The translations under genes and the position numbers were made by a program. From assembly GCA_902793435.1 (NCBI GenBank), contig CADBDF010000001.1, forward strand, positions 69,131-133,130: DNA of 64,000 bases. Reading direction: 5' to 3'. Positions 1 through 64,000 of the stretch are shown here, in pieces. Each line of letters opens with the position of its first letter. Positions within the stretch are counted from its first letter, which is position 1. Source of the stretch: an uncultured Pseudomonadota bacterium (GTDB lineage Bacteria; Pseudomonadota; Alphaproteobacteria; Rs-D84). The notes beneath the pieces were generated by a model. That model was not told the DNA's origin. It was given only the letters and a program-made list of their open reading frames with translations, and searched no databases.

Positions 1-100
1 ATTTGCAGACACTTTTAAATTAAACAGAAAAAATACAACTAATACAACCACATGTTCTTATGTTGTTCGTTGTAATATTTATAAAGAAAAAACAATTCCT

Positions 101-523
101 GTGGTTAGTATGGATTTTTCACAAGATACCGTATTAAATTCTGGTGATGCATTTACAGATTATGTTTTTGACAAAATGTTTGAATTGCAATCTGGCATGC
201 GTGCCACAGTATTATATATTGTGCGTGTTCAATCAAACATTGAAAATCCAGATATCGAAACAGAAACAAAGATTTATTCACATGTGTTTTATCCTGAATC
301 CTATGTAGTGCCGGATTTGACAGGAACCAGTGTTAAATTGAGAGGAAATACCGATAAAAAAGAACGTTGCACACCGGTTAGATTTAATCGTAAAATTCGT
401 ATGGATGTTGGAAACCAAAAAATACGTTTTGGAAATATGCCAGAAGTTATAAACGGTATTAACAGGGTTATAGAAGAAACTGCAAAGTATAATCGTCGGC
501 AACAAAAATGGAAAACAAAGTAA
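101..523 (+). CDS. hypothetical protein, possibly 5'-truncated by the window edge
   Basis: ORF track gives GTG at 101 and there is an ATG at 110. The same frame has no stop codon back to nt 2, so the gene may start upstream of the window. No recognisable motif. Overlaps the queH start by 16 nt. Confidence 0.4.
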   Translation: MVSMDFSQDTVLNSGDAFTDYVFDKMFELQSGMRATVLYIVRVQSNIENPDIETETKIYSHVFYPESYVVPDLTGTSVKLRGNTDKKERCTPVRFNRKIRMDVGNQKIRFGNMPEVINGINRVIEETAKYNRRQQKWKTK

Positions 524-1047
524 AATTAATCTTGATGTCTTGTTGTGCGCCATGCAGCGCTGGCGCAATTAAACAGTTGGCGGAAAAACAAATCCCCAAT
601 ATTGATGATTTTATCGTTTTGTTTTTTAACCCAAATATTTACCCAGATACCGAATATCAAAAAAGACTCGCCGAACAGATTAAATACTGCGAAAGTTTAG
701 GGGTTAAATATGCCGTCGGTAATTATGACCATGATGCGTGGTTGATGGCGGTGCGCGGTCTGGAAAATGAACCTGAACGGGGGGCGCGGTGCAGTAAATG
801 TTTTGCGTATCGGTTTTGCTTTGCGCGTGAATTTGCAATTAAAAATGGATATAATGCTATCGCGTCTGTGTTTGGTGTATCGCGTTTCAAAGACCAAAAC
901 CAAGTAGATGCAGCGGCAGAATCTGCATGTGGTGAGATAAAATATATTCCTGTTAAATGGAACGAAGATTTACGGATTCAAATAAATCGTGCAACTGATT
1001 TTTATCGTCAAAAATATTGCGGCTGTGAATTTTCCATGCGCAAGTAA
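508..1047 (+). CDS. queH: epoxyqueuosine reductase QueH (DUF208 family)
   Basis: N-terminal LILMSCCAPCSAG and C-terminal YRQKYCGCEFS cysteine clusters typical of DUF208/QueH. Size is 179 aa. Confidence 0.75.
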   Translation: MENKVKLILMSCCAPCSAGAIKQLAEKQIPNIDDFIVLFFNPNIYPDTEYQKRLAEQIKYCESLGVKYAVGNYDHDAWLMAVRGLENEPERGARCSKCFAYRFCFAREFAIKNGYNAIASVFGVSRFKDQNQVDAAAESACGEIKYIPVKWNEDLRIQINRATDFYRQKYCGCEFSMRK

Positions 1048-1110
1048 TAAAAATTTGATTTTTACTATATTTTTTCTATAATTTGCGTATATAAAACAAG
1101 GAATAAAATT

Positions 1111-1986
1111 ATGTCGTCGATATTTGTTTTTCCAGGTCAAGGTGCGCAAATCGTTGGTATGGGTGCGGAACTCTATAAAACCAATGCCGCGGCACGCGCC
1201 GTTTTTGACGAGGTTGATTCCGCGTTGGGCGAAAATTTATCAAATATTATTTTCAATGGTCCCATGGAAGATTTGACATTAACACGCAATGTGCAACCGG
1301 CAATTATGGCGACATCTGTCGCAATGTATCGCGCATCTGGGTTGCCTTTACCTGACTTTGTTGCTGGACACAGTTTGGGCGAATACACTGCGCTGACGGT
1401 GGCGGGTGCAATATCGTTGGCGGATACAGCACGCCTGTTGCGCGCACGCGGGAACGCAATGCAGACTGCGGTGCCGGTTGGACGCGGTTTAACATCGGTT
1501 GTGTTGGGTTTAGACGCTGATATCGTTCGTGAAATTTGTGAATCAACCGATTGCGACATGGCAAACGATAATTGTCCAGGCCAGGTCGTAATTTCTGGAT
1601 TAAAAGAATCAGTCGAGGTAGCAAGTGAAAAATTAAAAGACGCCGGCGCACGCAGGGTTATGCCTTTGGCTTTGTCGGCACCGGTGCATTGTCGTGTTCA
1701 GGCACCTGCGGCTGATGAAATGCGCAAAGTTTTCGAAAATGTCAAAATTTCAACACCAAACGCAAAATGGATTTCAAACAAAACTGCAAATGTTATTTCA
1801 AACCCTGACGAAATCCGCGATGCGTTAATTTATCAAATGACCAATACTGTGCGGTGGCGCGAATCTGTGTTGGAAATGGTTAATTTGGGAATAAATTCCG
1901 CCACAGAAATAGGCCCAGGAAATGTCCTGTCTGGTTTAATTTCACGCACAACTGATAAAATAAATGTTCAAAAATTAGAGGTTTAA
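1111..1986 (+). CDS. fabD: malonyl-CoA:ACP transacylase
   Basis: FPGQGAQ near the N-terminus and the GHSLGEY active-site serine motif. 291 aa, in a fab gene neighbourhood. Confidence 0.9.
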   Translation: MSSIFVFPGQGAQIVGMGAELYKTNAAARAVFDEVDSALGENLSNIIFNGPMEDLTLTRNVQPAIMATSVAMYRASGLPLPDFVAGHSLGEYTALTVAGAISLADTARLLRARGNAMQTAVPVGRGLTSVVLGLDADIVREICESTDCDMANDNCPGQVVISGLKESVEVASEKLKDAGARRVMPLALSAPVHCRVQAPAADEMRKVFENVKISTPNAKWISNKTANVISNPDEIRDALIYQMTNTVRWRESVLEMVNLGINSATEIGPGNVLSGLISRTTDKINVQKLEV

Positions 1987-1989
1987 TTT

Positions 1990-2919
1990 ATGGCTGGTAA
2001 AAATATTTTTAATATTTCATTTCAAGAAATTGTTTCATCAGATAGATGCAGCACCACAGATAAAATATATTCTGTTAATGTGGGCGATTTAGTTGCTGGA
2101 AAACTGGTGGTACCAAATGACACCAGATTTGTTTTAAACATTTTGTTTGAAGATAATTTTAATAACCATTATCTTAAAACCAGAATTTTAAACGAAACAC
2201 AAAAAAAATTTCATCGTGATATTTTGTTTGTAAATAAACAAGGAAAAGAAAAATTATTTTCAAAACCAACAAATTCATCAAAAACACAACAAAAATCTCA
2301 GTGGAAACGATATTATAATTTTGTGAATAAATACATGGGAAAATATCGCGAATATAACGATAAAAATCAACCTTGTGTGGAATTGGTGTTAAAGAAAGTT
2401 ATTAGTCAAAAAGACGCAATTTTTGCAATCAAAGAATTTTTGAAAAAATATTCTGTGGTTAGATTGACTATCACACAACATTCAAAAAATCCTGTGGATT
2501 TTAAAAGGTCTTTTGGTGATAAAGATATCAAAGTCATGGTGTTATCAATATTGTTATCGAACCACGAAACAACAGAAAAACATTTCAGCGATACAAAACA
2601 TGTTGAAACAATGTTGCAAAATCCAGATTCAAAAATTGTTGAACAAGAATCTGTGGCACAAACCAATATACCAAAAATTCCTGAACATATTGACCCTATT
2701 GTTTTATCAAAAACACTAACACTGACAATGAATCAAAAACAAACCATAGAATCTGCACAAAAACGCGCACAAATCATGGCAAATTTACAATATGTTTGTG
2801 TTAAACTGTTGGATAAAAACGGTAAATTTGTATGCAATATTTATCCACAAAATGTTGAAGAAATGCGCAAAGCACGTATTGAAGAAATAAAAAAACACTT
2901 GGCAATGCGCCAATACTAA
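1990..2919 (+). CDS. hypothetical protein, Lys/Asn-rich, no recognisable domain
   Basis: 309-aa ORF that tightly fills the space between fabD (stop 1986) and fabG (start 2934/2937). No motif recognised. Confidence 0.5.
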   Translation: MAGKNIFNISFQEIVSSDRCSTTDKIYSVNVGDLVAGKLVVPNDTRFVLNILFEDNFNNHYLKTRILNETQKKFHRDILFVNKQGKEKLFSKPTNSSKTQQKSQWKRYYNFVNKYMGKYREYNDKNQPCVELVLKKVISQKDAIFAIKEFLKKYSVVRLTITQHSKNPVDFKRSFGDKDIKVMVLSILLSNHETTEKHFSDTKHVETMLQNPDSKIVEQESVAQTNIPKIPEHIDPIVLSKTLTLTMNQKQTIESAQKRAQIMANLQYVCVKLLDKNGKFVCNIYPQNVEEMRKARIEEIKKHLAMRQY

Positions 2920-2933
2920 AAAATGGAGAAAAC

Positions 2934-3665
2934 TTGATGTTCGATTTAACAAACAAAGTTGTTTTGATAACTGGGGCAACCGGTGGCATTGGTGGCGCAA
3001 TCGCAAAACATATGAAAAACGCGGGTGCGACAGTTGTTGTATCTGGACGCAATGTGGCAAAATTAGAACAAGAATTTAATGACGAATATATCAAAATACC
3101 TGCTGATTTGGCAAACGATGGTGCCGCAGTGGAATTGGTTATGGCAACAATTGAAAAATGCGGACGCATTGATGTTTTAATTAACAATGCCGGTATCACT
3201 ATGGATACTTTGTTGGTTCGTATGACCGATGAACAATTTGATAATGTTATAAATACTAATTTGCGTGCCGCATTTAAAACATGTCGTGCTGCGTTAATGC
3301 CAATGATGAAACAAAGATTTGGTCGTATTATAAATATGGCATCTATTGTTGGTGTGGTTGGCGGTGCCGGTCAGGCAAATTATGCGGCAAGTAAAGGCGG
3401 TTTAATTGCGATGACAAAATCAATCGCCGCAGAGGTTGCATCACGCGGAATTACCGCAAACGCAATCGCACCTGGATTTATCGAAACACCGATGACCGAT
3501 GTTTTACCAGACGAATTAAAGAAAAAATATTTGGAACAAATACCGGCCGGTCGTTTTGGCAAACCAGAAGATATTGCAGCGGTGTGTGTATTTTTAGCAA
3601 GTGACGAAGCGGCATATATCAATGGTCAAACAATTCATGTAAATGGTGGTATGGGACGGTTTTAA
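2934..3665 (+). CDS. fabG: 3-oxoacyl-ACP reductase
   Basis: TGATGGIGGAIA Rossmann motif, NNAG, and the YAASKGG Tyr-x3-Lys catalytic motif. 243 aa. The ATG at 2937 is the likelier start than the TTG at 2934. Confidence 0.9.
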   Translation: MMFDLTNKVVLITGATGGIGGAIAKHMKNAGATVVVSGRNVAKLEQEFNDEYIKIPADLANDGAAVELVMATIEKCGRIDVLINNAGITMDTLLVRMTDEQFDNVINTNLRAAFKTCRAALMPMMKQRFGRIINMASIVGVVGGAGQANYAASKGGLIAMTKSIAAEVASRGITANAIAPGFIETPMTDVLPDELKKKYLEQIPAGRFGKPEDIAAVCVFLASDEAAYINGQTIHVNGGMGRF

Positions 3666-3668
3666 TTT

Positions 3669-5318
3669 ATGCAAAATTTTGATGTAATTGTTATTGGTGG
3701 GGGACATGCCGGGGTTGAGGCCGCAGGTGCGGCAGCGCGGCGCGGTGCAAAAACTTTACTGATAACAATGCGTGAAAGCGATATTGGCGCGATGTCATGC
3801 AATCCGTCAATTGGCGGACCGGGCAAATCACAAATGGTTGCAGAAATGGCAGCATTTGGCGGTGTTATGCCACGTGCGGCGGATAGTGCAGGAATCCATT
3901 TTCGTATGCTGAATGCATCACATGGGGCGGCGACACGCGCGTTGCGTGCGCAAATTGACCGCGATTTATATCATAAATCTGTTATGCGTATTTTAAAAAA
4001 CACTAAAAATTTAACAATTTTATTTGATAAGGTCACATTATTAGATTTACAAAAAAAGACCGTAAATAATGCGTATAGCGCGCATGCGATTATTTTAACC
4101 ACAGGAACTTTTTTAGGCGGACTGGTGACGCGCGGCGGCGAAAAAATTCCGTCAGGTAGATTGATGGACAATGGCGAATACCAAGAAAATGATTCCGGTA
4201 TTTCATCTGTGTTGCGTGAAAATGGTTTTGATTTAATGCGGTTGAAAACCGGAACACCTGCGCGTATTTATCGTGATTCTATTGATTTTTCGGGTCTGGA
4301 AGAACAACCGGGTGACGCGCCACATGATTGGTTTATGTTTGGCGATGAAAATAACAATTATAATGAAAAATGTTTTATTACGCACACCACAGGTGAAACA
4401 CACCAGATTATTCGCGATAATATAAAATTTGCACCAATGTATAACGGCGATATTCGTGGAACCGGCCCACGTTATTGTCCAAGTCTGGAAGATAAAGTTA
4501 TGCGTTTTCCAGAACACACCTCGCATCATGTTTTTTTAGAACCCGAAGGTTTAAATAGTGATTTAATTTATCCAAATGGTATATCAACTTCGTTTGGTGA
4601 TGATATCCAAGACAAATGGATTCGCACAATTCCAGGATTAGAAAATGCACGTATTGCACGTTACGGATATGCGATTGAATATGATGCAATTGATGCGCGA
4701 AAATTGAAATCCACATTGGAATCCAAAGATATTGCGGGACTCTTTTTCGCAGGACAAATCAATGGAACATCTGGATACGAAGAGGCCGCCGCCCAGGGTT
4801 TAGTTGCGGGCGCAAATGCCGCGGCACATGCATTAAATTTAGGTAATTTAGAGTTAATGCGTACGAATTCTATGATTGGGGTTTTAATTGACGATATTAC
4901 AACTTTGGGGGTTGATGAACCATACCGCATGTTTTCATCTCGTGCAGAATACAGATTATTATTGCGCGCAGATAACGCAATTAAACGGCTGGGAAAAATT
5001 GGTGTTGAATTAAATTTGATATCAAATGATGATTACGAAAAATTATATAATTTACGCAAAATCGAAATTGATGAAAACGATAAAATGTATGCTGGGTATA
5101 TCGCACGAAATGAACGCGAAATAGAATCTGTGAAACGCGATATAAATTTAAAAATTCCATCGAACATGGATTATACAGGCATGCCGGGACTGACCAACGA
5201 ATTGATTGAAAAATTAAATAAAACACGCCCTGAAAATATTGCGGCATTGTCAAGAATCCCAGGTATGACCCCGGCTGGTATTATGGTTGTTTTGCGTAAA
5301 ATAAAATCAAATAAGTAA
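3669..5318 (+). CDS. mnmG: tRNA uridine 5-carboxymethylaminomethyl modification enzyme MnmG/GidA, short form
   Basis: [19 protein letters not shown] motif, [18 protein letters not shown] and [19 protein letters not shown]. At 549 aa it is about 70-80 aa shorter than typical MnmG, and the missing part is in the C-terminal helical region. Confidence 0.88.
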
Positions 5319-5328
5319 AAGGTGTATC

Positions 5329-5766
5329 ATGAAGGAATCTGATAAAAAAAGAATTTATTACGATTTGCGCAATAATGATGTTCAAAAAAAAGAATATACA
5401 ACACATACCGAATATAGATTTGGGCGTTATAAGGTTAAAGATTTTATATCCTTTGTAGTGATTGACCAAATGTATCCACAATTTAAAAGGATTATTCCAT
5501 GGAACGTCCATGAATTTCAACAAGATGCATATGATATAGGTGTTGCTGTACGATTTAAATATGCAGGAACCCCGTATAATGACCCATATAAAGATATGCC
5601 AACCGATGTTGAAATAAAGGATTTAACAAAATCATTTGGCAAAGAATTATTGAAAACCGCTGACGATTTTTTGCCAGTTGATATGCCAAAGTATCAAGCA
5701 TTACGAACAATTGTCAAATTAAAACAACAATTAAACCGACAATTAAAAGAGTATTACACAAAATAA
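5329..5766 (+). CDS. hypothetical protein
   Basis: 145-aa ORF immediately after mnmG. No motif recognised. Confidence 0.45.
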   Translation: MKESDKKRIYYDLRNNDVQKKEYTTHTEYRFGRYKVKDFISFVVIDQMYPQFKRIIPWNVHEFQQDAYDIGVAVRFKYAGTPYNDPYKDMPTDVEIKDLTKSFGKELLKTADDFLPVDMPKYQALRTIVKLKQQLNRQLKEYYTK

Positions 5767-5813
5767 AAGCGCTTGAAAATTGCGATTTTGTCGGGTATAT
5801 TATACGCGCATAT

Positions 5814-5889
5814 GCCGGAATAGCTCAGTTGGTAGAGCATCTCATTCGTAATGAGGGGGTCGCAGGTTCGAATCCTGTTTCCGGCACCA
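5814..5889 (+). tRNA. tRNA-Thr (anticodon CGU)
   Basis: Hand-folded cloverleaf. Acceptor GCCGGAA/TTCCGGC, D arm GCTC-AGTTGGTA-GAGC, anticodon stem TCTCA/TGAGG with loop TTCGTAA, T arm GCAGG-TTCGAAT-CCTGT, and an encoded CCA. Confidence 0.9.
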
Positions 5890-5898
5890 CAAATAAAA

Positions 5899-5923
5899 AC
5901 CGGCAAATGCCGGTGTTTTTTTT
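5899..5923. terminator. bidirectional rho-independent terminator
   Basis: Hairpin ACCGGCA-AAT-GCCGGT followed by T9 on the plus strand, with an A-run on the other side. It sits between tRNA-Thr (+) and the minus-strand ORF ending at 5922. Confidence 0.7.
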
Positions 5924-6233
5924 AACTTCTTTGTTTGGTTTTATATTCATTCAATCTGGCATCGGCGCACGATTTACATGCCGCATAAACCAATAATGGC
6001 ATTTGGGATAAATCCGTAATTTTTTCGTTATAATCATTGGCATATCTGTCCCAATATGTTGTTTTATCCATATCTTTTTGGGCGGAACAAAATGTTTTTT
6101 TTGCAGAAAACAAACACACAATTGGAACAGTCCAACACAATATAAATGCCAATACCGCACCAGCAGTCGTGCCACCACAAATCAACGCAAAATTTTTAAT
6201 CTTTAATTTTTGTAATTCTCTATCTTTATTCAT
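5922..6233 (-). CDS. hypothetical small membrane protein
   Basis: 103-aa ORF with one clear hydrophobic span (FALICGGTTAGAVLAFILCWTVPIVCLF). No motif recognised. Confidence 0.45.
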   Translation of the reverse strand: MNKDRELQKLKIKNFALICGGTTAGAVLAFILCWTVPIVCLFSAKKTFCSAQKDMDKTTYWDRYANDYNEKITDLSQMPLLVYAACKSCADARLNEYKTKQRS

Positions 6234-6375
6234 ATCTAATTATCCAGTTTTACATAAAAATAGCATTTTTTTATTACATGTCAATTTTTTATAAAAAAAA
6301 ACTGGAAAAAATCAAAAACATATACTAGTATTCTGGTTATGAACAAAAAACAAATAATTATTATTAAATAAACAG

Positions 6376-6418
6376 CACTGCGCTTTGGCGGTGGCTGGGG
6401 CGCGTAGGCGCTTTTTTT
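6376..6418 (+). promoter_or_regulatory. GC-rich hairpins plus T7 in the ileS 5' leader (terminator-like, possible attenuator)
   Basis: CAGC..CGC-TTTG-GCG..GCTG, then GGGCGC-GTAG-GCGCTT followed by TTTTTTT. This lies 27 nt upstream of the ileS ATG, in otherwise very AT-rich DNA. Confidence 0.35.
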
Positions 6419-6444
6419 AATATAAAAAACAAGGAAAATATAAA

Positions 6445-9400
6445 ATGGCATACCCAAAAACAGAAACAAAAACAGACTTTTCAAAACTTGAACGTGAAAT
6501 AATGGAGTTTTGGCGTCGTGATGATACTTTCCATAAATCGTTGAATAAAACAAAATTAGGACATCCGTTTTCTTTCTATGATGGGCCACCGTTTGCCAAT
6601 GGTTTGCCACACTGGGGGCATTTAGGGGTTTCTGCGGTCAAAGATATGGTTTGCCGTTATCATACTATGCGTGGCGAATATGTTGAACGCGCATTGGGTT
6701 GGGATTGTCACGGGCTTCCAGCAGAGGCATCTGTTGAGAAAAAACAAGGTCGCACAGCCAAAGATATTGTGGCATTGGACGGTATTACACATTTTTGTGA
6801 TTTATGCCGCCAGGATGTTATGACATATTCTAATGAGTGGTTAAAGTTTATTGAACGCGTCGGTCGTTGGGTTGATGGTGGCGACGAATTTGGATATCGC
6901 ACCATGGACAGAAACTTTATGGAATCTGTGATGTGGGCAATGAAGGAATTGCATAAGAAAGGTTTGTTATACAAAGATTTCAAAGTTAATCCATACGATT
7001 GGAAATTGGGTACCGTATTATCAAACAGTGAAGCATCAAGCGAATATCAAGACGTCGTTGATGATACTGTGACCGTTTGGTTCGAATTAGAAAATGGCGA
7101 CAGGGCGATTGCATGGACAACAACACCATGGACATTGCCAGCAAATTCTGCATTGGCGGTGAATAATAATATGCGCTATGTTCGTATGAAACACGATGAT
7201 GGACATGTTTATGTTTTGGCAGAAAGTCGCGTTAAAGCATACGAAAAGATTTTTGCAAATTCTGAAAATCTGGGAACGGTTATGGGTGCCGAATTGGTTG
7301 GTTTGCACTATAAACCAATATTCCCATACTATACAGATTTAGCCAAAGACGGTCATGGTTTATACACAATTATTTCTGGCGATTATGTCAGCGACAGCGA
7401 CGGTACCGGTATCGTGCATATTGCACCAGCGTATGGTGAAGACGACTATATCGTTGCCAAGGCAATCGACCCACAATTTCCTGTGATTTTAAATGTTGAT
7501 GATTATGGTAATTTTGATTCAACGGTCACAGAGTGGGCGGGTGAAAATATTTTCGTTGCAAACCCAAAGATTATCGATTGGTTGCGCCAAAATGGAATAT
7601 TGGTTAAAAAAGACCAACATAAACACAGTTATCCATACGGCCCACGCAGTAAAGAAAAATTAATCTATCGCGCAACAGATGCTTGGTATGTTGATGTGCC
7701 AAAGATTCGCGACAGATTGGTTGAAATAACCAAAACACAAACAACATGGACATCCGCGGGTAATCGTTTCTTGTCATGGATTGAAAATGCGCGTCCATGG
7801 GGTATTTCGCGCAATCGTTTCTGGGGTGTGCCATTACCAATTTGGGAACGGGACGGCGAATACAAAATCTTTGGTTCGGTCGCAGAATTAGAAGAATTCT
7901 TTGGTGTAAAAATTGATGATTTACACAGACCAACATTGGATAAATTGGAAAAAGACGGATGGAAAAGAATTCCAGATGTTTTAGATTGTTGGTTTGAATC
8001 GGGTTCTATGCCATTTGCATCTTTGCATTATCCCTTTGAAAATAAAGATTTGTTCGATAAAACTTTCCCGGCGGATTATATTATCGAAGGTCAAGACCAA
8101 ACACGCGGTTGGTTCTATCATTTGATGATTATGTCCGTTGCGTTGTTTGATAAACCTGCGTTCCGCGTTGTATCTGCAAATGGTATGGTTGTAGATGAAA
8201 ACAAACGCAAGTTTTCAAAATCTTTGCAAAACTTTGTAAATCCCGAAGAACAGTTAAACGCGTACGGTGCAGACGCAATTAGACTTTTCATATTGGGCAG
8301 TAATTTCTTGAAAGCAGAACCTGTGCCTGTGGATAAAGAAGGCAAAGTGTTTGTTGATTCAATTAAAACAATTTTGACGCCGTTGTGGAATGCGTACCAT
8401 TTCTTTACATTGTATGCAAATGCAGGAAACGTGACCGCAGAATTAAAAACAACATCTCAAAATGTTTTGGATAAATATATAATTGCTGAATTAAACGAAG
8501 TTATCCGTATTGCAACAAATTCTTTGGACGAATATAAACCAGATGTTGCAATCAAAGAATTTGTTCGTTTCTTGGATGTATTAAACAACTGGTATATCCG
8601 TCGCGGACGCGCACGTTTCTGGGACGAAGAGAAGGACGCATTTAATACCTTGTATTATGTATTGGTGAATTTTACCAAGATTTTGGCACCTTTTGCGCCT
8701 TTTATCAGTGAATATATCTATAAAAATTTAACAGGTGCAGAATCTGTGCATTTGACCGATTGGCCAACAGTTGTGGATGTTGATAACTCTGTTGTCCAAG
8801 ATATGCGCCATGTTCAATCGATTGTTTCGGTTGGAAACCAGTTGCGCGAACAATATAAATTACCAAATCGTCTGCCTTTGCAAGACATGACAATTGCAGG
8901 TAAAAACGCACAACAATATGCCGATATTATCCGCGATGAATTAAATGTAAAGTCTGTAAATTTCGTTGATAATATTGCATCTGTGGCTGATTCATTTGTA
9001 TATTTAATCACACCAAAGATTGGTGCGCGTTTGGGTTCTGCATTAAAAAATATTATTCCGGCTGTGAAACAGGGTAATTACAAAATCGATGGCGATAAAT
9101 TATTGGTTGGTGATTACACATTGAACAGTGACGAATTTGAAAGTCGTTTGACTGTAAAATCTGGTATCACAGGTGCCGCATTACCAGACAGTACCGCTGT
9201 CGTGGTATTAAACACAAATGTCACCCCAGATTTATTAGTCGAAGGTTTGGCGAATAATATATTGCGCTTTATCCAAGATTCGCGTAAAGCCGCAAATCTG
9301 GACGTGTCCGACAGAATCAATTTGGTATATAGCGGTGACAACGATATAGAAAACGCAATCAATACACACCGAGATATGATTGTGCGTAATGCGTTAATTG

Positions 9401-9483
9401 TTAATTTGTCGAAGGCATCAGCCACACAATTTGAAACAGAAATTGACGGACATAAATTCGCAATCAAAATTGAAAAAGCATAA
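6445..9483 (+). CDS. ileS: isoleucyl-tRNA synthetase, type 2 (eukaryote-like)
   Basis: FSFYDGPPFANGLPHWGHL (HIGH region in the type-2 style) and the KFSKSL KMSKS motif. 1012 aa with no C-terminal Cys cluster. Confidence 0.95.
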   Translation: MAYPKTETKTDFSKLEREIMEFWRRDDTFHKSLNKTKLGHPFSFYDGPPFANGLPHWGHLGVSAVKDMVCRYHTMRGEYVERALGWDCHGLPAEASVEKKQGRTAKDIVALDGITHFCDLCRQDVMTYSNEWLKFIERVGRWVDGGDEFGYRTMDRNFMESVMWAMKELHKKGLLYKDFKVNPYDWKLGTVLSNSEASSEYQDVVDDTVTVWFELENGDRAIAWTTTPWTLPANSALAVNNNMRYVRMKHDDGHVYVLAESRVKAYEKIFANSENLGTVMGAELVGLHYKPIFPYYTDLAKDGHGLYTIISGDYVSDSDGTGIVHIAPAYGEDDYIVAKAIDPQFPVILNVDDYGNFDSTVTEWAGENIFVANPKIIDWLRQNGILVKKDQHKHSYPYGPRSKEKLIYRATDAWYVDVPKIRDRLVEITKTQTTWTSAGNRFLSWIENARPWGISRNRFWGVPLPIWERDGEYKIFGSVAELEEFFGVKIDDLHRPTLDKLEKDGWKRIPDVLDCWFESGSMPFASLHYPFENKDLFDKTFPADYIIEGQDQTRGWFYHLMIMSVALFDKPAFRVVSANGMVVDENKRKFSKSLQNFVNPEEQLNAYGADAIRLFILGSNFLKAEPVPVDKEGKVFVDSIKTILTPLWNAYHFFTLYANAGNVTAELKTTSQNVLDKYIIAELNEVIRIATNSLDEYKPDVAIKEFVRFLDVLNNWYIRRGRARFWDEEKDAFNTLYYVLVNFTKILAPFAPFISEYIYKNLTGAESVHLTDWPTVVDVDNSVVQDMRHVQSIVSVGNQLREQYKLPNRLPLQDMTIAGKNAQQYADIIRDELNVKSVNFVDNIASVADSFVYLITPKIGARLGSALKNIIPAVKQGNYKIDGDKLLVGDYTLNSDEFESRLTVKSGITGAALPDSTAVVVLNTNVTPDLLVEGLANNILRFIQDSRKAANLDVSDRINLVYSGDNDIENAINTHRDMIVRNALIVNLSKASATQFETEIDGHKFAIKIEKA

Positions 9484-9490
9484 AAAAACA

Positions 9491-10141
9491 ATGATGACGC
9501 CGGATATTTATTTTCAAAATGTTCCACCAACATTGGATATGAATATCCGGTCTGAATTGTATTCGGTAAATGAATTTACTTTTGCGGTTGCGGTTATATT
9601 ATCTGCCCAGGCGACAGATAAAAAAGTAAATGAGGTAACACCCGAATTGTTCCGCGTTGCACCAACACCAAATAAAATGTTGGATTTGGGAATTGATGGG
9701 TTAAAGAAACATATTCGCGTAATTTCTTTTTTTAACAACAAAGCAAACAATATTATCAAACTGGCTGAAAAACTGGCGGATGGGCAGGGGACAAATTGGA
9801 AATTTCCAGCAAAATATCACGCACGCGATGAATTGATGAAATTGCCGGGGATAGGTCAAAAGACCGCAAATGTTATAACAAATGTTTTGTGGGGCGCACC
9901 CAATATTGGTGTGGATACGCATGTTTTCCGCAACGCACACCGGTATGGTTGGGTTAGTGACGCCGACAACACACCGGAAAAAGTGGAAGCGAAATTGCGT
10001 AAAAAAATACCGGAAAAATATCATGATATTGTAAATCATGTTATGGTTTTGCATGGTCGATATACTTGCAAGGCACTGCGTCCAAAATGCGATATGTGCC
10101 CAGTTCAAAAATGGTGCGATGCAAAGGATAAAAATATATAA
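9491..10141 (+). CDS. nth: endonuclease III
   Basis: LPGIGQKTANVI helix-hairpin-helix and the C-terminal 4Fe-4S cluster CKALRPKCDMCPVQKWC. The ORF-track start at 9398 lies inside ileS. The ATG at 9491, 8 nt after the ileS stop, is used instead. Confidence 0.9.
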   Translation: MMTPDIYFQNVPPTLDMNIRSELYSVNEFTFAVAVILSAQATDKKVNEVTPELFRVAPTPNKMLDLGIDGLKKHIRVISFFNNKANNIIKLAEKLADGQGTNWKFPAKYHARDELMKLPGIGQKTANVITNVLWGAPNIGVDTHVFRNAHRYGWVSDADNTPEKVEAKLRKKIPEKYHDIVNHVMVLHGRYTCKALRPKCDMCPVQKWCDAKDKNI

Positions 10142-10143
10142 AA

Positions 10144-10168
10144 AACACCGGCATTTGCCGGTGTTTTT
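10144..10168. terminator. bidirectional rho-independent terminator
   Basis: ACACCGGC-ATTT-GCCGGTGT flanked by an A-run and a T-run, between convergent nth and the OMP gene. The core is the reverse complement of the hairpin at 5899-5923. Confidence 0.75.
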
Positions 10169-10180
10169 TAAACTTTTTGA

Positions 10181-10801
10181 TTAAAAGTTTAGTTTTATAC
10201 CAGTTTGAATAGATATTACATTTTTTATAATTTCATCTTTAGATGGTATAAAATCCCGTAGTGTTGTATACCAATCAACTGTTTCATTCAATTGTATATT
10301 TGTACCAAATTTTAATACTATCATAGTGGTACTTTCTTTTTCATCTACTGTTATAAAGTCTGGAATAGACCAATAGCTACGTTCTGTTCCTTTACCAACA
10401 CCGATTCCAAAAATTAAATCTGTTCTTTTACTATCTTTATCATCAACCCTTATATAATTGTCAAACCCTATATTCCATGCAGAAAAACCAGATTCTGCAT
10501 TCTTTATATAACTGTTGGTAACAGAAGCACTTGTGTCAAACGCATAATCATATGCAATGGCTACCCCGCCATTCCAAATATTATTTTTATCTCCAAATTT
10601 AACACCTGCTTCTAATCCAATACCAAAATAGCTATCAGAAAAATGTAATCCTGAATTATCCATGACATCTTCCATATAAGGACTATATGATATAAAGTCA
10701 AAATTTATATTCGCGCCTATATAAGGTCTAACAACTGCCTCATCAGCAATAGCTGGTGTTATACAAAATGTACATAATGCAGGTATAAGTATTTTTTTCA
10801 T
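10181..10801 (-). CDS. small outer-membrane beta-barrel protein
   Basis: Signal peptide MKKILIPALCTFCITPAIA, alternating aromatic/Gly-rich strands, and a C-terminal ...GIKLNF ending in Phe. AAGGAG lies 7 nt upstream of the ATG. Confidence 0.6.
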   Translation of the reverse strand: MKKILIPALCTFCITPAIADEAVVRPYIGANINFDFISYSPYMEDVMDNSGLHFSDSYFGIGLEAGVKFGDKNNIWNGGVAIAYDYAFDTSASVTNSYIKNAESGFSAWNIGFDNYIRVDDKDSKRTDLIFGIGVGKGTERSYWSIPDFITVDEKESTTMIVLKFGTNIQLNETVDWYTTLRDFIPSKDEIIKNVISIQTGIKLNF

Positions 10802-10827
10802 ATTTAAACTCCTTGAATTGTTATGTT

Positions 10828-11000
10828 AAAAAAACCGCTAATAAAAAGCGGTTGGAGTTTAAGAACAATTGGAAAAAATTGCGTGGTTTATTCGTTATAA
10901 ACTTATTCGCCACACTCCAACCTTGGTTATGTTGGAGTTTTTTACGTCTTCTCTTGACGTTTTCCAATGGGTTCTTAAGCCCAATCCTTTTTATAAGGAT
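10828..11000 (-). promoter_or_regulatory. structured 5' leader RNA ending in an intrinsic terminator (copy 1 of a two-copy family; riboswitch/attenuator candidate)
   Basis: On the minus strand, a P1 helix encloses three hairpins. A third ACUCCAACC then overlaps the terminator AACCGC-loop-GCGGUU-U7, followed by the RBS and the OMP ATG. The same architecture, with compensatory changes, occurs at 49575-49740. Confidence 0.5.
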
Positions 11001-11010
11001 GTTTGCATTG

Positions 11011-11050
11011 TAAAATAAAAAGCGCTGGAAATCCAGTGCTTTTTATTTTC
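11011..11050 (-). terminator. terminator downstream of pheT
   Basis: Inverted repeat AGCGCTGG-AAAT-CCAGTGCT flanked by A/T runs, 16 nt after the pheT stop. There is one non-Watson-Crick position in the minus-strand RNA. Confidence 0.5.
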
Positions 11051-11065
11051 TTTCTTTATTGATTT

Positions 11066-13384
11066 TTATGCTCTTAACTTTGCGTGGCATTTGGTTTCAA
11101 CCGCAGATATTACTTTATTTTGTATTTCAGTTAATTCTGCGTCACCCATATTTTCAGTTGGATAAATCGTGATTGTAAATGCCACAGATTTATTCCCGCC
11201 ACCCATTTCAAATGAATCAAACACCGTCACATCGCCAATACGGCTATCCGCATTGCGCGCCGTCACAATTAAACGTTCCGCCGCAAATTTTGATTCAACA
11301 ACAAATGCAAAATCACGTGTGATTGGTTGAAATTCTGTGATTGGTGTTTTTGCATATTTTGGTGTTTTTGGCAACGCATTTATATCATCAATAATTGCGA
11401 TAACCGTTGGTGCCTTGATATGCAATGCATGGGCTACCGTTGGGTGCAATTCGCCAAATTCAGCAATTTGTTTTTGACCCTGCATAATACGTCCATATTT
11501 ATATGGGTGCGCCCATTTTGGTGCATCACTTTTTTCAACTGTATATTTTTGATTGCCAATCAATTCCAATATATCGTTTTTGACATCAAATACATCTACA
11601 TTACGATTGCGATGCATCCAATGTTTTGGCGATGTCTCCCCAGAACGCACTATGCAAATTTGTGTATGCTGGTTTCCTGGGATATCGCCATCAAATACAG
11701 TTCCTAATTCAAATATATTCATATCTGGAAAACCGCGTTTGATATTTTGCGACAACGCAATCAACTGATTCCCAAGCAGGCAATTACGCATACAATCAAA
11801 ATCAACCGTTATTGGATTAGAAACTTTGATAACAGGTTTTGTGGTTAGCATAGATTCTATTTTCGAATTTCCAAAACCAAACGAAATATTTTCATTTAAT
11901 CCCAAATTCGCCAAACGTTGTTTTAATATCAGGCATGATTTTTCCGCCATGCGTGTCGCACTTTCATTTACAGTTTCAACAACACCTGATAAACCGACCT
12001 TGTCATAACCATAAATACGGATTAAATCAGAAACTATGTTTTCTGGCGCCGTCATATCAACACGCGCGCTGCGTGGTGTGACTGTCCAAATACCGCCTTT
12101 GCCCTCACTGACATTAAATTGCAAAGATTCCAAAATTTCGCGTTGTGTTGCGGGTGCAATATTTATACCGGTTCTTTGCAGGCAAAATGCCGGATTATAT
12201 GCGATTTTATTTGGTGTGACATAATCCATACCTGCGGTCATGACATTTACCAATTTTCCACCACACGCGTCCATAATAATTTGTGCCGCATACGCCAAAG
12301 CAACACCATTAACATTTGGGTCAATTCCGCGTTCATATCTGTATGATGCATCGGTGGATAAACCTAATCTTTTTGCAGTCTTACGAATACCAACCGGTTC
12401 AAAATATGCAGATTCCAAAATTATATTTGTTGTTTCATCGGTTGTCATTGCACGCGCACCACCAACAATCCCGGCCAATGCCAAAATACCTGACAGGTCG
12501 GCAATAACCAAATCTTTATCAGTCAAAACATATTCGTTGCCGAACAAATCACAGAATTTTTCACCGTTTTGTGCAGTACGAACTATGATAGAACCATTGA
12601 CCTTGTCTGCATCAAAACAATGCAAAGGTTGGCCCATGTCATAACATATGTAATTTGTTGCATCGACACATGCGTTTTTAGGATTTATACCAGCAGCAAT
12701 CAATCGATTTGCAATCTTTGGTTTTGATGGCGCGTTTTTAATTCCATGAATTTCCGCCATACGATATGTTTGGCAACGGTCTGACATAATTTGCACAATT
12801 CTGTCGCCAGGCATATCTTTTAAAATCTCTGGTGTTTTTGCAATATAACGTCCAGAGCCACATGCCGATAAATCCAGCGCAATTCCGCGAACTGCCAAAA
12901 AATCCGGACGATTTGGTGTTATACCTGTATCGAAAATAGGACTGGCATTAAATCCAGAAATTGCCGAACCAATTTTTGTGTCTTCTGGTAATTCCATAAT
13001 TCCACTGTGGTCAGGTCCTAAACCTAATTCTTTTTCACTGCACATCATACCGTCACTCAATACACCACGCAGTTTGCCAGATTTAATTTCAACACCACCA
13101 ATTATGCACCCCGGACGCGCCAACGCAGAAATTAACCCAACGCGAACATTTGGCGCACCACAAACAACCTGGCGCGGTGTGTCTGTGCCATCATCGACCA
13201 TTAATACATGTAAATGGTCACTGTTTTCATGTGGTTTTACCGATATAATACGCGCAGCAATCGGTGGAACAGGGGCGATAAAATCTTCGACCTCTAACCC
13301 GGTGCGATTTAATGTTTCAGCAATTTGTTCAGGCGAATTTTCTGTATCCAAATATTCACGCAACCATTCATAAGACCATTTCAT
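11066..13384 (-). CDS. pheT: phenylalanyl-tRNA synthetase beta subunit
   Basis: 772 aa. N-terminal MKWSYEWLREYL, typical of PheT, with a tRNA-binding domain. Lies immediately downstream of pheS. Confidence 0.9.
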   Translation of the reverse strand: MKWSYEWLREYLDTENSPEQIAETLNRTGLEVEDFIAPVPPIAARIISVKPHENSDHLHVLMVDDGTDTPRQVVCGAPNVRVGLISALARPGCIIGGVEIKSGKLRGVLSDGMMCSEKELGLGPDHSGIMELPEDTKIGSAISGFNASPIFDTGITPNRPDFLAVRGIALDLSACGSGRYIAKTPEILKDMPGDRIVQIMSDRCQTYRMAEIHGIKNAPSKPKIANRLIAAGINPKNACVDATNYICYDMGQPLHCFDADKVNGSIIVRTAQNGEKFCDLFGNEYVLTDKDLVIADLSGILALAGIVGGARAMTTDETTNIILESAYFEPVGIRKTAKRLGLSTDASYRYERGIDPNVNGVALAYAAQIIMDACGGKLVNVMTAGMDYVTPNKIAYNPAFCLQRTGINIAPATQREILESLQFNVSEGKGGIWTVTPRSARVDMTAPENIVSDLIRIYGYDKVGLSGVVETVNESATRMAEKSCLILKQRLANLGLNENISFGFGNSKIESMLTTKPVIKVSNPITVDFDCMRNCLLGNQLIALSQNIKRGFPDMNIFELGTVFDGDIPGNQHTQICIVRSGETSPKHWMHRNRNVDVFDVKNDILELIGNQKYTVEKSDAPKWAHPYKYGRIMQGQKQIAEFGELHPTVAHALHIKAPTVIAIIDDINALPKTPKYAKTPITEFQPITRDFAFVVESKFAAERLIVTARNADSRIGDVTVFDSFEMGGGNKSVAFTITIYPTENMGDAELTEIQNKVISAVETKCHAKLRA

Positions 13385-13399
13385 TTTTATACCCCTATA

Positions 13400-14353
13400 T
13401 TAAAAACCTGTATTTTTCAGCCAACGTATATCACCATCATAGAATTTGCGAATATCGTTTAATCCAAATTTTAACATCGCAATTCTGTCCCAACCAAAAC
13501 CAAACGCAAAGCCTTGGTATTCATCAGGATTTATTCCACAATTACGCAATACGTTTGGATGAACCATGCCGGCACCTGCAATTTCCAACCATTTATCACC
13601 GTTCCATTTAATATCTATTTCAATCGATGGTTCGGTAAATGGAAAGTAAGACGGACGAATACGCATTTCTAATTTTCTTTCAAAATATTTTTCCAACATT
13701 GTGCGAATTGTTGCAACCAAATCGTCCATTGTTATATGTGCGTCAATCTTATCAACATACAAACCTTCGATTTGACCAAACATTGGCGAATGTGTCGCAT
13801 CCATTTCTTTGCGATATGTACGACCAACACCAAACATTTTAATTGGCACACCATTTTCTTCCATTGCACGAATTTGAATCGCAGATGTTTGTGTGCGCAA
13901 AACATTTCCATTATCTAAAAAGAACGAATCCTGCATATCGCGGGCAGGGTGATATGACGGTGTATTTAACGCGGTAAAGTTATGCCAATCATCTTCGATT
14001 TCGGGTCCAACCCACATCGTATATCCCAAAGATTCCAAAATTGTTCCAATTTGTGATAACGTTTCGGTCAAAGGATGCAATGTGCCATGATTTTTATATT
14101 CAGCATCCAATGTGACATCGACATATTCGGTCTTTAATTTTTGATTTAATGCCGCCGTTTCCAGTTCTGTTTGGCGAATTTTAAATGCTTCGCGCAGTGC
14201 GGCATTTTCTTTATTTAATTCTGCACGTGAATCGGCGTCCATTTTTGACATTTCACGCAACCGCGCAGTCATTGTGCCGTTTTTACCAAATACCGATGTA
14301 TATAAAGATTGTAATTCTTCCAAAGAATCTATGTTTTTTATTTTATCCTGCAT
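13400..14353 (-). CDS. pheS: phenylalanyl-tRNA synthetase alpha subunit
   Basis: Class II aaRS motifs (FPFTEPS, GAGMVHPNVL, GFAFGFGWDRIAML). 317 aa. Confidence 0.92.
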   Translation of the reverse strand: MQDKIKNIDSLEELQSLYTSVFGKNGTMTARLREMSKMDADSRAELNKENAALREAFKIRQTELETAALNQKLKTEYVDVTLDAEYKNHGTLHPLTETLSQIGTILESLGYTMWVGPEIEDDWHNFTALNTPSYHPARDMQDSFFLDNGNVLRTQTSAIQIRAMEENGVPIKMFGVGRTYRKEMDATHSPMFGQIEGLYVDKIDAHITMDDLVATIRTMLEKYFERKLEMRIRPSYFPFTEPSIEIDIKWNGDKWLEIAGAGMVHPNVLRNCGINPDEYQGFAFGFGWDRIAMLKFGLNDIRKFYDGDIRWLKNTGF

Positions 14354-14405
14354 AACTGATACCTTATAAATTTTTATTTGTTTGTCTGTATATCGGCGAC
14401 AATAA

Positions 14406-14434
14406 ATAAAAAGCCGCCAAATACCTGACGGCTT
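14406..14434 (-). terminator. hairpin plus T-run between rplT and pheS (terminator or attenuator)
   Basis: The minus strand reads AAGCCG-12 nt loop-CGGCTT followed by TTTTT. Confidence 0.45.
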
Positions 14435-14468
14435 TTATAATACAAAACAAATGACCCACCGCCAAGGA

Positions 14469-14837
14469 TTATTTTGCGTCCCCGGCAATAAATCGTTTTG
14501 CAACATCAATCAATTTTGTGAAGTTTTCGTCACCCGCAAAAGCCATTTCAGCCAAAACCTTGCGGTCCAGGGCAACACCAGCCTTTTTCAAGCCGTTCAT
14601 AAATTGAGAGTATGTTAAACCATTATTACGCACAGCGGCGTTAATACGGACAATCCACAAACCACGAAATTCGCGTTTTTTAACACGTCTGTCGCGATAT
14701 GCATACTGACCCGCCTTTTCAGACTTTTCACGTGCAGCACGATATGTCGAATGATGACGGCCCAAATAACCCTTGGCACGTGCCAAGATTTTATTGTGTT
14801 TTTGTTTAACTGTTGTTCCACGTTTTACTCTTGCCAT
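14469..14837 (-). CDS. rplT: 50S ribosomal protein L20
   Basis: MARVKRGTTVKQKHNKIL..., 122 aa, conserved L20 sequence. Confidence 0.95.
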   Translation of the reverse strand: MARVKRGTTVKQKHNKILARAKGYLGRHHSTYRAAREKSEKAGQYAYRDRRVKKREFRGLWIVRINAAVRNNGLTYSQFMNGLKKAGVALDRKVLAEMAFAGDENFTKLIDVAKRFIAGDAK

Positions 14838-14850
14838 GATTGCCCCCTAT

Positions 14851-15054
14851 TTATTTCAAACCGTATGGCGCCAAGATTTTAGCCTGACCCATCATGTTAT
14901 CGTTCAAATACTGTGCCTTAGACCCCGCGTTATTTGCGCGTTTTGATTTATGACGCAGTAATTTTTTGTGAGCATTTCTGGCAACACGGATTTTTCCAGT
15001 TGCAGTCATAGATGCACGTTTTTTCAAGTATGACTTGGTTTTTAATTTTGGCAT
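14851..15054 (-). CDS. rpmI: 50S ribosomal protein L35
   Basis: MPKLKTKSYLKKR... preceded by GAGGTG. The ORF-track start at 15120 is an upstream extension with no RBS. Confidence 0.9.
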   Translation of the reverse strand: MPKLKTKSYLKKRASMTATGKIRVARNAHKKLLRHKSKRANNAGSKAQYLNDNMMGQAKILAPYGLK

Positions 15055-15197
15055 TTTTTCACCTCTTGATTTTATGTCCTGATGGCAATGCCTTTGCCAT
15101 TTTGGACCGTTACGACCCATATTTTGCCAGAAATAAACAAAAAATCAAGTTTTTATTGAATATTAAAAAATTCATGTTTAAACTGTGGCTGAAAAAC

Positions 15198-16019
15198 ATG
15201 AATCAGCGCTCTTTATCTTGGCGGGCAGTTAAATTGATTAAATCCGCAGCAGCCGCGGCGGCTGTTCCGTTGGTATTTATATATATATTGGTATCAAAAC
15301 CCGATTTTTACCTGATAAATTGGGCGGGACATATTATATTACCGGTCGCACATTTTATTGGAAATGTTGTCACTTGGCCTATTCGTGCCACAGGCGAGGC
15401 GGTATCTAATATCTATGATTTGTCGCATTTACGGGCGGAAAACGAACGTTTGTCACGCGAATTAGAAGCCGCGTTGGCTGATAAAAATGCGTGCAAGGTC
15501 GCGATTGCTGAAAACGAACGCTTATCAAATGAATTAGATATTGTACGCGCAACACCACAAAATGTTATTATGGCGGACGTTGTTCATGATACGGTCGCAT
15601 TACACCACAGCAACTTTTTAATAAACAAAGGTGTGTTTGATGGTGTAAAAAAAGGTATGGTTGTGACATCGGTTGATGGGGTTATGGCTGGTATGGTTAT
15701 CGATGTTGGTGGTGAATTTTCACGTGTTCGCGCATTAAATGATGCCGACAGTAATATTGCTGTGCGTATTGCGGGTGATGAAGTCTATGGTTTTTTACAA
15801 GGCGATGGTTCGGCGTCCCCAGAAATTGGTTTTTTCAGCAGACCTGAATTCAAAGCACAAAAGGGCATGACGGTTATAACCAGTAATATTAGTGGTGTTT
15901 TACCAAATGGTATTTTGGTTGGAACATTAAAAAATGGTCGCGATGTTAAAGTGTTGCAACCAGATTCCGTATCGCGTGTCAAAGTTTTAGAATTTAACAA
16001 TAATAACGAATATAAATGA
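15198..16019 (+). CDS. mreC: rod shape-determining protein MreC
   Basis: N-terminal TM segment, a coiled-coil (LRAENERLSRELEAALADK), then a beta-rich C-terminal domain. Followed by mreD-mrdA-rodA. Start chosen at ATG 15198 (15174 is also possible) because the ORF-track start at 15012 overlaps rpmI. Confidence 0.7.
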   Translation: MNQRSLSWRAVKLIKSAAAAAAVPLVFIYILVSKPDFYLINWAGHIILPVAHFIGNVVTWPIRATGEAVSNIYDLSHLRAENERLSRELEAALADKNACKVAIAENERLSNELDIVRATPQNVIMADVVHDTVALHHSNFLINKGVFDGVKKGMVVTSVDGVMAGMVIDVGGEFSRVRALNDADSNIAVRIAGDEVYGFLQGDGSASPEIGFFSRPEFKAQKGMTVITSNISGVLPNGILVGTLKNGRDVKVLQPDSVSRVKVLEFNNNNEYK

Positions 16020-16474
16020 TTAGGAATTTTTTCTTTTTCTTGCGCAAAATATCGCCATTTTTGGCTGTGATTATTTTATGGCGTTTGCAGTTGCACTGGT
16101 GGAATCCTGCTGGGATTTTGGCAATTATTCCTATATTTTTCTTTTCGTTTGTTCGTACAATTGATTGGATGCCTTTGTTTTCAATTTTGTTTTGTTTTTT
16201 AATTGATTACAATGGTGATACCAAATTATTTTGGACATGTTGTTATTTAATTGCGTATGCGATAAATGGTTTTCAATATTTTATTGATTTGCACAGGGCT
16301 GATAAAAACGCAATTATTCCATTTGTTATATTTTTTGGTGCATCGTGTTTCATGTTGATGTTTGCTAATTTATCTTGGACCACGATTGGACGCGCATTAT
16401 GGTTATTTATATGGGTTTCAACATTGTATATTCCTCTTACAAATTTATTAACCAAGGTGTTGCCACATGATTGA
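16016..16474 (+). CDS. mreD: rod shape-determining protein MreD (by position)
   Basis: 152-aa polytopic membrane protein. ATGA overlap with mreC and an 8-nt overlap with mrdA. Confidence 0.55.
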   Translation: MIRNFFFFLRKISPFLAVIILWRLQLHWWNPAGILAIIPIFFFSFVRTIDWMPLFSILFCFLIDYNGDTKLFWTCCYLIAYAINGFQYFIDLHRADKNAIIPFVIFFGASCFMLMFANLSWTTIGRALWLFIWVSTLYIPLTNLLTKVLPHD

Positions 16475-18242
16475 TATAGAAGTTGGAAATACCTTTAACC
16501 GTCGTAGTGCTTTGTTTTTAACAACGGGCGCGGTTCTTACGTCTGTGTTAATTTTACGTATGTTGCAAATGCAGGTGTTTAATTATCGTGATTATAAAAA
16601 GAAATCCGAAAATAATTCTTTTCGTATTCAAATCAATATGCCTGAACGCGGAAAAATTTTATCTGCCGAAGGTATCCCTGTATCACGCGACACACCAATT
16701 TATCGTATTTATATTGTTCCCGAAGAAACCGATGATTTGGATTCTTTGTTGCAAACATTAACAAATGATTTGAAATTAAAATCAAAAACATTAAAACGAA
16801 TTGATAAACAAATAAAAAAACAACAAAAATTTCAACCTGTTTTGATTTCCGAACATACGGATTGGGCAACACTGGCGCGCGTGAGTGCAAAAAATTTACC
16901 CGGTGTTCATATCAACAGTGGTTATGCGCGTGTATATGAATTACATGAATCTGGGGCACATATATTGGGTTATGTTGGTGCGCCCAAAACACCAAAACCA
17001 AATGCACCGTTTTTCACAACTGGGGTTTTGGGATTGGAAAAAAAGTATAATGACGAAATGGCAGGAACCCCGGGACAAACTGTTATGTTATCTAATGCGG
17101 TGGGGCGTATTACCGGGGAAGACGAAGACCAATTTATAAAACCAGAACCTGGGCATGATATTCAAACAACACTGCGTTATGATGCACAACGGGTTATGCA
17201 TGATGCGTTAAAACAACATAATGCCGGTTGTGGTGTTGCAATTGATATTGAATCTGGTGATATTTTGGCAATGACATCGGCACCTGGCTTTGACCCAAAT
17301 TTATTTTCGGGCGATGATGCCGAAGAATATATGGAAAAACTGCGTAATGATTATATGAAACCTTTTGTTAATAAAACAGTCGAAGGTTTGTTTCCACCTG
17401 GTTCAACTTTTAAAATTATTGTGGCTTTGGCGGCATTGGAATCTGGTGCGGTCACCCCAAATGAACAGGTTTATTGTCCGGGTTATTGGGATTATGGCGA
17501 TAGGCGATATCATTGTTGGGAAGCCAAAGGTCATGGTTATATGAATCTGGCTGGGGCATTGGCACATTCTTGCGATATTTATTTTTATAAACTGGCATTA
17601 AAAATTGGTATTGATGCCATACGCAAAATGGCATTACGTTTGGGGTTGGGTGAAAAATATTTAAGTGATATTTTCCCAAAAGAAATGGCAGGGGTTATAC
17701 CTGATAAATATTGGAAGGAAAAACATGTGGGTGCCAATTGGGTGCATGGTGACACTGTTATTTCTGGAATTGGTCAGGGATTTATTTTAACAAACTGTCT
17801 GCAATTAGCATTGATGTTGGCACGTGTGACATCAAACAAGGTTGTTATGCCGCGATTGATTTATTCAAATAAAAAACAAAAATTTAAAAATTTGGGGCTG
17901 GATAGAAAAAATATAAACTATGTTTTGCGTGGTTTAGAAATGGTGACCCAACCTGGTGGTACCGCGGCGGGCAGTGCAATAAATGTTGATGGTGCAAAAA
18001 TGGGTGGAAAAACAGGCACATCCCAGGTACGTAATATTTCAAAAAAAGAACGCGCCACAGGGGTGCTCACTGCATCACAATTAGAGTGGAATAAACGCAA
18101 TCATGGTTTGTTTGTTGGATATGCACCAACCGATAATCCACGTTATGCGGTTTGTATAATTACAGAACATTCGGGGGGCAGTGGTCCAGCCGCACGAACA
18201 TGTGCCGCGGTTATGAAAACTTTATTAGAGGGCGATAAATGA
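16467..18242 (+). CDS. mrdA: penicillin-binding protein 2 (elongasome transpeptidase)
   Basis: SxxK (GSTFKI), SxD (HSCDIYF) and KTGT (GGKTGTSQ) motifs. 591 aa. Confidence 0.9.
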   Translation: MIDIEVGNTFNRRSALFLTTGAVLTSVLILRMLQMQVFNYRDYKKKSENNSFRIQINMPERGKILSAEGIPVSRDTPIYRIYIVPEETDDLDSLLQTLTNDLKLKSKTLKRIDKQIKKQQKFQPVLISEHTDWATLARVSAKNLPGVHINSGYARVYELHESGAHILGYVGAPKTPKPNAPFFTTGVLGLEKKYNDEMAGTPGQTVMLSNAVGRITGEDEDQFIKPEPGHDIQTTLRYDAQRVMHDALKQHNAGCGVAIDIESGDILAMTSAPGFDPNLFSGDDAEEYMEKLRNDYMKPFVNKTVEGLFPPGSTFKIIVALAALESGAVTPNEQVYCPGYWDYGDRRYHCWEAKGHGYMNLAGALAHSCDIYFYKLALKIGIDAIRKMALRLGLGEKYLSDIFPKEMAGVIPDKYWKEKHVGANWVHGDTVISGIGQGFILTNCLQLALMLARVTSNKVVMPRLIYSNKKQKFKNLGLDRKNINYVLRGLEMVTQPGGTAAGSAINVDGAKMGGKTGTSQVRNISKKERATGVLTASQLEWNKRNHGLFVGYAPTDNPRYAVCIITEHSGGSGPAARTCAAVMKTLLEGDK

Positions 18243-19387
18243 TAATTCACCAAACACGCGTTTCTAATGCAAATATGATGACGATACCTGAAAAGTTATC
18301 GCGGTTTTTATGGGGTTTGTTTTTGCCTATGTGCGCGGTTTTGGCTATTTCGGTTATGGTATTATTTTCCGCCGGTGGTGGTTCGTGGCAACCGTTTGCC
18401 GCACCACAATTGATTAAGATTTTATTGGGTTTTGTTGTGTTTTTTATTGTTGCGTTTTCAAATATTAAAACATGGTTAAAATCCGCATATTTAATTTATG
18501 CTGTTGCGTTTATTTTGATAGTTTTGGTGACATTTATTGGTGATGTTGGTATGGGTGCGCAACGATGGTTAAACTTGGGGGTTATAAATATTCAACCGTC
18601 CGAATTTATTAAAATTGCGTTAGTGTTGGCTTTATCGCGTTATTTTGCATGGATGAATTCTGTGGAATTAACCCAGGCGAAAAACTATGTTGCACCAGTA
18701 TTAATGACATTTGTGCCATTTGCATTGATTGTTGCACAACCTGATTTAGGAACCGCACTATCAATGTTGATGATTATGTTTGGTATGTTTTATATTGTTG
18801 GTGCGCAAAAAAAATGGTTTATTATTGTTGCGATTTTGGGTGTTATGGCGGCACCGGTTGTTTGGTTTGGTGGTATGCATGATTATCAACGAGACAGAAT
18901 TATTACATTTATAAATCCAGAACACGATGCAAAAGGTACCGGATATCAAATAAACCAGGCTAAAATTGCGTTTGGGTCTGGGGGTGTTTTTGGCAAAGGT
19001 TATATGTCAGGAACCCAATCACAACAATCTTTTTTACCAGAAAAACAAACAGATTTTATTTTTACTATGTTGGGTGAAGAGTTTGGTTTTATTGGCGCAT
19101 TTATTTTATTGGCTATTTATACATGGATTATTTTGGTTCTGTTTTGGTGCGCAAAAACATGCAAGAATCGATTTGGGCAATTGGTGTGTTTTGGTTTTAT
19201 GTTGAACTTTTTTGTTTATTATTTTATAAATATTTCAATGGTATTGGGTTTATTGCCAACCGTTGGTGTGCCGTTGCCGTTAATGTCTTTTGGTGGCAGC
19301 AGTTTGCTATCATTGATGTTTGGATTTGGACTGTGCCAAAACGCGTATATAAATAAAGATCAACAATTATCTGCAAAAGGAAGTTAA
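18239..19387 (+). CDS. rodA: peptidoglycan glycosyltransferase RodA (SEDS family)
   Basis: About 10 TM segments, and GVPLPLMSFGGSS, the SEDS signature. Overlaps the mrdA stop. Confidence 0.85.
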   Translation: MIIHQTRVSNANMMTIPEKLSRFLWGLFLPMCAVLAISVMVLFSAGGGSWQPFAAPQLIKILLGFVVFFIVAFSNIKTWLKSAYLIYAVAFILIVLVTFIGDVGMGAQRWLNLGVINIQPSEFIKIALVLALSRYFAWMNSVELTQAKNYVAPVLMTFVPFALIVAQPDLGTALSMLMIMFGMFYIVGAQKKWFIIVAILGVMAAPVVWFGGMHDYQRDRIITFINPEHDAKGTGYQINQAKIAFGSGGVFGKGYMSGTQSQQSFLPEKQTDFIFTMLGEEFGFIGAFILLAIYTWIILVLFWCAKTCKNRFGQLVCFGFMLNFFVYYFINISMVLGLLPTVGVPLPLMSFGGSSLLSLMFGFGLCQNAYINKDQQLSAKGS

Positions 19388-19390
19388 ATT

Positions 19391-21667
19391 ATGAATTTAC
19401 TGATTGTGGAATCTCCATCAAAAGCGAAAACAATTGAAAAATACTTGGGTGCCCCATGGCGTGTTATTGCATCTGTTGGTCATGTGCGTGATTTGGTGCC
19501 TGAAAATGGAAGTGTTGATACAAAAAATAATTTTAAAATGCGTTGGCAAATTATGCCAGGCAAAGAAAAACAAATTAAACAAATTACCGATTTGGTAAAA
19601 CAGGCTGATGCAGTATATTTGGCATCGGACCCTGACCGCGAAGGAGAGGCTATTGCGTGGCATATTTTGGATATATTAAAATCTAAACGCGTATTGGGTA
19701 AAACACCGGTTTATCGTGTGGCTTTTCATGAAATTACAAAAAACGCGGTTATGGCGGCTATAAAAGAACCCAGGGAAATAGATTCTAATTTGGTTGATGC
19801 ATATATTGTGCGACGCGCCCTGGATTATTTAATTGGTTTTAGTGTTTCTCCATTATTATGGCGACGTAATTTGGGACGGTCGGCTGGTCGTGTGCAATCG
19901 GTTGCTGTTAAATTGGTTGTTGATAGGGAACGCGAAATAGAGGCTTTCCACCCACAAGAATATTGGTCACTGAAATCAGAGTTCAGAGTTCAGAGTTCAG
20001 AGTTCAGTGGAATTTTATCAAAATATAAAAATAAAAAAATTGATAAACAAACCATTAAAAGTAAAGATGAAATTGATGAAATATTAAATACTTTGGGTGA
20101 ACCGGTTGTTTCGGCATCTGTTGTAAATATTGAAAAGAAAAAAACATCGCGCAAAGCATTTGCACCATTTACAACCAGTACTTTGCAGCAAGAAGCCGCG
20201 CGTAAATTATATTTTTCATCAAAACGCACTATGTCGGTTGCACAACATTTATATGAACAAGGTTTGATTACATATATGAGAACCGATGCAACAAATTTGT
20301 CAGCCGAGGCTGTTGCAGATATTCGTAAATATATTACAAAAACATACGGTGATAATTTTGTTCCAAAATCACCAAATGTTTATATCACTAAATCTAAAAA
20401 TGCCCAGGAAGCACACGAGGCTATACGTCCAACCCATTTTGATGCGCCGGCAAAAAACTTGGATACAGATGAACAAAAATTATACGATTTGATTTGGAAA
20501 CGAACAATCGCGTGTCAAATGGTAAATGCAGAATTTGATTCTTTGGCCGTTGATATTAAACCAGATAACACAAATGCAATTTTCCACAGTGTTGGCACAA
20601 CATGCACTTTTGATGGATTTATGCATGTTTATAATGAAACACGCGATGATGATACAGATGAAGATGTTGTAAAATTACCACCTTTAAATATTGGTGATAA
20701 AATCACAATAAGTAAATTTTTGCCTGAACAACATTGGACAACACCACCACCCAGATTTACCGAGGCATCTTTGGTTAAAAAACTGGAAGAATTGGGAATA
20801 GGGCGACCATCAACATACGCAACAATTATGAGTACCATTGTTGATAGAAGTTATGTTGAACAAGATAAACAACACAGATTTCACCCAACAAGTGCAGGGT
20901 GGATTATTTCTGCATATTTATCAAAATATTTTACCGATTTGGTTGATGTTAATTTTACCGCAAAAACCGAAGATACTTTGGACGATGTTTCAAATGGTAA
21001 AAATGATAAAATTACCGCTTTGCAAGATTTCTGGAAACCGACCGAGGCCACAATTGATGCCGCGCGTGGTGTTAAAACTAGTGAAATTATCGATGTTATA
21101 AATGAATTTATGGAACATCATTTATTCCCAGATGCAAATACAAAATGCCCAAAATGTGGTGGTGTATTGGGAATAAAACTATCAAAATATGGCGCGTTTA
21201 TTGGTTGCAATAAATATCCAGATTGTGATTATACTTTAAAAATTGGAACCACAGAATCTGCAGAAATACCAACCGATGATAATACGGATAAAAAACCTGA
21301 TGAACCGATTGATTTGGACGAAGGTATTACTTTTTATCCACGCGGTAAATTTGGTCCGTATGTTTCAAATGGCAAACAAAATGCGGCGGCAAAAAATTAT
21401 ACGGCTGATACAATTACACTGGAAATTGCCAAAGAATTATTAGATAAAAAATCGTCTGCAAAAACATCGGTTGAATTGGGAATAAACCCGGCAACAAAAC
21501 AACCAATTTTATATTTTGCAACCGGACGATATGGTCCATATATTTCCAGTAATAAAGTAAATGTTTCGGTTAAAACACAACCAGATTTGGAAACAGCAAT
21601 CAATTTAATAAACAATAAGAAATCGTCTGGCAACGCATCAATTCCGGCAAAAAAAGGAAAAAAGTAA
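19391..21667 (+). CDS. topA: DNA topoisomerase I
   Basis: TOPRIM N-terminus LLIVESPSKAKTIEKYLG, active-site region ITYMRTD, one Zn ribbon CPKCGG...CNKYPDC, and C-terminal GKFGPYV / GRYGPYI repeats. Confidence 0.92.
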   Translation: MNLLIVESPSKAKTIEKYLGAPWRVIASVGHVRDLVPENGSVDTKNNFKMRWQIMPGKEKQIKQITDLVKQADAVYLASDPDREGEAIAWHILDILKSKRVLGKTPVYRVAFHEITKNAVMAAIKEPREIDSNLVDAYIVRRALDYLIGFSVSPLLWRRNLGRSAGRVQSVAVKLVVDREREIEAFHPQEYWSLKSEFRVQSSEFSGILSKYKNKKIDKQTIKSKDEIDEILNTLGEPVVSASVVNIEKKKTSRKAFAPFTTSTLQQEAARKLYFSSKRTMSVAQHLYEQGLITYMRTDATNLSAEAVADIRKYITKTYGDNFVPKSPNVYITKSKNAQEAHEAIRPTHFDAPAKNLDTDEQKLYDLIWKRTIACQMVNAEFDSLAVDIKPDNTNAIFHSVGTTCTFDGFMHVYNETRDDDTDEDVVKLPPLNIGDKITISKFLPEQHWTTPPPRFTEASLVKKLEELGIGRPSTYATIMSTIVDRSYVEQDKQHRFHPTSAGWIISAYLSKYFTDLVDVNFTAKTEDTLDDVSNGKNDKITALQDFWKPTEATIDAARGVKTSEIIDVINEFMEHHLFPDANTKCPKCGGVLGIKLSKYGAFIGCNKYPDCDYTLKIGTTESAEIPTDDNTDKKPDEPIDLDEGITFYPRGKFGPYVSNGKQNAAAKNYTADTITLEIAKELLDKKSSAKTSVELGINPATKQPILYFATGRYGPYISSNKVNVSVKTQPDLETAINLINNKKSSGNASIPAKKGKK
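19977..20007 (+). repeat. tandem heptanucleotide repeat (CAGAGTT x4 plus partial) inside topA
   Basis: cagagtt cagagtt cagagtt cagagtt cag, read directly. Encodes ..SEFRVQSSEFSG.. in a variable part of TopA. Confidence 0.9.
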
Positions 21668-23284
21668 TTGGCAAAATATGATAATAATTTTGTTGATGAA
21701 TTACGCACACGCCTGTCGATTGTTGATGTGGTTGGACGACATGTTCCTTTGACCAAAAAAGGTCAAAATTATTGGGGTTGTTGCCCGTTTCATAATGAAA
21801 AAACCCCGTCTTTTTCGGTTAATGAAGAAAAAGGATTTTATCATTGTTTTGGTTGTGGCGCACATGGCGATATTGTTTCTTTTACAATGAATATTGAACA
21901 TGTTGAATTCAAAACTGCTTTGCAAGAATTGGCAGATATGGCGGGATTAAAAATGCCAACAGTTAAAGAAAAATCCCCAGAAAGAGTGCGTTTAGAAGAT
22001 TCTTACTTTGATATATGCGAACGCGCCACATGTGAATATCAAAAGTTATTATTTGAACCGGTGGGGGCTGATGCGTTGGCGTATATTCGCGGACGTGGTT
22101 TTACGGACGAAATGATAAAAAAATATCGTTTGGGTTATGCACCAAAAAACAACTTGATTACAAATAAATTTAGTAATTTAAAACAATCTAATTTATTAGC
22201 CACCGGTTTGGTTCGGCATGGTGATTATGGTTTATTTGATTTTTTCCGTCATAAATTAATGTTTCCAATTTTTGACCCAAAAGGAAAAGTTGTTGCTTTT
22301 TCAGGACGCAGTTTAGACGGGTCTGAACCTAAATACATAAATACAACCGATACAGAATTATTCCATAAAAGACATACTATATTTGGTTTTAATTTTGCCC
22401 GCGAAGATATTTATAAAAAAAATCGCAGTATTATTGTCGAAGGTCAAATTGACGCAATACAAATGCAATGTCATGGATTTGGTGAAACTGTTGCACCACT
22501 GGGCACCGCATTAACCGAAGACCATATCGCAATTTTATGCAAATCAAATCGTAATATAATTTTTTGCTTTGATGGTGATTCCGCAGGACAAAAGGCGGCC
22601 TCGCGGGCGGCATCTATTGTTTTACCGTTTGTCAAAGATAATTCAAATGTTAGTTTTGCGTTTGTGACGGGTGGTAAAGATCCAGATGAAGTTTTAAAAT
22701 CTGGTGGAATTCCTGCAATGAAAAAAATTATAGATGATGCGACACCATTGATTGATTTTTTATGGAAATCTGTGAATCAAAATTATTTGGTAAAAACACC
22801 TGGGGGACGTGTGCAGGCTGAAAAATTTTTGGATACGGAAATAAAAAAAATCACCGATAAAAAATTACAATTTGAATACGAACAAGAATATAAAAAACGC
22901 GAATTTCTGACATGGCGTTCGTGGAAAAAAGATGATACACCAAAAATTAAATTACCTGATACAGATTTGGTGACAAAAAACACACTTATTTATATTGTGA
23001 ATAATTTTGAAAATATTGCCACGCAATACGCAGACTTTTTGGCAAGTCTAAATATTTCTTTTGATGGAAACGCACCAGATTTATGTTGGAACGAAAAACA
23101 GGCTGAAAAATTTATCGTATCATTAAAACTGCAAAGATATCGCGCAACATTAGAACAAGAATTAAAAACAAAAATGCAGGGTATGATAAATGGTGAAAAC
23201 ATCACAAATGAAGAGTTAGCCGAGATAAAGAAAAAAATTACAGATATAAACCAAAGATTAGAAAAATTATTATATATGGAGTAG
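21668..23284 (+). CDS. dnaG: DNA primase
   Basis: Zn-finger CCPFHNEKTPSFSV...YHCFGCGAHGD and TOPRIM IIVEGQIDA...FDGDSAGQKA. TTG start 1 nt after the topA stop. Confidence 0.9.
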   Translation: MAKYDNNFVDELRTRLSIVDVVGRHVPLTKKGQNYWGCCPFHNEKTPSFSVNEEKGFYHCFGCGAHGDIVSFTMNIEHVEFKTALQELADMAGLKMPTVKEKSPERVRLEDSYFDICERATCEYQKLLFEPVGADALAYIRGRGFTDEMIKKYRLGYAPKNNLITNKFSNLKQSNLLATGLVRHGDYGLFDFFRHKLMFPIFDPKGKVVAFSGRSLDGSEPKYINTTDTELFHKRHTIFGFNFAREDIYKKNRSIIVEGQIDAIQMQCHGFGETVAPLGTALTEDHIAILCKSNRNIIFCFDGDSAGQKAASRAASIVLPFVKDNSNVSFAFVTGGKDPDEVLKSGGIPAMKKIIDDATPLIDFLWKSVNQNYLVKTPGGRVQAEKFLDTEIKKITDKKLQFEYEQEYKKREFLTWRSWKKDDTPKIKLPDTDLVTKNTLIYIVNNFENIATQYADFLASLNISFDGNAPDLCWNEKQAEKFIVSLKLQRYRATLEQELKTKMQGMINGENITNEELAEIKKKITDINQRLEKLLYME

Positions 23285-23288
23285 AACA

Positions 23289-23561
23289 ATGTCTAATAAA
23301 AAAAATAAAGATGAATTAAAAGACTTTGAGTGGGTTTTAAAATATTTATCATCTAGCTTAATTGCTGGTTTGGGTTTTGTATTAATGTTTTGTGGTGCTT
23401 TTACAATGATAGATGTACAAAAAAAAGAACAAGCATTATTAAATAAAAAACCTGTAAAAAAATATGATACTTATAATGTTATTGATAATGGTGATACTTT
23501 ATATCTAACACAACAACAATGGAATTTATACAGAGAACAAAGACGACAAAAAATCAAATAA
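23289..23561 (+). CDS. hypothetical small membrane protein
   Basis: 90-aa ORF with one TM segment (LIAGLGFVLMFCGAFTMI). It occupies the position where rpoD usually follows dnaG. Confidence 0.45.
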   Translation: MSNKKNKDELKDFEWVLKYLSSSLIAGLGFVLMFCGAFTMIDVQKKEQALLNKKPVKKYDTYNVIDNGDTLYLTQQQWNLYREQRRQKIK

Positions 23562-23623
23562 ATTTACCGGCTTTTTTTAACATTTTTATTAAAAAAGCCG
23601 GGAAAAACTAGCAAAAATAAAAA

Positions 23624-23660
23624 ACCGGTGTTTTTGTATATTTTTATCAAAAACACCGGT
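23624..23660. terminator. bidirectional rho-independent terminator
   Basis: 12-bp inverted repeat ACCGGTGTTTTT / AAAAACACCGGT flanked by T-runs in both orientations. Lies between convergent ORF 23289-23561 and ychF. Confidence 0.7.
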
Positions 23661-23679
23661 AATTTTTAACAGTTTTATT

Positions 23680-24759
23680 TTACACATTAAACAAGAAGTG
23701 ACAAATGTCGCCGGGTTGCATTACATAATCGCGACCAACTGTACGCATTTTTCCAGCCTCGCGAACCTTTACCTCGCCACCATATTCAATATAATCAGCC
23801 GGTGTTATAATTTCGGCACGAATAAATCCACGTTCAAAATCTGTATGGATTTTGCCGGCGGCCTGGGGGGCCGTCATACCCGCGGTAATAGTCCAGGCGT
23901 GTGCCTCACGTGGTCCAACCGTATAAAATGTTTGCAACCCCAATGTTTTATAACCTGTTTTTATAACCTGTTCCAAACCCGATTGTTTTAAACCTAAATC
24001 GTCCAAGAACATTTTTCTTTCATCAATATCTGTAATTTGTGCAATTTCCATTTCGATTTTTGATGAAATAATTAAAACAGGGTTTTTTGAACCAAATTTA
24101 TCAATAACTGCACGCGAAAATTCATTTCCGGTTGCAGCGGATTTTTCATCAACATTACACACATAAATTACAGGTTTTGCCGTTAATAAATTAAATGGTT
24201 TTGCATCAATATCAACATCACGTGCCGGCACACCATTTGTTAAATTTGTCCGGATAATTGTTGCGTCCGCTAATAATTTTGCTGCGTCTTTGTCCAGCCC
24301 GCGAGCTTTCTTTTCCAGGTTTTTTATTTGTTTTTCAATACTTTCCAAATCAGCCAAAGCCAATTCTGTTTCAATTATATCAATATCAGCAATAGGGTCT
24401 ATTTTTCCATTTACATGGACAATATCATCGTTTTCAAAACAACGAACAACGTGAATTATCGCGTCTGTTTCCAGAATATTGCCTAAGAATTTATTTCCCA
24501 GACCTTCGCCAGTCGATGCACCTTTGACCAGGCCTGCAATATCAACAATTTCCAGTTGTGTTGGTATAATCTTTTCAGAATTATCAACAGCCGCCAATTT
24601 TAACAAAGTTTCATCAGGCACAACAACACGACCAGTATTTGGTTCGATTGTGCAAAATGGATAATTTTGTGCATCAGCCACCGCACTTTGTGTCAAAGCA
24701 TTAAATAGTGTCGATTTACCCACATTTGGCAAACCAACAATTCCGCAATTGAATCCCAT
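23680..24759 (-). CDS. ychF: ribosome-binding ATPase YchF
   Basis: MGFNCGIVGLPNVGKSTLFNALT P-loop, 359 aa, and a C-terminal TGS-like ...HFLFNV. Confidence 0.92.
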   Translation of the reverse strand: MGFNCGIVGLPNVGKSTLFNALTQSAVADAQNYPFCTIEPNTGRVVVPDETLLKLAAVDNSEKIIPTQLEIVDIAGLVKGASTGEGLGNKFLGNILETDAIIHVVRCFENDDIVHVNGKIDPIADIDIIETELALADLESIEKQIKNLEKKARGLDKDAAKLLADATIIRTNLTNGVPARDVDIDAKPFNLLTAKPVIYVCNVDEKSAATGNEFSRAVIDKFGSKNPVLIISSKIEMEIAQITDIDERKMFLDDLGLKQSGLEQVIKTGYKTLGLQTFYTVGPREAHAWTITAGMTAPQAAGKIHTDFERGFIRAEIITPADYIEYGGEVKVREAGKMRTVGRDYVMQPGDICHFLFNV

Positions 24760-24786
24760 AATAAAATCCTTTATAATAAGAGTAAT

Positions 24787-25470
24787 ATGTCATACATCTG
24801 GCAAGATTTCAACATAAAACCTTTTCCCGCAGAAACTATTGTTTTTCGGGACGGTTTGTTTTGTCCTGAAATTTCCACTTTGGAAAGCCCAGTTATTTCA
24901 AAAAATTATGATTTACCGGTGCATTATATATATGTTGGTAATTTATCAGGTCATAATGTTTTAAATATTGATATAAATGAAAATGTTAAAAACCAAAAGA
25001 TATTCTTGAGTGTTAATGTTAAAACAGAAAATATTACTGATTTTGAAATTGTTATTAAAAACAGTGGTATGGATTCAAATATTACATGTTTTATCGTTAT
25101 GGAAAATTATGGTAATTTAACATATAATATATATGCACATCATTTATGCAGAAAAACTGGTATTTTGGTAAAAAATCGATTGCTGGCATATAAAAATTCA
25201 GTATCAAAATTAAATGGTGTTGCCAATATTTATAAATATTGTGAAGATTGTAATTCAAATATTGAATTTTCTGCAATAGCCGAAAAAGATGCAAAAATTA
25301 TATTCAGCCCACAGCAAAAAATATCTGCAGAACCGGGATTTGCCGCACACAGTGCAAATATTGCCCGACCAAACAACCAACAAATCGAATATTTGCATGG
25401 CGCAGGTTTAACAGACCCAGAAATTCACGATGTTATGCGCGAGGCTTTTATTAATAATACAGATTTTTAA
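24787..25470 (+). CDS. SufD/SufB-like (SUF beta-helix) domain protein, short and stand-alone
   Basis: The C-terminal ...AAHSANIARPNNQQIEYLHGAGLTDPEIHDVMREAFI resembles the conserved SufB/D C-terminus (H.A..g.ld.eq.fYL..RGl....a..ll..aF). Only 227 aa and there are no sufBC neighbours. Confidence 0.4.
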   Translation: MSYIWQDFNIKPFPAETIVFRDGLFCPEISTLESPVISKNYDLPVHYIYVGNLSGHNVLNIDINENVKNQKIFLSVNVKTENITDFEIVIKNSGMDSNITCFIVMENYGNLTYNIYAHHLCRKTGILVKNRLLAYKNSVSKLNGVANIYKYCEDCNSNIEFSAIAEKDAKIIFSPQQKISAEPGFAAHSANIARPNNQQIEYLHGAGLTDPEIHDVMREAFINNTDF

Positions 25471-25484
25471 TACAAACCCAAAAT

Positions 25485-25513
25485 TTGACAAATTATTGTG
25501 TTTATAGTATAAT
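25485..25513 (+). promoter_or_regulatory. consensus sigma70 promoter
   Basis: TTGACA (25485-25490), a 17-nt spacer, and TATAAT (25508-25513). AAAGAGGTG RBS, then the ATG at 25537. Confidence 0.7.
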
Positions 25514-25536
25514 CACCAATGTAAAGAGGTGAAATT

Positions 25537-25875
25537 ATGGACAAAAGTTTAAAAATTCAAATGCTTGAAGCATTGACAGATAGTTTTAAAACTGCACAAC
25601 AAAGATTAAATGAATTTAAGGCCCAATTACCTAATAATTTAAAAGGTTTTGTTGATTTACAGATGGATAATTTGAAAAAAGCACATAAAGAATTGGCAGC
25701 TGATATTGATCTTTACGCTAATTTAGGCAGAGAAGATGATAGTATAAAGTTAAAAAACTTTAAAATTCATTGCGGTGAAAGATTTTTACCTATTGTGATA
25801 TTGTCAGAGCCAGAACGTATAAAAAGTTATGGTATTACATTTGATGAATATAAATCACCTTATAAAGGTAGATAA
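25537..25875 (+). CDS. hypothetical protein
   Basis: 112-aa ORF behind a perfect consensus promoter and a strong RBS. Predicted helical N-terminus. No motif recognised. Confidence 0.5.
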   Translation: MDKSLKIQMLEALTDSFKTAQQRLNEFKAQLPNNLKGFVDLQMDNLKKAHKELAADIDLYANLGREDDSIKLKNFKIHCGERFLPIVILSEPERIKSYGITFDEYKSPYKGR

Positions 25876-25942
25876 TAAGATTTATTTGTTTAGTATAAAA
25901 ATACCCGTTTTTTAACGGGTATTTAATTTTTGTTAGGCCATA

Positions 25943-26074
25943 TTATTTTTTAAAGCCCTGTTTAGCCTTTAATTTAGGATTTTTAGGGTCAATTAAAATA
26001 ATCTGTTTGCCACGACGAATTTGTTTAATATCACCGCGTTTTTTCCATGCCTTTAATGAACTTAAAAATTTCAT
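25943..26074 (-). CDS. rpmJ: 50S ribosomal protein L36, type B (non-zinc form)
   Basis: Hand translation of the minus strand gives MKFLSSLKAWKKRGDIKQIRRGKQIILIDPKNPKLKAKQGFKK (43 aa). This is below the ORF-track size cutoff. It matches the MK..NSLK....R......RR.G...vI.K.NP..KA.QG pattern of YkgO-type L36. A hairpin terminator lies at 25895-25925. Confidence 0.8.
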   Translation of the reverse strand: MKFLSSLKAWKKRGDIKQIRRGKQIILIDPKNPKLKAKQGFKK

Positions 26075-26164
26075 ATCAAATCCTTTTTGCCAAGTGATTA
26101 TAAACGGTTTTTAACAAAAATCAAATAAATAATATAAATTTTGTTGTTTTTGTTGGGGCTGTTT

Positions 26165-26373
26165 AAATTGTTGAAAAAAGTTATTAGTTTTTTATTAACA
26201 GTTTTTTAACAATTTTTTCCCAGATTTTTAAGAAAAAAATTTAAATTGTTAAAAAACACCCTTTATTAAAAACTGTTGAAAAAGTTATTAGTTTTCAACT
26301 GTTTTAACAATTTTTTTGGTTTTATTTTTCTGCTTGTTAAAAAATGTTGAAAAGTGTTATAATTATTAACAAG
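26165..26373. promoter_or_regulatory. iteron-like direct repeats and TTAACAA motifs overlapping the virB3 promoter
   Basis: Three related units contain TGTTGAAAA(A)GTTATTAG...TTAACAA, at 26165-26218, 26269-26317 and 26339-26373. At least 6 copies of TTAACAA/TTGTTAA occur in both orientations. The putative promoter is TTGTTA (26334-26339), an 18-nt spacer, and TGtTATAAT (26355-26363). Confidence 0.4.
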
Positions 26374-26384
26374 TGTAGGAAGAA

Positions 26385-26675
26385 ATGAGACAGCAAGTTT
26401 TAAAAGCTTTGGCAAATCCGCCGCGTATTTTTTACGTGCCATATTCGTTGGCCGTAATCAATTTTGTCGTGCAATTTGTTGCTTTTATTGCAATTTATGT
26501 CGTTTCTTTGGTCTTTTTTGGGTATGATATCAGCCCGGTTATTTTTCTGTTATCTGTGATGTTTGTTCATATGGTTTTGGCAATATATTCCAGGCGCGAC
26601 CCACAAATAGGCCAGATTTTATCCGCAAGAATACAACTTTTTAAACACAAGGTTCCACAAAGATTACCAGCATGA
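26385..26675 (+). CDS. virB3: type IV secretion system protein VirB3/TrbD-like
   Basis: 96 aa. LKALANPPRIFYVPYSLAVINFVV followed by two TM segments, which is the VirB3 pattern. ATGA overlap with virB4. Confidence 0.6.
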   Translation: MRQQVLKALANPPRIFYVPYSLAVINFVVQFVAFIAIYVVSLVFFGYDISPVIFLLSVMFVHMVLAIYSRRDPQIGQILSARIQLFKHKVPQRLPA

Positions 26676-29095
26676 TAGATTATAACCAAATTTTTGAATA
26701 TTTTGCCGGCAGTAGTGATTTTCCAATCACACTGACTGTGTTGGTTATGGTTGTTGTGGTTGTTTTTATTGCTTTGATGTTATATCTTCCTGTTTTAACG
26801 CGAAAAATTTTTCCTAAATTTGGGTATAGTTCATATTCTGACTATTTGCCTTTTAAAAATGTTAAAAAAGACAATACTTTGGTTTTAAATGATGATTCTG
26901 TGGTCAGGGTTTATCATTTAGATGGTGTCCAAACGGGCTTGCAAGATGATGAAACACGTGCAAGATTTTTAGATTTGCGTGCCAGTTTGTTTAATCAAAT
27001 CAAAGACCCAAATGTCGTTTTGCGGTTTTTTACCACCAGAGATGCTGTAAATGAAAATGTTAATTATGAATTTCATCAGCCAACTTTACAGATGATTTAC
27101 GATAAGTGGAAAAACCAGGGTTTAAAGATTTTTTCTAATAATTATTATATTGTGATTTCTGTATCAGGTGCAGATGCAACCGAAAAGTTAAATCAATGCT
27201 GTAATTATATTGAATCAATGTTTGCGGGTTATAAACCTAAATTGTTAAAAAATGATGATAAATATAATATGGCACGGTTTTTTGGCCGGATTTTATCGCC
27301 TGTGACAAAACCAGAACCGGCGGTTGCGGATAAAAATATTGCAAATTTAGTGACGGTTGATGATGTTGAATTTTTACAATCTGGGTTTATTAAATATGAA
27401 AGTGGTGGTAATACAAAATATGCGGCGGCGATTTCTTTCAAAATTGCACCTGATTATTTGGACGAAGAATTTTTTATAAATGTATCAACAATTCAAACAG
27501 AAATGATTTGTATGAGTGGTTTTCGTATTATGGGGGTTGCTGATGTTGCAACGGCTTTGCGTCAAACACAATCAACAATGGACGAAAAACACGAAGAATC
27601 AACCATGGAACAATTAGATGCCGCGGAAAGTATTATGGACGAAAATGTTTCTGGAAATCAAAGTTTGGTTAATTTTTATCCTTTGTTTATGTTGTTTGCG
27701 GATACAGTAGAAGATTTGGAAAAATATGTTGCAGAATTTAAAAAAATATCGGCTTCATTTGGGGTTTCGCCTGTTGTTGAAACATTTGCGTCACGTGTTT
27801 CTATGTTTTCTATTATTCCGGGGTTTGATGTTTTCCCACGCAGTTTTAAATTGTTATCAAAAACGGCTGCGATATCAATTCCTATGGACGCGGTGCCACG
27901 TGGTCATGCAAACAGCGATTGGGGCCCGGGTCCATTGGTTGTTTTCCCAACAGCCCAGGGAACACCATATCAATTCCAATTCCATGTTTCAGATGCGCCG
28001 GTGGCGGTGGGGCATAGTTTAACAATTGGTCCAACCGGTGGTGGTAAAACAACACTTTATTCATTTTTAATTGCACAATCATTGCGTCATCAAAAATTAA
28101 AAGCGTTTTTCTTTGATAGAAATAAAGGTGCCGAAATATTTACTTTGGCGGTGGGTGGTAAATATATCACTATGCAGGGACGCGACAAAAAAGCCGATGA
28201 AAACGAAAAATCTTTTGAAACACACTTAAATCCATTAAAAATGGCTGATACGGTTGCAAATCGTGCATTTTTGCGTCGTTGGTTTGCTATGATTTCCGGG
28301 CAAAATGATGCGGCATCGGCGGACGAAATTGCACGTGCGGTATCGGTTAATTTTGATTATTTGGCTGATAAAGACAGAAAGTTAAAAAATTTGTGGGAAA
28401 GTTGTTTTTCGTCCAGTGGTAATATGCGGCCTGCGTTAAAAAAGTGGGTTGATGATTTGCAATATGGCGATATGTTTAATGAAGATAGTGATACTTTGGA
28501 TTTACAATCCAGACTTACCACTTTTGATTTTACAGATATTTTGCAAGACCCTGATTTAGCGCCGGCGGTTATTTCATATATTTTACACAGAATTAATAAT
28601 ACAACTGTTTCTGGTGGAAATCCGTCTTTGATTATGATTGACGAAACCGCACCTATGTTGGAAAACAAAATGTTCCGCGATAATTTTATTACAGGTCTGC
28701 AAGAAGGTCGTAAAAATCGTCAGGCATATATGGTGGCTTTCCAACGCGCAAATGTTTTGGATAAATTAGGTATCGGTGATGTTGTTCGTGGTCAGGCACA
28801 AACAGTGTTATTTTTCCGGAATCCTGCGGCAGATGTCGCGGATTATGAACACTGGAAATTAAATCCGTTGGAAATGGCGTTTATCCAAGGTAAAGCATAT
28901 CCTAATTTAAAACGCGCGGTGTTGTTGTCGCGTCCGGTCACAGGGGAATCTGTTATTTTAAATACAGAATTAGGTGGTTTGGGTAATTTATTAAGGTTAT
29001 TTGAATCTGGGCGTTCATCGGTTTTATTGGCCGAGGAATTATATAAACAATTTGGGAGTGGTTTTGTCGAAGAATACTTAAAGAAAAATGTATAA
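26672..29095 (+). CDS. virB4: type IV secretion system ATPase VirB4/TrbE family
   Basis: 807 aa. N-terminal TM segment, Walker A GPTGGGKTT, Walker B-like LIMIDETAP. Size and layout match VirB4/CagE. Confidence 0.85.
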   Translation: MIDYNQIFEYFAGSSDFPITLTVLVMVVVVVFIALMLYLPVLTRKIFPKFGYSSYSDYLPFKNVKKDNTLVLNDDSVVRVYHLDGVQTGLQDDETRARFLDLRASLFNQIKDPNVVLRFFTTRDAVNENVNYEFHQPTLQMIYDKWKNQGLKIFSNNYYIVISVSGADATEKLNQCCNYIESMFAGYKPKLLKNDDKYNMARFFGRILSPVTKPEPAVADKNIANLVTVDDVEFLQSGFIKYESGGNTKYAAAISFKIAPDYLDEEFFINVSTIQTEMICMSGFRIMGVADVATALRQTQSTMDEKHEESTMEQLDAAESIMDENVSGNQSLVNFYPLFMLFADTVEDLEKYVAEFKKISASFGVSPVVETFASRVSMFSIIPGFDVFPRSFKLLSKTAAISIPMDAVPRGHANSDWGPGPLVVFPTAQGTPYQFQFHVSDAPVAVGHSLTIGPTGGGKTTLYSFLIAQSLRHQKLKAFFFDRNKGAEIFTLAVGGKYITMQGRDKKADENEKSFETHLNPLKMADTVANRAFLRRWFAMISGQNDAASADEIARAVSVNFDYLADKDRKLKNLWESCFSSSGNMRPALKKWVDDLQYGDMFNEDSDTLDLQSRLTTFDFTDILQDPDLAPAVISYILHRINNTTVSGGNPSLIMIDETAPMLENKMFRDNFITGLQEGRKNRQAYMVAFQRANVLDKLGIGDVVRGQAQTVLFFRNPAADVADYEHWKLNPLEMAFIQGKAYPNLKRAVLLSRPVTGESVILNTELGGLGNLLRLFESGRSSVLLAEELYKQFGSGFVEEYLKKNV

Positions 29096-29711
29096 AATTA
29101 TTGCATTTTTATTATCTGTTTTCGTTATATCGTCTGGGTATGCGCGTGATAAATGTGTGATTTACAAAACAAAACCAACTGTGCAAATAAATAAACCTGA
29201 TTGGGTTAAAAAGGTTGGTCAGCCTTTGAAAATGATGGATTTTTATCATGGTAATGTTGTTGCGACTTTGGTTGATGAATATGATATTGTTGTAAATATT
29301 GATGAATTGCCTAATCGTGATGGATATTGTATTGGTGTTAAAAGTATAAATGCGGTTATTGGTTATAGTGATTTCTTGGTCAAGGTCGATATGCGTCATG
29401 GTGTGAATTCTTGTTCATACAAGGTTGTTTTGGAACACGAAGGCGAACATATTAATGCTTATCTGTCTGTGATTGATGATTTCCAAGATGATTTGAAAAA
29501 TTCTGTGTATTCGGCGGCTAATTCAATTATGCCGGTGTATGTTAAAAATGATGCAGATATCAGTGCCGCAATCGATGAAATAAATTATAAATTACAAAAT
29601 CACCCAGATGTTGTTTTGGTAAAACAAAAAATTTCTGCGGCCGAAGAACTGCGTAATGCCAAAGTTGATGAAGATAATAAACAATATAAAGAATTAGCAA
29701 ACTGTAAATGA
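29088..29711 (+). CDS. secreted HExxH protein (putative Zn-metallopeptidase-like, DUF922-like)
   Basis: Signal peptide MYKIIAFLLSVFVISSGYA. Single HExxH (VVLEHEGEHINAY). Start overlaps the virB4 stop by 8 nt. Confidence 0.4.
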   Translation: MYKIIAFLLSVFVISSGYARDKCVIYKTKPTVQINKPDWVKKVGQPLKMMDFYHGNVVATLVDEYDIVVNIDELPNRDGYCIGVKSINAVIGYSDFLVKVDMRHGVNSCSYKVVLEHEGEHINAYLSVIDDFQDDLKNSVYSAANSIMPVYVKNDADISAAIDEINYKLQNHPDVVLVKQKISAAEELRNAKVDEDNKQYKELANCK

Positions 29712-30052
29712 AAGACGATATAGTAAAATTTGTAGCAAAAAAGTATGGCGCAAAGCCTGAATATTTATGGAAAAAATATCCAACTTTTTTTGTGTTTCGT
29801 AATAATGGTAATCAAAAATGGTTTGCTTTGGTTGCAAATTTGCCACGTAAAACATTGAAATTGTCAGGCGATGGCGCGGTTGATTTTATAAATCTTAAAA
29901 CCGATAATGTCGATTTGTTGCGTGGGGTTAATGGAATATTGCCAGCATATCATATGAATAAACAAAAATGGATAACTGTGTTATTGGACGGAACAATACC
30001 ATTAAAAAATGTCCAAAAATTGATAGAAATGTCGTTCGATTTGGTTGAGTGA
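29708..30052 (+). CDS. MmcQ/YjbR family protein
   Basis: 114 aa. ...KWFALV...INLK......LPAYHMNKQKWITVLLDGTIP...V..LIEMSFDLV matches the YjbR/DUF419 pattern (pgyHmNKkhWntv.ldg). ATGA overlap with the preceding gene. Confidence 0.7.
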   Translation: MKDDIVKFVAKKYGAKPEYLWKKYPTFFVFRNNGNQKWFALVANLPRKTLKLSGDGAVDFINLKTDNVDLLRGVNGILPAYHMNKQKWITVLLDGTIPLKNVQKLIEMSFDLVE

Positions 30053-30206
30053 GAAAGACTTTATATAATGCTGATACATGGTGTGCAGTTTTTGAGCTGA
30101 ATTGTTAGAAATTGGGCGAGAAATTGATAGGGTGAAAAAGTATTTAAACATTGAAAAATAACGTTTATTGGAATATAGTCATAGTGTTGTAAAAAGGGAT
30201 TTTGAT

Positions 30207-30962
30207 ATGAAACTGTTACCAATTTCTATTTTTTTATTATGTTTTCCTATTTTATCATATGCAGATAATACAGGTGATAAAAATATAGTTCAAGAAGAGA
30301 TACAAAATACTAAAATTAAACCATATGCTTCTTTAAAAATAGGCTATAGTAATGTTGGTATAAAAATATCAGAACCAACAAATAAAAGTTTTACAAACAA
30401 TACTTTTTCATTTAATCCAGCAATTGGGTTACAGTTTGACGATAAATTACTAGAAACATTTTCTTTTCGTGTAGAAGCTGAATATTTACGTAATACATCC
30501 GGTGATTCTAGTAATTGGACAATACAAAGACGGTGGCAAACAGGTATTACACCACCATATACAAACCATTATGAGACAAGGAAAGCTTCAATAAACACAA
30601 ATATTGAAGGTTTGTTACTTAATACGTATGCTGATTTTGATGTAATGCAAATCATAAGTCCTTATGTTGTTTTTGGTTTAGGATATGGTAAACTTGAGCA
30701 GGAAAATCAGTTGATAGTAGATACTTTTCATGATTCTCCAGTTGTGAATTCTGATTCAACAGAATATGTCACATACAGTGAAAAACACTCAAAGTATAAT
30801 ATGTTTTGGCAGATTGGACTGGGTGTATCTTTTGATGTTACAGAAAAATTATCATTGAATGCAGAATATAGACATATAAATTATGGTTCTTTAAAACTTT
30901 ATGATTTAGAGTATAAGTATATTGCAAATCAATTTTTAGTTGGTGCAAAATATCTATTTTAA
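30207..30962 (+). CDS. outer-membrane beta-barrel protein
   Basis: Signal peptide MKLLPISIFLLCFPILSYA and a C-terminal ...LVGAKYLF. Alternating beta-strand pattern. ATG 30207 is preferred over the TTG at 30168. Confidence 0.6.
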   Translation: MKLLPISIFLLCFPILSYADNTGDKNIVQEEIQNTKIKPYASLKIGYSNVGIKISEPTNKSFTNNTFSFNPAIGLQFDDKLLETFSFRVEAEYLRNTSGDSSNWTIQRRWQTGITPPYTNHYETRKASINTNIEGLLLNTYADFDVMQIISPYVVFGLGYGKLEQENQLIVDTFHDSPVVNSDSTEYVTYSEKHSKYNMFWQIGLGVSFDVTEKLSLNAEYRHINYGSLKLYDLEYKYIANQFLVGAKYLF

Positions 30963-30984
30963 AAACTTTAAAAAGTTCAAAAGT

Positions 30985-31766
30985 GGTGAATTTTCGCCTT
31001 TGGCAAACTGGCGTGTTCCCACCCGCCTAATCCTTTTAAATAAAAATCGCACCATTTTTTTGATTTTATTGCAAAATATGGTGGGAGATGGACTATGAGT
31101 AAGCAAAAACGAGTGATAACGAAGTTTGAGCGCTAACGAATGCCCAGCAGGCATAAAGTGCCGATGGAATTCCCTCGTCCGTCGCATTTATGCGACGCGA
31201 CTGCGGGGCAACCGTAACGATTTTGCTGCACATAATGTTGGCAAAATCTACTTGTTGTCGCTCGCTCGGCACATTGTGTGCCGGCTGTGCGCAAATTTGT
31301 AGTTATATATTTATATGTAGAGATGGATTTGCTTCGCCACCTTGGCTCATTCGCTTTGCTCACCGGCGCACTTTCGTTCGCCTTTCGCCTGCGGTTGAAC
31401 CAACTTTCCTCGTTGGTTCAAAAGGTAAAATAATAAAAAGTAGGAGATGGAATTCGCTCGACACATAGTGTCTGCGCGCAAATTTGTAGTTATTCGAACT
31501 GCATTTCATTTGTTCTCATATACAAATTTTGAACCATGGCAACCAGTGGTTGCCGTGGTCACAAACCACTGACCACAAAAAATTTCGGGAGATGGAATTG
31601 GCGAAAATGAAATTTTCGCCGCAACTGCGGATTTTTGCCTTTGGCAAACCGGCGTGTTCCAACCCGCCTAATCCTTGTGGTGAACCAACTTTCCTCGTTG
31701 GTTCAAATCACCAACAATACAAGTTTAAATAAAAAGGCACCATTTGTGGTGCCTTTTTATTTAAAT
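30985..31766. repeat. non-coding repeat tract downstream of tRNA-fMet, with stacked partial copies of the tRNA 3' end (att-scar-like)
   Basis: Plus-strand GGGAGATGGA(T/A)TT-type cores at 31083, 31320, 31443 and 31586, plus the genuine tRNA copy at 31772. Further internal repeats are a 44-bp pair (30991-31034 / 31632-31675), a hairpin pair TGAACCAAC-TTTCCTC-GTTGGTTCA (31396-31420 / 31681-31705), and a 32-37-bp pair (31270-31306 / 31462-31493). Confidence 0.8.
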
Positions 31767-31843
<77 letters not shown>

Positions 31844-32002
31844 ATAACGTAATGTCTATTATATACTAAATTTATTAAATGTCAATAAAAAACACTATGT
31901 TTTTTTTAAAAAATTTCACTTAAAACCGTTTGTTAGTGTTTTTTAGGGCTTTTGTCCCTTGCATTGTATTTTTATTATTGCTAAGATTCCTGTGAATTTT
32001 TA

Positions 32003-32797
32003 ATGGTGAAAAAATATATGTCAAAGTTTAAAAAATATGTTATTGAACCTATTGTTAGTTCGGCGCCTGTGCAATGGTTTGTTGCGGGGTTTGCCGTTTT
32101 TGTTGTATTTTTAATTTATATTACATGTTGTAATCATGTGCGTAATAAACGCATTTTGCGCGAATATCGTAAAAAACCGGCTGTATTTGTGGTGTGGCAT
32201 GGGCGAACAATGGTGCCCAGTGTGATTATGTTATTGTATCGCATGCGGTCTTGTGCCGTTGCCAGTCGCCATAAAGATGGCAGGTTGATGGCAAAAATTC
32301 AACGGCTGTTTGGTGCAACCGCCATATACGGCAGTACTTCGTCCGGTGCGGTATCTGTTCTGCGCGAGGGTGTGCGTGTTTTGCATAACGAGGGTCGTTG
32401 TATTGTTATGTGTCCAGATGGCCCCAGTGGTCCGTCTTTGAAATTGCAAGACGGGGCAATGTATTTTGCAAAAATGGCAAATGTGCCAATTATTCCGGTT
32501 TGTTTTTCTTCGTCTAAATCATGGTTTCAAACTCGTTGGGACAGGTATTTGGTGACTTTGCCGTTTGCGAAGACTATTGTTGATGTGGGTGAGCCTATTT
32601 TTGTGAAATCAAAAATTAAAACCGAGGCTTTTGAAAAAGAACGCGAAAAAATTGAAAGAATTTGTGTAAAACAAATGCGTGATTTGGACAAGATTTTTAA
32701 CCTGATGCATGTTGAAGAAGGTTTGACCGCGACTGATTTTAAACGCAAATTGCGCGAGGCGAAAAAATTAGAAAAAGCAAAATTGAGAAAAAAATAA
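32003..32797 (+). CDS. DUF374 (lysophospholipid acyltransferase-like) protein
   Basis: VVWHGR...ASRHKDGRLMA...GSTSSGAVSVL...CPDGPSGP, the DUF374 pattern seen next to kdtA/lpxK. Followed by lpxK with a 1-nt overlap. Confidence 0.65.
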   Translation: MVKKYMSKFKKYVIEPIVSSAPVQWFVAGFAVFVVFLIYITCCNHVRNKRILREYRKKPAVFVVWHGRTMVPSVIMLLYRMRSCAVASRHKDGRLMAKIQRLFGATAIYGSTSSGAVSVLREGVRVLHNEGRCIVMCPDGPSGPSLKLQDGAMYFAKMANVPIIPVCFSSSKSWFQTRWDRYLVTLPFAKTIVDVGEPIFVKSKIKTEAFEKEREKIERICVKQMRDLDKIFNLMHVEEGLTATDFKRKLREAKKLEKAKLRKK

Positions 32798-33717
32798 TGA
32801 AAACACCTTATTGGTTTTTGCATAAATCTTCACTTGCGTTGGCTTTGTTGCCAATGTCGGGGCTGTATTGGTTGGCTAATAAATTTGTAATGTGGCGACG
32901 CGCAAAAAATCCGTATGTATCGCGTCGTAAAATTATTTGTGTTGGTAATGTTTTGGCGGGAGGTGTTGGTAAAACACCGATTGTTCGTCAAATTGCTGAA
33001 TTTTTAGATGCGCCGGTTGTTATGCGTGGTTATAAAAAATCAAACAAGACAAATGGTGTTGGTGACGAGGCTTTGATGTTGGCGCGATATGGTTTAAATG
33101 TTCATACAGGCGACAGAAAAAGTAATATTGTTTTATTAAATAAACAAAAATCAAATACACCAATTGTTATGGACGATGGATTTCAAAACCTGTCAATAAA
33201 TAAAGATATTTCTGTGGTTGTTATTGACGAGGCTTTGGGTTTTGGTAATGGTTTTTTGTTGCCTGCGGGCCCAATGCGCGAAGGGCGGTCTGGGTTAATG
33301 CGGGCTGATGCAATTATTATTGTGCGCGCAAATAAAAAGAATACAAAGTTGCCAGATTTAAAATTGCCGTCAAATATTCCGGTATTTTATGCAGAAAATA
33401 CAACCTTATCGCCATATGATGAAGATGAAAAATTGGTTGCGTTTGCGGGAATTGGATATCCAGACAAATTCTTTCATCAATTAAAAAATGTTGTTTATAA
33501 AAAATCTTATGCTGACCATTATCAATATACAGAACAAGATATCAAAGATTTATTAAATTTGGCAGATAAAAAAAATGCTAAATTGGTGACAACGGAAAAA
33601 GATTGGGTGAGACTCCCACAAAATGTGCGTGATGAAATCAAGTTTGCTGCGTTAGATACCAAGATTGATAAAATGTTCTTTAACTGGTTAGAGGAAAAAT
33701 TAAATGGCAACCTTTAA
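32797..33717 (+). CDS. lpxK: tetraacyldisaccharide 4'-kinase
   Basis: VGNVLAGGVGKTPIV P-loop, typical of LpxK. 306 aa. Confidence 0.85.
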   Translation: MKTPYWFLHKSSLALALLPMSGLYWLANKFVMWRRAKNPYVSRRKIICVGNVLAGGVGKTPIVRQIAEFLDAPVVMRGYKKSNKTNGVGDEALMLARYGLNVHTGDRKSNIVLLNKQKSNTPIVMDDGFQNLSINKDISVVVIDEALGFGNGFLLPAGPMREGRSGLMRADAIIIVRANKKNTKLPDLKLPSNIPVFYAENTTLSPYDEDEKLVAFAGIGYPDKFFHQLKNVVYKKSYADHYQYTEQDIKDLLNLADKKNAKLVTTEKDWVRLPQNVRDEIKFAALDTKIDKMFFNWLEEKLNGNL

Positions 33718-34642
33718 GAAAAAATTTTCTATTTCGGGTCATGGTATTCACAGTGGAAAACCTGTCACAATGGTTATTAAACCGTCCAAGGTTTCAGGAA
33801 TTGTTTTTCATCGTGTGGATTTAGATAAAAAGTTCGATATACCTGCTATATATTCAAATGTGGGTGAAACAAAAATGCGTAATACCACAATTGGAAATAT
33901 GGGCGCACCACATGTGCAAACAATTGAACATTTTATGGCTGCGTTGATGTTGGTTGGTGTTGATAGTGCAATTGTTGAAATAGATGGTCCGGAAACACCG
34001 ATACTGGACGGCAGTGCGGCTGATTTTATGGAAAAATTTTTATCGGTTGGTGTTGTTGGAAAAAAATTAAAACGCATAATTGTTAAACGCGAAGTTGTTG
34101 TTAATTCGCGTGAAGCAAAAAAGAATATTTCTAGAATTGAAAGATTAAAATTTTGGGTTATAAACAAACTGGCTGGGCGGAAAACTGATGGGTTTGTAAA
34201 GTTAATGCCAAATGATGGACGTGGTTTAAATGTGACGGCAACCTTGGTTTATCCTGAAAAAATTATTGGTGACCAAAGTTTTTCCTATTTGTTTGATGGC
34301 ACAAAAAAGTCACAGAATAATTTTATTAAAAATGTTGCGCATGCACGCACTTTTGGAAAAATTTCAGAGTGGGAAGTTTTAAAAAAACATGGTATGGCAC
34401 ATGGTGCAAATGAACATAACGTTATCGTTGTTAATGCCAAGGGTGATGGGGTGTTAAATAATCTGTATTGGGAAAATGAATTTGTGCGTCACAAAGTAAT
34501 AGATGCGTTGGGCGATATGTTTTTATCTGGGGGAATTATTGTTGGTGATTTGGTGTCGTTTAAAGGTAGTCATGCGTTAAATAATCTGGTTTTAAGAAAA
34601 TTGTTTAGCGACCCAGAAAATTACGAAATTGTTGAAAAATAA
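33704..34642 (+). CDS. lpxC: UDP-3-O-acyl-N-acetylglucosamine deacetylase
   Basis: GHGIHSGKPVTMVIKP, TIEHFMAAL and DGSAADF, with the HKVIDALGD His/Asp motif. 312 aa. Confidence 0.92.
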   Translation: MATFKKKFSISGHGIHSGKPVTMVIKPSKVSGIVFHRVDLDKKFDIPAIYSNVGETKMRNTTIGNMGAPHVQTIEHFMAALMLVGVDSAIVEIDGPETPILDGSAADFMEKFLSVGVVGKKLKRIIVKREVVVNSREAKKNISRIERLKFWVINKLAGRKTDGFVKLMPNDGRGLNVTATLVYPEKIIGDQSFSYLFDGTKKSQNNFIKNVAHARTFGKISEWEVLKKHGMAHGANEHNVIVVNAKGDGVLNNLYWENEFVRHKVIDALGDMFLSGGIIVGDLVSFKGSHALNNLVLRKLFSDPENYEIVEK

Positions 34643-34668
34643 TTTATGAATAAAAAAAGGAAGGAAAA

Positions 34669-35016
34669 ATGAAAAAATTGTTTTTATGTGGTGTTGTCTG
34701 TGTTTTGGCGGCGTGTAATAATACAGTAAAGCCTGAATCTAGTGCTGATAATTTGATTGTTGTCGATACAAAACCAACAAATTGTGTTTATTTGTATAAA
34801 ATGAGTGCCGAGGCAGAATTTTATTCCCATGATGATGCAATTCAATATTTAAAAAATCAAATTGTGAAAAGTGGTAAGTCTGGAAATGTTGTTTGGTTAG
34901 AGGTTGATGATAAACAACAAAAGTCATGGGTGATGTTTGGACCAGAATATAAATATAATATGGTTGCGCATGTTTATGATTGTGGTGCCAATTTTGAAAA
35001 TTCAAATAAAAAATAA
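34669..35016 (+). CDS. small lipoprotein, unknown function
   Basis: Lipobox VLAAC after MKKLFLCGVVC. 115 aa. Directly upstream of the pilus-like module. Confidence 0.5.
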   Translation: MKKLFLCGVVCVLAACNNTVKPESSADNLIVVDTKPTNCVYLYKMSAEAEFYSHDDAIQYLKNQIVKSGKSGNVVWLEVDDKQQKSWVMFGPEYKYNMVAHVYDCGANFENSNKK

Positions 35017-35039
35017 AAACAATATTGGTTATTATCTGT

Positions 35040-35069
35040 TTGCCAAAGATTATCTTTTTTTGGTATAAT
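35040..35069 (+). promoter_or_regulatory. putative sigma70 promoter of the pilO-R-like operon
   Basis: TTGCCA (35040-35045), an 18-nt spacer, and an extended -10 TGgTATAAT (35061-35069). Confidence 0.5.
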
Positions 35070-35093
35070 TATCCGCAGGAGAGATGAAATAAA

Positions 35094-36416
35094 TTGTTAG
35101 ACACAGTTATTGGCGCTTTTTTCAGTTTTTTATTCAACAAATTGTTCGGGTTTGGTGATAAGACATTGTCTAATTTGTTGCGTGTAAATAAAAAACGTTT
35201 TGCCGCGGGGTTGTTTTGGCAACCGGTTGCGGTTGGGTACAGTGCAAAAAATTATGCGCGCGTTTTAACAAAAAATTCCAAGGTTAAAGCAAATTTATTT
35301 GTTGAATATCGGTCTATGGTTGGTTTGGCACCAAAGCATCGCGGTTTTTATGCGGGTATGCCATCTGCGGCCGCAGAAATTGTTGATACGTTGGCTGAAT
35401 ATTCTTCGTTCTTGGCGGTTTTTGTTGTTGATAAAAAATATTATTTGTTGGCTGTGCGTAATGGTATTATTTTGGCTGATAAATTATATACTGACGAGGC
35501 GGATGCGCGTGCGGAATATGCACGATTTTCAAAAATTCCTGATTGGACCGCTTTTATTGCGCCAAATTCGTGGGGAATTCCGCGTGCGTCGGCGCGTGAT
35601 TTGAATACTTTATTGCCACGCAAAACAAAATATAATTTACGTGCAATCAGTCGTTGGGCACCGATTGTGTTTTCTGTAATTATGTTTTTGATTTTCTTTG
35701 GTGCGTTGTATTTTATCTTTCGCGAACCAATTAATAAAATTACGGCACCAAAAAAAGTTGAATTGGACCCTGAATTAGTTGCGGAATACAAACGTCAGGT
35801 CGAAGAAAAAAATAAAGAGTTAGATGCAGAATTTAATATTCAAAAAGAAGAAGTTAAACCACTGGTTTTACCATATACAAATTTGCCAGAACCAATGGCA
35901 CGTGCAAAGCAATGTTATCAGGCAATTGGATTTTTAATGCAGCCGGTGACCGGATGGGCGCAATCAAATGTTGTTTGTGATGAAACACGTGCAACAGCTG
36001 AATTTAACAGAAAATTTGGATCATTGGACGGTTTTTATTCTGTGGCGGCGGATTTTTTACCTGGGGCAGATGTTGTTGAAATAGATGACAATACTTTGAG
36101 TGTTAGTGTTGCTTTGCCAAATATTGAACATGTGGCGTCTTTGGACGAACGCGATGCTGAAACAATTGAACGTAATGTTGTTAGTTTGTTTCAAACGGCG
36201 CATATGGACGCAAAAACAAAGATTGTTGTTGATACATTAACCAATGGTGTTGATACGGCAAAATTAAACATTGTAGAAATTGCGGTTAATTCAAAATTAT
36301 TGCCAATGCAATTTACAAAAATGTTTGAAAATTTTGGTGGTGTATATGTCACGCGTTGTGCGTGGAATGCAATATCACGAAATTGGAACTATGAGGTTAT
36401 AATCTATGCAAAATAA
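35094..36416 (+). CDS. type IVb pilus biogenesis protein, PilO-like (R64/PAPI-1 PilO2 family, tentative)
   Basis: 440 aa with a TTG start. N-terminal ...RFAAGLFWQPV... and a central TM segment (WAPIVFSVIMFLIFFGALYFIF). The assignment rests mainly on size and position upstream of PilP/PilQ/PilR-like genes, as in R64 (PilO is about 430 aa). Confidence 0.4.
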   Translation: MLDTVIGAFFSFLFNKLFGFGDKTLSNLLRVNKKRFAAGLFWQPVAVGYSAKNYARVLTKNSKVKANLFVEYRSMVGLAPKHRGFYAGMPSAAAEIVDTLAEYSSFLAVFVVDKKYYLLAVRNGIILADKLYTDEADARAEYARFSKIPDWTAFIAPNSWGIPRASARDLNTLLPRKTKYNLRAISRWAPIVFSVIMFLIFFGALYFIFREPINKITAPKKVELDPELVAEYKRQVEEKNKELDAEFNIQKEEVKPLVLPYTNLPEPMARAKQCYQAIGFLMQPVTGWAQSNVVCDETRATAEFNRKFGSLDGFYSVAADFLPGADVVEIDDNTLSVSVALPNIEHVASLDERDAETIERNVVSLFQTAHMDAKTKIVVDTLTNGVDTAKLNIVEIAVNSKLLPMQFTKMFENFGGVYVTRCAWNAISRNWNYEVIIYAK

Positions 36417-37152
36417 AATTAAATTGTTTGGTTTGTTGTTCGGCGTATTTACGTTATGTGTTATGCCAAATGTGTCGTATGCGGACGATGATTTCGAAGA
36501 ATTGGTCGAAGAAGATTCTTTTGATTATTTGACCGATGATGCGGCAAAAGATTTGTCGGCTATGTCTGTTGCAAATTACGATGTTGATGGGTCTGTGTTT
36601 CAAAAAATTACAGATTTAGAACAACAAAAAGTTTTGATGGAATTGGAAAAAGAACGCGCACAATTAGATTTAGATTTGGATAGATTGGCGGCTGAAAAAA
36701 TTAAACTGCAAATGGAAATGGATACTTTGTCTGGGCGTGCAGAACAAGAACAACAGATTTTGCAAAACGAAAAAGCAAAATTAGAAGCCGAGGCTGCGCG
36801 TATAGAAGCCGAGAAAAAGGCTTTGATTGCGGCGGCAGAAAATGAAACATATGCGGCACCTGTGGTGACGGGTTCTGCCAAGAAATCGTCTGTTGCAAAA
36901 AAGAAACCTGTGGTGGAAGAAAACCAAGATGAAGATTGGGTTGATATTTCGTCTTTATATAAATTGGTAAATGTTATGGGTGCCGGAAATCAGTTGCAGG
37001 CAACATTGTCTGATTTGGAAACTGGGCAAACAAAACGCGTGACGGTTGGTAAAAAAATCAATGGTTTTGTTGTGAAATCTATATCGTTGGAAGACGGTGT
37101 TGTGTTTAGTAAAGATGGTGAAACACAAAATTTAAATATATCAAGTCGGTAA
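36406..37152 (+). CDS. PilP-like periplasmic pilus assembly protein (tentative)
   Basis: Signal peptide, an acidic region, a long coiled-coil, and a C-terminal beta domain LQATLSDLETGQTKRVTVGKKINGFVVKSISLEDGVVF like the PilP C-domain. Overlaps both neighbours. Confidence 0.4.
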   Translation: MQNKIKLFGLLFGVFTLCVMPNVSYADDDFEELVEEDSFDYLTDDAAKDLSAMSVANYDVDGSVFQKITDLEQQKVLMELEKERAQLDLDLDRLAAEKIKLQMEMDTLSGRAEQEQQILQNEKAKLEAEAARIEAEKKALIAAAENETYAAPVVTGSAKKSSVAKKKPVVEENQDEDWVDISSLYKLVNVMGAGNQLQATLSDLETGQTKRVTVGKKINGFVVKSISLEDGVVFSKDGETQNLNISSR

Positions 37153-37156
37153 TAAA

Positions 37157-38779
37157 ATGAGTAAAGATACAGAAAATTTAACCGCATTAAAACCGTCTGT
37201 GCCAGCCGGCATGGAAGGTGCCGAAATAAAAGAAATCATTGATTATTTGTTTTCTAATGGTAATCGTTTATTGACGGCGACTGGGGCAAAAATGGAATTA
37301 TCCAAAGATGTCCAAAGTTTGATTGCGTATTTTTCTGGGGGTGAAATTATTGTTTCGCGAACACATAAATATGATGGTCGTGTGTTGGCTTTTATGGATT
37401 TGTTGCGCGAACGTGGTATGAATTATCGGGAACCGTTCTATTCCGATTTAGGTTTGGTGTCGGCGATATATAAAACATACGAAGAAAGGTTGGGTTCTGG
37501 GGCGCGTCAAAGAAATGATTTCGACAACCAAATGCAGAAAGATTTTGTCGATATTATTGCACGTGCGGCGGCACAAAAGGTTAGTGATGTGCATATCGAG
37601 GTGGCTGACCAGACAACAATTTATTTCCGTATAGATGGTAGTATGCAACCTGTGTTGGAATATAATTCTGGGTGGGGTGAATCTTTTGTTAGAGCGGCCT
37701 TTGCATCGGCGGATATTTCAAATTCAAACTATGCACAAAATGAATATCAATCTGCCCAAAAAGATGGCAGAACACCATTGCGTGGAACGCGTGATTTATA
37801 TTTGCCTGCGGGTGTCACCAGTATTCGTATGCAGTTTAATCCAATCGCGTATGGAACGCGTTATGTTGTTATGCGATTGTTGTATGATAATCCGTCAGAA
37901 GGTATTAAAACAGAACAAGAATTTGGTGAATATGAACAAAGGTTGTTAATGCGTCTGCGTTCGTATCCAACAGGTTTGGTTATTGTTGCGGGTCCAACCA
38001 GTTCTGGTAAATCAACGACATTGGTTCGCAATATGTCGATGATGTTAAAAGAACGTAATTATGAAATAAATATGATTACGGTGGAAAATCCGGTTGAACA
38101 AAAAATTTTTGGCGCACATCAAATGCCTGTCGTAAATGCTATGAACGAAGAACAACGCGATGAAAAATATACCGAGGCTTTGGCGGCGGCATTGCGTAGT
38201 GACCCGGATACATTGATGGTTGGTGAAATTCGTACTTTGGCGGCGGCGCAATTAACGGTGCGTGGTGCGTTGTCGGGGCATAATGTTTGGACGACTTTGC
38301 ATGCGAATTCTGCGATGGCGGCTTTGACACGATTGTTGGATATGGGTATTGAAAGTTTTAAATTAAAAGATGAAACTTTGATGCGTGGTTTGGTGTCTAT
38401 GCGGTTGTTTAAAAAACTGTGTCCGCATTGTCGCGAGGCTTTATCGAATCACCCAGAACATTCGGCATATTCGCGTGTGATGGATGCGTTTGGTGAAATT
38501 GGATTAAAACAAGTTTTTATTAAAGGTCCAGGTTGTAGCGAATGTAATGGTTCGGGCACCATTGGGCGTATCAAGGCCGGTGAAATCATTATCACAAACA
38601 GTGAGTTTTTGCGGATTGCATTGGCGGGAAATACCGATATGGCGGTTAAATATTGGTTGGAAGAAATGGATGGGCGCACATTAAAGGAATCTGCCGCAGA
38701 GTTAATGTTGCGTGGTATTATTGGTGTTGATGAATTAGAACGTTGGGTTGGATTGTTGGACAGACCAGGGGAATATTAA
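37157..38779 (+). CDS. GspE/PilB-family secretion ATPase (R64 PilQ-like)
   Basis: Walker A GPTSSGKST, Asp box, Walker B DTLMVGEIR, His box GHNVWTTLHAN, and the tetracysteine CPHC...CSEC. 540 aa. Confidence 0.88.
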   Translation: MSKDTENLTALKPSVPAGMEGAEIKEIIDYLFSNGNRLLTATGAKMELSKDVQSLIAYFSGGEIIVSRTHKYDGRVLAFMDLLRERGMNYREPFYSDLGLVSAIYKTYEERLGSGARQRNDFDNQMQKDFVDIIARAAAQKVSDVHIEVADQTTIYFRIDGSMQPVLEYNSGWGESFVRAAFASADISNSNYAQNEYQSAQKDGRTPLRGTRDLYLPAGVTSIRMQFNPIAYGTRYVVMRLLYDNPSEGIKTEQEFGEYEQRLLMRLRSYPTGLVIVAGPTSSGKSTTLVRNMSMMLKERNYEINMITVENPVEQKIFGAHQMPVVNAMNEEQRDEKYTEALAAALRSDPDTLMVGEIRTLAAAQLTVRGALSGHNVWTTLHANSAMAALTRLLDMGIESFKLKDETLMRGLVSMRLFKKLCPHCREALSNHPEHSAYSRVMDAFGEIGLKQVFIKGPGCSECNGSGTIGRIKAGEIIITNSEFLRIALAGNTDMAVKYWLEEMDGRTLKESAAELMLRGIIGVDELERWVGLLDRPGEY

Positions 38780-38783
38780 ACGC

Positions 38784-39854
38784 ATGGAAAAATTAGAAAT
38801 TTTATATGCAAAAATGGTGTTCAAATTGAATACCGACAGACGATTGGCGCTGATACGAAAATTGGCGTCGTTGTTGCGTAATAATTTTTCTTTGATGGAC
38901 GCGTTGAGTCGTATAGAAGATATTGAATCTAAAAATGGACGAAAACCCGATGAACCCTTTGCTATTGCGATGCGTATGTGGCAAAAAAATCTGGAAATGG
39001 GACTTAGTTTTGCAGATGCTACGCGTGGTTGGTTGCCTGATTCCGAAATTTTGTTGGTGACATCTGCAAATGTGACAGATTTGGTTATTTCGCTTGAAAA
39101 TCTGGATAGGGTGGTAAATGGTATTACCAAAATAAAACGCGCAATGCGTAATGCGATTGCGTATCCTTTGTTTTTGTTGGCTTTGACATTTGGTATTATT
39201 GTTATGGTTGGTGTGTATTTGGTGCCACCATTGGCATCGGTTGCGGGTCCAAATGTTGTTTTTGGTGGTGCCGCTGGGATTTTAATTACTGTGTCACAGT
39301 TTTGTATAAATTATTGGCATGTTATTGTTGGATTTATGTTGGTTGTTATTTTCTTGGTTTGGGCAAGTTTGGCAAATTGGCGTGGGGGGTTGCGGACTTT
39401 GTTTGATGTTTTGCCACCATGGAGTATTTATAAAATGTATGTGTCGGTTGGTTGGATGATGTCTTTGTCGGCGATGGTGCGTGCGGGTGTTGCGGTGCCA
39501 GATGCAATGCGGACATTGGCAGATAATTCAAACGGATATTTGCGTGATATTTTGGAAAATACTTTGCGGTATATTGCAAATGGTGATAATTTAGGTGTTG
39601 CATTGGATAAAACAGGGCGCGAATTTCCAAATGATGAAATTATCGGCGATTTGACTATATATTCTGAAATGAACGATTTTGGTGAAAATATATCGCGTGT
39701 GGCAAATGATTATTTGGTAAATTCTGTGCGCAAAATGGAGGCTGTATCATCAACATTAAACAGTGTTGGTATTTTGTTGGTGTCGATTATTATTGCGTGG
39801 GTTGTGTTGGCTACTTTCCAAATGCAAGACCAAATTACTATGATGTTATCGTAG
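38784..39854 (+). CDS. GspF/PilC-family inner-membrane platform protein (R64 PilR-like)
   Basis: About 357 aa. Two repeated cytoplasmic T2SSF-type domains separated by TM segments. The ATG at 38784 lies 5 nt after the ATPase stop; the ORF-track start at 38748 overlaps the ATPase. Confidence 0.75.
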   Translation: MEKLEILYAKMVFKLNTDRRLALIRKLASLLRNNFSLMDALSRIEDIESKNGRKPDEPFAIAMRMWQKNLEMGLSFADATRGWLPDSEILLVTSANVTDLVISLENLDRVVNGITKIKRAMRNAIAYPLFLLALTFGIIVMVGVYLVPPLASVAGPNVVFGGAAGILITVSQFCINYWHVIVGFMLVVIFLVWASLANWRGGLRTLFDVLPPWSIYKMYVSVGWMMSLSAMVRAGVAVPDAMRTLADNSNGYLRDILENTLRYIANGDNLGVALDKTGREFPNDEIIGDLTIYSEMNDFGENISRVANDYLVNSVRKMEAVSSTLNSVGILLVSIIIAWVVLATFQMQDQITMMLS

Positions 39855-40116
39855 GGTACCCAAAAAATTTTTCAAATTTTTCGGGGCCCGGGAAACTGCC
39901 CCGTCTTGCAACTGCGTTGTAATCCACCCCTTCTTTTTTGCTTATGCAATAAAAGACGGGGAATTAATAGGGTGTGGTGCTTTTTGTAAAACCCCCTCCC
40001 CACAGGGGCGGAATAACCCCCTCCACCCGCTTTCGCTTCGCTTCAGCGAGGTTCCCCTCCCCAAGCATCACCCACGAAAACTATGTTTTCGCGGGGCCCG
40101 ATTGGGGCGGAATTCC
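39855..40116. repeat. GC-rich, non-coding, internally repetitive block
   Basis: About 50% GC in an AT-rich genome. Repeated CGGGGCCCG (x2), CCCCTCC (x3) and GGGGCGGAAT / GGGGAAT (several). Nested inverted repeats such as CCCCGTCTT...AAGACGGGG. Only junk ORFs. Confidence 0.6.
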
Positions 40117-40283
40117 ACACCCCGTCGCTTATATGCTTTTTGCCCGCCTACGCTAGTGCTTAATTGCACAAAATGGATTAATTTCAAATTATTAATACTT
40201 TTCGCCGAATGCGTTGGCTACGGCGCGGCACTCAATTTTCAATCCTCAACAAAAGTTTCGGTGAAAATTGGTGGGGCGGAATA
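40117..40283 (+). repeat. left copy of a ~165-bp imperfect direct repeat
   Basis: Aligns with 41748-41913. Identical blocks are TATATGCTTTTTGCCCGCCT, GCTACGGCGCGGCACTCAATTTTCA and TCGGTGAAAATTGGTGG. Contains a conserved hairpin CAATTTTC...GAAAATTG with a variable loop. Confidence 0.85.
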
Positions 40284-40292
40284 AAAAATATT

Positions 40293-40321
40293 TTGGTTTT
40301 GGGGTGGTTTTATGCTATAAT
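40293..40321 (+). promoter_or_regulatory. putative promoter of the repeat-flanked gene
   Basis: TTGGTT (40293-40298), a 17-nt spacer, and an extended -10 TGcTATAAT (40313-40321). AAGGAG lies 7 nt before the ATG at 40348. Confidence 0.5.
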
Positions 40322-40347
40322 TTATGTGTTAATAAAAGGAGATTTTT

Positions 40348-41643
40348 ATGCCGGATTTTAAATTTGATTTGGAAACATTTGTTCGCGCGTATATGGATTT
40401 AAAAAAAGAGTGGCAAAATGGGTCCAGAGCTTGTTATGAATTTTGGGACTCTGTTACCCGTGCTATGAATAATAATGATTCAAATGTTAGTGTCAATAAA
40501 GTGTTGGGGGATTATAGAGATATAAAATCTGGGACTGTGAAAAATGTGTTGAAATATATGGACGATGTAAAGGGAAAGCCAGAGGCAAGAGATGTCACAA
40601 ACACAATTCAATTTGTGGCGGAACAAGTGTTTTTCCCAAAACAAAATAGAAAGAGTTTTGATGATAATCTATATTATGATAATACAACATATATGCAGAT
40701 GTTTTTAAATAGAATGAAATCTTTTAAAGATAAACAACTGGTGTATGATGTATTAAAACAGTTTCAAAGTTTTTCAGGATATTATCAAAAACCAGCAGAG
40801 GAAGTTTATAATAATTCTGTCAAAAATCCTGCGAAAGCCGGTGTGTATAAAGATATTGCAACAATGTTGGCAAATAATGAAAATGCAACATTGGAGGATA
40901 TCGCAGAAATGATTTATTTTGTTGAAACACCAGACGAGGCTTTGAAAATTATAAATGATGTTTTCGCTAGAACAGATGAAATTTTAGACAAAGAATTAAG
41001 TAAAGATGTGCCAGGGACAGAAAGGGTTAGAGATATTTTGGCCCAACCATCGTCTGTTGTGAATAAGGTATTAAATTTAAATCAATTAAACCCAAGTTTG
41101 CAGAAAATTTTAAATGTTCGCGATGGGTCCAATGATGAATTCTTTAATCAATTAAAACAATGGTCACAGATGGCAAATAATAAATATGACTTTAATAAAG
41201 TTATTGGGTCTGGTGATGCACAATATGTCACAAATTATGAAAATACATTGGAACAAGAAAATATCGATTTAACAAATCAAAACGAAGAGTTAAAGAAAGA
41301 AAAAGGTGCGTTGGAACAATCCAGAAACCAATTTCGTGATAATTTCGACAGAGAAAAATTGCTGAATAAAAAAATGGAACAAAGATACAATGATGAACGC
41401 GCGGCAAGAATATCTGTGGAAAAAATGTTGCAAAAAGCTTTGGATGTTATTGCAGCGTATGAAAGGGGCAATCAAGAAATTGACAAGGCTGGTGTGTTTA
41501 ACAAAGCCGCGGCAAAGGTCAAAATGAAGGAAGAAGTCGAAAATGCAAAAGATGAACTGAAACGCGCCGAGGCCGAGGAAAAAAAACGTATGGCAGAATT
41601 GGTGGCACGACAAAAGGCAATGGGTGAAGCAATCAGTATTTAA
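40348..41643 (+). CDS. hypothetical protein with a C-terminal coiled-coil
   Basis: 431-aa ORF with its own promoter, RBS and terminator (41649-41675). The last ~130 aa are heptad-like and Glu/Lys-rich. No signal peptide and no catalytic motif recognised. Confidence 0.5.
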   Translation: MPDFKFDLETFVRAYMDLKKEWQNGSRACYEFWDSVTRAMNNNDSNVSVNKVLGDYRDIKSGTVKNVLKYMDDVKGKPEARDVTNTIQFVAEQVFFPKQNRKSFDDNLYYDNTTYMQMFLNRMKSFKDKQLVYDVLKQFQSFSGYYQKPAEEVYNNSVKNPAKAGVYKDIATMLANNENATLEDIAEMIYFVETPDEALKIINDVFARTDEILDKELSKDVPGTERVRDILAQPSSVVNKVLNLNQLNPSLQKILNVRDGSNDEFFNQLKQWSQMANNKYDFNKVIGSGDAQYVTNYENTLEQENIDLTNQNEELKKEKGALEQSRNQFRDNFDREKLLNKKMEQRYNDERAARISVEKMLQKALDVIAAYERGNQEIDKAGVFNKAAAKVKMKEEVENAKDELKRAEAEEKKRMAELVARQKAMGEAISI

Positions 41644-41648
41644 TAGAA

Positions 41649-41675
41649 AATCCCCAAAATATTGGGGATTTTTTA
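41649..41675 (+). terminator. rho-independent terminator
   Basis: AATCCCCA-AAATAT-TGGGGATT followed by TTTTT, 6 nt after the stop. Confidence 0.8.
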
Positions 41676-41747
41676 TAGATAACAGGGGACAGATAACAGA
41701 GTTCAGTTGATGAATTATAAATAATACAATGGGTTATTGTTTTTTTA

Positions 41748-41913
41748 CCACCCCGCTGTTTATATGCTTTTTGCCCGCCTGCGCTAGTTTTTAATTTCAA
41801 AGAACAAATTATTTCAAATTATAAATATTTTTTGTTGAACGCGTTTGCTACGGCGCGGCACTCAATTTTCAGCCCTTTGGCTACGCCTCGGTGAAAATTG
41901 GTGGAGGGGAATT
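41748..41913 (+). repeat. right copy of the ~165-bp imperfect direct repeat
   Basis: See the left copy at 40117-40283. It ends exactly at the stop codon of the minus-strand gene 41913-42482. Confidence 0.85.
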
Positions 41914-42482
41914 TACACCATAAATGGCAGGTTTTCCAAATTACCTTCGGTGACGCGGACATTTACGTCAATTAATACAAATACTGAATCTGGACTGCCT
42001 TGATATTTTTCTGGGATAATATCGTGTGCCAACAAGTGTGATGTATTTACCGTCAGTTTTGTCACCAAGTGGTCGTCGTCCAATAATGTGAAAATTGGCC
42101 CAATGTTCGCCGGGGTATTTGTCCCGATTTCGTGTTCGTTTTGTGGGCAACGCAGTCCGTCCATCAATGTTTTTATACGGTTATCAATATCGCTGCGCGC
42201 AACCCCAACAATTTCAGGGTGTAATAACAAAATATCCAGTTCTGCAATCATTTTCAGGTTTGGACTGATAATTGGGTTCCAATCTATGCCACCAACATGA
42301 CGGGTTATTAACGGTGCCTTGGACGCGTGTGGCAGCATATATTTTGTTAAATTATTCCATGGGCTGTGTTCAACTAACTTTTTCAATTGAGGGTGAAATT
42401 GCATGCGGATATCCGAAATATGCTGGGCCCGTTTTTTAGGATTGACAAATATATCACCTGAATAAATTAATTTAAATTTCAT
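41913..42482 (-). CDS. hypothetical protein, RusA-like endodeoxyribonuclease motif (tentative)
   Basis: 189 aa. ARSDIDNRIKTLMDGL and later LLDDDHLVTKLTV resemble the RusA D.DN..K...D.L ... DD..v..l signature. The rest is not recognisable. Confidence 0.3.
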   Translation of the reverse strand: MKFKLIYSGDIFVNPKKRAQHISDIRMQFHPQLKKLVEHSPWNNLTKYMLPHASKAPLITRHVGGIDWNPIISPNLKMIAELDILLLHPEIVGVARSDIDNRIKTLMDGLRCPQNEHEIGTNTPANIGPIFTLLDDDHLVTKLTVNTSHLLAHDIIPEKYQGSPDSVFVLIDVNVRVTEGNLENLPFMV

Positions 42483-42528
42483 GTGTTTTTTCCTTTAATT
42501 TTTTTGCCTTTTTCCTTGAAAATTATAG

Positions 42529-44995
<2,467 letters not shown>

Positions 44996-45015
44996 TAAAA
45001 AAATAAAGATGCAAA

Positions 45016-45681
45016 ATGTTTTCTGCAAGTTGGTTTTTTGATTTGGAATCACAGTTGCGTGCGCGTGGTTTGGATAGCGATGATAAATCGTTTGATGAAA
45101 TACGCGATACTTTGTCAAATCCAAAAAAATTGTCGCCAACTGCGTTTGCGTCGGCTGTGTCGTATGTGATTTTGGCAAGTGGTTTTAATCAAAATACTGC
45201 GAAAAAAATTCATAAAATTATTATGCCGTTAATGAATCAAAATCCAACCATTGATGATTTGAAAAAGTTTTTTAAAAATGATGTTAAATTAAAATCTATT
45301 ATCAAAGTGTGGCAAAATAAAAATGCGTTTTGTGATGAATATTACAGTTGTAAAAATTTAGATGAAAAAATATCTTGTTTAAAAAAATTGCCATATATTG
45401 GTGATATAACTGTAAATCATTTGGCGCGTAATTTGGGTGAAAATGTTGTGAAATACGACCGGTGGATTCAACGGTTGGGGGCGCTGTACGCAGGAAATCC
45501 GGGTGTTTTTAAATTAATTGATAACGGAAAATTAAATTCGCAAATAAAACAATATTGTGATGATATGTTTGCACATTTGGAACAAGAAACAAATTTACCA
45601 CGCGGATATATTGATGTTGTATTATTTAAATCTGCACAAAATGGTTTAATTAAAGGGTTAAAAAATGGATGTGAAAATTGA
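45016..45681 (+). CDS. hypothetical protein, possibly an HhH-type DNA glycosylase-like protein
   Basis: 221 aa. [17 protein letters not shown]...[10 protein letters not shown] loosely resembles the helix-hairpin-helix of HhH-GPD enzymes. Overlaps the ung start by 17 nt. Confidence 0.3.
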
Positions 45682-46327
45682 AGAATCTTGGAAATCTGTG
45701 TTGGCAGATGAATTTGATAAAGATTATTTTGTGCGATTGACTGATTTTGTGCGCGGCGAATATTTATCTGGGAAAACAATATATCCGCGTGCGCGTGATA
45801 TTTTTAATGCGTTTAATTTGTGCCCGTTTGATAAAGTCAAAGTTGTTATTATTGGGCAAGACCCATACCATGAACCAGGGCAAGCACATGGTCTTTGTTT
45901 TTCTGTGCCGTCGGGAATTACACCACCGCCATCACTCATAAATATTTATCGTGAAATAGAAAATGATTTAGGGCGGCCGTCATCGACACATGGTGATTTA
46001 ACGCATTGGGCAAATCAGGGTGTGTTGTTATTAAATTCAACATTGACGGTAATTGCACATTTGGCAGCGTCACATGCGGGACATGGTTGGGAACAATTTA
46101 CAGATGCTGTAATCAGTGCGGTCGCAAAAAAAGAACATGTTGTTTATATGTTGTGGGGCAGTTATGCGCAAAAGAAAGCATCATTGGTTGATGGGTCAAA
46201 AAATTTAGTTTTAAAGTCTGTACATCCATCGCCTTTGTCGGCATATCGTGGATTTTTTGGGTGTAAGCATTTTAGTCAGGCAAATGATTATTTGATAAAA
46301 ACAGGGCAAACACCAATAGATTGGTAA
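45665..46327 (+). CDS. ung: uracil-DNA glycosylase
   Basis: [22 protein letters not shown] and HPSPLSA motifs. 220 aa. Confidence 0.93.
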
Positions 46328-46331
46328 TCGT

Positions 46332-46907
46332 TTAGAAATTGTGTGTTATACCAATTCCGTAAAATGCGTAAGAATTATTTTCTTCGGCGGTATTTGCGTT
46401 TGAGAAATGTTGAATAAATAATTCCGTTGCCCATTCTTTGTTGATGTTATAACCAAACATAACTTTGAATTGGAAAACCAACTTTGCGCCCAAGCGCGCG
46501 TTTTCTTTGGCCTGTAATCCAACACCGGCACCGGTTCCCATATAAATTCGTTTATAGCGGAACAGGGCAATATCTTCGGTGACATATCCAATTGGAATTG
46601 TGTAATCTTGCCATTTCCAACCGTTTTTTTCGCCCAACCCAAGTGTCACAGATATATTTAAATTTCTGCGTGCTGGAATACGAAAAAAAGATGTCGGTTG
46701 CGAATATGTGATTGTGCCAATATAAAACGGAACAGGCTTTACAGGTGGTGGTAATAAAATACCGGTATCAAAACCTTGGCCAATACCATAAAACATTTGA
46801 TTTTGATAATTTCCTGTAAATGGGTTGTTGTCAGGTAAAAACATAGATTCAGCCATTGCCATTGTTGGCATCAGTATTGGTAATAAAAATAGTAATTTTT
46901 GTTTCAT
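46332..46907 (-). CDS. PagL-like lipid A deacylase / acyloxyacyl hydrolase family outer-membrane protein
   Basis: Signal peptide MKQKLLFLLPILMPTMAMA, beta-barrel pattern, C-terminal QHFSNANTAEENN...GITHNF with an H-x-S-N motif as in PagL. ATG 46907 is preferred to the ORF-track start at 46943. Confidence 0.5.
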   Translation of the reverse strand: MKQKLLFLLPILMPTMAMAESMFLPDNNPFTGNYQNQMFYGIGQGFDTGILLPPPVKPVPFYIGTITYSQPTSFFRIPARRNLNISVTLGLGEKNGWKWQDYTIPIGYVTEDIALFRYKRIYMGTGAGVGLQAKENARLGAKLVFQFKVMFGYNINKEWATELFIQHFSNANTAEENNSYAFYGIGITHNF

Positions 46908-46991
46908 GGGGTATATTTTATCATATTTTGGAATATAATACAAATTGAATAAAAGTAAAAAAAGACCGAAATAAAAATCGGTCGAATATCA

Positions 46992-47065
46992 TGGTGCCCT
47001 AAGCAAGAATCGGACTTGCGACTCGTCCTTACCAAGGACGTGTTTTACCACTAGACTATTAGGGC
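46992..47065 (-). tRNA. tRNA-Thr (anticodon GGU)
   Basis: The minus strand reads GCCCTAA-TA-GTCT-AGTGGTAA-AACA-C-... with anticodon stem CGTCC/GGACG and loop TTGGTAA. T arm GCAAG-TCCGATT-CTTGC, acceptor TTAGGGC, then A-CCA. There is one C:A mismatch in the D stem, and the T loop has C at position 55. Confidence 0.72.
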
Positions 47066-47160
47066 GACAAGGGCTATTATAGCCGTCGTTTAATAAAAAT
47101 CAACACAAAAACCATTTTTTACTGGATTTTTATTTTTTTGCATCTATAATGCACAACATT

Positions 47161-47237
47161 GGCGGAGTAGCTCAGCTGGTTAGAGCAGCGGAATCATAAT
47201 CCGCGTGTCGGGGGTCCGAGTCCCTCCTCCGCTACCA
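47161..47237 (+). tRNA. tRNA with CAU anticodon (elongator Met or Ile2-lysidine)
   Basis: GGCGGAG-TA-GCTC-AGCTGGTTA-GAGC-A-GCGGA-ATCATAA-TCCGC-GTGTC-GGGGG-TCCGAGT-CCCTC-CTCCGCT-A-CCA. G1:U72 wobble, and the T loop has C at position 55. Confidence 0.8.
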
Positions 47238-47431
47238 AGATTAACGACCATTTTTGGTCGTTTTTTTTATAAAGCAGGGACGAGGACCCCTGGGCCGACA
47301 AAATAGCAGGTTTTGCAAATGTAATGTGGCAAAACCGTCGCGATTTGGAAAGGGGCCCACGAATGAAAAGAGTGGGAATATACAGTCCCTCCTCCGCTAC
47401 CAAGATTAACGACCATTTTTGGTCGTTTTTT
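47219..47431 (+). repeat. 48-bp perfect direct repeat (tRNA 3' end plus terminator) flanking a 117-bp GC-rich insert
   Basis: AGTCCCTCCTCCGCTACCAAGATTAACGACCATTTTTGGTCGTTTTTT occurs at 47219-47266 and again at 47384-47431. The repeat starts inside the T loop of the tRNA. Confidence 0.9.
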
Positions 47432-47514
47432 GTTTTATAGAGTAATTTGTTATTGACGATTGTGTTTTTTTGTGTATATTTTATTGGTTAGATTTAAGAT
47501 ATAGGGGATTTGTT

Positions 47515-49179
47515 ATGCTGTCGGTTAAAGAACAAAAAGATATTGTTGATTTGGTAAAAAAATATAAACGTGCGCGTTTGCGTTTGGCGGATCATTATAA
47601 CTCACGCAGTGCCAATCAAATGAAAACAATGTGTTTAAAGCAGGCAGAAAAATATTTTGATACTATGAATCGTATGATAGCAAACAATCCTGATACACTT
47701 ACAAATACAGATATTCAATGTTTTGCTTTGTTAATTGACGGTTTTGAACAAATGCGTCGCAATCGCTTGTTGGGTGAATTGCAAAAGTATGCGTCTTTTG
47801 ATGTGCAGGCTTATGTTGGTGCATATAATCGTAATGGTTTTTTTAAAAATGCTAAAAATGTGACAGAAATGAGTCCTGAGGATTTAAGAAAAAGACAAAC
47901 AAAATATATATCTGCGCGTGCAAAGGTTAAAAAAAATGCTACCAACACACATAGTGTTGAAATGTTGGATATTATTTGTGATGAAGTAGTGGAATTGTCG
48001 CGGGCTGTTGTTAATAAAACTGTGAAACTTACACCTGAATATGCCAGTGCTGCTTTGGGATTATTGGAAACAGTTGGTATAATTGACGATAAAAAAACAC
48101 AGGCAATTAATATATTAAATGATTGGTTGAAAAATAATAATCATGCAGTTAAAGAAAATGTCGAACCAAAGAAATCTTGGTTTGGCAAATTGAAAGATAA
48201 ATTTAATTCTTGGCATGATGAAAAAAAATCTGGGCACGAAGAAAAAAAATCAAAAGAACCCAAAAATATTATAAAAAATAAAGCAGAGGTGCGTGCTGAA
48301 AAACGCGATGCACGCAGGGCAAATTTTGAACAGGCTGCATCTGTTTTGAAAAAAACGGTATCTGGTGTTGTTGATGAATTTCAAGATGTTGTTCAATCTG
48401 GGGTTGAAACAATTAATGCAAAACGTGCGGAACATAAAGCGGGGCGTGATGAAAAAAAACGCAATCGTGAAATTATTCGTGATGCAGAAAAAACTTCGCG
48501 CGAACATTGGAAAAATTTGAAAAAACAACAAAAATCATCGCAAGAACCAAAACGCACCAAAAAACATTTTTGGACCGGCTGGGTTTCTGTGGTTGCCGCA
48601 GGTGCTTTGTTGGCAGGTTTGTTAAAAATTGGTGTTGATGCAGAAAGAAATTATAAAGATGCAAAAATTGTAAAAAAAGAAGTAAAGGCAAAACCTGTGG
48701 CGCAAAATGTTAAAAAGCAAGTTGCACCAACAGTTGATTCTGCGTATGTGGTTGCTATGAAAAATTATTATAATTCGACTATGGACATTATCGCAGGTCA
48801 AAATAAAAAGGCTGATGTTTTATCAAAAATAAACAACCAAGTTCAATCAGGCAATATTGTTTTAAGTGATTATATTTCTGCGGAACGCGTTGCGTATGCG
48901 TATTTCATGTATCGTGAATATGGTTTTAATATTGATGTGTTGAATTTGGCGGTAAATTCAAACGAAAAACTGACCGATGCACAAAATGCTGAATTGATTC
49001 AGGTTGTTTTAAATGCTGGCGAACGCGGGGCAGGTGTTAAAAAAATGGCTCAGCAACGCGTTGAATCACGTGGTGGCAGTTTGGGCAAACACAGTAAATT
49101 TGAACATGCAACACGCGCACAACAACGCGCATATTTGGTTAATCGCGGTGTGTTGAAAAAAGTTCAACATAACAGATAA
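47515..49179 (+). CDS. hypothetical Lys-rich protein with one central TM segment
   Basis: 554 aa from ATG 47515. A highly basic middle region (KKSGHEEKKSKEPK...KRNREI...), a TM segment HFWTGWVSVVAAGALLAGLL, and a C-terminal domain of unknown type. Confidence 0.5.
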   Translation: MLSVKEQKDIVDLVKKYKRARLRLADHYNSRSANQMKTMCLKQAEKYFDTMNRMIANNPDTLTNTDIQCFALLIDGFEQMRRNRLLGELQKYASFDVQAYVGAYNRNGFFKNAKNVTEMSPEDLRKRQTKYISARAKVKKNATNTHSVEMLDIICDEVVELSRAVVNKTVKLTPEYASAALGLLETVGIIDDKKTQAINILNDWLKNNNHAVKENVEPKKSWFGKLKDKFNSWHDEKKSGHEEKKSKEPKNIIKNKAEVRAEKRDARRANFEQAASVLKKTVSGVVDEFQDVVQSGVETINAKRAEHKAGRDEKKRNREIIRDAEKTSREHWKNLKKQQKSSQEPKRTKKHFWTGWVSVVAAGALLAGLLKIGVDAERNYKDAKIVKKEVKAKPVAQNVKKQVAPTVDSAYVVAMKNYYNSTMDIIAGQNKKADVLSKINNQVQSGNIVLSDYISAERVAYAYFMYREYGFNIDVLNLAVNSNEKLTDAQNAELIQVVLNAGERGAGVKKMAQQRVESRGGSLGKHSKFEHATRAQQRAYLVNRGVLKKVQHNR

Positions 49180-49187
49180 TTTTAAAA

Positions 49188-49547
49188 TTATTTATGTTGA
49201 TTTAATATTAAATTACGGATTGGTTTAATGGATTCTTGATTTATAAGTTCCAAATTGTTTTTTGTTTTTTGCGATATGTTCGCGTTAATTTTGTTTGTAG
49301 ATACAATTGAAATAATTGTATTCAGTTGCAATGCAAAATCATCGTTCATATTGCGGAGTTGAAATGGATATGATTTTAAATATTCTGTGATAATATCATC
49401 ATATATTTTATCAAAATCGTGCGCGACAGAGGGTGGAAGTTTGCATCGAAATTCGTCTAATTTTTTATGCATTATTTTTAGTGGTTTTTTATTTTCGGGG
49501 GCTGATACAGAATCGTGATAACAAACTTTTTTTATTGGGCGACGCAT
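49188..49547 (-). CDS. hypothetical protein
   Basis: The ORF-track start is 49559. The second ATG at 49547 has GGAG 6 nt upstream and matches the RBS spacing of the other leader-controlled gene. No motif recognised. Confidence 0.45.
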   Translation of the reverse strand: MRRPIKKVCYHDSVSAPENKKPLKIMHKKLDEFRCKLPPSVAHDFDKIYDDIITEYLKSYPFQLRNMNDDFALQLNTIISIVSTNKINANISQKTKNNLELINQESIKPIRNLILNQHK

Positions 49548-49574
49548 TGAAATCTCCATTATTTTTATAAAAAC

Positions 49575-49740
49575 AAAAAAACCACCAAAAAATAAAAGGT
49601 GGTTGGAGTCTCATAACAATCAGTAAGATTTGTGTGCTTATTCGATATATTCACACACTCCAACCAATGTTGGAGTTTTTACGCCACTCTGGCGCTTACT
49701 GCTGGGTTATGAGGCCCGATTCCAAGAACACCTTGGAACA
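49575..49740 (-). promoter_or_regulatory. structured 5' leader RNA ending in an intrinsic terminator (copy 2 of the two-copy family)
   Basis: On the minus strand: 5' hairpin UUCCAAG/CUUGGAA; GGGC; P1 CUCAUAAC..CAGUAAG / CUUACUG..GUUAUGAG; P2 CGCCA-GAG-UGGCG; ACUCCAAC-AUUG-GUUGGAGU; P4 GUGUGUG...CACACA. A third ACUCCAACC overlaps the terminator AACCACC-loop-GGUGGUU-U7. Confidence 0.5.
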
Positions 49741-49837
49741 CATTTGTATTTTATGTTATGAATTGTCAAAAATCAAGTTTTTGGTTAAAAAATCTTGCAA
49801 ACTGTATTTTTTGATTATATCATATTTGTATGTTTTA

Positions 49838-49960
49838 TGGGTGCGGCGCCGGTGAAGTGACTGACAACCACAGAGGTTCCAAAGCCCAAGGTAAAGTGAT
49901 AAATTCGGGTGGCACCGCGCGTTAAAATCGCGCCCCGAAATTTAACTGAAAAAAAACCGG
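49838..49960 (+). promoter_or_regulatory. T-box leader (tRNA-sensing riboswitch) upstream of aspS
   Basis: AAAUUCGGGUGGCACCGCGCG at 49901-49921 matches the T-box consensus GGGUGGNACCGCG. It folds as an antiterminator: A1 UUCGGG/CCCGAA, 7-nt bulge UGGCACC, A2 GCGCG-UUAAAAU-CGCGC. UGGC is complementary to a GCCA 3' end (G73, as in tRNA-Asp). The candidate specifier is GAC followed by A at 49863-49866. Confidence 0.6.
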
Positions 49961-50002
49961 GTGCCAAAAAAATCCGTTTAGTTTTTATTGGTACCCAAAA
50001 AT

Positions 50003-50062
50003 CCCACTTCGCAAATGCTTTGTGGGACAAGTGCCCACGTCGCAAATGCTTTGTGGGACAAG
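50003..50062 (+). repeat. tandem 29-nt repeat (31-bp period) in the aspS leader
   Basis: CCCACtTCGCAAATGCTTTGTGGGACAAG at 50003-50031 and CCCACgTCGCAAATGCTTTGTGGGACAAG at 50034-50062. Each unit can form a CCCAC/GTGGG hairpin. Confidence 0.9.
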
Positions 50063-50078
50063 CAAAAAAGGGACCAAA

Positions 50079-51851
50079 ATGTTATCTTTAAAATCTAAAT
50101 ACAGAACACATACTTGTGGCGAATTAAATATTGCCAATGTGGGTGAAACAGTCACTTTGGCTGGGTGGGTGCATCGCAAACGCGATCATGGATCGTTGTT
50201 GTTTGTGGATTTGCGCGATAATTACGGTATTACACAATGTGTGTTTGATGGTGGGGACGAAAGATTAGAAAAAATTCGCCCTGAATCTGTTGTTCAAATT
50301 ACAGGGACCGTTGTTGCACGTGAAATGGAGGCAATAAATGAAAAAATTCCCACAGGACATATTGAAATCAAGGCTGATAAAGTTAATGTTTTAACAAATG
50401 CCGAAGTATTACCTTTCCAGGTTTTTGGTGATGAAGATACAAGTGAAGAATTGCGTTATAAATATCGTTTCTTGGATTTGCGTCGTGAGAAGTTGCATTA
50501 CAACATCTTGATGCGCAATAAAATGATGAAATGGTTAAGGGACAAAATGTGGGATTTGGGTTTTTCCGAATTTCAAACACCATTATTGACCGCGGATTCT
50601 CCCGAAGGTGCGCGCAGTTTCTTGGTGCCGTCCAGATTACATCATGGTAAATTTTACGCGTTGCCCCAGGCACCACAAATGTTTAAACAGTTATTGCAAG
50701 TATCTGGGTTTGACCGTTATTTCCAAATCGCGCCTTGTTTCAGGGACGAAGATTTGCGCGCAGACAGATTGTTGGAATTTTACCAATTAGATATGGAAAT
50801 GTCTTTTGTTGATGTTGGTGATATTCAAGCCGTTGGCGAGGTTATTATGCCGGAAATGGTGAAAACTTTTGCGCCAGATGCAAATGTTTATCCGTCGATT
50901 CCACATATTTCTTATGATGATGCAATGTTGAAATATGGTTGCGATAAACCTGATTTGCGTAATCCTATTTTAATTAGTGATGTGACGGAAATTTTCCGCG
51001 GGTCTGAATTTGGAATCTTTGCAAATGCGATTGAAAATGGCGCGGTTGTGCGTGCTGTGCCGGCACCAAATAGTGCAGACCGTCCGCGTTCTTGGTTTGA
51101 TAAATTGGGCGAATATGCCGTCAAAGAGTTAGGCTTGGGCGGATTGGGTTATATCGTGTTTGCCGATGAGCCAAAAGGACCTGTTGCAAAAAAATTAGAT
51201 GCAGATCGTATTGCAAAATTGAAAGAGATTGCAGGTGATAATTCTTCGTTGTTCTTTGTTTGTGACAATGTAGATGTGGCGGCAAAGGCGGCGGGTAAAT
51301 TGCGTAATAAATTAGGTGCAGATTTGGGATTGGTCAAAGAACGCGATTTCGCATTTTGCTGGGTTGATAATTTCCCGTTCTTTGAACCAGACGAAGAACG
51401 CGGTGGTGCGCCGGCATTTACGCATAATCCGTTTTCGTATCCTATTGTTGATTCAATCGAAGATTTATCAACACGCGACCCATTTTCTATCAAGGCTGCA
51501 CAATTCGATATGGTGTTGAACGGTATTGAAATTTGTAGTGGTGGGTTGCGCAATTATAACCCAGAAATTATGAAAAAGTGTTTCGAAATTGCCGGCTATC
51601 CAATCGAAGCAGTCGAGAAAAACTTTTCTGGATTATATACTTCGTTCCAATATGGTGCGCCACCACATGGTGGTTGTGCGTTTGGTATTGAACGCGTTGT
51701 TTCCGAAATATTGGGTATCGGTGACAGTTTGCGCGAAATCGTTGCGTTCCCTGCAAATCAACGCGGACAAGATTTGTTGATGGGGTCACCGAATGAGGTT
51801 ACCGAACAACAACTGCGTGATGTACATATTCAAATCCGCAAGAAAATGTAA
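50079..51851 (+). CDS. aspS: aspartyl-tRNA synthetase
   Basis: MLSLKSKYRTHTCGEL...GWVHRKRDHGSLLFVDLRD (OB-fold N-terminus), QSPQ-like LPQAPQMFKQLL, FRDEDLRADR, and class II motif 3 GGCAFGIERV. The ATG at 50079 is preferred over the GTG at 50022. Confidence 0.95.
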   Translation: MLSLKSKYRTHTCGELNIANVGETVTLAGWVHRKRDHGSLLFVDLRDNYGITQCVFDGGDERLEKIRPESVVQITGTVVAREMEAINEKIPTGHIEIKADKVNVLTNAEVLPFQVFGDEDTSEELRYKYRFLDLRREKLHYNILMRNKMMKWLRDKMWDLGFSEFQTPLLTADSPEGARSFLVPSRLHHGKFYALPQAPQMFKQLLQVSGFDRYFQIAPCFRDEDLRADRLLEFYQLDMEMSFVDVGDIQAVGEVIMPEMVKTFAPDANVYPSIPHISYDDAMLKYGCDKPDLRNPILISDVTEIFRGSEFGIFANAIENGAVVRAVPAPNSADRPRSWFDKLGEYAVKELGLGGLGYIVFADEPKGPVAKKLDADRIAKLKEIAGDNSSLFFVCDNVDVAAKAAGKLRNKLGADLGLVKERDFAFCWVDNFPFFEPDEERGGAPAFTHNPFSYPIVDSIEDLSTRDPFSIKAAQFDMVLNGIEICSGGLRNYNPEIMKKCFEIAGYPIEAVEKNFSGLYTSFQYGAPPHGGCAFGIERVVSEILGIGDSLREIVAFPANQRGQDLLMGSPNEVTEQQLRDVHIQIRKKM

Positions 51852-51917
51852 AAACATTTAAAACAGGGGGGCAAAATTTATGATGCCCCCTTGGTTTTTA
51901 TAAAGACAGAAAAAATA

Positions 51918-52913
51918 ATGATAAAAAAACCATTGTCGTTTGATTCGATGCTTATGCAAAATAATATTCCTTTTCGTACAATAAGGAATATACGCTTTCG
52001 TGATTGGAAACAGAATTTTGTTGAACAACCAAAAGTTGTTTTAAAAGATGATTTGTCTTTGAATAATTCGTATTTTTTTGGTGGTGTTAGTGGTTGTTAT
52101 AGTGTTAATCAAATTCCGCAAATAAATGTTTATGAAGAAGAACCAGGTTTTAAATCAAAACTTTATGGTATATGTGATTATTTTTCTTTTTTTAAATTTG
52201 GTGGAATATCATTTAAATGTACTCATAAAATTCCAGAGCAATATAATTATATTTATTCTGGGGATGTAGAACCAGAAGATAGGTATTTTTTTGAAACAAA
52301 ATATAATATAAAAATTGATAATGTTTATATATCTTTGGCAGAATTGTTTAGCGTTGCTGATTGGAGTGGAATTTTATCAACAGTAGATGATTTTATGGTT
52401 GCTGGTAATCATAATAATACACTTTTGACAATATTTGATAATGATTTGGATTATTCTGCAAATGGTTCAACAGAAAAATATGATTGTTATTTTAAACCAG
52501 TGTTTTGTTTGGACCGCGGGGTTCCTGTTAAATATATTAAAACAGTTGATGATTCCAGACCGATGGAAAGGGGTGCTGTTCCAAAAGCCAGATTTGAATA
52601 TGATATGCAAAGAAAAAGTGTGTTAAAAAAACTAAACAATGTTTTTGATAAAGATGGTGTTATTAATGGGTATCCAACGGCAATAGATTTTGTTGTAAAA
52701 ACAGGATTGCGTGAATTTGTTTTTTTAAGTTATGATCGTTTTAAAAATAATGGTTGTTTTTGGATTACGAAGGTTAATTATAGTTTGGATGGGTCGGATC
52801 CTAAATATGTAATAAAAAAATGTGACTTTCGAGAATTAGAACAATATATAAAAAATGTACAGCGTGCGCGTGCGTATCATTATAATAAGATGTATGCCCA
52901 TAAAGATAAATAA
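51918..52913 (+). CDS. hypothetical protein
   Basis: About 331 aa from ATG 51918. The ORF-track TTG at 51891 lies inside the aspS terminator hairpin GGGGGCA...TGCCCCC. No motif recognised. Confidence 0.45.
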   Translation: MIKKPLSFDSMLMQNNIPFRTIRNIRFRDWKQNFVEQPKVVLKDDLSLNNSYFFGGVSGCYSVNQIPQINVYEEEPGFKSKLYGICDYFSFFKFGGISFKCTHKIPEQYNYIYSGDVEPEDRYFFETKYNIKIDNVYISLAELFSVADWSGILSTVDDFMVAGNHNNTLLTIFDNDLDYSANGSTEKYDCYFKPVFCLDRGVPVKYIKTVDDSRPMERGAVPKARFEYDMQRKSVLKKLNNVFDKDGVINGYPTAIDFVVKTGLREFVFLSYDRFKNNGCFWITKVNYSLDGSDPKYVIKKCDFRELEQYIKNVQRARAYHYNKMYAHKDK

Positions 52914-52919
52914 AAAAGT

Positions 52920-52948
52920 CCCCGGAGATTCCGGGGTGTTTTTTTTTA
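52920..52948. terminator. bidirectional rho-independent terminator
   Basis: CCCCGG-AGATT-CCGGGG followed by a T-run and preceded by an A-run. Lies between convergent genes. Confidence 0.8.
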
Positions 52949-55426
52949 TTAAAATTTATCGTGTGTTTTTATAAATGCACGCATAAAACCGATATCCAAA
53001 TTATTTATTAATTCTGTGATTGAATATGTGCGTTTTCCGTTTTCGTTTATGTCCAATGATATATTTGCGGGTTTTGGTGCGGTGCCACGTAATACAAAAT
53101 CAAATGTTCCGGTTGTTATTTTGTTGTTTATGAATATTGCACCAACACCTTCGACATGACGCATTGATATTGTCATGGGGCGTGTTGTTTCAAAATTACC
53201 GTTGTTGTATTTGCCAACTAGTTTTAATTTTTTTATTCGTGTCGTGCCGCTTTCCAGTGCATATGATAATGCGTATTCTGCATTTAATACACTCAAAGAA
53301 TCAGCAGATGCATAAAAATTATCAAATCCAAATCCTGATATTGTGCCACCAATTACAGTCATATCTATATCGCCGTTCAGGTTATAAATCAAATCGTTTG
53401 CGGTTTGTCCCGTTGTTTGTAATTTTATTTCTGCGGTAATTTCACCGTTTTCAATGTTTAATGGTGATTCAAATTTTAATATTGGTTCGGTTAATTTGAA
53501 TTTGTTTAATTGAATCGAAATGTCGTAATTAAATTTGTCGCGTTCGATTATTGCCAATAAATGTCCGCGGTCGTTATCGGATATAGAAAATATTTGTGTG
53601 TTTGGTTTTAATGAATATACAAAGTTTTTGTATTCATTATCGTTATAAAAAACAGATTCTGCGGATACTGACAAATTTATTGGGAAATCAAACAATGTTG
53701 CAATTGGATGATTTGTTAAAAATTTTTGTTCATCAAAATTGTTTATGAAAGATGAATTTATAAATTTATTTAAATCTAGTTCATTTGTTTCTAATGTAAT
53801 TCCTGATTTTGATGCCACACCGCGAAACAGGTGGCCTGCCAACATTATGTTTAAATCACCTATGTTGGTGTTATCAAATGTGCCAGATACTGCGTATGGC
53901 ATATCGTTCATAAAACGCAAATCCATGTTTGGTAATATCTGTTTAAAGTTCATGCCAGATAATGTAAAATTGTTGCCAGATATTTCCAACATCCATTGTT
54001 TGTTGTCTGGGATAAATGTTTTTTTGTCGTTATCGTTTGTGTAAATGCCAGGAACGCTGTGCATAAAATCTGGTAAAAATTCCAGGTTCATATCAATATC
54101 ATTTAATGTGACATTTTTTGCATAACGATATTTTGGCAATATTTGTTTTGGTGTGATTACCATGCTGCCAGCCATATTCGAAAATGTAAATTTAATTGTG
54201 CCGTTGTCACCAATACGCGAAATCAATTTGCGTATTGTTTTTAATTGTGGCATTTTATCTGGTGATTTTGCAGTAATATTAAATATTCCGTTGTCGGTTG
54301 TTATATCGCCAATAATATTACCAAATTTATAATTTTTACATTCCCATTTTGTTTTTGTTCCAGAAAAATTACATGTAAAAGATTCTGGTAAATCATTTAT
54401 TTTTAATTTAGTGTTTTGTAATCCGTTTTTATCGTATGTGCCACCGAATAATTCAATGTTGTCTAGTATCGCATGGTTCAATGCAAATTTATTGTTTCGA
54501 CCCATTGCCATAATCATAAATTTTTTATAATTTTTATTTTCAAATTTTATATCGCCATCAAAATCCAGATTCAAATTTGTTTTGTTTAATAAATTTTTAT
54601 CGTTCATTATAAATGATAAATCAATGTCTGCGTTGTTTGATTTTAAATCTATGATGTTTATGCCAGATTCCATTAGCTTTATTGAACCGGTGTATGTGTT
54701 GTTTATGCGTATGTTTGTAAAATCAAATCCGTATGCGCCGTCCCAATTAAAATCCATGGACAGATGGACGGTTGTTGTTATTTTTGGATTTTCGAATTCA
54801 AACCATTGATTGATTTTATCTGTGGTGATTGTCATTTCGCCGGCGGCACCACCGTCTGGGAACAAAGTGCCACGAATATTTAAATTGTTTTCATTGTTTA
54901 ATATTGTAAATTCGCCATCGTTATATTCTATGTCGTATTTATGTTGGCTGGTACGGACGTACGCGTTTAATGTGTTGCCATGCATTGTACCACGAACAAT
55001 TTTATATTCGTGATTCATAAACTCAACAGATGTATTTGTTATAAAAATTTGATTATTTACAGGCTGTGGAAAAAGGTCTGTGATTTTTAATTTTGCACCT
55101 GCGATAGATATATTTTGATTTAGTGTTGCGTTTTGCAAGTTAAACATTTGAGATAGTGGCACAGAAAAAGATATACTGGAAATTGTGCCGTTTGGAACAG
55201 TTATATCGTGTGCGACAATTGTGGCGGTTCCCAGCAGGCTGAAATTAATATTACCGTTTATTTTTGTTTGAATACCGGTTTGTTCGAACAGTTTAGATTC
55301 CAAAGAATCACGCATTTTATTCAGGTTTATAAATGGTGGAATACATATCAGTCCAATAAAAAATAGCCCGATTAAAGTAACAATTGTCCAAAAAAAACGA
55401 CGTTTATGTCTTGGTTTTATATTCAT
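52949..55426 (-). CDS. AsmA-family / TamB-like large envelope protein
   Basis: 825 aa. N-terminal basic stretch plus TM anchor (RRFFWTIVTLIGLFFIGLICIPPF), then a long Asn/Thr/Gly-rich beta-type repeat region, as in AsmA-like proteins. Confidence 0.5.
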   Translation of the reverse strand: MNIKPRHKRRFFWTIVTLIGLFFIGLICIPPFINLNKMRDSLESKLFEQTGIQTKINGNINFSLLGTATIVAHDITVPNGTISSISFSVPLSQMFNLQNATLNQNISIAGAKLKITDLFPQPVNNQIFITNTSVEFMNHEYKIVRGTMHGNTLNAYVRTSQHKYDIEYNDGEFTILNNENNLNIRGTLFPDGGAAGEMTITTDKINQWFEFENPKITTTVHLSMDFNWDGAYGFDFTNIRINNTYTGSIKLMESGINIIDLKSNNADIDLSFIMNDKNLLNKTNLNLDFDGDIKFENKNYKKFMIMAMGRNNKFALNHAILDNIELFGGTYDKNGLQNTKLKINDLPESFTCNFSGTKTKWECKNYKFGNIIGDITTDNGIFNITAKSPDKMPQLKTIRKLISRIGDNGTIKFTFSNMAGSMVITPKQILPKYRYAKNVTLNDIDMNLEFLPDFMHSVPGIYTNDNDKKTFIPDNKQWMLEISGNNFTLSGMNFKQILPNMDLRFMNDMPYAVSGTFDNTNIGDLNIMLAGHLFRGVASKSGITLETNELDLNKFINSSFINNFDEQKFLTNHPIATLFDFPINLSVSAESVFYNDNEYKNFVYSLKPNTQIFSISDNDRGHLLAIIERDKFNYDISIQLNKFKLTEPILKFESPLNIENGEITAEIKLQTTGQTANDLIYNLNGDIDMTVIGGTISGFGFDNFYASADSLSVLNAEYALSYALESGTTRIKKLKLVGKYNNGNFETTRPMTISMRHVEGVGAIFINNKITTGTFDFVLRGTAPKPANISLDINENGKRTYSITELINNLDIGFMRAFIKTHDKF

Positions 55427-55466
55427 CTCTCTTTTCCTTGTATTTTGATTATAGTGTATTATATTA

Positions 55467-57464
55467 GTGTTTGTGAATAAAAAAAGTGTTTTTAATCTTG
55501 AAAGTGATTATGCCCCAATGGGTGACCAGCCAACCGCAATACGTGAATTGGTAGATGGTGTCGAACATGGTAAAAAATCCCAGGTTTTGTTGGGTGTGAC
55601 GGGGTCTGGTAAAACTTTTACCATGGCAAATGTTATTGCGGAATTATCGCGACCGGCTTTGTTGATGGCGCCTAATAAAATTTTGGCGGCACAGTTATAT
55701 ACAGAAATGAAATCGTTTTTTCCGCATAATCATGTTGAATACTTTGTATCGTATTATGATTATTACCAACCTGAAGCGTATATTCCAACAACAGATACAT
55801 ATATTGATAAAGATGCCGCAATAAACGAACAACTTGATCGTATGCGTCACAGCGCAACACGAGCAATGTTGGAAGAACGCGATGTTATTGTTGTGTCATC
55901 GGTGTCTGCAATTTATGGTATGGGGTCGCCAGAACAATATTCGTCTATGCGGTTGGCATTAAATGTTGGGGATAAAATTAGTGTGGCTGATGTTGTTCGT
56001 TCTTTGGTTGATATTCAATATAAACGAAATGATGTCGCGCCAACACGTGGTGAATTCAGGGTGCGTGGTGATACGATTGATTTGTTCCCATCGCATTTGG
56101 CTGATTTGGGATGGAAAATTTCTTTTTGGGGTGATGAAATAGAAGAAATTTGGGAATTTGATACTTTGACAGGTGCCAAGTTGCATAAAATGGACAGGGC
56201 GGTTGTATATCCAAACACTCACTATGCAACACCGATGCCATCTGTATTACAGGCAATTAGTCAAATTCGTCAGGATTTAGATGAAAGATTACAATATTTC
56301 AAAGATAATATGAAGTATGTTGAAGAACAAAGGTTGCGCGAACGTGTGAATTTCGATATTGAAATGATGGAATCAACCGGAACATGTCGTGGTATTGAAA
56401 ATTATTCGCGGTATTTAACTGGACGGTTGCCAGGACAACCACCACCAACGCTGTTTGAATATTTACCAAAAGACGCGGTATTATTTATTGATGAAAGTCA
56501 TGTGACTGTTCCGCAAATAGGTGCGATGTCGCGTGGGGACAGGGCGCGTAAAGAAAATCTGTCGCATTATGGATTTCGGTTACCATCGTGCATAGATAAC
56601 AGACCTTTGACTTTTGATGAATGGGACGCTTTGCGACCACAAACGATTTTTGTTTCGGCGACACCTGCACAATGGGAGTTGGAACAATCGGGTGGTGTTG
56701 TCAGCGAACAAGTTATTAGACCCACAGGATTATTGGACCCAGTTTGTGAAGTTCGACCAATCGAACATCAGGTTGATGATTTATTGGGTGTGTTGAAAAA
56801 TATATCTGGGCGTGCGCTGGTGACGACATTAACAAAAAAAATGGCAGAGCAACTGACAGATTATTTAAATGAAAATGGTGTGCGCGCACGATATATGCAC
56901 AGTGATATTGATACATTGGAACGTATCGATTTGTTGCGTGATTTGAGATTGGGAAAATATGATGTGTTGGTTGGGATTAATTTGTTGCGCGAAGGGTTGG
57001 ATGTGCCAGAGTGTGAATTGGTTGCAATCATGGATGCTGATAAAGAAGGATTTTTGCGTTCAACGCGTTCTTTGATTCAAACAATTGGTCGTGCGGCTCG
57101 TAATGCAAATGGGCGGGTTATTTTGTATGCGGATAATATAACAGAATCTATGAATGAGGCTTTGACTGAAACCGCGCGTCGTCGTGAAATTCAAATGAAA
57201 TACAATGCTGAACATGGAATTGTTCCAAAAACAGTCACCAAGGCTGTGTTTGAAGAAGTCAAAGAATCAAATGAAAAGGTTGATAAAAAACGCAAATTTG
57301 TTTATAATAATGATGGTGTATGGGACGCGGCAAGTTTGAAAAAAGAAATTGCGGCACTTACAAAACGTATGAAAAAAGCGGCTGAAAATTTAGAGTTTGA
57401 AGAGGCGGCGGAAATTCGTGATACAATAAATAAAATGCAAGATGATTTGTTATTGCTGGAATAA
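55467..57464 (+). CDS. uvrB: excinuclease ABC subunit B
   Basis: GDQPTAIRELV, GVTGSGKTFT Walker A, DESH, helicase motif VI QTIGRAARN, and a C-terminal UVR domain EFEEAAEIRD. Confidence 0.95.
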   Translation: MFVNKKSVFNLESDYAPMGDQPTAIRELVDGVEHGKKSQVLLGVTGSGKTFTMANVIAELSRPALLMAPNKILAAQLYTEMKSFFPHNHVEYFVSYYDYYQPEAYIPTTDTYIDKDAAINEQLDRMRHSATRAMLEERDVIVVSSVSAIYGMGSPEQYSSMRLALNVGDKISVADVVRSLVDIQYKRNDVAPTRGEFRVRGDTIDLFPSHLADLGWKISFWGDEIEEIWEFDTLTGAKLHKMDRAVVYPNTHYATPMPSVLQAISQIRQDLDERLQYFKDNMKYVEEQRLRERVNFDIEMMESTGTCRGIENYSRYLTGRLPGQPPPTLFEYLPKDAVLFIDESHVTVPQIGAMSRGDRARKENLSHYGFRLPSCIDNRPLTFDEWDALRPQTIFVSATPAQWELEQSGGVVSEQVIRPTGLLDPVCEVRPIEHQVDDLLGVLKNISGRALVTTLTKKMAEQLTDYLNENGVRARYMHSDIDTLERIDLLRDLRLGKYDVLVGINLLREGLDVPECELVAIMDADKEGFLRSTRSLIQTIGRAARNANGRVILYADNITESMNEALTETARRREIQMKYNAEHGIVPKTVTKAVFEEVKESNEKVDKKRKFVYNNDGVWDAASLKKEIAALTKRMKKAAENLEFEEAAEIRDTINKMQDDLLLLE

Positions 57465-57476
57465 AAAGGTTTTTAT

Positions 57477-57893
57477 ATGCAAGAAGAAGTTATATTACCT
57501 GATTTAGATGCTACACATAAATGGGCGCGTGAGTTTGCAAAAAAATTACATGCACCTGTGACTGTTGCTTTGCATGGTGATTTGGGTATGGGAAAAAGTG
57601 AAATTGCGCGAACAATTATTAAAACGTTGCGTGGTGAAAATACAGTGGTGCCAAGTCCTACTTTTACCATTGTGCAAAGTTATGATGGAATTTCTCATTT
57701 TGATTTATACAGAATTACGGACGCAAGTGAATTGGTCGAGGTTGGTTTGCCATATGCGGTGCAACATGATATTACTTTGATAGAGTGGCCAGATGTTGCA
57801 ATGGGATTGTTGCCCAAAGATACTATTCATATTTATATTTCATCGTGTGGTGCAGATTGCTGTAATGGCGGACGCAAAATAGAAATCAAATAA
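57477..57893 (+). CDS. tsaE: tRNA t6A biosynthesis protein TsaE
   Basis: LHGDLGMGKSEIARTII P-loop, VPSPTFTIVQSY and HFDLYR motifs. 138 aa. Confidence 0.85.
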   Translation: MQEEVILPDLDATHKWAREFAKKLHAPVTVALHGDLGMGKSEIARTIIKTLRGENTVVPSPTFTIVQSYDGISHFDLYRITDASELVEVGLPYAVQHDITLIEWPDVAMGLLPKDTIHIYISSCGADCCNGGRKIEIK

Positions 57894-59672
57894 TTAGTTT
57901 TGTTTTTTTAATAAACTTTGGACCGCCATTGTGAAATCAGGGGCAGATGCCAGGTAAGAACCGCTGACCAAGAAATCTGCACCGGCGGCCCAACATTTTT
58001 GTGCGGTTATGTCGTTTATTCCGCCATCAACCGATATTATATATTTTAATCCATGTTTTTTGCGGGTTATTGATAAAGCAGAAATTTTCTGCAAAACATT
58101 TGTATCAAATTTTTGTCCCGCGGCACCAGGCGCAACAGCCATTATTAAAAATTCATCAACATCACGTAAATATTTTGCCATTTCACCAATTGGTGTGTCT
58201 GGGTTAATTGCGATTGCAGCGCGACGACCGGTTGCACGTATTTCGCGTAATGCCGATAATACCCCCGGTGTATTACATTCTAAGATTATTGTATCTGCGC
58301 CGGCACGAATTGCATTTGCAGCCCAAACAGATGGGTTTTGAACCATTAAATGAACATGTAAATGTGCGTGTGTGTTTGCACGAATTGTTTTTAATTCTGG
58401 GATTCCACCAGCAATTTTATCAACGTACAATCCGTCCATTATATCAACATGAATTGTTGTTATTCCCGCAGATTCAAACAGTTTATATGTTGATGTGCTG
58501 AACATATTAAAACACAATGTTGATGGGGCAATGGGAATAAATTTTGGTTTTTGTTTTTTTGGTTTTTTGATAAAAATTTTTTTAATTTTGTTTATGATTG
58601 CTGTGCGGCGTTCTTGTTTCTCCAAATATAATTTGCGTTCTGGTTCCTGGGCTTTCCAAATGTAGTTTGATAGGGCAGTGATTGTTGCGTCGGCATGGTA
58701 ATTTTCAATCGGTAATCCAAATGCATTTCCAACAAAATCAACAACACCGGTTATTGCGGTCCCACCACCGCTGATTATTATTTTTGTAGGCATAAATTCG
58801 TTTATTGGTGTAATGCATAAATCTTTTAATTTTCCAATTATATCAACCACAGTTGGAACAACAATGTCATTTACATCGCCACGTGAAAAATCGTATGCAG
58901 TATCAGCAGGCGCCAATCTGTCCATGGCGCGCGGAATTAATGTTGCAACCATGCGTTTTATTCTTTCGGCTTCGTCAAAATCTATGTGTAATCCGTCCAT
59001 TAATTTCATTGTGACATTTGACATGCCGGCTGGTAATTTTTCATACCAACATACACCGTTGTCGTTCCATATTGAACAAGATGTAAATTCAGCACCCATA
59101 TCAACAAATAATATGGTTTGACCAGATTTGCGTAATGTCATATTTTGAACATATCCAGGGTCAAATAATCCGTTATATTGAATATGTGCCTTGTTCAAAA
59201 TTGATACAATTTCAGCCAATCTGTCGTTTTCATAACATATAACACCAAATGTGGAAACCAATGCTCTGTCAATAGAGCCCACAGGATTTGCGATTTTGCG
59301 TATTGTTGGAATATCATATTGGATTGGTATTAAATGAATTCCGGTGTATCCATCAGGTGTATGTATTTTTGAAATCTGGGTGCGAATATCGGCGTCTGTG
59401 ATTTTGTGTTCGGTGTTCCATACGGTTGTTTGTGGTTGGCGCAAAAAAATAGATTTTCCAAAATTTCCAGTCACATATGCGTTTTCAAAATGTGCGCCCA
59501 GTTCGTGTTCCAGTTTATCAACAACAACACGAACAGCAAATTCTGGATTAAAACTGTCGCACATGGCGGTTGCGGATTTTGCAATTTTTCCAGAACATAC
59601 ATGATGTGCAATTCCACGAACGCAACTGGTCCCGATATCAAGGCATAAAAAACAAGAATCAAACATATTCAT
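57894..59672 (-). CDS. ftsA: FtsA-like cell division protein fused to a complete ribulose-phosphate 3-epimerase domain
   Basis: The N-terminal ~385 aa is a divergent actin-like FtsA (LDIGTSCVRG, FVDMGAEFTS, IISGGGTAITG) and ends in a basic amphipathic stretch AIINKIKKIFIKKPKK. The C-terminal ~215 aa carries Rpe motifs IAPS, HVDIMDG, HVHLMV, NPDTP, MAVAPGAAGQKF, SVDGGI and GADFLVSGS. It is one uninterrupted frame. The start is likely ATG 59672 or 59666, because the ORF-track start at 59714 overlaps ftsQ. Confidence 0.75.
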   Translation of the reverse strand: MNMFDSCFLCLDIGTSCVRGIAHHVCSGKIAKSATAMCDSFNPEFAVRVVVDKLEHELGAHFENAYVTGNFGKSIFLRQPQTTVWNTEHKITDADIRTQISKIHTPDGYTGIHLIPIQYDIPTIRKIANPVGSIDRALVSTFGVICYENDRLAEIVSILNKAHIQYNGLFDPGYVQNMTLRKSGQTILFVDMGAEFTSCSIWNDNGVCWYEKLPAGMSNVTMKLMDGLHIDFDEAERIKRMVATLIPRAMDRLAPADTAYDFSRGDVNDIVVPTVVDIIGKLKDLCITPINEFMPTKIIISGGGTAITGVVDFVGNAFGLPIENYHADATITALSNYIWKAQEPERKLYLEKQERRTAIINKIKKIFIKKPKKQKPKFIPIAPSTLCFNMFSTSTYKLFESAGITTIHVDIMDGLYVDKIAGGIPELKTIRANTHAHLHVHLMVQNPSVWAANAIRAGADTIILECNTPGVLSALREIRATGRRAAIAINPDTPIGEMAKYLRDVDEFLIMAVAPGAAGQKFDTNVLQKISALSITRKKHGLKYIISVDGGINDITAQKCWAAGADFLVSGSYLASAPDFTMAVQSLLKKQN

Positions 59673-59676
59673 TTTT

Positions 59677-60372
59677 TTATTTAACCAATATTCGTGATGC
59701 ATCGCGCATATCAATTACGGTTATGTCGCGATTTAATATATTATGATTTTTATTTATTGTTATTAAATTGGCAATCGCATGTGCAAAGTCGTCTTCGGGT
59801 AATTTAACCGTAATGCCGGTATTTGTTTGTATATTCCAACGACGATTTTCAATGCGTTCAATATAATCAATATCAGCCGCCATGTCGTTTGCGGCATTTG
59901 TAATTTCTGTTAAATCCATACCTTCGGGAATATAACCGCGAAACAGTAATGCGGATTCAGGACGTTCGGTGGTTGGGTTTTGAACGATTTTTCCGTCATC
60001 GGACACTGGAAAATAATATTCACCATCGGTCCATGCCGCTACAACATGATAATATGATACGCGCGCGCGAATAGTGCTGTTTGGTAATTTGCGAACCGCG
60101 GCATCGCGAACATTTGGAATTGCCTTTAAATTAGCAGTCAAAGAATCCAGGTCTATGGAATAAAATGGTGTGCTTTTTGGGATTGATACCGCGCCAACCA
60201 ATGCGGTCATATCTTTGTTTTCAACATCGGCGGTAAAAGATATTTTATGCACATGTGCCAAATCGCCATGTCCCAAACCAATCATAATTGTACGCGATAC
60301 AAAGTATATCGCCAATATAATGGCGGCACAGAAAGATAACCAAAACCAGATTGAACGCCTCATGTTTGGCAT
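59677..60372 (-). CDS. ftsQ: cell division protein FtsQ (by position and topology)
   Basis: 231 aa. Short cytoplasmic tail, one TM segment (IWFWLSFCAAIILAIYFV), and a periplasmic POTRA-like domain. Immediately upstream of ftsA. Confidence 0.6.
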   Translation of the reverse strand: MPNMRRSIWFWLSFCAAIILAIYFVSRTIMIGLGHGDLAHVHKISFTADVENKDMTALVGAVSIPKSTPFYSIDLDSLTANLKAIPNVRDAAVRKLPNSTIRARVSYYHVVAAWTDGEYYFPVSDDGKIVQNPTTERPESALLFRGYIPEGMDLTEITNAANDMAADIDYIERIENRRWNIQTNTGITVKLPEDDFAHAIANLITINKNHNILNRDITVIDMRDASRILVK

Positions 60373-60417
60373 TATAGCATATTTTTTATGAATAAAAAAG
60401 GGGGTAAAAAAATATTT

Positions 60418-60798
60418 TTATATCGCACGCAATAAGTATCCGCGACGCATCATACAACGGCGATAGGCACCAACGGTTTTAGATGCCTGGTTGCGTGGAA
60501 CAGACATTAATGCGCGTTGTCCAACATCCCTGTATTCGTTTGATTGAAATGTGACCCAAATTCCGTCCCAATCTGGCATTTGGTCATTTTGGTTTGGTGA
60601 TAACAGGCGCGCAATACGCGAACGTGGTGTATAATTGTTTGTTTTTAATCCCAGACAAGATTTGTGGTCGCGAACAAATTGTTCGGTTGTGACGGCATCG
60701 TTTTCCCAATTTAAAATTGTTGCGTCGTCGATATTGCCACGATTTGCCGATGCACATGATGTTAAAGCCAATAATAATGCCAGGTATTTGATTTTCAT
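60418..60798 (-). CDS. small lipoprotein, unknown function
   Basis: MKIKYLALLLALTSCAS lipobox. 126 aa. Confidence 0.5.
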   Translation of the reverse strand: MKIKYLALLLALTSCASANRGNIDDATILNWENDAVTTEQFVRDHKSCLGLKTNNYTPRSRIARLLSPNQNDQMPDWDGIWVTFQSNEYRDVGQRALMSVPRNQASKTVGAYRRCMMRRGYLLRAI

Positions 60799-60872
60799 GT
60801 TTTATATTATAAAACATTTGCGTTAGGGTGGCAATAGTTTTTATAATGAAAAAAAGAGGAAGGGAACAAGTT

Positions 60873-61193
60873 ATGGCAATATCTGTTCAAAATTTTATCA
60901 AGTTGGCTAATTTTTATAACCAAATGTTGGTGACTATGTCTGCAATTTGTGTGGAAAAGGGCGGAATAGCAATGGAAAATTATGTTGGTCGATTCTTTGT
61001 CGCAGATACATTGGAATATATTTTGGAATATGCGCGTCGATTAGAACAGGCGGGGCCTGTGCCAAATGATGTTGCGCGTGTGATAAAGGTGTTTCAAGAA
61101 AAGTTTGAAGGTATGAAGGATTTAGTCACACCAACAGAAAAACCGATTTATGAAATGACATTGGAAGAATTTGAAAAAATTATGAACATATAA
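60873..61193 (+). CDS. hypothetical protein upstream of the secretin-like gene
   Basis: Start chosen at ATG 60873, after GGAAGGGA and downstream of a TATAAT at 60842. The ORF-track GTG is at 60828. 106 aa with no motif. Confidence 0.4.
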   Translation: MAISVQNFIKLANFYNQMLVTMSAICVEKGGIAMENYVGRFFVADTLEYILEYARRLEQAGPVPNDVARVIKVFQEKFEGMKDLVTPTEKPIYEMTLEEFEKIMNI

Positions 61194-61224
61194 TATGTTA
61201 TAAAACAAGAAATGGAGAAATAAT

Positions 61225-62538
61225 ATGAAACGTTTTTTATTGTATGCTTTGGCTGTCGTTATATGTGCGGGGTGTCAAAACGCAAAAAATGTTCCACAAT
61301 ATGAAACAGTCCAGGTTGTTGAAAATATGGTCATAGATGAAAAGTCTGTGCCAATATTTCCAAAAAAAGCCGCTTTGACTACGGATACGGCGCAAAGATT
61401 TTCTGTGGAATTGCCTATGCGTTGCACTGTTGATTGGAATAATCAATCTGTTGTGTCGGTTGTGCCGGCTGAAAAAATTGAAATTGTGCGATTGGGATTG
61501 GGTGATGCGTTGCCAGAATTGACTGTCAGTGAATATAAGTTCAAAGATGTGACTGTGGCGGCGGCGTTAAATAAATTGTTGGACGGAACAGATGTGTCCG
61601 TTGTTGCAGATGAACAGTTGGTTGAAAAAATATCTGGCGAGGTTCAATCTGGCAGTTTGGCGGATACGGTTGATTTGATTGCGAAAATGGGACGCGCATA
61701 TTATTCGTATGATGCGGTGACGGCAGAAATTCATTTGCAACATCGCGCAAAATGGATGATTAAAATGCCAAAAGATGAATCTATAATTATGGCTTTGTTG
61801 GACGCGATGCATGGTGCGGATGTGCGGAATTTGTTGGTAAATTGGCAAGATAAAACCGTCGTGTTCGAAGGTGATGCGCAAACAGAACGCGAAGTATCCA
61901 GAATTATTGCGGATATTGCGTCTAAAAAATATATGATTGCATGGGATATGGACGTGTATCGTGTTTATCCAAAGACAGATAATCCAATTATATGGATGAA
62001 TTTGTTGCCTGCGTTTGGAAAAAATAATATTAAAATGTCTATACCGGGTGTTGTTGGTCGTGCGTTGGTTGTGGGGCCAGAAATAAATACAAAAACTTTG
62101 CAGGAATTTTTGGCGCAACAATCAAATGTTGTATTGATTTCACAAGGGACTTTTTCGATTCCAAATGGTTGGCAGTCACGATTTGATATCGGTCAATGCA
62201 GTAAAGAAGACAGATTGGAAACAGATTTAGTGATTGGGGCAACTGGTCGTTATGGTGATTATGGCGGTTATCAAAAAATAGATGCCAAAATAGTTTTAAC
62301 AACAAAGTATGGTGAATTGACTTCATTTAATATACCGTCCAGTGTTGGTGATAATTATGTGATTGTTGGTATTCCTACGCATTCTTTTGTGACAACCCCA
62401 GAAACATTGATTAGTCCTTTTGCAGAATTGGTTGTGTTTATGTCACCGCGGTTGGTGTCGATTGTTGATGATGTTAAACCAAAATCTGGTGAAGCATTAT
62501 TGGTTGGTGACGATGTGCGTGAGTTGTTAAATAATTAA
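61225..62538 (+). CDS. secretin-like outer-membrane lipoprotein (type IVb pilus PilN/BfpB-like, tentative)
   Basis: Lipobox VICAGCQ. The C-terminal ...VGDNYVIVGIPT...SPFAELVVFMSPRLVSI resembles the secretin C-domain end (G....viGG.....eLlifitPriv). At 437 aa it is shorter than R64 PilN. Confidence 0.42.
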   Translation: MKRFLLYALAVVICAGCQNAKNVPQYETVQVVENMVIDEKSVPIFPKKAALTTDTAQRFSVELPMRCTVDWNNQSVVSVVPAEKIEIVRLGLGDALPELTVSEYKFKDVTVAAALNKLLDGTDVSVVADEQLVEKISGEVQSGSLADTVDLIAKMGRAYYSYDAVTAEIHLQHRAKWMIKMPKDESIIMALLDAMHGADVRNLLVNWQDKTVVFEGDAQTEREVSRIIADIASKKYMIAWDMDVYRVYPKTDNPIIWMNLLPAFGKNNIKMSIPGVVGRALVVGPEINTKTLQEFLAQQSNVVLISQGTFSIPNGWQSRFDIGQCSKEDRLETDLVIGATGRYGDYGGYQKIDAKIVLTTKYGELTSFNIPSSVGDNYVIVGIPTHSFVTTPETLISPFAELVVFMSPRLVSIVDDVKPKSGEALLVGDDVRELLNN

Positions 62539-62549
62539 AGGAATTTTGT

Positions 62550-63806
62550 ATGTTGTTTTCAAATTTAGAAAAAAAAGTTGCCTTTCGTTATTTGCGTGCA
62601 AAAAAGCGCGGTTTTGGTTCGGTGGTGTCGTGGGTGTCGCTGATAGGTATTATGTTAGGCGTGGCAACCTTGATTGTTGTTATGTCGGTTATGGGTGGCT
62701 TTCATGATGTTTTGTTGGGACGTATTATTGGTATGAACGGGCATATTGTTGTTCAACACCAAGATGGACCGATTGCCGATTATGATTATTTAATAGACAA
62801 AATTAAACAAAATAAAATTGTTGATGCAAACGCAGTGTCTGTGGTTCCAATTATCGAAGGTCAGGTTATGGTGACGCATGATGGACGCAATTCTGGGGCG
62901 ATGATTCGTGGAATAAATATGCCAGATTTGATTTCTAAAACAACCGGCGGAACACGTTTTTATGGTAAAGATTTAGCGGCTATTAAAGATGGTGAATTGG
63001 TTATGGGTGCAACTTTGTCGCGTAATTTGGGTGTTGCGCTGGGTGATGATGTGTCTTTGGTTTCGGCGAATAATTCAACCCCAACACCATTTGGTTCAAT
63101 GCCACGTATTGTTTCGTATCCTGTGAAAAATTCTTTCTTTATGGGTATGTATGAATATGATTCTGGGTATATATTTATGCCGATTTCCACCGCGCAAAAA
63201 TATTTGAATATTGGAAAGTCTGTCACGCATATCGATATATTTTTAAAAAATGCAGAAAATACAACCGCGGTGCGTGATGCGTTGGTGCGGTTGTTGCCAG
63301 ACGGTTTTATTGTGCGTGATTGGCGTGATTTAAATCGTGGATTTGTTGGTGCATTACAGGTCGAATCAAATGTGATGTTTTTGATTTTGATGCTGATAAT
63401 TATTGTTGCGGTATTTAATATTGTGTCTTCGTTGGTTATGTTGGTGCAAGATAAAGCCAAAGATATTGCGGTTTTGCGGACTTTTGGTGTGTCGCGCAAA
63501 TCTATGATGCGTATATTTGTTTTGTCGGGAACAACAATTGGTGTGATTGGTTCTGCGGCTGGAACATTGTTGGGAACATTGATTGCGATTTATATTGAAC
63601 CAATACGTAAGTTTTTACAATGGGCCACAGGGCGCGATTTGTTTCCTGCGGAATTGTATTATCTATCTGAATTACCATCGCGTGTAGAATTTTGGACTGT
63701 GTTTGGAATTGCGTTTATTGCGATATTGTTGGCTTTTTTGGCAACATTATATCCAGCATGGAAGGCGGCAAATACTGACCCTGTGGAGGTGTTAAGAAAT
63801 GAATAA
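62550..63806 (+). CDS. lipoprotein-releasing ABC transporter permease LolC/LolE
   Basis: AFRYLRAKKRGFGSVVSWVSLIGIMLGVATLIVVMSVMGGF N-terminus, a large periplasmic loop, and a C-terminal FtsX-type 3-TM domain. 418 aa. Confidence 0.85.
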   Translation: MLFSNLEKKVAFRYLRAKKRGFGSVVSWVSLIGIMLGVATLIVVMSVMGGFHDVLLGRIIGMNGHIVVQHQDGPIADYDYLIDKIKQNKIVDANAVSVVPIIEGQVMVTHDGRNSGAMIRGINMPDLISKTTGGTRFYGKDLAAIKDGELVMGATLSRNLGVALGDDVSLVSANNSTPTPFGSMPRIVSYPVKNSFFMGMYEYDSGYIFMPISTAQKYLNIGKSVTHIDIFLKNAENTTAVRDALVRLLPDGFIVRDWRDLNRGFVGALQVESNVMFLILMLIIIVAVFNIVSSLVMLVQDKAKDIAVLRTFGVSRKSMMRIFVLSGTTIGVIGSAAGTLLGTLIAIYIEPIRKFLQWATGRDLFPAELYYLSELPSRVEFWTVFGIAFIAILLAFLATLYPAWKAANTDPVEVLRNE

Positions 63807-64000
63807 AGATTATCAAATGAATTTAATAAATCTGGTGACGCGTATGAATTACGGTCACGAGGGTTGGCAATCCAGTGCCGAAGATTTACAAAATGATTTA
63901 AGTAAAAAAGGCGTTAATGATTTCAAAGTTTATCACAGGTATAAATTACCTGATGATATGTCACCTGTATCTTATATGGTAAAAAACGCACTGAATTGGT
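63800..64000 (+). CDS. partial ORF running off the window (not LolD-like)
   Basis: The ATG at 63800 overlaps the lolC/E stop. MNKDYQMNLINLVTRMNYGHEGWQSS... is open to the window end. No P-loop, so it is not the expected lolD. Confidence 0.3.

Follow-up and report, generated by a model that had tools for sequence, protein, structure and literature searches.

A pseudoknotted leader RNA with a predicted terminator switch: a candidate cis-regulatory family of gut Alphaproteobacteria

Introduction

Among the riboswitches that use a terminator as expression platform, the c-di-GMP-I (GEMM) class combines a structured, covarying domain of the 5' UTR with a terminator that can lose its 5' arm to an alternative helix. 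It occurs in many copies per genome, occasionally as tandem units, and precedes very diverse genes, including those of surface proteins. In attenuators of the trp type, segment 2 of the leader pairs with segment 1 or with segment 3, the latter being common to the terminator. Finally, in anti-SD/anti-anti-SD switches, CUCC elements are complementary to a GGAG Shine-Dalgarno (SD) sequence, and an internal GGAG segment competes for these CUCC elements.

The leader RNA described here shares all these traits, and its nearest counterpart in behaviour among terminator-platform riboswitches is the GEMM class. It was found in a stretch of 64,000 nucleotides from an uncultured Pseudomonadota bacterium (GCA_902793435.1 CADBDF010000001.1:69131-133130), hereafter called the window, which is nearly identical to contig CADCKW010000001.1 of the MAG RUG14746. 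Its homologues were found almost exclusively in MAGs from rumen, faeces and termite gut that bear the label Ca. Enterousia, gut 'Rickettsiales bacterium' or 'Alphaproteobacteria bacterium'. Living in the gut and so far uncultured, Ca. Enterousia and its relatives have genomes of 0.75-1.0 Mb, devoid of TCA cycle and respiratory chain (PMC12306168). On the basis of sequence comparisons, we propose that the leader, which precedes a gene for an outer-membrane protein (OMP), is probably a member of a new cis-regulatory family in which a conditional terminator would be governed by a pseudoknotted core.

Results

The window contains two copies of a structured leader

Copy 1 occupies positions 10828-11005 of the window, on the minus strand, and comprises the following elements.

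11007-11012, minus: -10-like box TACAAT, about 7 nt upstream of the 5' hairpin (sequence reading)
10984-11000, minus: 5' terminal hairpin AUCCUU-AUAAA-AAGGAU (folding)
10859-10983, minus: structured core (covariance-model match, 131.1 bits)
10979-10982, minus: GGGC (sequence reading)
10980-10982 with 10969-10971, minus: stem A, GGG with CCC (covariation)
10971-10978 with 10859-10866, minus: P1a, 5' strand with 3' strand (covariation)
10960-10968 with 10868-10876, minus: P1b, 5' strand with 3' strand (covariation)
10944-10960, minus: P2 (covariation)
10931-10938 with 10914-10921, minus: P3
10883-10913, minus: P4 (covariation)
10878-10881 with 10866-10869, minus: stem B, CAAU with AUUG (covariation)
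10979 with 10882, minus: junction pair, C with G (covariation)
10931-10938, minus: 5' element ACUCCAAC, switch segment 1 and 5' strand of P3
10914-10922, minus: middle element GGUUGGAGU, segment 2, which can pair with the 5' or the 3' element
10850-10858, minus: 3' element ACUCCAACC, segment 3, overlapping the 5' arm of the terminator
10854-10862, minus: UUAAACUCC, segment 3 extended by the 3' end of P1a, complementary to the SD region
10828-10853, minus: intrinsic terminator AACCGC-UUUUUAUUA-GCGGUU followed by U7 (terminator scan and family covariation)
10804-10814, minus: SD sequence AAGGAGUUUAA
10181-10814, minus: SD and putatively controlled ORF, ATG at 10799-10801, encoding a 206-aa outer-membrane beta-barrel protein

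Copy 2 occupies positions 49575-49738, also on the minus strand.

49748-49776, minus: promoter-like site TTGATT-17 nt-TAAAAT (promoter scan)
49575-49738, minus: leader (covariance-model match, 130.8 bits)
49720-49738, minus: 5' hairpin
49669-49676, minus: 5' element
49657-49665, minus: middle element
49601-49609, minus: 3' element
49575-49602, minus: terminator
49188-49559, minus: putatively controlled ORF, 123 aa as listed, no function assigned

The initial annotation had described copy 1 as a defined multi-helix RNA of the minus strand, and all the elements that it listed were recovered in place. The minimum-energy fold (ViennaRNA) is composed of the 5' hairpin, a multi-branched domain and the terminator. 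Its energy of -52 kcal/mol (z = -5.9) was reached by 0/200 shuffled sequences, which average -29.8. Copy 2, folded from 49575 to 49745, displays the same architecture at -63 kcal/mol (z = -6.0), again with 0/200 shuffles as stable. A terminator scan independently called the terminator of copy 1 (10853-10833 plus the U run). Transcription of copy 1 probably starts near 11001-11005; a strict promoter scan did not call the promoter of this copy, whose -35 region is weak. A long, perfect, A/T-flanked hairpin of 17 pairs, which looks like a bidirectional terminator, is found at 11012-11049, between the stop codon of pheT and this promoter, and also precedes the orthologous leaders in loci L143 and L149.

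The 206-aa product of the ORF behind copy 1 matches the Pfam domain OMP_b-brl (PF13505, E = 3.2e-08). Behind copy 2, the ORF as called mechanically begins with the ATG at 49559, which lies inside an SD-like AUGGAG; the ATG at 49545-49547, located 7 nt after GGAG (in UGGAG), is a likelier start and would give a protein of 119 aa. In the minimum-energy fold of copy 2, the 3' element CUCCA pairs with this SD UGGAG, around the terminator.

Copy 2 lies at the edge of a small block (46332-49559) that adjoins two divergent tRNA genes (46995-47065, minus strand, and 47161-47234, plus strand) and contains an ORF for 569 residues rich in Lys and Glu (47470-49179) as well as the 123-aa ORF placed under the leader. 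tRNA genes are also observed near leaders in L107, L125 and L145, and this proximity hints at island-like accessory regions. A 102-aa paralogue of the 123-aa protein, with the common motif KFRKKLP.SV...F, is encoded in L145 (11720-12025, minus strand), L156 and L157. Since this paralogue stands behind a different leader copy, the leaders accompany a small paralogous gene family.

A family of leaders restricted to one bacterial lineage

The motif AACTCCAAC-N(3-25)-GTTGGAGTG occurs exactly twice in the window, for 0 expected. Used as a collection pattern, AACTCCAAC-N-GTTGGAGTG proved too loose and gave mostly chance matches, which were filtered before stricter patterns were used. The pattern scans covered species-representative genomes, metagenomes and viral contigs. 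No pattern match was obtained in the viral contigs, so the leader is not a phage element.

A covariance model, R1, was built from 34 sequences (150 positions, 41 pairs). It matched the window at two places only, with 131.1 and 130.8 bits; the third score was 15 bits (E = 0.07). This weak third match is located at 10121-10200 on the plus strand, between a 247-aa ORF (9398-10141, plus strand) and the end of the convergent OMP gene (10181). It appears to be no more than a GC-rich hairpin surrounded by A/T-rich sequence, and is probably a terminator common to both genes and not a family member.

A covariance-model search of related genomes, a check that the initial annotation had suggested, yielded 168 full-length members in at least 118 loci, with the pairings kept. 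Of these, 64 come from the first loci and 104 from loci collected with a different pattern. The mean column identity of the family is about 58-63%, with compensatory pairs. In several genomes, for example RUG12675 and Red_deer_3_mag_193, at least 5-6 copies were counted on the fetched pieces alone.

The sequence had not been recognised at the outset as any known riboswitch class, and the comparison with Rfam 15, whose riboswitch, leader and sRNA classes include the T-box, leads to the same view. At gathering thresholds, the whole window gave 4 tRNAs and nothing else. Permissive scans of both copies returned sub-threshold matches only, the best with 32 bits for a threshold of 48 and on the opposite strand; we discarded these weak matches (SpF25, LhrC, leaders), which are terminator-like or A/U-rich. 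In 20 further loci, no Rfam match overlapped a family member, and a full-text literature search found no description of this leader RNA. The family is a previously undescribed RNA of about 170 nt, new to Rfam and to the searchable literature, while its attenuator or riboswitch logic is of a known kind.

Covariation supports an interlocked core

The nested fold, made of P1a, P1b, P2, P3, P4 and the terminator, is paired in 90.3% of the cells of the 64-sequence alignment, with double changes in 33/41 pairs. The 104 independent sequences give 87.7% and 32/41 pairs, respectively. In both sets, structures slid by 1-3 columns are paired in only 33-52% of cells, and 0/500 shuffles reach the observed covariation scores. 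Covariation thus supports P1a, P1b, P2, P4 and the terminator as helices of the predicted RNA. Compensatory changes had been noticed between the two copies of the window, whose P1, P2 and P4 differ in sequence yet remain complementary, and they turn out to extend to the whole family.

Two details of the structure as first drawn have to be revised. The P4 helix does covary, but not in its original register: the supported P4 starts one or two nucleotides later, and the extension that depended on a G:U pair (G127-C176 and U128.G175) is not conserved in the commoner GGAGG variant. As to the CCC and AUUG taken for bulges of P1, they are conserved and paired with GGG and CAAU, respectively.

The first of these pairings, stem A, joins the GGG located before the 5' strand of P1a to the CCC that follows this strand. 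It is paired in 95.5-97.9% of cases; G:C is replaced by A:U in 18 sequences, and the variants GGGG/CCUC, UGGG/CCUA, GUGG/CCAC and GGAA/UUCC are observed. In stem B, the CAAU that follows P4 pairs with the AUUG found between the 3' strands of P1b and P1a. It takes the form CUAU/AUAG in 15/64 sequences, and in the second set its second pair is U:A in 60 sequences and A:U in 29. An additional junction pair links the base after GGG to the base before CAAU (U:A 45, C:G 40, A.G 10, U.G 4, A:U 4; non-standard in 11 according to one tally). By corrected mutual information, this pair takes rank 8 among all pairs of columns, and it does not depend on the form taken by stem B. Copy 2 is an exception, with a stem B of only 3 bp and a C.A mismatch as junction pair.

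The junction pair crosses P1a and so makes the predicted core pseudoknotted. Together with P1a and this pair, stems A and B can be drawn as a closed four-way junction, and stem A would form with P1a a classical H-type geometry. Stems A and B may belong, as pseudoknots, to the OFF fold described below and not to the ON fold, the structure of which is uncertain. Altogether, the family displays a conserved putative sensor domain with covarying helices and conserved junctions, as is the case for riboswitches. A pairing of GGG with the 3' CUCC, proposed by the minimum-energy fold and by RNAalifold, was also considered and rejected, because the GUGG/CCAC and GGAA/UUCC variants covary with the nearby CCC and not with the CUCC, which is invariant.

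Two parts of the leader are highly conserved in sequence, namely the P4 loop motif GAAUA-N-GAAUAA and an A-rich tract before segment 1. The P4 loop (10888-10908 in the window) consists of two GAAUA(A) copies with a variable centre between them, which in some members, for example L122 and L140, takes the form of a short hairpin, and a minority variant, GAUAU...AAAUAA, covaries within the loop. This loop could serve as a binding site, make a tertiary contact or form a symmetric internal loop. In four members (L191:4372-4501, L217:1468-1592, L182:199-323 and L200:7451-7574), the P2 hairpin is absent and all else is kept; these variants all precede small proteins with similar N-termini (e.g. MSVILVDTKYFGQYFRKARR...).

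Segment 2 is complementary to both of its neighbours

Across the family, segment 1 reads (A)CUCCAAC, segment 2 GGUUGGAG(U/G) and segment 3 (A/C)CUCCAACC; in the commoner variant, segment 2 ends with G and segment 3 begins with C. Segment 2 is complementary to segment 1, with which it forms P3, and to segment 3, the last bases of which start the terminator stem. The initial annotation had seen in this arrangement the logic of an attenuator or of a riboswitch expression platform, and the family data reinforce it. The 2:3 antiterminator helix is 99.9% paired. In the second set, its terminal pair (G:C 91, U:A 6, U.G 3, A:U 2) is paired in 99% of sequences, whereas the competing 1:2 pair is so in only 64%; in the first set, G:C has replaced U:A at this terminal position in 9 sequences. 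Moreover, the three segments have changed together in two independent lineages, giving CCUUCUGC / GCAGGAGG / CCUCCUGC in L138/L195 and CUCCUGG / GGUCAGGAGG / CCUCCUGACC in L124. As in riboswitches, the pairing of the expression platform with the putative sensor domain would exclude the terminator, as judged from the 2:3 covariation, the concerted changes and the overlap with the terminator.

The 1:2 and 2:3 pairings would thus define two folds. Given that the base of P4 adjoins segment 2 and the junction and that segment 3 follows the outer end of P1a, we infer that the 2:3 helix excludes P1a. By nearest-neighbour energies, the full leader is more stable in the terminator fold by 14.5 ± 3.9 kcal/mol, and the gap toward this OFF fold is still 9.8 ± 3.9 kcal/mol before the 3' arm of the terminator exists. 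With such a strong bias, read-through must be kinetic or effector-driven. When the 2:3 helix was enforced in folding, stems A and B appeared spontaneously as simple hairpins.

A possible second layer at the SD sequence

We also compared the SD sequences with the 3' element, using all the loci, as the window alone offers only 4 usable genes. GGAGUU is present in 16/29 leader-linked SDs versus 4/43 controls (P = 3e-5), and the base that follows GGAG varies with the one that precedes the 3' CUCC (P = 6e-5): the former is U in 18 cases and G in 1 with A-type 3' elements, U in 5 and G in 12 with C-type ones. In copy 1, UUAAACUCC and GGAGUUUAA are perfectly complementary over 9 nt. The excess of complementarity between SD and 3' element in matched over permuted combinations is modest (mean 5.93 vs 5.55 nt, P about 0.004), and the number of matches of at least 8 nt does not differ significantly between the two. 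The full GGAG occurs in only about 38% of downstream regions. These data would fit a masking of the SD by the free segment 3 in the OFF fold; a joint duplication of leaders and SDs could partly explain them.

Leader module and downstream genes

The module has a constant order: a sigma-70-like promoter, the 5' hairpin, the structured core, the intrinsic terminator, a spacer of about 26 nt, then an SD and an ORF. A 5' hairpin of at least 5 bp, unrelated in sequence, is found directly upstream of the conserved UGGG in 63/64 members, and a TANNNT (-10-like) box at most 22 nt upstream of this hairpin in 57/64, most often together with a TTG-type -35. In 81/104 independent members, the leader is followed on the same strand by an ORF with its SD, at a median of 26 nt from the end of the model (IQR 22-31); the first set of 64 has a similar arrangement. 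As this gap leaves no room for a separate promoter, the genes must be transcribed through the terminator. The RNA thus lies, like riboswitches, in the 5' UTR and on the strand of the ORF, in line with its first description as a leader. G:U pairs are frequent and the model scores at most 30 bits on the reverse strand vs 131-157, which makes the structure strand-specific, i.e. RNA. No conserved leader peptide was found among the 168 members, 56 of which have no ATG-initiated ORF at all, the ORFs of the rest being scattered in length.

The downstream genes encode 131 distinct proteins, most of them without Pfam domain. The domains present include XRE-type HTH, OMP beta-barrels, Flg_new surface repeats and GT2/GT8 glycosyltransferases, then acyltransferase, EamA, GmrSD, UvrD-like helicase and others. 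According to a crude rule, 62/131 proteins have a signal-peptide-like N-terminus. These genes imply no single metabolite and would fit a global signal rather than a pathway.

Tandem promoter-hairpin-RNA-terminator units, two or three per locus and some without intervening ORF, are observed in L107 (6197-6833, minus strand, 3 copies), L128 (5040-6035, minus strand) and L136 (5660-6411, plus strand). The third copy of L136 is devoid of the 5' half and of P2 and looks degenerate.

Discussion

We propose the following model for the function of the leader. Transcription would start at the short protective 5' hairpin, and the next 125 nt or so would fold into a compact core made of P1a, P1b, P2, P3 and P4. 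This core would be locked by GGG/CCC, which encloses the 5' strand of P1a, and by CAAU/AUUG, which encloses the 3' strand of P1b, with one Watson-Crick pair joining both. Four segments would then act as a classical attenuator, the fourth being the 3' arm of the terminator, with the SD GGAG further downstream. In the OFF state, the core would form and segments 1 and 2 would pair as P3; with segment 3 left free, the terminator would form and transcription would stop about 26 nt before the ORF. In the molecules that escape termination, the CUCC of the free segment 3 could mask the SD. In the ON state, the core, or at least P1a, would be absent or opened and segments 2 and 3 would pair, thereby removing the 5' arm of the terminator and freeing the SD. 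Actual switching would be decided by the binding of an effector to the pseudoknotted core.

Our preference as to this effector is a tentative one and goes to a small molecule or an ion reporting a global state, i.e. to a riboswitch, a macromolecular factor being nearly as likely. One would then have a new riboswitch class, with a double-pseudoknotted aptamer that senses a global signal (second messenger, alarmone, ion or envelope precursor) and gates perhaps 25-30 transcription units in bacteria with less than 1 Mb of genome, a possibility that we regard as less than probable. The number of units was extrapolated from the 2 copies of the 64-kb window to genomes of 0.75-1.0 Mb (PMC12306168). 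Several observations count against the model as a whole: a restriction to one lineage is unusual for riboswitches sensing universal metabolites, the downstream genes are heterogeneous, the energies are biased toward the OFF fold and some members do without P2. The tandem units devoid of ORF could equally indicate a free-standing small RNA.

Part of these data would suit a macromolecular effector, which is possible without being probable. A lineage-specific RNA-binding antiterminator protein, or a trans RNA carrying GUUGGAG, would bind the free 5' CUCCAAC or the hairpins and leave segment 2 free for segment 3. The confinement of the family to one order, its many copies per genome, its heterogeneous regulon and its strongly OFF default fold speak for such a factor, for which the conserved single-stranded A-rich tract and CUCCAAC would make a suitable binding site. 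On the other hand, the core, with its double pseudoknot and nearly all its junction bases paired, is much more intricate than typical protein-binding leaders, no candidate regulator gene is consistently found beside the leaders, and the window has no other GTTGGAG site. One would also wonder whether the terminated transcript of about 165 nt could itself be a trans-acting sRNA, using its single-stranded AAACUCC(AACC) as an anti-SD seed on GGAG sites, with read-through as a secondary event. Each unit indeed has its own promoter and terminator, tandem arrays without ORFs in between exist in L107 (3 copies), L128 and L136, and the CUCC element is complementary to SDs. We nevertheless consider this unlikely: in most copies, only 22-31 nt separate the leader from a same-strand ORF, which leaves this ORF no space for its own promoter, the covariation of the SD with the element is found in cis, within one molecule, and a purely trans role would leave the strict three-way covariation of segments 1, 2 and 3 unexplained.

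The same covariation weighs on the assumption of a structured 5' UTR of constitutive type, which would serve stability or processing and contain a leaky terminator but no switch. The 2:3 complementarity would then be a by-product. Such a static element would account for an OFF fold much more stable than its alternative, and stems A and B and the junction pair do fit one compact fold. However, segments 2 and 3 have kept their pairing better than segments 1 and 2, and with compensatory changes, and a by-product would not track changes in three elements; we hold this explanation for improbable. A DNA-level repeat (MITE-like element, recombination site or attC-like element) is hardly credible. It could be evoked by the multiple copies, the inverted repeats and the position of several copies near tRNA genes, to which we add that CTCCAAC/GTTGGAG matches 6/7 positions of the integron core-site consensus. 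Random orientation, which had been named beforehand as a sign of a MITE, was looked at, and both orientation and spacing are fixed relative to the downstream ORFs. Moreover, copies within a genome diverge in sequence while their helices still pair, with many G:U pairs that would read C.A on the opposite strand, and promoter and terminator belong to the unit. An invertible DNA segment between inverted repeats was rejected as well, with 0/168 family matches flipped inside.

Should the riboswitch reading that we favour hold true, the class would cover roughly 3% of genes, mostly those of the secreted and surface proteome and of XRE regulators. With 2 copies per 64 kb, a few per cent of all genes may lie behind this leader design. 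A single RNA design in front of dozens of surface-protein, glycosyltransferase, defence and XRE genes would represent a major share of the regulatory capacity of these bacteria, and the family would give a direct handle on the control of the cell surface in reduced symbionts. With at least 168 sequences, an unusually clear covariation for both switch states and an interlocked core, it is a strong orphan candidate for the search of a ligand and of a structure.

A parallel can finally be drawn with the systems mentioned in the introduction and with two others. Unlike the GEMM class, the leader has no match in Rfam 15 and no known ligand, is limited to one alphaproteobacterial order and has a four-helix core locked by two pseudoknot-type helices. 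As in trp-type attenuators, both alternative pairings of segment 2 are supported by covariation; unlike them, it has no conserved leader peptide, and the decision seems to be set by a large structured domain and not by a stalled ribosome. With the anti-SD/anti-anti-SD switches it shares an SD that covaries with the 3' CUCC, but it combines this layer with a terminator, and its downstream SDs have the full GGAG in only about 38% of cases. Stem A with P1a recalls the H-type pseudoknots of the SAM-II and preQ1 aptamers, in which a distal strand pairs with the whole of a hairpin loop, with a linker of 1-2 nt, and an A-rich strand is available for minor-groove contacts. The leader differs from them by two interlocked units joined by a covarying Watson-Crick pair and by three inserted hairpins, and there is no homology. 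Lastly, the pneumococcal BOX and Neisseria Correia elements also occur upstream of genes, in high copy number and with stable RNA folds. Unlike these elements, the leaders have a fixed orientation and spacing and their own promoter and terminator, and the compensatory substitutions among their paralogues imply that selection acts on the RNA structure.

Follow-up and report, generated by a model that had tools for sequence, protein, structure and literature searches.

Predicted core operon of an R64-type type IVb pilus, with the other pilus genes dispersed over the genome, in Candidatus Enterousia (order Rs-D84)

Analysis of the window, that is the whole stretch of 64,000 nucleotides analysed, revealed a tightly packed operon of four pil genes on the plus strand between positions 35094 and 39854. 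The host genome, of 898 kb, is that of a Candidatus Enterousia, order Rs-D84, a MAG lineage of gut and rumen. Open reading frames and other features of the locus were found at the following positions:

34669..35016, + strand: 115-aa lipoprotein with the lipobox LAAC plus two additional invariant cysteines
35040..35069, + strand: candidate sigma-70-like promoter, TTGCCA-18 nt-TGgTATAAT, with an extended -10 and 11/12 consensus matches
35094..36416, + strand: PilO2/BfpC-like bitopic assembly protein, 440 aa (PF06864 PAP_PilO)
36406..37152, + strand: PilP-like periplasmic protein, 248 aa (TIGR03021 pilP_fam just below cut-off; gene position)
37157..38779, + strand: type IVb pilus extension ATPase, 540 aa, PilQ(R64)/BfpD class (T2SSE domain, motifs, tree)
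38784..39854, + strand: platform protein of the GspF/PilC family, PilR(R64) counterpart (two T2SSF domains)

The candidate promoter, which at the level of a consensus match bears out the good promoter proposed earlier for this module, lies between the lipoprotein gene and pilO and is followed by AGGAG and by the TTG start of pilO at 35094. The earlier note had described all four genes as overlapping. This holds for pilO and pilP, which share 11 nt, but pilP and the ATPase gene are separated by a gap of 4 nt, and the same probably applies to the ATPase and platform genes. The platform gene most likely starts at the ATG at 38784 (356 aa, 4 nt past the ATPase stop), given that alignments with relatives begin only at residue 13; the alternative TTG start at 38748 would give 368 aa. 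The chromosomal site had been correctly placed among housekeeping genes, with lpxK-lpxC on one side and gyrB on the other. Comparison within the genus indicated that the position between lpxC and gyrB is fixed, and the pil gene order identical, in 80/80 loci.

The gene of the 115-aa lipoprotein adjoins pilO in all genus loci, as had been noted for this locus, but it is separated from pilO by the pil promoter, begins 26 nt past the lpxC stop and is preceded by a separate Shine-Dalgarno sequence; it is better read as the last of the lpx genes than as the first of the pil operon. The AlphaFold model of the protein (pLDDT 80) gave a weak RcsF-like match (E 5.8e-3, TM 0.44-0.48), and a search of five genomes of other families returned one homologue, in an unrelated context. 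On these grounds, and with no family match, its identification as PilM or as a pilotin was rejected and the protein was left out of the pilus system.

Downstream of the platform gene lies a GC-rich repeat block, at the place where pilS, pilT, pilU and pilV had been expected. Comparison of the related loci revealed that the platform gene runs straight into o189-gyrB in 74/80 of them, that the repeat block and the o431 ORF are an insertion found in only 6/80 relatives, and that the repeat units are dispersed genome-wide. The block has thus replaced nothing, and the possibility that it is the scar of lost pil genes was ruled out.

The product of the first gene matched the PF06864 PAP_PilO profile with 45.4 bits, above the cut-off of 26.7, in agreement with its proposed identity. 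It is composed of an actin-like cytoplasmic N-domain, one central TM segment (residues ~188-210) and a periplasmic C-domain. A profile of homologues from the whole order matched PDB 4byz/4bz0 (E 2.5e-10), taken here as the PilO2Bp N-domain of PMC3984277, and BfpC 3vhj (E 9.6e-9). Its role would be to tie the ATPase to the inner-membrane complex. The second protein has a Sec signal peptide and a C-terminal beta domain, along with an acidic stretch and a long coiled coil, and its resemblance to PilP was upheld in part: the C-terminal domain matched TIGR03021 pilP_fam with an E value of 8.8e-8, yet its 33.2 bits are under the cut-off of 34.65. Comparison with IncI PilP by hhalign gave E 1.4e-4 and a probability of 53% over the C-terminal 57 columns only. 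The gene is found directly after pilO2, which is the position of pilP in the IncI1, IncI2 and Bosea clusters, and the protein may link the inner-membrane complex with the secretin.

The ATPase contains a T2SSE domain (213 bits) with Walker A GPTSSGKST, Walker B, a His box and the tetracysteine motif CPHC...CSEC. Its best solved relative is BfpD (8dze, 266 bits, full length), which leads the other PDB matches by more than 100 bits (GspE 154, PilF 151 and PilB 126). The phylogenetic tree, which set the Rs-D84 ATPases against GspE, PilB, IncI PilQ and the Bosea plasmid ATPase (BfpD being compared through the PDB search), placed the ATPase outside the GspE+PilB clade (97/94), with the type IVb ATPase of a Bosea plasmid as sister (84/85), and so favoured the type IVb class suggested earlier. 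The Rs-D84 ATPases were monophyletic (99/99), and their placement relative to IncI PilQ was a trichotomy at the root. A T2SS ATPase of the GspE equivalog type was rejected, since TIGR02533 scored 215 bits against a cut-off of 630 and the protein fell outside the GspE clade. An ATPase of the Tad/Flp (type IVc) class, CpaF/TadA, was likewise rejected, as TIGR03819 gave just 35 bits and the platform protein is a single two-domain GspF-type protein and not TadB/TadC; the name 'TadA' that close homologues of the Rs-D84 ATPase bear in public records is wrong. The T2SSF domains of the platform protein scored 76.8 bits, which like the T2SSE score of the ATPase exceeds the cut-off, and its gene is the sole T2SSF gene of the genome. 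With one such platform and one such ATPase in this genome the locus is no redundant paralogue, and no retraction ATPase was found in the genome.

The earlier note had described the module as being without pilin, peptidase or secretin. This is true of the locus but not of the genome, in which these parts are located on other contigs or far along the same contig, and a genome-wide scan for prepilins and an A24 peptidase detected both, away from the operon. The A24 prepilin peptidase (C8:40109-40606 on contig 8; PF01478, 54.8-56.9 bits) is a short protein of 166 aa that lacks an N-terminal domain. On contig 4, a gene for a TcpQ-domain protein (PF10671, 64.9 bits) is situated directly upstream of a secretin gene (PF00263, 51.9 bits; lipobox LTAC), the single one returned by a Pfam secretin search of the genome. 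The best NCBIfam model of this secretin is TIGR02520, PilN of type IVB, with 240.6 bits, under the equivalog cut-off of 287.65.

Two small pilins with class III signal peptides are encoded at C1:11973-12431 and C2:11549-12037 (152 and 162 aa), with leaders of ~6 residues, MTNESG/RSLIEM and MKQESG/RSMIEM. The former scored 22.6 with N_methyl (cut-off 21.2) and 18.4 with TIGR02532 (cut-off 16.3), and the PilS-domain scores of the two were 19.7 and 18.1 bits, below the cut-off of 22 bits. Neither has the classical traits of a type IVb pilin (leader of 15-30 aa, mature protein of ~190 aa), and the leaders are type IVa-like. The PilV-like gene at C1:5899-7215 (Shufflon_N PF04917, 29.0 bits, cut-off 27.5) is one of three consecutive genes for large pilin-like proteins. 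The PilM profile PF07419 had no match in the genome, but it matched nowhere in the control search either. The genes after the A24 peptidase (348, 235 and 715 aa) were discarded as pilins, having ordinary Sec signals and neither a class III motif nor family matches. The 437-aa lipoprotein at 61225-62538 was discarded as a secretin, with only 17 bits for STN and no BLASTP similarity to the secretin of contig 4.

In the five other Rs-D84 families tcpQ-secretin-pilO-pilP-ATPase-platform form one contiguous cluster, while in the genus searched the TcpQ/secretin pair is split off from the operon. Among the good genomes of the order PilO, the secretin and pilin were present in 30/30, PilV-like proteins in 29/30 and the A24 peptidase in 27/30, the peptidase being found in 0/4 genomes of family f2 by single-sequence search; two pilin paralogues per genome occur throughout the genus. 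Intact copies of all four pil genes occur in at least 30 genomes from six families. The dN/dS values against the nearest relative were 0.064 for PilO, 0.118 for the PilP-like protein, 0.017 for the ATPase and 0.088 for the platform protein, indicating strong purifying selection, and the earlier suggestion of a degraded system does not agree with them. Since the pilus is kept in nearly all good genomes searched, the system is presumably a working one. Of 301 alphaproteobacterial genomes sampled, 33 had PF06864, and many of these were small. The fixed chromosomal site in the genus and the monophyly of the Rs-D84 ATPases mark the pilus as a vertically inherited core trait of the order and not as the cargo of a conjugative plasmid or ICE that stabilises mating pairs, as the R64 thin pilus is.

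The MacSyFinder T4bP model (Denise et al. 2019, PMC6668835) has pilB, pilC, pilA, pilD and pilQ as mandatory genes and allows several loci; an extension ATPase, a platform, a class III pilin, an A24 peptidase and a secretin were all found here. The T4bP lineage of extension ATPases is basal to PilB and GspE of T4aP and T2SS, in keeping with the placement of this ATPase outside GspE+PilB. Also present are features of the R64 variant (PMC3984277), namely a PF06864 PilO2, the TcpQ/secretin pair and a Shufflon_N PilV. The four homologues keep the order PilO-PilP-PilQ-PilR of the R64-type thin pilus, as the earlier note had recognised. Compared with R64/IncI1 and IncI2 (pSE69-3861-1, pD90-2), similar lengths were found for PilO2 (431 aa there, 440 aa here), the ATPase (517 and 540 aa) and the platform protein (361 and 356 aa); the TcpQ-domain protein and PilN-type lipoprotein secretin directly upstream in Rs-D84 relatives correspond to pilL and pilN, and both PilV-like (Shufflon_N) large pilins and an A24 peptidase occur in the Rs-D84 genome. 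On the contrary, the IncI genes form a single plasmid operon, while those of Rs-D84 are chromosomal, vertically inherited and spread over at least five loci; ATPase identity is ~27-30%; PilP has ~150 aa there and 248 aa with a long coiled coil here; one pilV with a shufflon there is matched by three separate PilV-like genes; and the Rs-D84 pilins are short-leadered.

The closest ATPase outside the order (35.6% identity, 97% of the length) is encoded on the 709-kb plasmid pBSY19_1 of the alphaproteobacterium Bosea sp. RAC05 (NZ_CP016463.1). The Bosea cluster has the order tcpQ-secretin-pilO2-(gene in PilP position)-ATPase-T2SSF, with pilV nearby, as in the other Rs-D84 families, but is plasmid-borne and carries right after the platform gene a PilT-like second ATPase that is absent in Rs-D84. 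The bundle-forming pilus of EPEC is similar in that BfpD is the top structure match, the BfpC N-domain resembles that of PilO and the secretin (BfpB) is a lipoprotein. It differs in being a virulence pilus encoded on a plasmid and in having a retraction ATPase, BfpF.

Taken together, these data argue that the stretch 35094-39854 encodes, as one operon, the inner-membrane and periplasmic core of a type IVb pilus of the R64/PilO2 variant that is complete but dispersed, a reading to which we give a probability of roughly 80% and by which Rs-D84 cells would assemble such a pilus. The following mechanism is assumed from what is known of the homologous R64, BFP and TCP systems. All five pilins, two PilS-like and three large PilV-like, would have their short leaders cut by the A24 peptidase of contig 8. 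The ATPase, as a hexamer tethered at the membrane through the actin-like cytoplasmic domain of the PilO2/BfpC-like protein, would power the polytopic platform, by which pilins would be inserted into the growing fibre. The PilP-like protein would span to the PilN-type lipoprotein secretin, which together with its TcpQ-domain partner would form the outer-membrane channel, and the PilV-like proteins would act as adhesins at the pilus tip. From the PilV homology and the lifestyle proposed in PMC12306168, the pilus is probably used for attachment to the surface of a host or partner; the same secretin might also serve for taking up DNA.

With the same gene identities, the machine could instead be mainly a competence pilus that feeds ComEC/DprA and scavenges DNA for nucleotides or genes. 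The genome, small as it is, retains ComEC (178.7 bits, 671-aa frame) and DprA (208.5 bits), the pilus is its sole type IV filament system, and the order is without nucleotide biosynthesis according to PMC12306168. However, the missing retraction ATPase speaks against this, ComEC and DprA are common in bacteria not known to be competent (control genomes were positive in 11/14 and 12/14 cases, respectively), the three PilV-like adhesin genes suit adhesion better, and the VirB-type T4SS of the genome could take up DNA instead. Such T4SS-type DNA uptake is carried out by Helicobacter ComB. To our knowledge there is no case of transformation driven by a type IVb pilus, the known cases being type IVa or Com pili. 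We consider a mainly competence-related function possible but unlikely. A use of the ATPase and platform as a minimal secretion machine without a pilus, either as a type II-like piston or as a helper of the VirB T4SS, appears very unlikely. GspE is the top NCBIfam model of the ATPase, TCP-like type IVb pili export a soluble factor too according to PMC9565799, and IncI2 plasmids carry a VirB-type T4SS together with a type IVb thin pilus. T4SS genes are indeed scattered over the genome, with virB3/virB4 6 kb upstream of the operon and VirD4, VirB10 and VirB11 elsewhere, and no VirB6/TrbL was detected with PF04610. Yet the GspE score is far under its cut-off, the tree excludes the GspE+PilB clade, and the accessory proteins identified are of the PilO2, PilP, TcpQ and PilV types and not GspC/L/M. 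In 74/80 related loci the virB3/virB4 pair shares no more than loose synteny with the operon, and in some it is inverted. The closest relatives of this VirB4 on plasmids (Microvirga, Erythrobacter) lie in a plain P-type conjugation cluster with no adjoining type IVb pilus genes, and linked inheritance of the T4SS and the pilus was therefore rejected.

That the module is the decaying remnant of a plasmid or ICE thin-pilus cluster with its distal pilS-pilV part lost would account for the repeat-rich block and for the local lack of pilin, peptidase and secretin genes after the platform gene. We regard this as extremely improbable, as the four genes are intact across families and under purifying selection, the 'missing' genes are present elsewhere in the genome and equally conserved, and the block is an insertion confined to a few relatives. 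A more speculative extension of the type IVb pilus reading, which we consider distinctly doubtful, is that Rs-D84 has domesticated a conjugation-style contact apparatus, composed of the R64-type pilus with three fixed PilV-like adhesins and the scattered VirB T4SS, as an organelle of episymbiosis. If so, the pilus would dock a specific partner (a bacterium or protist), the T4SS and/or ComEC would move material, and the whole would be the proteobacterial equivalent of the episymbiosis that Saccharibacteria maintain by means of pili. In that group type IV pili were shown to drive host binding, according to bioRxiv 10.1101/2024.11.25.624915. The likeness is a functional analogy only, in that small partner-dependent cells keep pili; Saccharibacteria are an unrelated lineage with a monoderm-type envelope and a different pilus class.

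The kind of system described here is already known; what is new is the lineage and its status as part of the chromosomal core. Bacteria of Rs-D84, including Candidatus Enterousia, are common in gut and rumen, have genomes of less than 1 Mb and are proposed to depend on partners. The genomic survey PMC12306168, in which no contact organelle is described for them, reports flagella as missing and mentions type IV pili for another lineage only. A type IVb pilus with PilV-like adhesins, whose parts occur in 27-30 of the 30 good genomes, offers a specific candidate, open to testing, for the means by which these cells attach, and it indicates that an R64-type thin pilus, usually the cargo of plasmids and ICEs, can be a vertically inherited core trait.

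Analysis of the ORF listing together with family scans confirmed that the window carries four genes of the kind and in the order claimed by the earlier note, with small corrections, and the promoter that it placed ahead of them agrees with the consensus. The features are as follows.

Features of the pil module and its surroundings (window positions)
32003-34642: DUF374-lpxK-lpxC, upstream of the 115-aa lipoprotein gene
34669-35016: 115-aa lipoprotein gene, downstream of lpxC
35040-35069: promoter, consensus match TTGCCA-18-TGgTATAAT
35085-35093: three-codon mini-ORF (ATG AAA TAA), after the Shine-Dalgarno sequence and before the TTG that starts pilO
35094-36416: pilO, 440 aa; PF06864 PAP_PilO, 45.4 bits (cut-off 26.7); single central TM segment
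36406-37152: pilP, 248 aa; signal peptide, acidic stretch and coiled coil
37157-38779: ATPase, 540 aa; T2SSE, 213 bits; Walker A, His box and CPHC...CSEC
38748/38784-39854: platform gene; two T2SSF domains
from 42535: gyrB, downstream of the module

All four genes had been described as overlapping, which holds only for pilO and pilP (11 nt); alignments with relatives favour ATG 38784 as the platform start, and with that start the other junctions are 4-nt gaps. Homology is weaker for PilP than for the other module proteins (hhalign E 1.4e-4), its C-terminal domain reaching 33.2 bits with TIGR03021 pilP_fam, just below the cut-off of 34.65.

A profile of the PilO-like proteins matched PDB entries 4byz/4bz0, which we take to be the N-domain of Burkholderia pseudomallei PilO2, and BfpC (3vhj). 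The PilO2 N-domain has an actin-like fold common to BfpC and belongs to the 'R64 thin pilus variant' machinery (PMC3984277). The best solved relative of the ATPase was BfpD (266 bits, full length), followed by GspE (154), PilF (151) and PilB (126). A maximum-likelihood tree was constructed from GspE and PilB sequences selected by their NCBIfam models, PilQ of IncI1, IncI2 and Enterobacter, a Bosea ATPase and a long-branched PilT-like outgroup. The Rs-D84 ATPases were monophyletic (99/99), with the Bosea type IVb ATPase as their sister (84/85), and fell outside the clade of GspE and PilB starred in the tree (97/94); the mutual branching of IncI PilQ, Bosea plus Rs-D84 and GspE plus PilB was not resolved. 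This position matches the published placement of type IVb pilus (T4bP) ATPases as basal (PMC6668835). Some public records name close homologues of the ATPase 'TadA', which is wrong, since TadA-type models give it only 35 bits. The machine is of a known kind, a type IVb pilus of the R64/PilO2 variant, in a new lineage.

According to the earlier note, the module lacked pilin, peptidase and secretin. Whole-genome family searches and a motif scan of the contigs (G-x4-E plus a hydrophobic helix) located all of them elsewhere in the source genome, G000. One A24 prepilin peptidase lies at C8:40109-40606 and one secretin at C4:218-1846. The best NCBIfam model of the secretin is the PilN type IVB family (240.6 bits), and it begins with a lipobox, as do PilN, BfpB and TcpC; a TcpQ-domain protein (C4:1890-2750) precedes it. 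The motif scan revealed two small pilins, C1:11973-12431 (152 aa) and C2:11549-12037 (162 aa), which pass the N_methyl and TIGR02532 cut-offs, and two large pilin-like proteins at C1:5899-8486, part of a three-gene run reaching 9834, one of which passes the Shufflon_N (PilV) cut-off (29.0 bits against 27.5). The single PilB/GspE-class ATPase and the single T2SSF gene of the genome are both within the window. The module therefore does not duplicate a complete locus elsewhere as a redundant paralogue, nor is the system incomplete, and the five components set as mandatory by the T4bP model (PMC6668835) are all present in G000. A genome search found no retraction ATPase in G000, and PilM gave no match there in a search run without a positive control.

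At 166 aa the A24 peptidase is unusually short compared with the 220-320 aa of frames in other Rs-D84 families; family f2 gave no A24 match by single-sequence search. Three secreted proteins (348, 235 and 715 aa) without family matches follow the A24 gene on the same strand, the whole run being at L009:4172-8607, corresponding to G000 C8:36171-40606, minus strand. In G025, a genome of family f2, the small pilin had 15 matches, several of them arranged in tandem, a pilin gene expansion. A 437-aa lipoprotein at window 61225-62538 has only a weak STN-domain match and does not resemble the true secretin; its homologue lies directly after the platform gene in one relative (L096:10847-12172).

The possibility that the module is a degraded system is excluded by conservation, gene order and selection. 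Of 41 relatives, 39 gave the PilO-like protein, as did all 30 good genomes, covering all six Rs-D84 families; secretin and pilin were each present in 30 of the 30, the PilV-like protein in 29 and A24 in 27. In the five other families tcpQ-secretin-pilO-pilP-ATPase-platform forms one contiguous run, which is the R64-like order pilL/pilN/pilO/pilP/pilQ/pilR seen on IncI1, IncI2 and a Bosea plasmid, while in the genus of the window, Candidatus Enterousia, some 135-145 kb separate the secretin pair from the module in genomes with both on one contig. The order lpxC-lipoprotein-pilO-pilP-ATPase-platform was unchanged in all 80 genus loci. In comparison with the nearest relative (dS 0.15-0.39), dN/dS was lowest for the ATPase (0.017) and rose through pilO (0.064) and the platform (0.088) to pilP (0.118). 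The trait is not confined to Rs-D84, since PF06864 exceeded its cut-off in at least 33 of 301 sampled alphaproteobacterial genomes, a lower bound, as the Pfam-based first pass missed two genomes of the same genus. In the class-level sample (loci L140-L145), PF06864 occurred in every sampled member of several families with genomes of 1.1-2.5 Mb.

The distal pil genes had been expected at the GC-rich block (39855-40347), but this consists of short repeat units, of which those of ~100 nt and ~104 nt recur at at least 8 other genome sites and look like dispersed MITE/REP-like elements. Repeat units were seen on contigs 1, 2, 3, 5, 9 and 13. Beyond the block, a 431-aa ORF without family match (40348-41643) lies between ~165-bp imperfect direct repeats (40118-40283 and 41749-41913). 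Since it is so flanked and just 6 of 80 related loci have it, in each case with the platform gene on one side and o189, the gene preceding gyrB, on the other, it is a variable insertion cassette that did not take the place of distal pil genes. The 115-aa lipoprotein gene, 26 nt after lpxC, encodes a protein with only a weak RcsF-like fold match. It was rejected as a pilus part: it lies ahead of the pil promoter, and its one homologue among five genomes of other families is at an unrelated place.

The system of G000 differs from the classical ones in several respects. Its pilins are of type IVa-like size and have short leaders, its PilP has a long coiled coil, and three fixed PilV-like genes stand where the classical systems have a single gene and a shufflon. 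The genes lie scattered on the chromosome and are inherited vertically, and this core, chromosomal and dispersed status is unusual.

A VirB-type type IV secretion system (T4SS) is scattered like the pilus genes, with VirB3/B4 at window 26385-29095 and VirD4, VirB10 and VirB11 distributed over G000 C1:30341-31897, C3:93534-94142 and C3:10753-11088; VirB6/TrbL was not detected by Pfam in G000. The nearest plasmid relatives of VirB4 are alphaproteobacterial (~31-32% identity). A link between pilus and T4SS has a precedent on IncI2 plasmids; no direct support for it was found for G000. ComEC (671-aa frame; C7:35941-36768) and DprA (C2:1579-2199) are retained in the 898-kb assembly (15 contigs, 97.8% complete), which suggests that DNA uptake matters to the organism and makes uptake through the same pilus machine a live alternative or additional role.

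Rumen and gut MAGs, many named Candidatus Enterousia, make up the closest public records, with RUG14746 at 99% ATPase identity. Enterousia belongs to the GTDB order Rs-D84, described as partner-dependent Alphaproteobacteria with genomes <1 Mb and without flagella (PMC12306168); that paper mentions type IV pili solely for another lineage, and our literature search brought up no paper that connects a type IV pilus to Enterousia or Rs-D84. The gene set is complete, conserved and under selection. Its products would build a thin pilus with PilV-like adhesins at the tip, predicted to attach the cell to the surface of a partner or host, a role that would fit the partner-dependent lifestyle proposed for Rs-D84.

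Follow-up and report, generated by a model that had tools for sequence, protein, structure and literature searches.

The closest functional analogues of the leader RNA that we describe here in Candidatus Enterousia are the riboswitches of the terminator type. Nearest in architecture is the SAM-I riboswitch (RF00162), which also has a structured 5'-UTR domain built around a four-way junction and in which, as in the leader, the closing helix P1 shares its 3' strand with the antiterminator that excludes the intrinsic terminator. With respect to copy number and the set of genes that it precedes, the leader is nearest to c-di-GMP-I (RF01051), similarly present in many copies, some of them in tandem, ahead of genes for surface proteins and regulators. 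Unlike SAM-I and c-di-GMP-I, however, the leader matches none of 4227 Rfam models and its host has no GGDEF domain. It also differs from known riboswitches in its antiterminator, which would form by a partner swap of the junction helix P4 rather than by a separate downstream helix, and in that every copy possesses its own promoter and 5' hairpin.

The leader of the trp operon is comparable in having three mutually complementary segments followed by the 3' arm of a terminator, the pairing of segments 2 and 3 (2:3) being the antiterminator and that of segments 1 and 2 (1:2) preventing it, whereas the Enterousia leader lacks a conserved leader peptide and carries segments 1 and 2 within its four-way junction. 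The c4 RNA of the immI region of phages P1 and P7 (RF01695, RF03163) resembles the leader in placing an antisense-like segment and two copies of its complement on either side of it in one transcript, in the existence of matched sequence classes and in the presence of some leader copies on prophage DNA. In contrast with c4, which uses two boxes located in loops (a' and b'), the leader has a single continuous complementary box lying inside a helix; its target is a terminator arm instead of a ribosome-binding site, and the pairing would activate the gene rather than repress it. Moreover, the leader has no icd/ant immunity context, its genes being those of surface or secreted proteins, XRE regulators and orphans. 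T-box leaders, finally, form a multi-copy family with a terminator/antiterminator decision as well, but the genes behind the Enterousia leader are not those of tRNA synthetases or amino acid metabolism, and the leader contains neither Stem I with its specifier nor the T-box sequence; the T-box models of Rfam find no match in the window, by which we mean the whole stretch of 64,000 nucleotides under analysis.

The leader considered in detail, hereafter copy B, spans 173 nt on the minus strand of the window (49570-49742). An initial annotation had proposed that positions 49575-49740 hold the second copy of a leader RNA having the same architecture as the stretch 10828-11000, here called copy A. 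To evaluate this proposal we used a covariance model, R1, which was built from only the two closest copies, lying on contigs C3 and C8 of the source genome, because a MAFFT alignment of four copies misaligned helices P3 and P4; all other copies were then realigned to R1. The model, constructed without copy B, finds it with 82.7 bits (E = 6.5e-22) over its full length (model positions 1-204) and recovers copy A with 54.7 bits, the mean column identity of the two copies in the alignment being 77%. The predicted fold of copy B has an energy of -63 kcal/mol as compared with -38.8 +/- 3.9 kcal/mol in dinucleotide shuffles (z = -6.2), and that of copy A deviates from its shuffles to the same degree (z = -6.4). 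The second copy is thus real and the architecture is indeed shared. Its covariance match places copy B in the Enterousia leader family defined by R1, and all the parts of that family, namely promoter, 5' hairpin, junction, segments 1 to 3, U-run terminator and co-oriented gene with its ribosome-binding site, can be located in copy B in the order seen across the family (Table 1). The order of U7, GGAG, six nucleotides and ATG that had been read at the end of the leader also stands, but the distance between U7 and GGAG, given as about 20 nt, is 17 nt. The terminator of copy B is missing from our terminator scan only because its loop is longer than the 8 nt that the scan allows.

Table 1. Features of copy B and of its sister leader (window coordinates).
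Feature	Position	Strand	Description
Copy B promoter	49748..49776	-	-35 TTGATT 49776-49771, 17-nt spacer, -10 TAAAAT 49753-49748; from consensus scan
P0, 5'-terminal hairpin	49719..49739	-	GUUCCAAG / loop GUGUU / CUUGGAAU
P1 (GGG) and P1b (CUCAUAAC), 5' strands of closing helices	49706..49717	-	partners 49606-49608 and 49610-49617
Four-way junction core	49621..49701	-	P2, P3, P4, P5
P2	49695-49701 with 49621-49627	-	corrected mutual information 1.3-1.8, strongest covariation of the family
P3 hairpin	49682-49694	-	covaries
P4	49657-49676	-	covaries
P5 hairpin, conserved loop GAAUAUAUCGAAUAAG	49632-49656	-	covaries
Segment 1, ACUCCAAC	49676-49669	-	5' strand of P4; putative anti-antiterminator; read from sequence
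Segment 2, GGUUGGAGU	49665-49657	-	read from sequence; as GGUUGGAGUG over 49656..49665
Segment 3, ACUCCAACC	49609-49601	-	overlaps terminator 5' arm; as GACUCCAACC over 49601..49610
Intrinsic terminator	49575..49604	-	predicted from sequence and fold: stem AACCACC/GGUGGUU (49604-49580), 11-nt loop, U7 49581-49575
Shine-Dalgarno GGAG	49557-49554	-	17 nt after U7; 6 nt (AUUUCA) before ATG 49547-49545
119-aa orphan gene	49188..49547	-	start ATG 49547, stop 49190-49188
Sister leader, copy A	10823..11003	-	54.7 bits; ahead of 206-aa OMP beta-barrel gene, ATG 10801

The element belongs to no described Rfam family. When the whole window was scanned with Rfam 15 (4227 models) at gathering thresholds, four tRNAs were found and nothing at the leader, and permissive scans of positions 49400-49900, of copy C and of 16 loci returned only noise below threshold. 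The one candidate to surface, sRNA-Xcc1, reached 30.8 bits against a threshold of 53 on copy C alone and was absent from the 16 other loci. A full-text search of the literature retrieved no paper joining Rs-D84 or Enterousia to a riboswitch or leader RNA. The element is a new family, most likely of cis-acting terminator/antiterminator leaders, and the most probable place of copy B is as a member of this lineage-specific, multi-copy family of Enterousia 5' leaders acting as a transcription attenuator in cis, a reading to which we give a probability of about 0.72.

Candidatus Enterousia and the rest of Rs-D84 are uncultured bacteria of the gut and rumen with genomes of ~0.9 Mb. Enterousia has been placed in the order Rs-D84, its genomes being smaller than 1 Mb and devoid of the TCA cycle and respiration, and the order shows almost no recognizable transporters or respiratory metabolism (PMC12306168). 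Within this lineage the initial annotation had suggested that a covariance-model search should list every gene lying behind the element, and that search proved productive, with six copies in the source genome and more in its relatives. The source genome (898 kb in 15 contigs, 97.8% complete) contains copies A and B and two more on contigs C1 and C2, beside those on C3 and C8. Among the Enterousia genomes that are at least 85% complete, 52 of 53 carry the leader at E <= 1e-6, in counts that range from 1 to at least 28 copies per genome and are lower bounds, up to 30 candidates having been scored in each; in all, the genomes that were searched contain more than 500 copies. Copies are fewer in the other genera of the family that includes Enterousia, and from the other families of the order the leader is mostly absent (f2, 0/3; f3, 1/14; f4, 0/1; f5, 1/1; f6, 0/1), even if diverged variants, following the same logic with different segment sequences, are present in other families of the order. 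Leaders of the family are 150-240 nt long. Matches to the DNA pattern in other phyla are chance palindromic inverted repeats, and none of the five that were checked matches R1. Leaders are also found on IMG/VR contigs, and some copies lie in predicted prophage DNA; on one of these contigs the leader is located downstream of phage tail and lysis genes and ahead of two genes for secreted proteins, and it looks like prophage cargo. In other cases double and triple copies stand in tandem ahead of a single XRE gene.

About 80 further copies were fetched and a total of 107 copies was aligned to R1. The nested fold consists of P0, P1/P1b, P2 and the four-way junction with P3, P4 and P5, followed by the terminator. 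Over the 107 copies it is 95.0% paired, as compared with 70.7% in shuffles, 51 of its 55 pairs vary on both sides, and its covariation score of 0.566 falls to 0.169 in shuffles and to ~0.06 when the partners are slid; none of 500 shuffles attains the observed values of pairing or covariation, a significance that is overstated because the aligned leaders are paralogues from ~25 related genomes and not independent sequences. In an unbiased scan of mutual information the pairs of the model rank first. All eight pairs of P0 vary on both sides across the family, with 98% of the cells paired, and the pairs of P1b (model positions 32-36 with 145-149) are formed in 99-100% of the copies with three or four pair types each. 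P3 is dispensable, being absent from ~13 copies, mostly ahead of HTH genes, and extended in ~13 others. The most conserved unpaired bases are those of the P5 loop RAAUAA (92-98%; A116-A119) and the CAC that follows P5, to which the A-rich linker before P4, GGGGUGU on the 5' side and AACCUCCAACC on the 3' side can be added; altogether, the four-way junction of ~100 nt contains more than 25 nearly invariant unpaired bases.

The pattern of substitution in the aligned copies is informative also with regard to the strand and the kind of molecule that is conserved. Cells with G.U outnumber those with A.C by 4.6 to 1 (474 vs 102), and it is thus the sense strand, relative to the downstream gene, that carries the fold. 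This bears on the possibility that the conserved structure acts as DNA, for instance as a recombination or mobile-element site framing gene cassettes, a reading with which the multiplication of promoter, leader and gene as a unit and the presence of some copies on prophage DNA would agree. Such a site is extremely improbable, however, given that only the sense strand can fold, that every copy is preceded by a promoter and followed by a U-run terminator, a Shine-Dalgarno motif and a start codon, and that the locus of copy B is syntenic in two species, with flanks that are 74-94% identical and 12 compensatory changes between the respective leaders. In the orthologous leader of the second species (genome G018), these 12 pairs have changed on both sides and 93.8% of the cells remain paired. 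The synteny and the compensatory changes together argue against a recent insertion, and the latter indicate that the leader is under purifying selection for its structure while the protein behind it evolves fast.

The position of the leader with respect to promoter and gene is equally regular. In nearly all of the 107 copies an extended -10 element (TGnTAtAAT or gaTAAAAT) ends 5-8 nt before the start of the model, with a -35 element of the TTG type ~17 nt upstream of it; in copy B the promoter-like site ends ~6 nt ahead of the first hairpin. With the promoter directly ahead of the leader, P0 lies at the very start of the transcript. At the other end, six or more U are found in the 8 nt following the terminator stem in 99/107 copies, and in 93/107 a Shine-Dalgarno motif and a co-oriented ORF of 40 aa or more lie within 300 nt, the distance from the end of the model to the start codon having a median of 21 nt. 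The placement of copy B directly 5' of a gene on its own strand, as had been annotated, is therefore the rule for the family, each leader having a promoter of its own. The 14 copies without a qualifying ORF are mostly cut by the end of the locus, are upstream members of tandem arrays or precede an ORF with no recognizable Shine-Dalgarno motif, and none of the 107 is visibly apart from a co-oriented gene. So short a distance cannot accommodate a further promoter ahead of the gene, and a consensus scan of the minus strand between terminator and start codon of copy B finds no promoter-like site; in combination with the U-run terminator, this implies that the downstream genes can be expressed only by read-through.

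The same regularity is relevant to the alternative that the elements are stand-alone genes for small RNAs, acting in trans through base pairing, as the c4 RNA of phage P1 does. Each copy does have its own promoter and terminator, members of tandem arrays included, termination would yield a stable RNA of ~170 nt that has a hairpin at either end, segments 2 and 3 occur in matching sequence classes that could represent specificities, and copies are present on predicted prophage DNA. Yet no copy that we examined stands visibly away from a gene, the start codon following at the median distance just given, and the leader of the prophage contig precedes cargo genes for secreted proteins rather than an immunity region. 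Segment 2 lies within a helix in both states of the RNA and is not exposed in a loop, and its target, segment 3, overlaps a terminator arm instead of a ribosome-binding site. Furthermore, no Hfq gene was found in the source genome, making Hfq-dependent action in trans unlikely, and the C4 model RF01695 has no match there at E <= 10, while the three matches of c4-a1b1 (RF03163) are noise and fall on none of the six leaders. Membership of the c4 family is rejected on the basis of these two models, and action in trans appears quite unlikely overall.

The attenuator reading depends primarily on the relationships among the three segments. Complementarity between segments 2 and 3 extends over 9-11 bp. 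Segment 3 includes the first four bases of the terminator stem, and it is used by P1 as its 3' strand (CUC), by the antiterminator and by the terminator as its 5' arm (AACC). The overlapping pairings 1:2, 2:3 and 3:4 that characterize attenuators of the trp type are all present in the leader. Pairing of segments 2 and 3 is possible at 92-97% in the aligned copies, and the duplexes formed by the segments of the same copy average -18.8 kcal/mol as compared with -16.2 kcal/mol for those of mismatched copies, a difference that none of 2000 permutations equals. In copy B the predicted energies are -16.7 kcal/mol for 2:3 and -11.7 kcal/mol for 1:2. Segment 2 departs from the consensus in 36 copies; in ~28 of these segment 3 clearly fits its own segment 2 better than the consensus segment 3 does, and in 35 of the 36 segment 2 forms a stronger duplex with segment 3 than with segment 1 (P4). 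Examples of matched segments 2 and 3 are GGUCAGGAGG/CCUCCUGACC, GGCGGGAGG/CCUCCUGCC, GCUGGGGGG/CCCCCAGC, GGCAGGAGUG/AACUCCUGCC and, for both copies of the window, GGUUGGAGUG/ACUCCAACC. Judging from these substitutions, the predicted 2:3 antiterminator pairing is selected for.

Outside the nested fold three more contacts covary: 127-143 (UA in 46 copies, AU in 38), part of a 4-bp helix next to the 3' strand of P2; 26-39 (GC 51, GU 25, AU 18, never A-C), in a local GGG:CCN hairpin; and 29-125 (UA 62, CG 20), in GUG:CAC. The corresponding helices (127-130:140-143, 25-27:38-40 and 28-30:124-126) are not all compatible with the nested fold. With the antiterminator imposed, the hairpins containing 127-143 and 26-39 arise unforced in 61/99 and 60/99 copies, respectively, and P2 never forms, so that we read them as helices which probably belong to the open, antiterminated conformer; the GUG:CAC contact may instead be a tertiary clamp of the closed conformer. 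The leader thereby shows the feature common to riboswitches in general, a 5'-UTR domain that is mutually exclusive with its expression platform, with compensatory changes in both folds. The comparison of sequences hence demonstrates the anatomy of the leader, both of its alternative pairings and its obligatory placement between a promoter and a gene.

Nearest-neighbour energies favour the closed fold by 12.4 +/- 4.7 kcal/mol for the full leader and by 8.0 +/- 4.5 kcal/mol at the stage where the 3' terminator arm is not yet made, values that are probably overstated and best taken as upper bounds since the calculation forbids pseudoknots and so forces the open state to lose P1b and P2. The terminator fold is energetically preferred in 93% of the copies. 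This preference could equally be expected if the element were a signal-independent expression cassette, in which a strong promoter, a stabilizing 5' hairpin and a leaky terminator would provide a fixed low level of expression or insulation, the alternative pairings being nothing but intermediates of folding. The variation in copy number from 0 to at least 28 among close relatives, as for a module spreading with gene families, and the fact that no effector could be named are likewise in line with such a cassette. A terminator alone, however, needs neither a four-way junction of ~100 nt containing over 25 unpaired bases that hardly vary, nor a segment 3 that tracks the changes of segment 2, nor separate covarying hairpins specific to the open fold, and we consider the cassette unlikely. 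The function that most likely accounts for the conserved features is that of a cis-acting terminator/antiterminator switch with a putative effector.

In the switch that we propose, transcription would begin at the element's own promoter of the sigma-70 type, directly before P0, and the RNA would fold into P1/P1b, P2 and the four-way junction P2-P3-P4-P5. The three segments would then compete, segment 2 (GGUUGGAG) pairing either with segment 1, thereby forming P4, or with segment 3, thereby forming the antiterminator of 9-11 bp, while segment 3 would also serve P1 as its 3' strand and supply the first four bases of the terminator's stem. In the closed state P1, P4 and the terminator would all form and RNA polymerase would halt ~30 nt before the start codon, whereas in the open state segment 3 would invade P4, no terminator could form and the 119-aa gene would be transcribed. 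A putative effector, either a small molecule or a protein, would bind the junction core (the P5 loop RAAUAA, CAC, the A-rich linker and GGGGUGU) and lock the closed, terminating state in the manner of an OFF-type riboswitch. We tentatively propose this direction, in which the effector causes termination by locking the closed junction, by analogy with those OFF riboswitches whose P1 3' strand is common to the antiterminator, and the reverse may hold. Given the energetic preference for the closed fold, the open state may need an activating factor or a purely kinetic invasion of strands, and the proposed OFF direction could be wrong.

Other ways of controlling the terminator were considered and rejected. 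Attenuation by a leader peptide is not consistent with the family, which has no conserved ORF; an ATG-initiated ORF running into segment 1 is found in only 58 of the 107 copies and has no ribosome-binding site, and the stems covary as RNA without any codon pattern. Antitermination by a NusG paralogue of the RfaH, LoaP or UpxY type can be dismissed on the grounds that the source genome has a single NusG N-terminal domain; it encodes one NusG and one Rho.

As to the effector, c-di-GMP-I riboswitches are known for their high copy number and for the mixture of surface-protein and regulator genes that they control, a resemblance in gene set and copy number that brings the second messengers c-di-GMP, c-di-AMP and ppGpp into consideration, all the more as the source genome encodes a diadenylate cyclase domain. 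A riboswitch for one of these messengers is nonetheless very improbable, for no Rfam riboswitch model matches the leader and the distribution of the synthases does not follow it. The source genome, 97.8% complete, has neither GGDEF nor RelA/SpoT domains, which makes c-di-GMP, also lacking any match to the Rfam models c-di-GMP-I and II, and ppGpp unlikely effectors. For c-di-AMP, the presence of cyclase and leader disagree: the cyclase is absent from 16 of the 53 Enterousia genomes, all of which carry leaders in 3 to at least 23 copies (at least 12 in G017, 17 in G080 and 23 in G191), and conversely G071 has the cyclase and no leader. Since the ydaO/kimA model does not match either, c-di-AMP is equally unlikely. 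With the synthases of the usual messengers absent from these genomes or not tracking the leader, we tentatively entertain the possibility, against which the odds still weigh, that the leader represents a new riboswitch class whose ligand is not a usual second messenger but a metabolite or signal derived from the host gut or a partner cell.

The genes that follow the leader are diverse. In the source genome the six copies precede the genes for a 206-aa OMP beta-barrel (behind copy A; PF13505 OMP_b-brl, E = 3.2e-8), the 119-aa orphan, two secreted proteins that are paralogues (410 and 386 aa), an XRE-type HTH protein of 72 aa and an ORF of 48 aa, thereby corroborating, from OMP barrel to XRE HTH, the early observation that the same structured leader stands before unrelated genes. 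The regulon answering to one signal that had been suggested on that basis may comprise all the copies. Across the family a hydrophobic N-terminus resembling a signal peptide or membrane anchor is present in 61 of 93 downstream proteins. Most of the 90 proteins compared with Pfam belong to no family of that database; the remainder include ~10 with XRE-type HTH, seven with Listeria-Bacteroides repeats and two PAP2 proteins, together with matches to cysteine-rich receptor-like domains, DUF285, TbpB_C, a glycosyltransferase, a superinfection-immunity protein and one OMP barrel. Surface proteins that are secreted, rich in cysteine or bearing repeats account for most of the genes behind the leader, and small XRE regulators for many of the others.

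The 119-aa protein behind copy B has no Pfam family and no signal peptide, and a search among 5.8 billion proteins found only its own cluster at 90% identity. In 151 genomes of the genus it is identical in G059 (100%), 41% identical in G018 and weakly matched in G120. Its AlphaFold2 model, obtained from the single sequence, is all-helical with four helices and unreliable (pLDDT 48). The homologue in G018 also sits behind a copy of the leader (67.1 bits) and has the same neighbours, aspS (~90% identity) and a 569-aa gene (74% identity in its C-terminus), a situation of synteny between two species indicating that the locus of copy B is vertically inherited. This orthologue begins with MRRLP... 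and has no upstream in-frame start, confirming the annotated choice of the ATG at 49547 over that at 49559; the latter codon (49559-49557) overlaps the GGAG.

With between 1 and at least 28 genes behind it in a genome, the leader would be among the largest regulatory systems of these bacteria. Both conformers being defined by covariation, the switch is directly testable in vitro, and it offers a handle toward the signal that governs the lifestyle of Enterousia and Rs-D84. For the fast-evolving 119-aa orphan the leader is the only clue to its biology, and would place it under the same control as the surface proteins. If the leader did represent a new ligand class, it would mean that an obligately dependent bacterium of reduced genome toggles its variable surface proteome and XRE regulators, with up to ~3% of its genes under one RNA sensor.

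Several related genomes carry leaders in tandem, with a single gene preceded by two or three copies, as in contig C33 of G022 (locus L113, 83-683), contig C2 of G003 (locus L076, 301-688) and the loci L071 and L114. Each of these tandem copies retains its own -10 box and its own terminator, and the gene lying behind the three copies of L113 encodes an XRE-type HTH protein. Diverged relatives of the leader are present in other families of the order Rs-D84 (loci L042, L043, L044 and L045), in which the switch logic is unchanged while the sequences of the segments differ, the pairs including GCUGGAAGG/CUUCCAGC and GGGUUGGAUG/ACGUCCACCC. The minimal form found among these four loci spans about 125 nt and is devoid of the junction core; the genes behind all of them encode signal peptides.

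The Enterousia leader model also scored strongly, at 55-111 bits, on contigs placed in Bacteroidota bins, which are listed in the table together with the other features considered here. These contigs or bins have probably been mis-binned or mislabelled.

Features considered in this part of the analysis
Feature	Location	Strand	Remark
203-aa ORF	window 46332-46943	-	C-terminal end ...GIGITHNF, OMP-like
tRNA	window 46995-47065	-	
tRNA	window 47161-47234	+	
Region	window 49838-49960		between copy B promoter and divergent aspS
aspS	window 50022-51851	+	divergent from copy B
Diadenylate cyclase	G000 C2:15465-15818		
Leader in L251	12019-12200		on predicted viral contig IMGVR_UViG_3300024269_000278
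L129, L179, L200	CAZJGX01		labelled Muribaculaceae MAG
L148	CAVGNU01		labelled Bacteroides fragilis bin

With regard to the surroundings of copy B, the leader before the 119-aa orphan gene, the sequence of the region separating its promoter from aspS is kept in the syntenic locus of G018, and the Rfam T-box model remained below threshold across the whole window. The 203-aa ORF adjoins the divergent tRNA pair, and the covariance model detected no leader upstream of this ORF. In G001, the stretch L092:1548-1857, situated downstream of a gene under leader control, gave a sub-threshold match to Rickettsia sRNA47 (RF02800; 36.6 bits vs the threshold of 60, E = 5e-6), which may reflect a conserved coding region rather than an sRNA.

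Among enzymes of nucleotide second messengers, neither a GGDEF nor a RelA/SpoT domain was found in the whole genome of this α-proteobacterium (G000). Within the genus its diadenylate cyclase is patchily distributed, being present in 37 of 53 genomes; a search of 19 genomes belonging to four further Rs-D84 families (f2, f3, f4 and f6) did not detect it.

Leader copies are also carried by the predicted viral contigs L251 (7800-14363), L252, L255 and L256. The L251 leader is preceded by ORFs which, judged from their translations, resemble phage tail or late-control D protein, lysis genes, a PLD-type nuclease and a methyltransferase, and is followed by genes for two secreted proteins; given this arrangement, the leader and its secreted-protein genes look like prophage cargo.

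Follow-up and report, generated by a model that had tools for sequence, protein, structure and literature searches.

T-box riboswitches are regarded as a Gram-positive device of Firmicutes and Actinobacteria, and the aspS leader described here belongs to a gut/rumen alphaproteobacterium near "Ca. Enterousia". This locus raises the question of whether a T-box is present in such a host and, if so, by which route it would control its gene. A previous sequence-only reading of the window (i.e., the whole 64-kb stretch of DNA that was analysed) had placed a T-box-type antiterminator with an Asp-compatible bulge upstream of aspS, and had listed as unusual a short Stem I, the lack of a terminator, a GGGUGCC motif with two potential partners and the non-Firmicute host; all of these oddities were recovered in our analysis. 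As compiled below, the comparison of related leaders strongly supports the T-box identity, and our favoured reading, to which we assign a probability of about 0.6, is that of a reduced T-box riboswitch, probably translational, acting through a relay of four segments.

T-box identity of the aspS leader

The regulated gene encodes an aspartyl-tRNA synthetase (AspRS) that matches the NCBIfam aspartate--tRNA ligase model NF001750 with 710.9 bits, and its start codon (50079-81) lies 139 nt downstream of the A1 helix, in line with the distance of about 140 nt given by the sequence-only reading. The whole leader extends over approximately 49831-50081, of which about 105 nt constitute the tRNA-sensing RNA part. 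A candidate promoter (Table 1) would place the transcript start some 7-10 nt upstream of Stem I, and TTGCAA/TTGAAA elements paired with TATAAT-like ones are read at the equivalent site in the leaders of the relatives L006, L007, L011 and L012.

The T-box sequence AAAUUCGGGUGGCACCGCGCG at 49901-49921, with its core GGGUGGCACCGCGC at 49907-49920, carries the GGGUGGNACCGCG motif that forms the 5' strand of a discriminator composed of two helices and a 7-nt bulge. Helix A1 is formed by UUCGGG (49904-49909) and CCCGAA (49934-49939), followed by the bulge UGGCACC (49910-49916), and helix A2 by GCGCG (49917-49921) and CGCGC (49929-49933), with UUAAAAU (49922-49928) as closing loop; the earlier placement of the T-box sequence, both helices and the bulge was accurate. 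The local folding energy of this domain is -14.5 kcal/mol, and the Rfam T-box model RF00230 aligns it at a posterior probability of ~1.

This model was the top Rfam match for the region, with 32 bits and an E-value of 2.3e-5 in a 601-nt search, as well as in the relative L006 (25.9 bits). At the gathering threshold no T-box was reported in the window or in 10 related loci, and the RF00230 search suggested by the sequence-only reading thus had a split outcome, i.e., a top-ranking match whose 32 bits stay below the required 93. The same cut-off also rejects L059 (71 bits), a clostridial aspS leader of canonical T-box type that includes a terminator, so falling short of it is not decisive; L020, another gut alphaproteobacterial leader discussed below, is likewise under the threshold (49.4 bits). 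Since nothing was retrieved at the gathering threshold, the E-value mode and comparative analysis were used instead.

The element, with an invariant motif, was found upstream of aspS in all 12 close relatives identified in genome assemblies, and in 95 metagenome stretches; aspS followed it in every metagenome match with readable downstream sequence. Although neither the codon nor the discriminator-pairing base was fixed in the metagenome search pattern, only aspS leaders with GAC or AAC and UGGC were obtained, and no other specificities or regulated genes. Among 94 distinct leaders, the 14-nt GGGUGGCACCGCGC is invariant (94/94), and so is GCGCCCC; 92.5% of the cells preserve pairing, compared to 33-54% in slid controls, and compensatory double changes occur at 13 of the 21 base pairs, including the outer pairs of A1 and the extension pairs of A2 within the discriminator. 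The covariation score was 0.514 (at most 0.143 in controls), and RNAalifold recovered the identical four helices. On this comparative evidence, the T-box element upstream of aspS is not a product of chance. A custom covariance model (R1) matched the window at this one site, and 68 more distant aspS loci gave no match; the ileS-like gene of the window (6445-9483) has no such leader.

Table 1. Positions, in window coordinates, of the aspS leader features and of the regulated gene.
Feature	Coordinates	Strand	Evidence
Candidate sigma-70-like promoter, TTGCAA-17 nt-TATCAT	49795..49823	+	Promoter scan; consensus matching only
Stem I	49839..49887	+	UGA...GA invariant in 94/94 leaders; compensatory changes; RNAalifold
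Specifier GAC (Asp codon) with 3' purine A, in the apical loop	49863..49866	+	Conservation of the triplet and the A among 108 leaders
Single-stranded A-rich linker ending in AAAGUGAUAAA (49893-49903)	49888..49903	+	AAGU and AUAA columns conserved in the alignment; no predicted pairing
Discriminator (antiterminator/anti-sequestrator fold)	49904..49939	+	RF00230 alignment, invariance, covariation
UUUAAC, complement of GUUAAA 49921-26 (last A2 5' base and A2 loop)	49941..49946	+	Sequence reading
Segment 2 ("anti-T-box"), GGGUGCCA and A-run	49959..49972	+	GGUGCC invariant; complementarity to the bulge
Segment 3, U-run and UUGGUACCC (49988-96)	49982..49996	+	3' arm of the hairpin with segment 2
Two tandem 29-nt hairpin modules, CCCAC(U/G)UCGCAAAUGCUUUGUGGGACAAG (50003-31; 50034-62)	50003..50062	+	Position between segment 3 and the Shine-Dalgarno sequence
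Segment 4, ribosome-binding region AAGGGACCAAAAUG	50068..50081	+	GGG at 50070-72; duplex energies with segment 3
aspS, bacterial-type aspartyl-tRNA synthetase, 590 aa (regulated gene)	50079..51851	+	Pfam tRNA-synt_2, tRNA_anti-codon, GAD

Stem I, specifier and predicted tRNA partner

The distal helix of Stem I consists of GGGU (49839-42) paired with GCCC (49884-87), and the proximal C-stem of GGCGCC (49845-50) paired with GGUUCC (49875-80). Above it lies a K-turn, with the 3-nt bulge GGU (49851-53) and the G.A/A.G pairs contributed by GA 49854-55 and GA 49873-74, next to an A.A mismatch (49856/49872). The stretch GUGACUGACAACC (49857-49869) then contains the NC helix, 3 bp made of GUG 49857-59 and CAC 49869-71, and the specifier loop, a 9-nt apical loop ACUGACAAC (49860-68). 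Compensatory changes affect 7 of 7 C-stem pairs and 2 of 3 NC pairs in the 94 distinct leaders, and these helices were predicted independently by RNAalifold. The K-turn is recognised by its invariant UGA...GA and 3-nt bulge, flanked by the covarying C and NC helices, and its sequence agrees with the RF00230 consensus gaUGA...GGAGc; from these features we infer a kink in three dimensions.

At the centre of the apical loop, GAC (49863-49865) is followed by A49866, with GGGUGG 44 nt downstream. The triplet is GAC (Asp) in 78 and AAC (Asn) in 30 of 108 leaders, with no third codon, and the following A is invariant (108/108), while the flanking loop positions vary; the gene is aspS wherever readable. 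This RAC followed by A singles out the very triplet that had been proposed as candidate specifier. On the aspS tree, GAC and AAC were exchanged in about 10 independent switches. The apical-loop codon, GAC or AAC depending on the relative, would pair with the anticodon of tRNA-Asp or tRNA-Asn, and an uncharged tRNA would offer its free 3'-GCCA end to the bulge 5'-UGGC-3'. These two contact sites are probably held apart by the long stem beneath the K-turn, which covaries.

All 108 leaders have C as the fourth base of the bulge (UGGN). As the sequence-only reading proposed, the bulge fits a tRNA with G73, which is what the tRNA-Asn(GUU) of the clade member L103 carries, together with an encoded CCA; this is the only Asp/Asn tRNA recovered from the clade, no tRNA-Asp having been found in the window or in any fetched locus. 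As all leaders fall in a single specificity class, covariation between codon and discriminator cannot be shown. Most Alphaproteobacteria lack AsnRS, and their AspRS charges tRNA-Asn, so either an Asp or an Asn specifier would report on a substrate of AspRS.

The A-rich linker corresponds, by its sequence, to the purine strings flanking Stem III in canonical T-boxes, the RF00230 consensus at this site being AAAGuG-[Stem III]-AAaUaGGGUGG. In the leader alignment no Stem III hairpin precedes the discriminator, and only the flanking AAAGUNAUAAA string is retained. The leader likewise lacks Stem II, the IIA/B pseudoknot and an elbow platform, given that the approximately 30 nt from Stem I to A1 show no conserved or predicted pairing, and no F-box CCGUUA occurs between Stem I and A1. 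A pairing of the linker AAAGUGAUAA or of the K-turn strand with the first aspS codons appeared in some folds and was discarded as inconsistent across subgroups.

Downstream segments and the route of control

No intrinsic terminator was detected by a terminator scan of 49550-50150, and no stem followed by a U-run lies between 49940 and the aspS start codon. For this reason, the term antiterminator used in the sequence-only reading is probably a misnomer for a correctly described fold, and a role of the discriminator helix as anti-sequestrator, in the control of translation, is more likely.

The GGGUGCC motif, for which pairing with either the T-box bulge or GGUACCC had been proposed, does have these two possible partners; its position was misassigned to 49951-57 in the sequence-only reading, the true site being 49959-65, through which the end of the annotated stretch (49960) cuts. 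Within segment 2, GGUGCCA (49960-66) complements the entire bulge UGGCACC, and GGGUGCCAA (49959-67) complements segment 3 too, whose GGUACCC was correctly located at 49990-49996. Segment 2 pairs with the bulge at 7 of 7 positions in 84 of 86 leaders, its last position being A or G, either of which pairs with the bulge U; as the bulge is invariant, this pairing is not provable by covariation. Segments 2 and 3 pair in 89.8% of the cells, against 38-52% in slid controls. Segment 3 varies, being mismatched at two positions in 24-26 of 86 leaders, whereas segment 2 tolerates no mismatch, which indicates that segment 2 is constrained by something besides segment 3. In the window, the local fold of bulge and segment 2 (1:2) reaches -17.4 kcal/mol and the hairpin of segments 2 and 3 (2:3) -16.4 kcal/mol. 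It is possible that UUUAAC:GUUAAA forms an inner helix extending the 1:2 alternative; the L001-type subgroup conserves an analogous pair, AAAUCUUA/UAAGAUUU, which takes part in predicted OFF folds. Four leaders (L009, L111, L115 and L131) are devoid of segments 2 and 3 entirely.

The long distance between A1 and the start codon is mostly due to the insertion of the two 29-nt modules, which are missing from many relatives. These modules fold jointly at -25.6 kcal/mol and occur at the equivalent site in 0, 1 or 2 copies; they are present in 14 of 91 leaders, with covarying stems, and absent from the near-identical relative L139. A dispersed repeat was ruled out, as the window holds exactly two copies, both in the leader.

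The Shine-Dalgarno (SD) region resembles a degenerate copy of segment 2 (GGGACCAA in segment 4 compared to GGGUGCCAA; GGUGU compared to GGUGCC), the form differing by subgroup, and is also a possible pairing partner of segment 3. In the window, segment 3 forms a predicted duplex of -11.4 kcal/mol with its own ribosome-binding region, a more favourable value than with any of the window's 28 other start regions. Averaged over the family, this duplex has -9.1 kcal/mol, compared to -5.5 for shuffles and -5.1 for the 28 other start regions, and the leader's own region outperforms generic start regions in 85 of 86 cases. When own regions are compared to those of other leaders (-9.1 vs. -8.4 kcal/mol), the gap of only 0.8 kcal/mol is not discriminating, and the generic start-region comparison was therefore used.

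With the integration of these findings, the mechanism we favour would proceed as follows. In the absence of uncharged tRNA, segment 2 (GGUGCCR) would fill the whole bulge as a cis-acting mimic and competitor of the acceptor end, leaving segment 3 (U-run and GYRCCC) free to pair with the A-run/GGG of the ribosome-binding region and block initiation. Uncharged tRNA bound to the bulge would instead let segments 2 and 3 pair, opening the ribosome-binding site for more AspRS. In this scheme, the alternative helix involves the bulge, not the discriminator 3' strand, and would reach the SD only via the relay. The OFF state was modelled by forced 1:2 pairing, which replaced an earlier proxy, blocking of the A1 3' strand, that gave inconsistent folds. 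Across the family, the ON and OFF ensembles are nearly isoenergetic (mean difference, +1.45 kcal/mol), and the predicted SD accessibility decreases from 0.51 to 0.36 from ON to OFF, a modest change, whose sign is as expected in 54 of 86 leaders. We infer the relay from these comparisons, and its thermodynamic support is weak for the window's own leader, where the ON fold has an advantage of 7.8 kcal/mol and both states are predicted with a paired SD.

An SD paired in both states would also suit a genuine T-box sensor whose switch controls mRNA stability through an RNase site, Rho-dependent termination or the folding of the 29-nt modules, the complementarity between segment 3 and the SD being incidental. 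We consider this unlikely, but to be taken seriously: the 1:2 and 2:3 pairings are well supported, whereas 3:4 draws on energies only, up to two extra hairpins stand between segment 3 and the SD, and the four leaders lacking segments 2 and 3 work without them. However, aspS start regions are far more complementary to segment 3 than others are, in 85 of 86 leaders, and the likeness of the SD region to segment 2 recurs in different subgroups; there is no terminator, and the leader is A-rich rather than C-rich, which makes it poor for Rho loading. Canonical transcription attenuation, with the helix at 49904-49939 as an antiterminator competing with an intrinsic terminator, is the mechanism of most known T-boxes (PMC7583486), and exactly this arrangement, with a GAAGGAUUUUUU terminator, is present in the clostridial aspS leader L059. 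In the window, by contrast, no stem with a U-run follows 49940 up to the start codon, nothing downstream complements the 3' half of the antiterminator, and in every subgroup the 2:3 hairpin encloses the U-run (49982-86 in the window) ahead of the hairpin's 3' arm, which makes attenuation highly improbable.

Equally little credence is given to a protein-binding leader in which the T-box likeness would be a relic, whether the protein is AspRS itself, with tRNA-mimicking autoregulation of the E. coli thrS type, or a K-turn-binding protein. K-turns are common protein-binding sites and the auxiliary tRNA-docking modules are missing here; nevertheless, loop triplet and bulge are complementary to the Asp/Asn anticodons and to GCCA, respectively, instead of copying them, all 94 leaders share the 14-nt T-box sequence unchanged, and the triplet alternates solely between the codons of the two tRNAs chargeable by AspRS. 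Finally, a chance match or another RNA family is practically negligible as an explanation. The manA RNA model (RF01745) scored 26.6 bits (E-value, 6.7e-5) over 49839-50016, under its gathering score of 55.2, and it was rejected as a chance match, with no hit in the relative L006, where the T-box model stays on top; moreover, conservation and covariation follow the T-box fold.

Comparison with known T-boxes

According to the surveys compared here (PMC2494555; PMC7778990), T-boxes have not been described before in this alphaproteobacterial group: Proteobacteria were represented in the former by only two deltaproteobacterial leuA leaders, and the translational class was searched for only in Actinobacteria in TBDB (PMC7778990). 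A family of at least 94 distinct aspS leaders from gut/rumen Alphaproteobacteria would extend the T-box host range, and it would define the smallest natural T-box architecture so far. Such an architecture would put to the test whether a truncated Stem I depends on Stem II for holding the tRNA, and could be the starting point for compact engineered sensors of tRNA. A relay that sequesters the bulge, and toggling between Asp and Asn, would be new ways to monitor the charging of two tRNAs by one enzyme. In metagenome-assembled genomes (MAGs), elements of this kind escape the present Rfam threshold. The full combination, i.e., a minimal T-box of about 105 nt in Alphaproteobacteria, an undescribed bulge-mimic relay platform, and repeated Asp/Asn flips on a presumably non-discriminating AspRS, is advanced tentatively, at slightly below even odds.

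The closest known architecture is shared in part with the ultrashort-Stem-I ileS T-boxes, which also display a K-turn at the base of a short Stem I and an apical-loop specifier followed by a purine, a known solution for T-boxes with a short Stem I (PMC7583486). Common traits further include a 7-nt UGGN bulge, the lack of a terminator, control at the ribosome-binding site (putative in our case), and ON and OFF folds close in energy, as reported for the translational ileS T-box of M. tuberculosis (PMC11297988) and estimated here as a family mean. In the ultrashort-Stem-I group, the Stem II domain is essential for tRNA binding (PMC7583486); with Stem II absent from the aspS leader, its affinity may be low, or another partner may help. 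The ileS T-boxes keep Stem II (S-turn), the IIA/B pseudoknot and Stem III, whereas the aspS leader has none of the three and displays a long stem below the K-turn instead. Their sequestrator uses the 3' strand of the anti-sequestrator, while in the aspS leader the competitor would pair with the bulge itself and a second hairpin would relay the state to the SD. The regulated gene (aspS, not ileS) and the host class (Alphaproteobacteria) differ as well.

The glyQS-type T-boxes of Bacillus and Geobacillus are also naturally reduced, being devoid of Stem II and the IIA/B pseudoknot, and resemble the aspS leader in the logic of K-turn, specifier and discriminator. However, they keep a long Stem I with a distal double T-loop platform that stacks on the tRNA elbow, along with Stem III and an intrinsic terminator, all of which the aspS leader lacks, and their specifier resides in an internal loop instead of an apical one. 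Regarding the Asn codon, Asn-specific T-box control of an operon for a non-discriminating AspRS and GatCAB in Clostridium acetobutylicum was reportedly described by Saad et al. in 2012 and 2013. That T-box offers a precedent for tRNA-Asn status controlling the indirect Asn-tRNA pathway, which would explain AAC on aspS; it is said to be a transcriptional, full-size element (tandem/two-codon) of a Firmicute, unlike the aspS leader.

The leaders L020 and L023, from other gut alphaproteobacterial MAGs whose AspRS is ~54% identical, likewise contain a T-box upstream of aspS; the RF00230 score given above is that of L020. Both resemble the window's leader in the K-turn with a short hairpin, the apical-loop codon (AAC), the UGGC bulge and the absence of a terminator, and in L020 an SD-like GGUGA directly complements the bulge CACCA. 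In contrast to the window's leader, both still possess Stem II, the IIA/B pseudoknot (CCGGGCAAGCCCGUCA / ...CCCGUUA) and Stem III, and may represent the fuller ancestral state from which its reduced form derives.

Identity and conservation of the aspS leader

The RNA upstream of aspS is probably a T-box, an identity to which we assign a probability of roughly 0.85-0.9. The sequence-only reading had located the T-box motif, the 7-nt bulge, the flanking A1 and A2 helices of the discriminator, and GGUACCC at positions that were all reproduced in the sequence, its sole slip being GGGUGCC, which it put at 49951-57. The aspS product contains Pfam tRNA-synt_2, anticodon-binding OB fold and GAD domains, and is matched by the NCBIfam aspartate--tRNA ligase at 711 bits.

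Features of the aspS leader and adjoining region (window coordinates)
Feature	Position	Strand	Basis
Sigma-70-like promoter TTGCAA-17-TATCAT, directly 5' of leader structure	49795-49823	+	promoter scan
Specifier hairpin sequence GUGACUGACAACC	49857-69	+	read from sequence
T-box sequence AAAUUCGGGUGGCACCGCGCG	49901-49921	+	read from sequence
A1 helix UUCGGG/CCCGAA	49904-09 / 49934-39	+	read from sequence
7-nt bulge UGGCACC	49910-16	+	read from sequence
A2 helix GCGCG/CGCGC, closing loop UUAAAAU	49917-21 / 49929-33	+	read from sequence
GGGUGCC	49959-65	+	read from sequence
GGUACCC	49990-96	+	read from sequence
29-nt hairpin module, two tandem copies	50003-50031; 50034-50062
aspS start codon	50079 (ORF 50022..51851)	+	ORF call
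Candidate small RNA, ~170 nt	49570-49745	-
Promoter-like site for candidate small RNA	49776->49748	-

At gathering threshold, Rfam recognized four tRNAs and nothing else in the whole window. The Rfam T-box model RF00230, named beforehand as a check, was the top match to the leader (32 bits, E 2.3e-5 in E-value mode, 601 nt searched) but stayed below its gathering score of 93, with an alignment confident in the discriminator only. This cut-off is severe: the clostridial aspS leader L059, whose terminator is of the textbook type, scores just 71 bits. A sub-threshold match to manA RNA (RF01745; 49839-50016; 26.6 bits, E 6.7e-5) did not recur in the relative L006 and was attributed to chance.

An AspRS protein search retrieved 12 close relatives (75-89% identity) from gut and rumen alphaproteobacterial MAGs, one being Ca. 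Enterousia. The T-box element, whose presence in the aspS leaders of relatives had been set as a test, was found in 12/12 as GGGUGGCACCGCGC, mostly 100-111 nt, but in L009 64 nt, ahead of the aspS start codon, and the A1 sequences differ among them with pairing kept. Further, a metagenome scan in which the K-turn, AAGU and T-box were fixed, and the codon and UGGN base (which pairs with the tRNA discriminator) left free, yielded 95 stretches, with aspS downstream wherever a gene was readable and with UGGC in all 95 despite the freedom allowed. As sequence comparison, this evidence argues decisively that the T-box element exceeds chance.

A custom covariance model (R1), built from 94 leaders, gave 92.3 bits for the window leader. 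It detected no further copy elsewhere in the window, and 68 aspS loci from more distant organisms held nothing of similar quality. The reduced form described below is thus limited to aspS and to a single clade of gut/rumen Alphaproteobacteria. The window also encodes, at 6445-9483 and 3' of tRNA-Thr(CGU), a class I aminoacyl-tRNA synthetase of 1012 aa, IleRS-like (tRNA-synt_1, Anticodon_1, DUF5915), in which a T-box-like leader is absent.

Architecture and specifier

A four-helix model was evaluated on an alignment of 94 distinct core sequences, using as controls the same partners slid by 1-3 columns. Paired cells reached 92.5% (33-54% in the controls), the covariation score was 0.514 (controls <=0.143), and double changes occurred in 13 of 21 base pairs; RNAalifold predicted the same helices without structure input. 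The long lower stem differs in sequence by subgroup, with pairing always kept, and leads to an invariant UGA...GA with a 3-nt bulge, the GA/K-turn motif that T-boxes have at their Stem I base. Above this motif come a single non-canonical position, a 3-bp helix (GUG/CAC, GCG/CGC or AUG/CAU) and a 9-nt apical loop, N-C-Y-R-A-C-A-A-N. On the 3' side of Stem I, about 18 unpaired A-rich bases and AAAGUNAUAAA precede the discriminator. Counterparts of the Stem I platform, Stem II, IIA/B pseudoknot and Stem III were found in none of the 94 aligned leaders. Speculatively, the long stem below the K-turn might hold the anticodon and acceptor contacts apart like a strut.

Among 108 leaders, 78 show GAC as the loop triplet and 30 show AAC; an A follows the triplet in all 108, with variable neighbouring loop positions. 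GAC and AAC are codons for the two tRNAs charged by a non-discriminating AspRS; AsnRS is not known from most Alphaproteobacteria. A neighbour-joining tree (600 nt of aspS, 90 loci) gave at least about 10 GAC/AAC switches, a rough count inflated by tree error. In the clade member L103, tRNA-Asn(GUU) (2474-2549, minus strand; acceptor stem UCGGGCA/UGCCCGA) carries G as its discriminator and has its CCA end encoded in the gene, fitting UGGC. Bacterial tRNA-Asp has G73; no tRNA-Asp was recovered from the window or related loci.

Proposed expression platform and neighbouring elements

As the sequence-only reading had noted, no terminator follows the discriminator, and scanning of 49550-50150 found no terminator-like sites. 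Four segments are considered here: the bulge (1), GGUGCCR (2), a U-run with GYRCCC (3) and the ribosome-binding (SD) region (4). An invariant GGUGCC lies 3' of A1 in 86/91 leaders, followed by a loop and segment 3. In 84 of these 86, segment 2 complements every one of the seven bulge bases, its last base varying between A and G, either of which pairs with the bulge U. Pairing between segments 2 and 3 occupies 89.8% of cells (38-52% when slid). Segment 3 is free to vary, being mismatched at two positions in 24-26/86 leaders with segment 2 uncompensated; the constancy of segment 2 is therefore imposed by something else, for which the bulge would be the obvious candidate. The bulge being itself invariant, covariation cannot demonstrate the 1:2 pairing. 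Leaders of the L001 type have a further conserved pair, formed by AAAUCUUA of the A2 loop and UAAGAUUU, that would lengthen the alternative fold, and the window has GUUAAA/UUUAAC in the same place.

Similar to segment 2, the ribosome-binding region is GGGACCAA in the window and GGUGU, GGGGUC or GGCGA elsewhere, matching the local form of segment 3. Mean pairing energies of segment 3 were -9.1 kcal/mol with its own region, -8.4 with those of other leaders, -5.5 with shuffled regions and -5.1 with 28 further start regions taken from the window, the own region beating the generic start-region mean in 85/86 leaders. Ensembles with the discriminator or with 1:2 enforced differed by a mean of just +1.45 kcal/mol; enforcing 1:2 lowered predicted SD accessibility from 0.51 to 0.36, with the expected direction in 54/86 leaders.

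From the missing terminator, the segment pairings and the small gap between states, we infer a translational four-segment relay, to which we give even odds. In the OFF state the bulge would pair with segment 2 and segment 3 with the SD; in the ON state a tRNA would occupy the bulge and segment 2 would pair with segment 3. The window leader itself fits poorly (ON favoured by 7.8 kcal/mol, SD predicted paired in both states), in part because a pair of stable hairpins, absent from many relatives, is inserted at 50003-62 (-25.6 kcal/mol). Segments 2 and 3 are missing in four short-form leaders (L009, L111, L115, L131), where the SD lies ~20 nt 3' of the discriminator; in three of them ACC replaces AAC after the loop specifier (ACUGACACC).

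The inserted hairpins are copies of a 29-nt module, CCCAC(U/G)UCGCAAAUGCUUUGUGGGACAAG, placed 3' of the relay hairpin and 5' of the SD, with no other copies in the 64 kb window. The module occurs at the same place in 14/91 related leaders, where its stems covary (CCCAC/GUGGG, CCCCC/GGGGG); close relatives have 0, 1 or 2 copies. It is lacking in L139, though this locus is nearly identical to the window further upstream. Its 3' arm (GUGGGAC) is similar to AGGGAC in the SD region.

Directly 5' of the leader and divergent from the aspS promoter lies a candidate small RNA without an Rfam match, with a predicted fold of -63 kcal/mol (z = -6.2): a hairpin, then a multibranch domain with CUCAUAAC/GUUAUGAG as its closing pair, and finally a terminator-like CCACC...GGUGG with U7. 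It carries CUCCAAC twice and GGUUGGAG once. Conserved counterparts whose stems differ by compensatory changes are present in L139, L155 and L100 (2 copies each), L134, L096, L175 and L142. Another sequence, ...ACACTCC(C/T)ATCACAAAAAC(A/T)(T/G)CACAAT(A/C)(C/T)GCA(G/A)TATCT..., is common to L001, L005, L008 and L010, ~150-250 nt 5' of their aspS leaders and downstream of tRNA-Thr(GGU); it is absent upstream of the window leader.

Comparison with other T-boxes

In a 2008 survey, the only proteobacterial T-boxes were those preceding leuA in two deltaproteobacteria (PMC2494555), and TBDB sought the translational class in Actinobacteria only (PMC7778990). Searches of the open-access full-text literature yielded no description of a T-box in Alphaproteobacteria; one may have been published elsewhere.

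Two gut alphaproteobacterial MAGs ('Rickettsiales', AspRS ~54% identical) bear T-boxes on aspS (L020 2828-2972, L023 ~1730-1833) with a K-turn and apical loop like those of the window leader; unlike the latter, they retain Stem II, the IIA/B pseudoknot and Stem III, which suggests, on sequence grounds, that the window form may have arisen by losing these modules. Both have AAC in the apical loop, CCGUCA/CCGUUA in the pseudoknot and a UGGC bulge, and neither has a terminator. L020, which RF00230 scores at 49.4 bits (gathering score 93), contains an SD-like UGGUGA that is a direct complement of the bulge.

According to a review, translational T-boxes with a short Stem I can carry the specifier in its apical loop; their Stem II domain is then essential, the truncated Stem I alone hardly binding tRNA (PMC7583486); lacking Stem II, the window leader represents a design one step beyond the known minimal forms. 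In another translational T-box the ON and OFF states are likewise nearly isoenergetic (PMC11297988). The window leader would thus share the logic of other translational T-boxes, whereas its wiring differs, as its competitor would attack the bulge itself.
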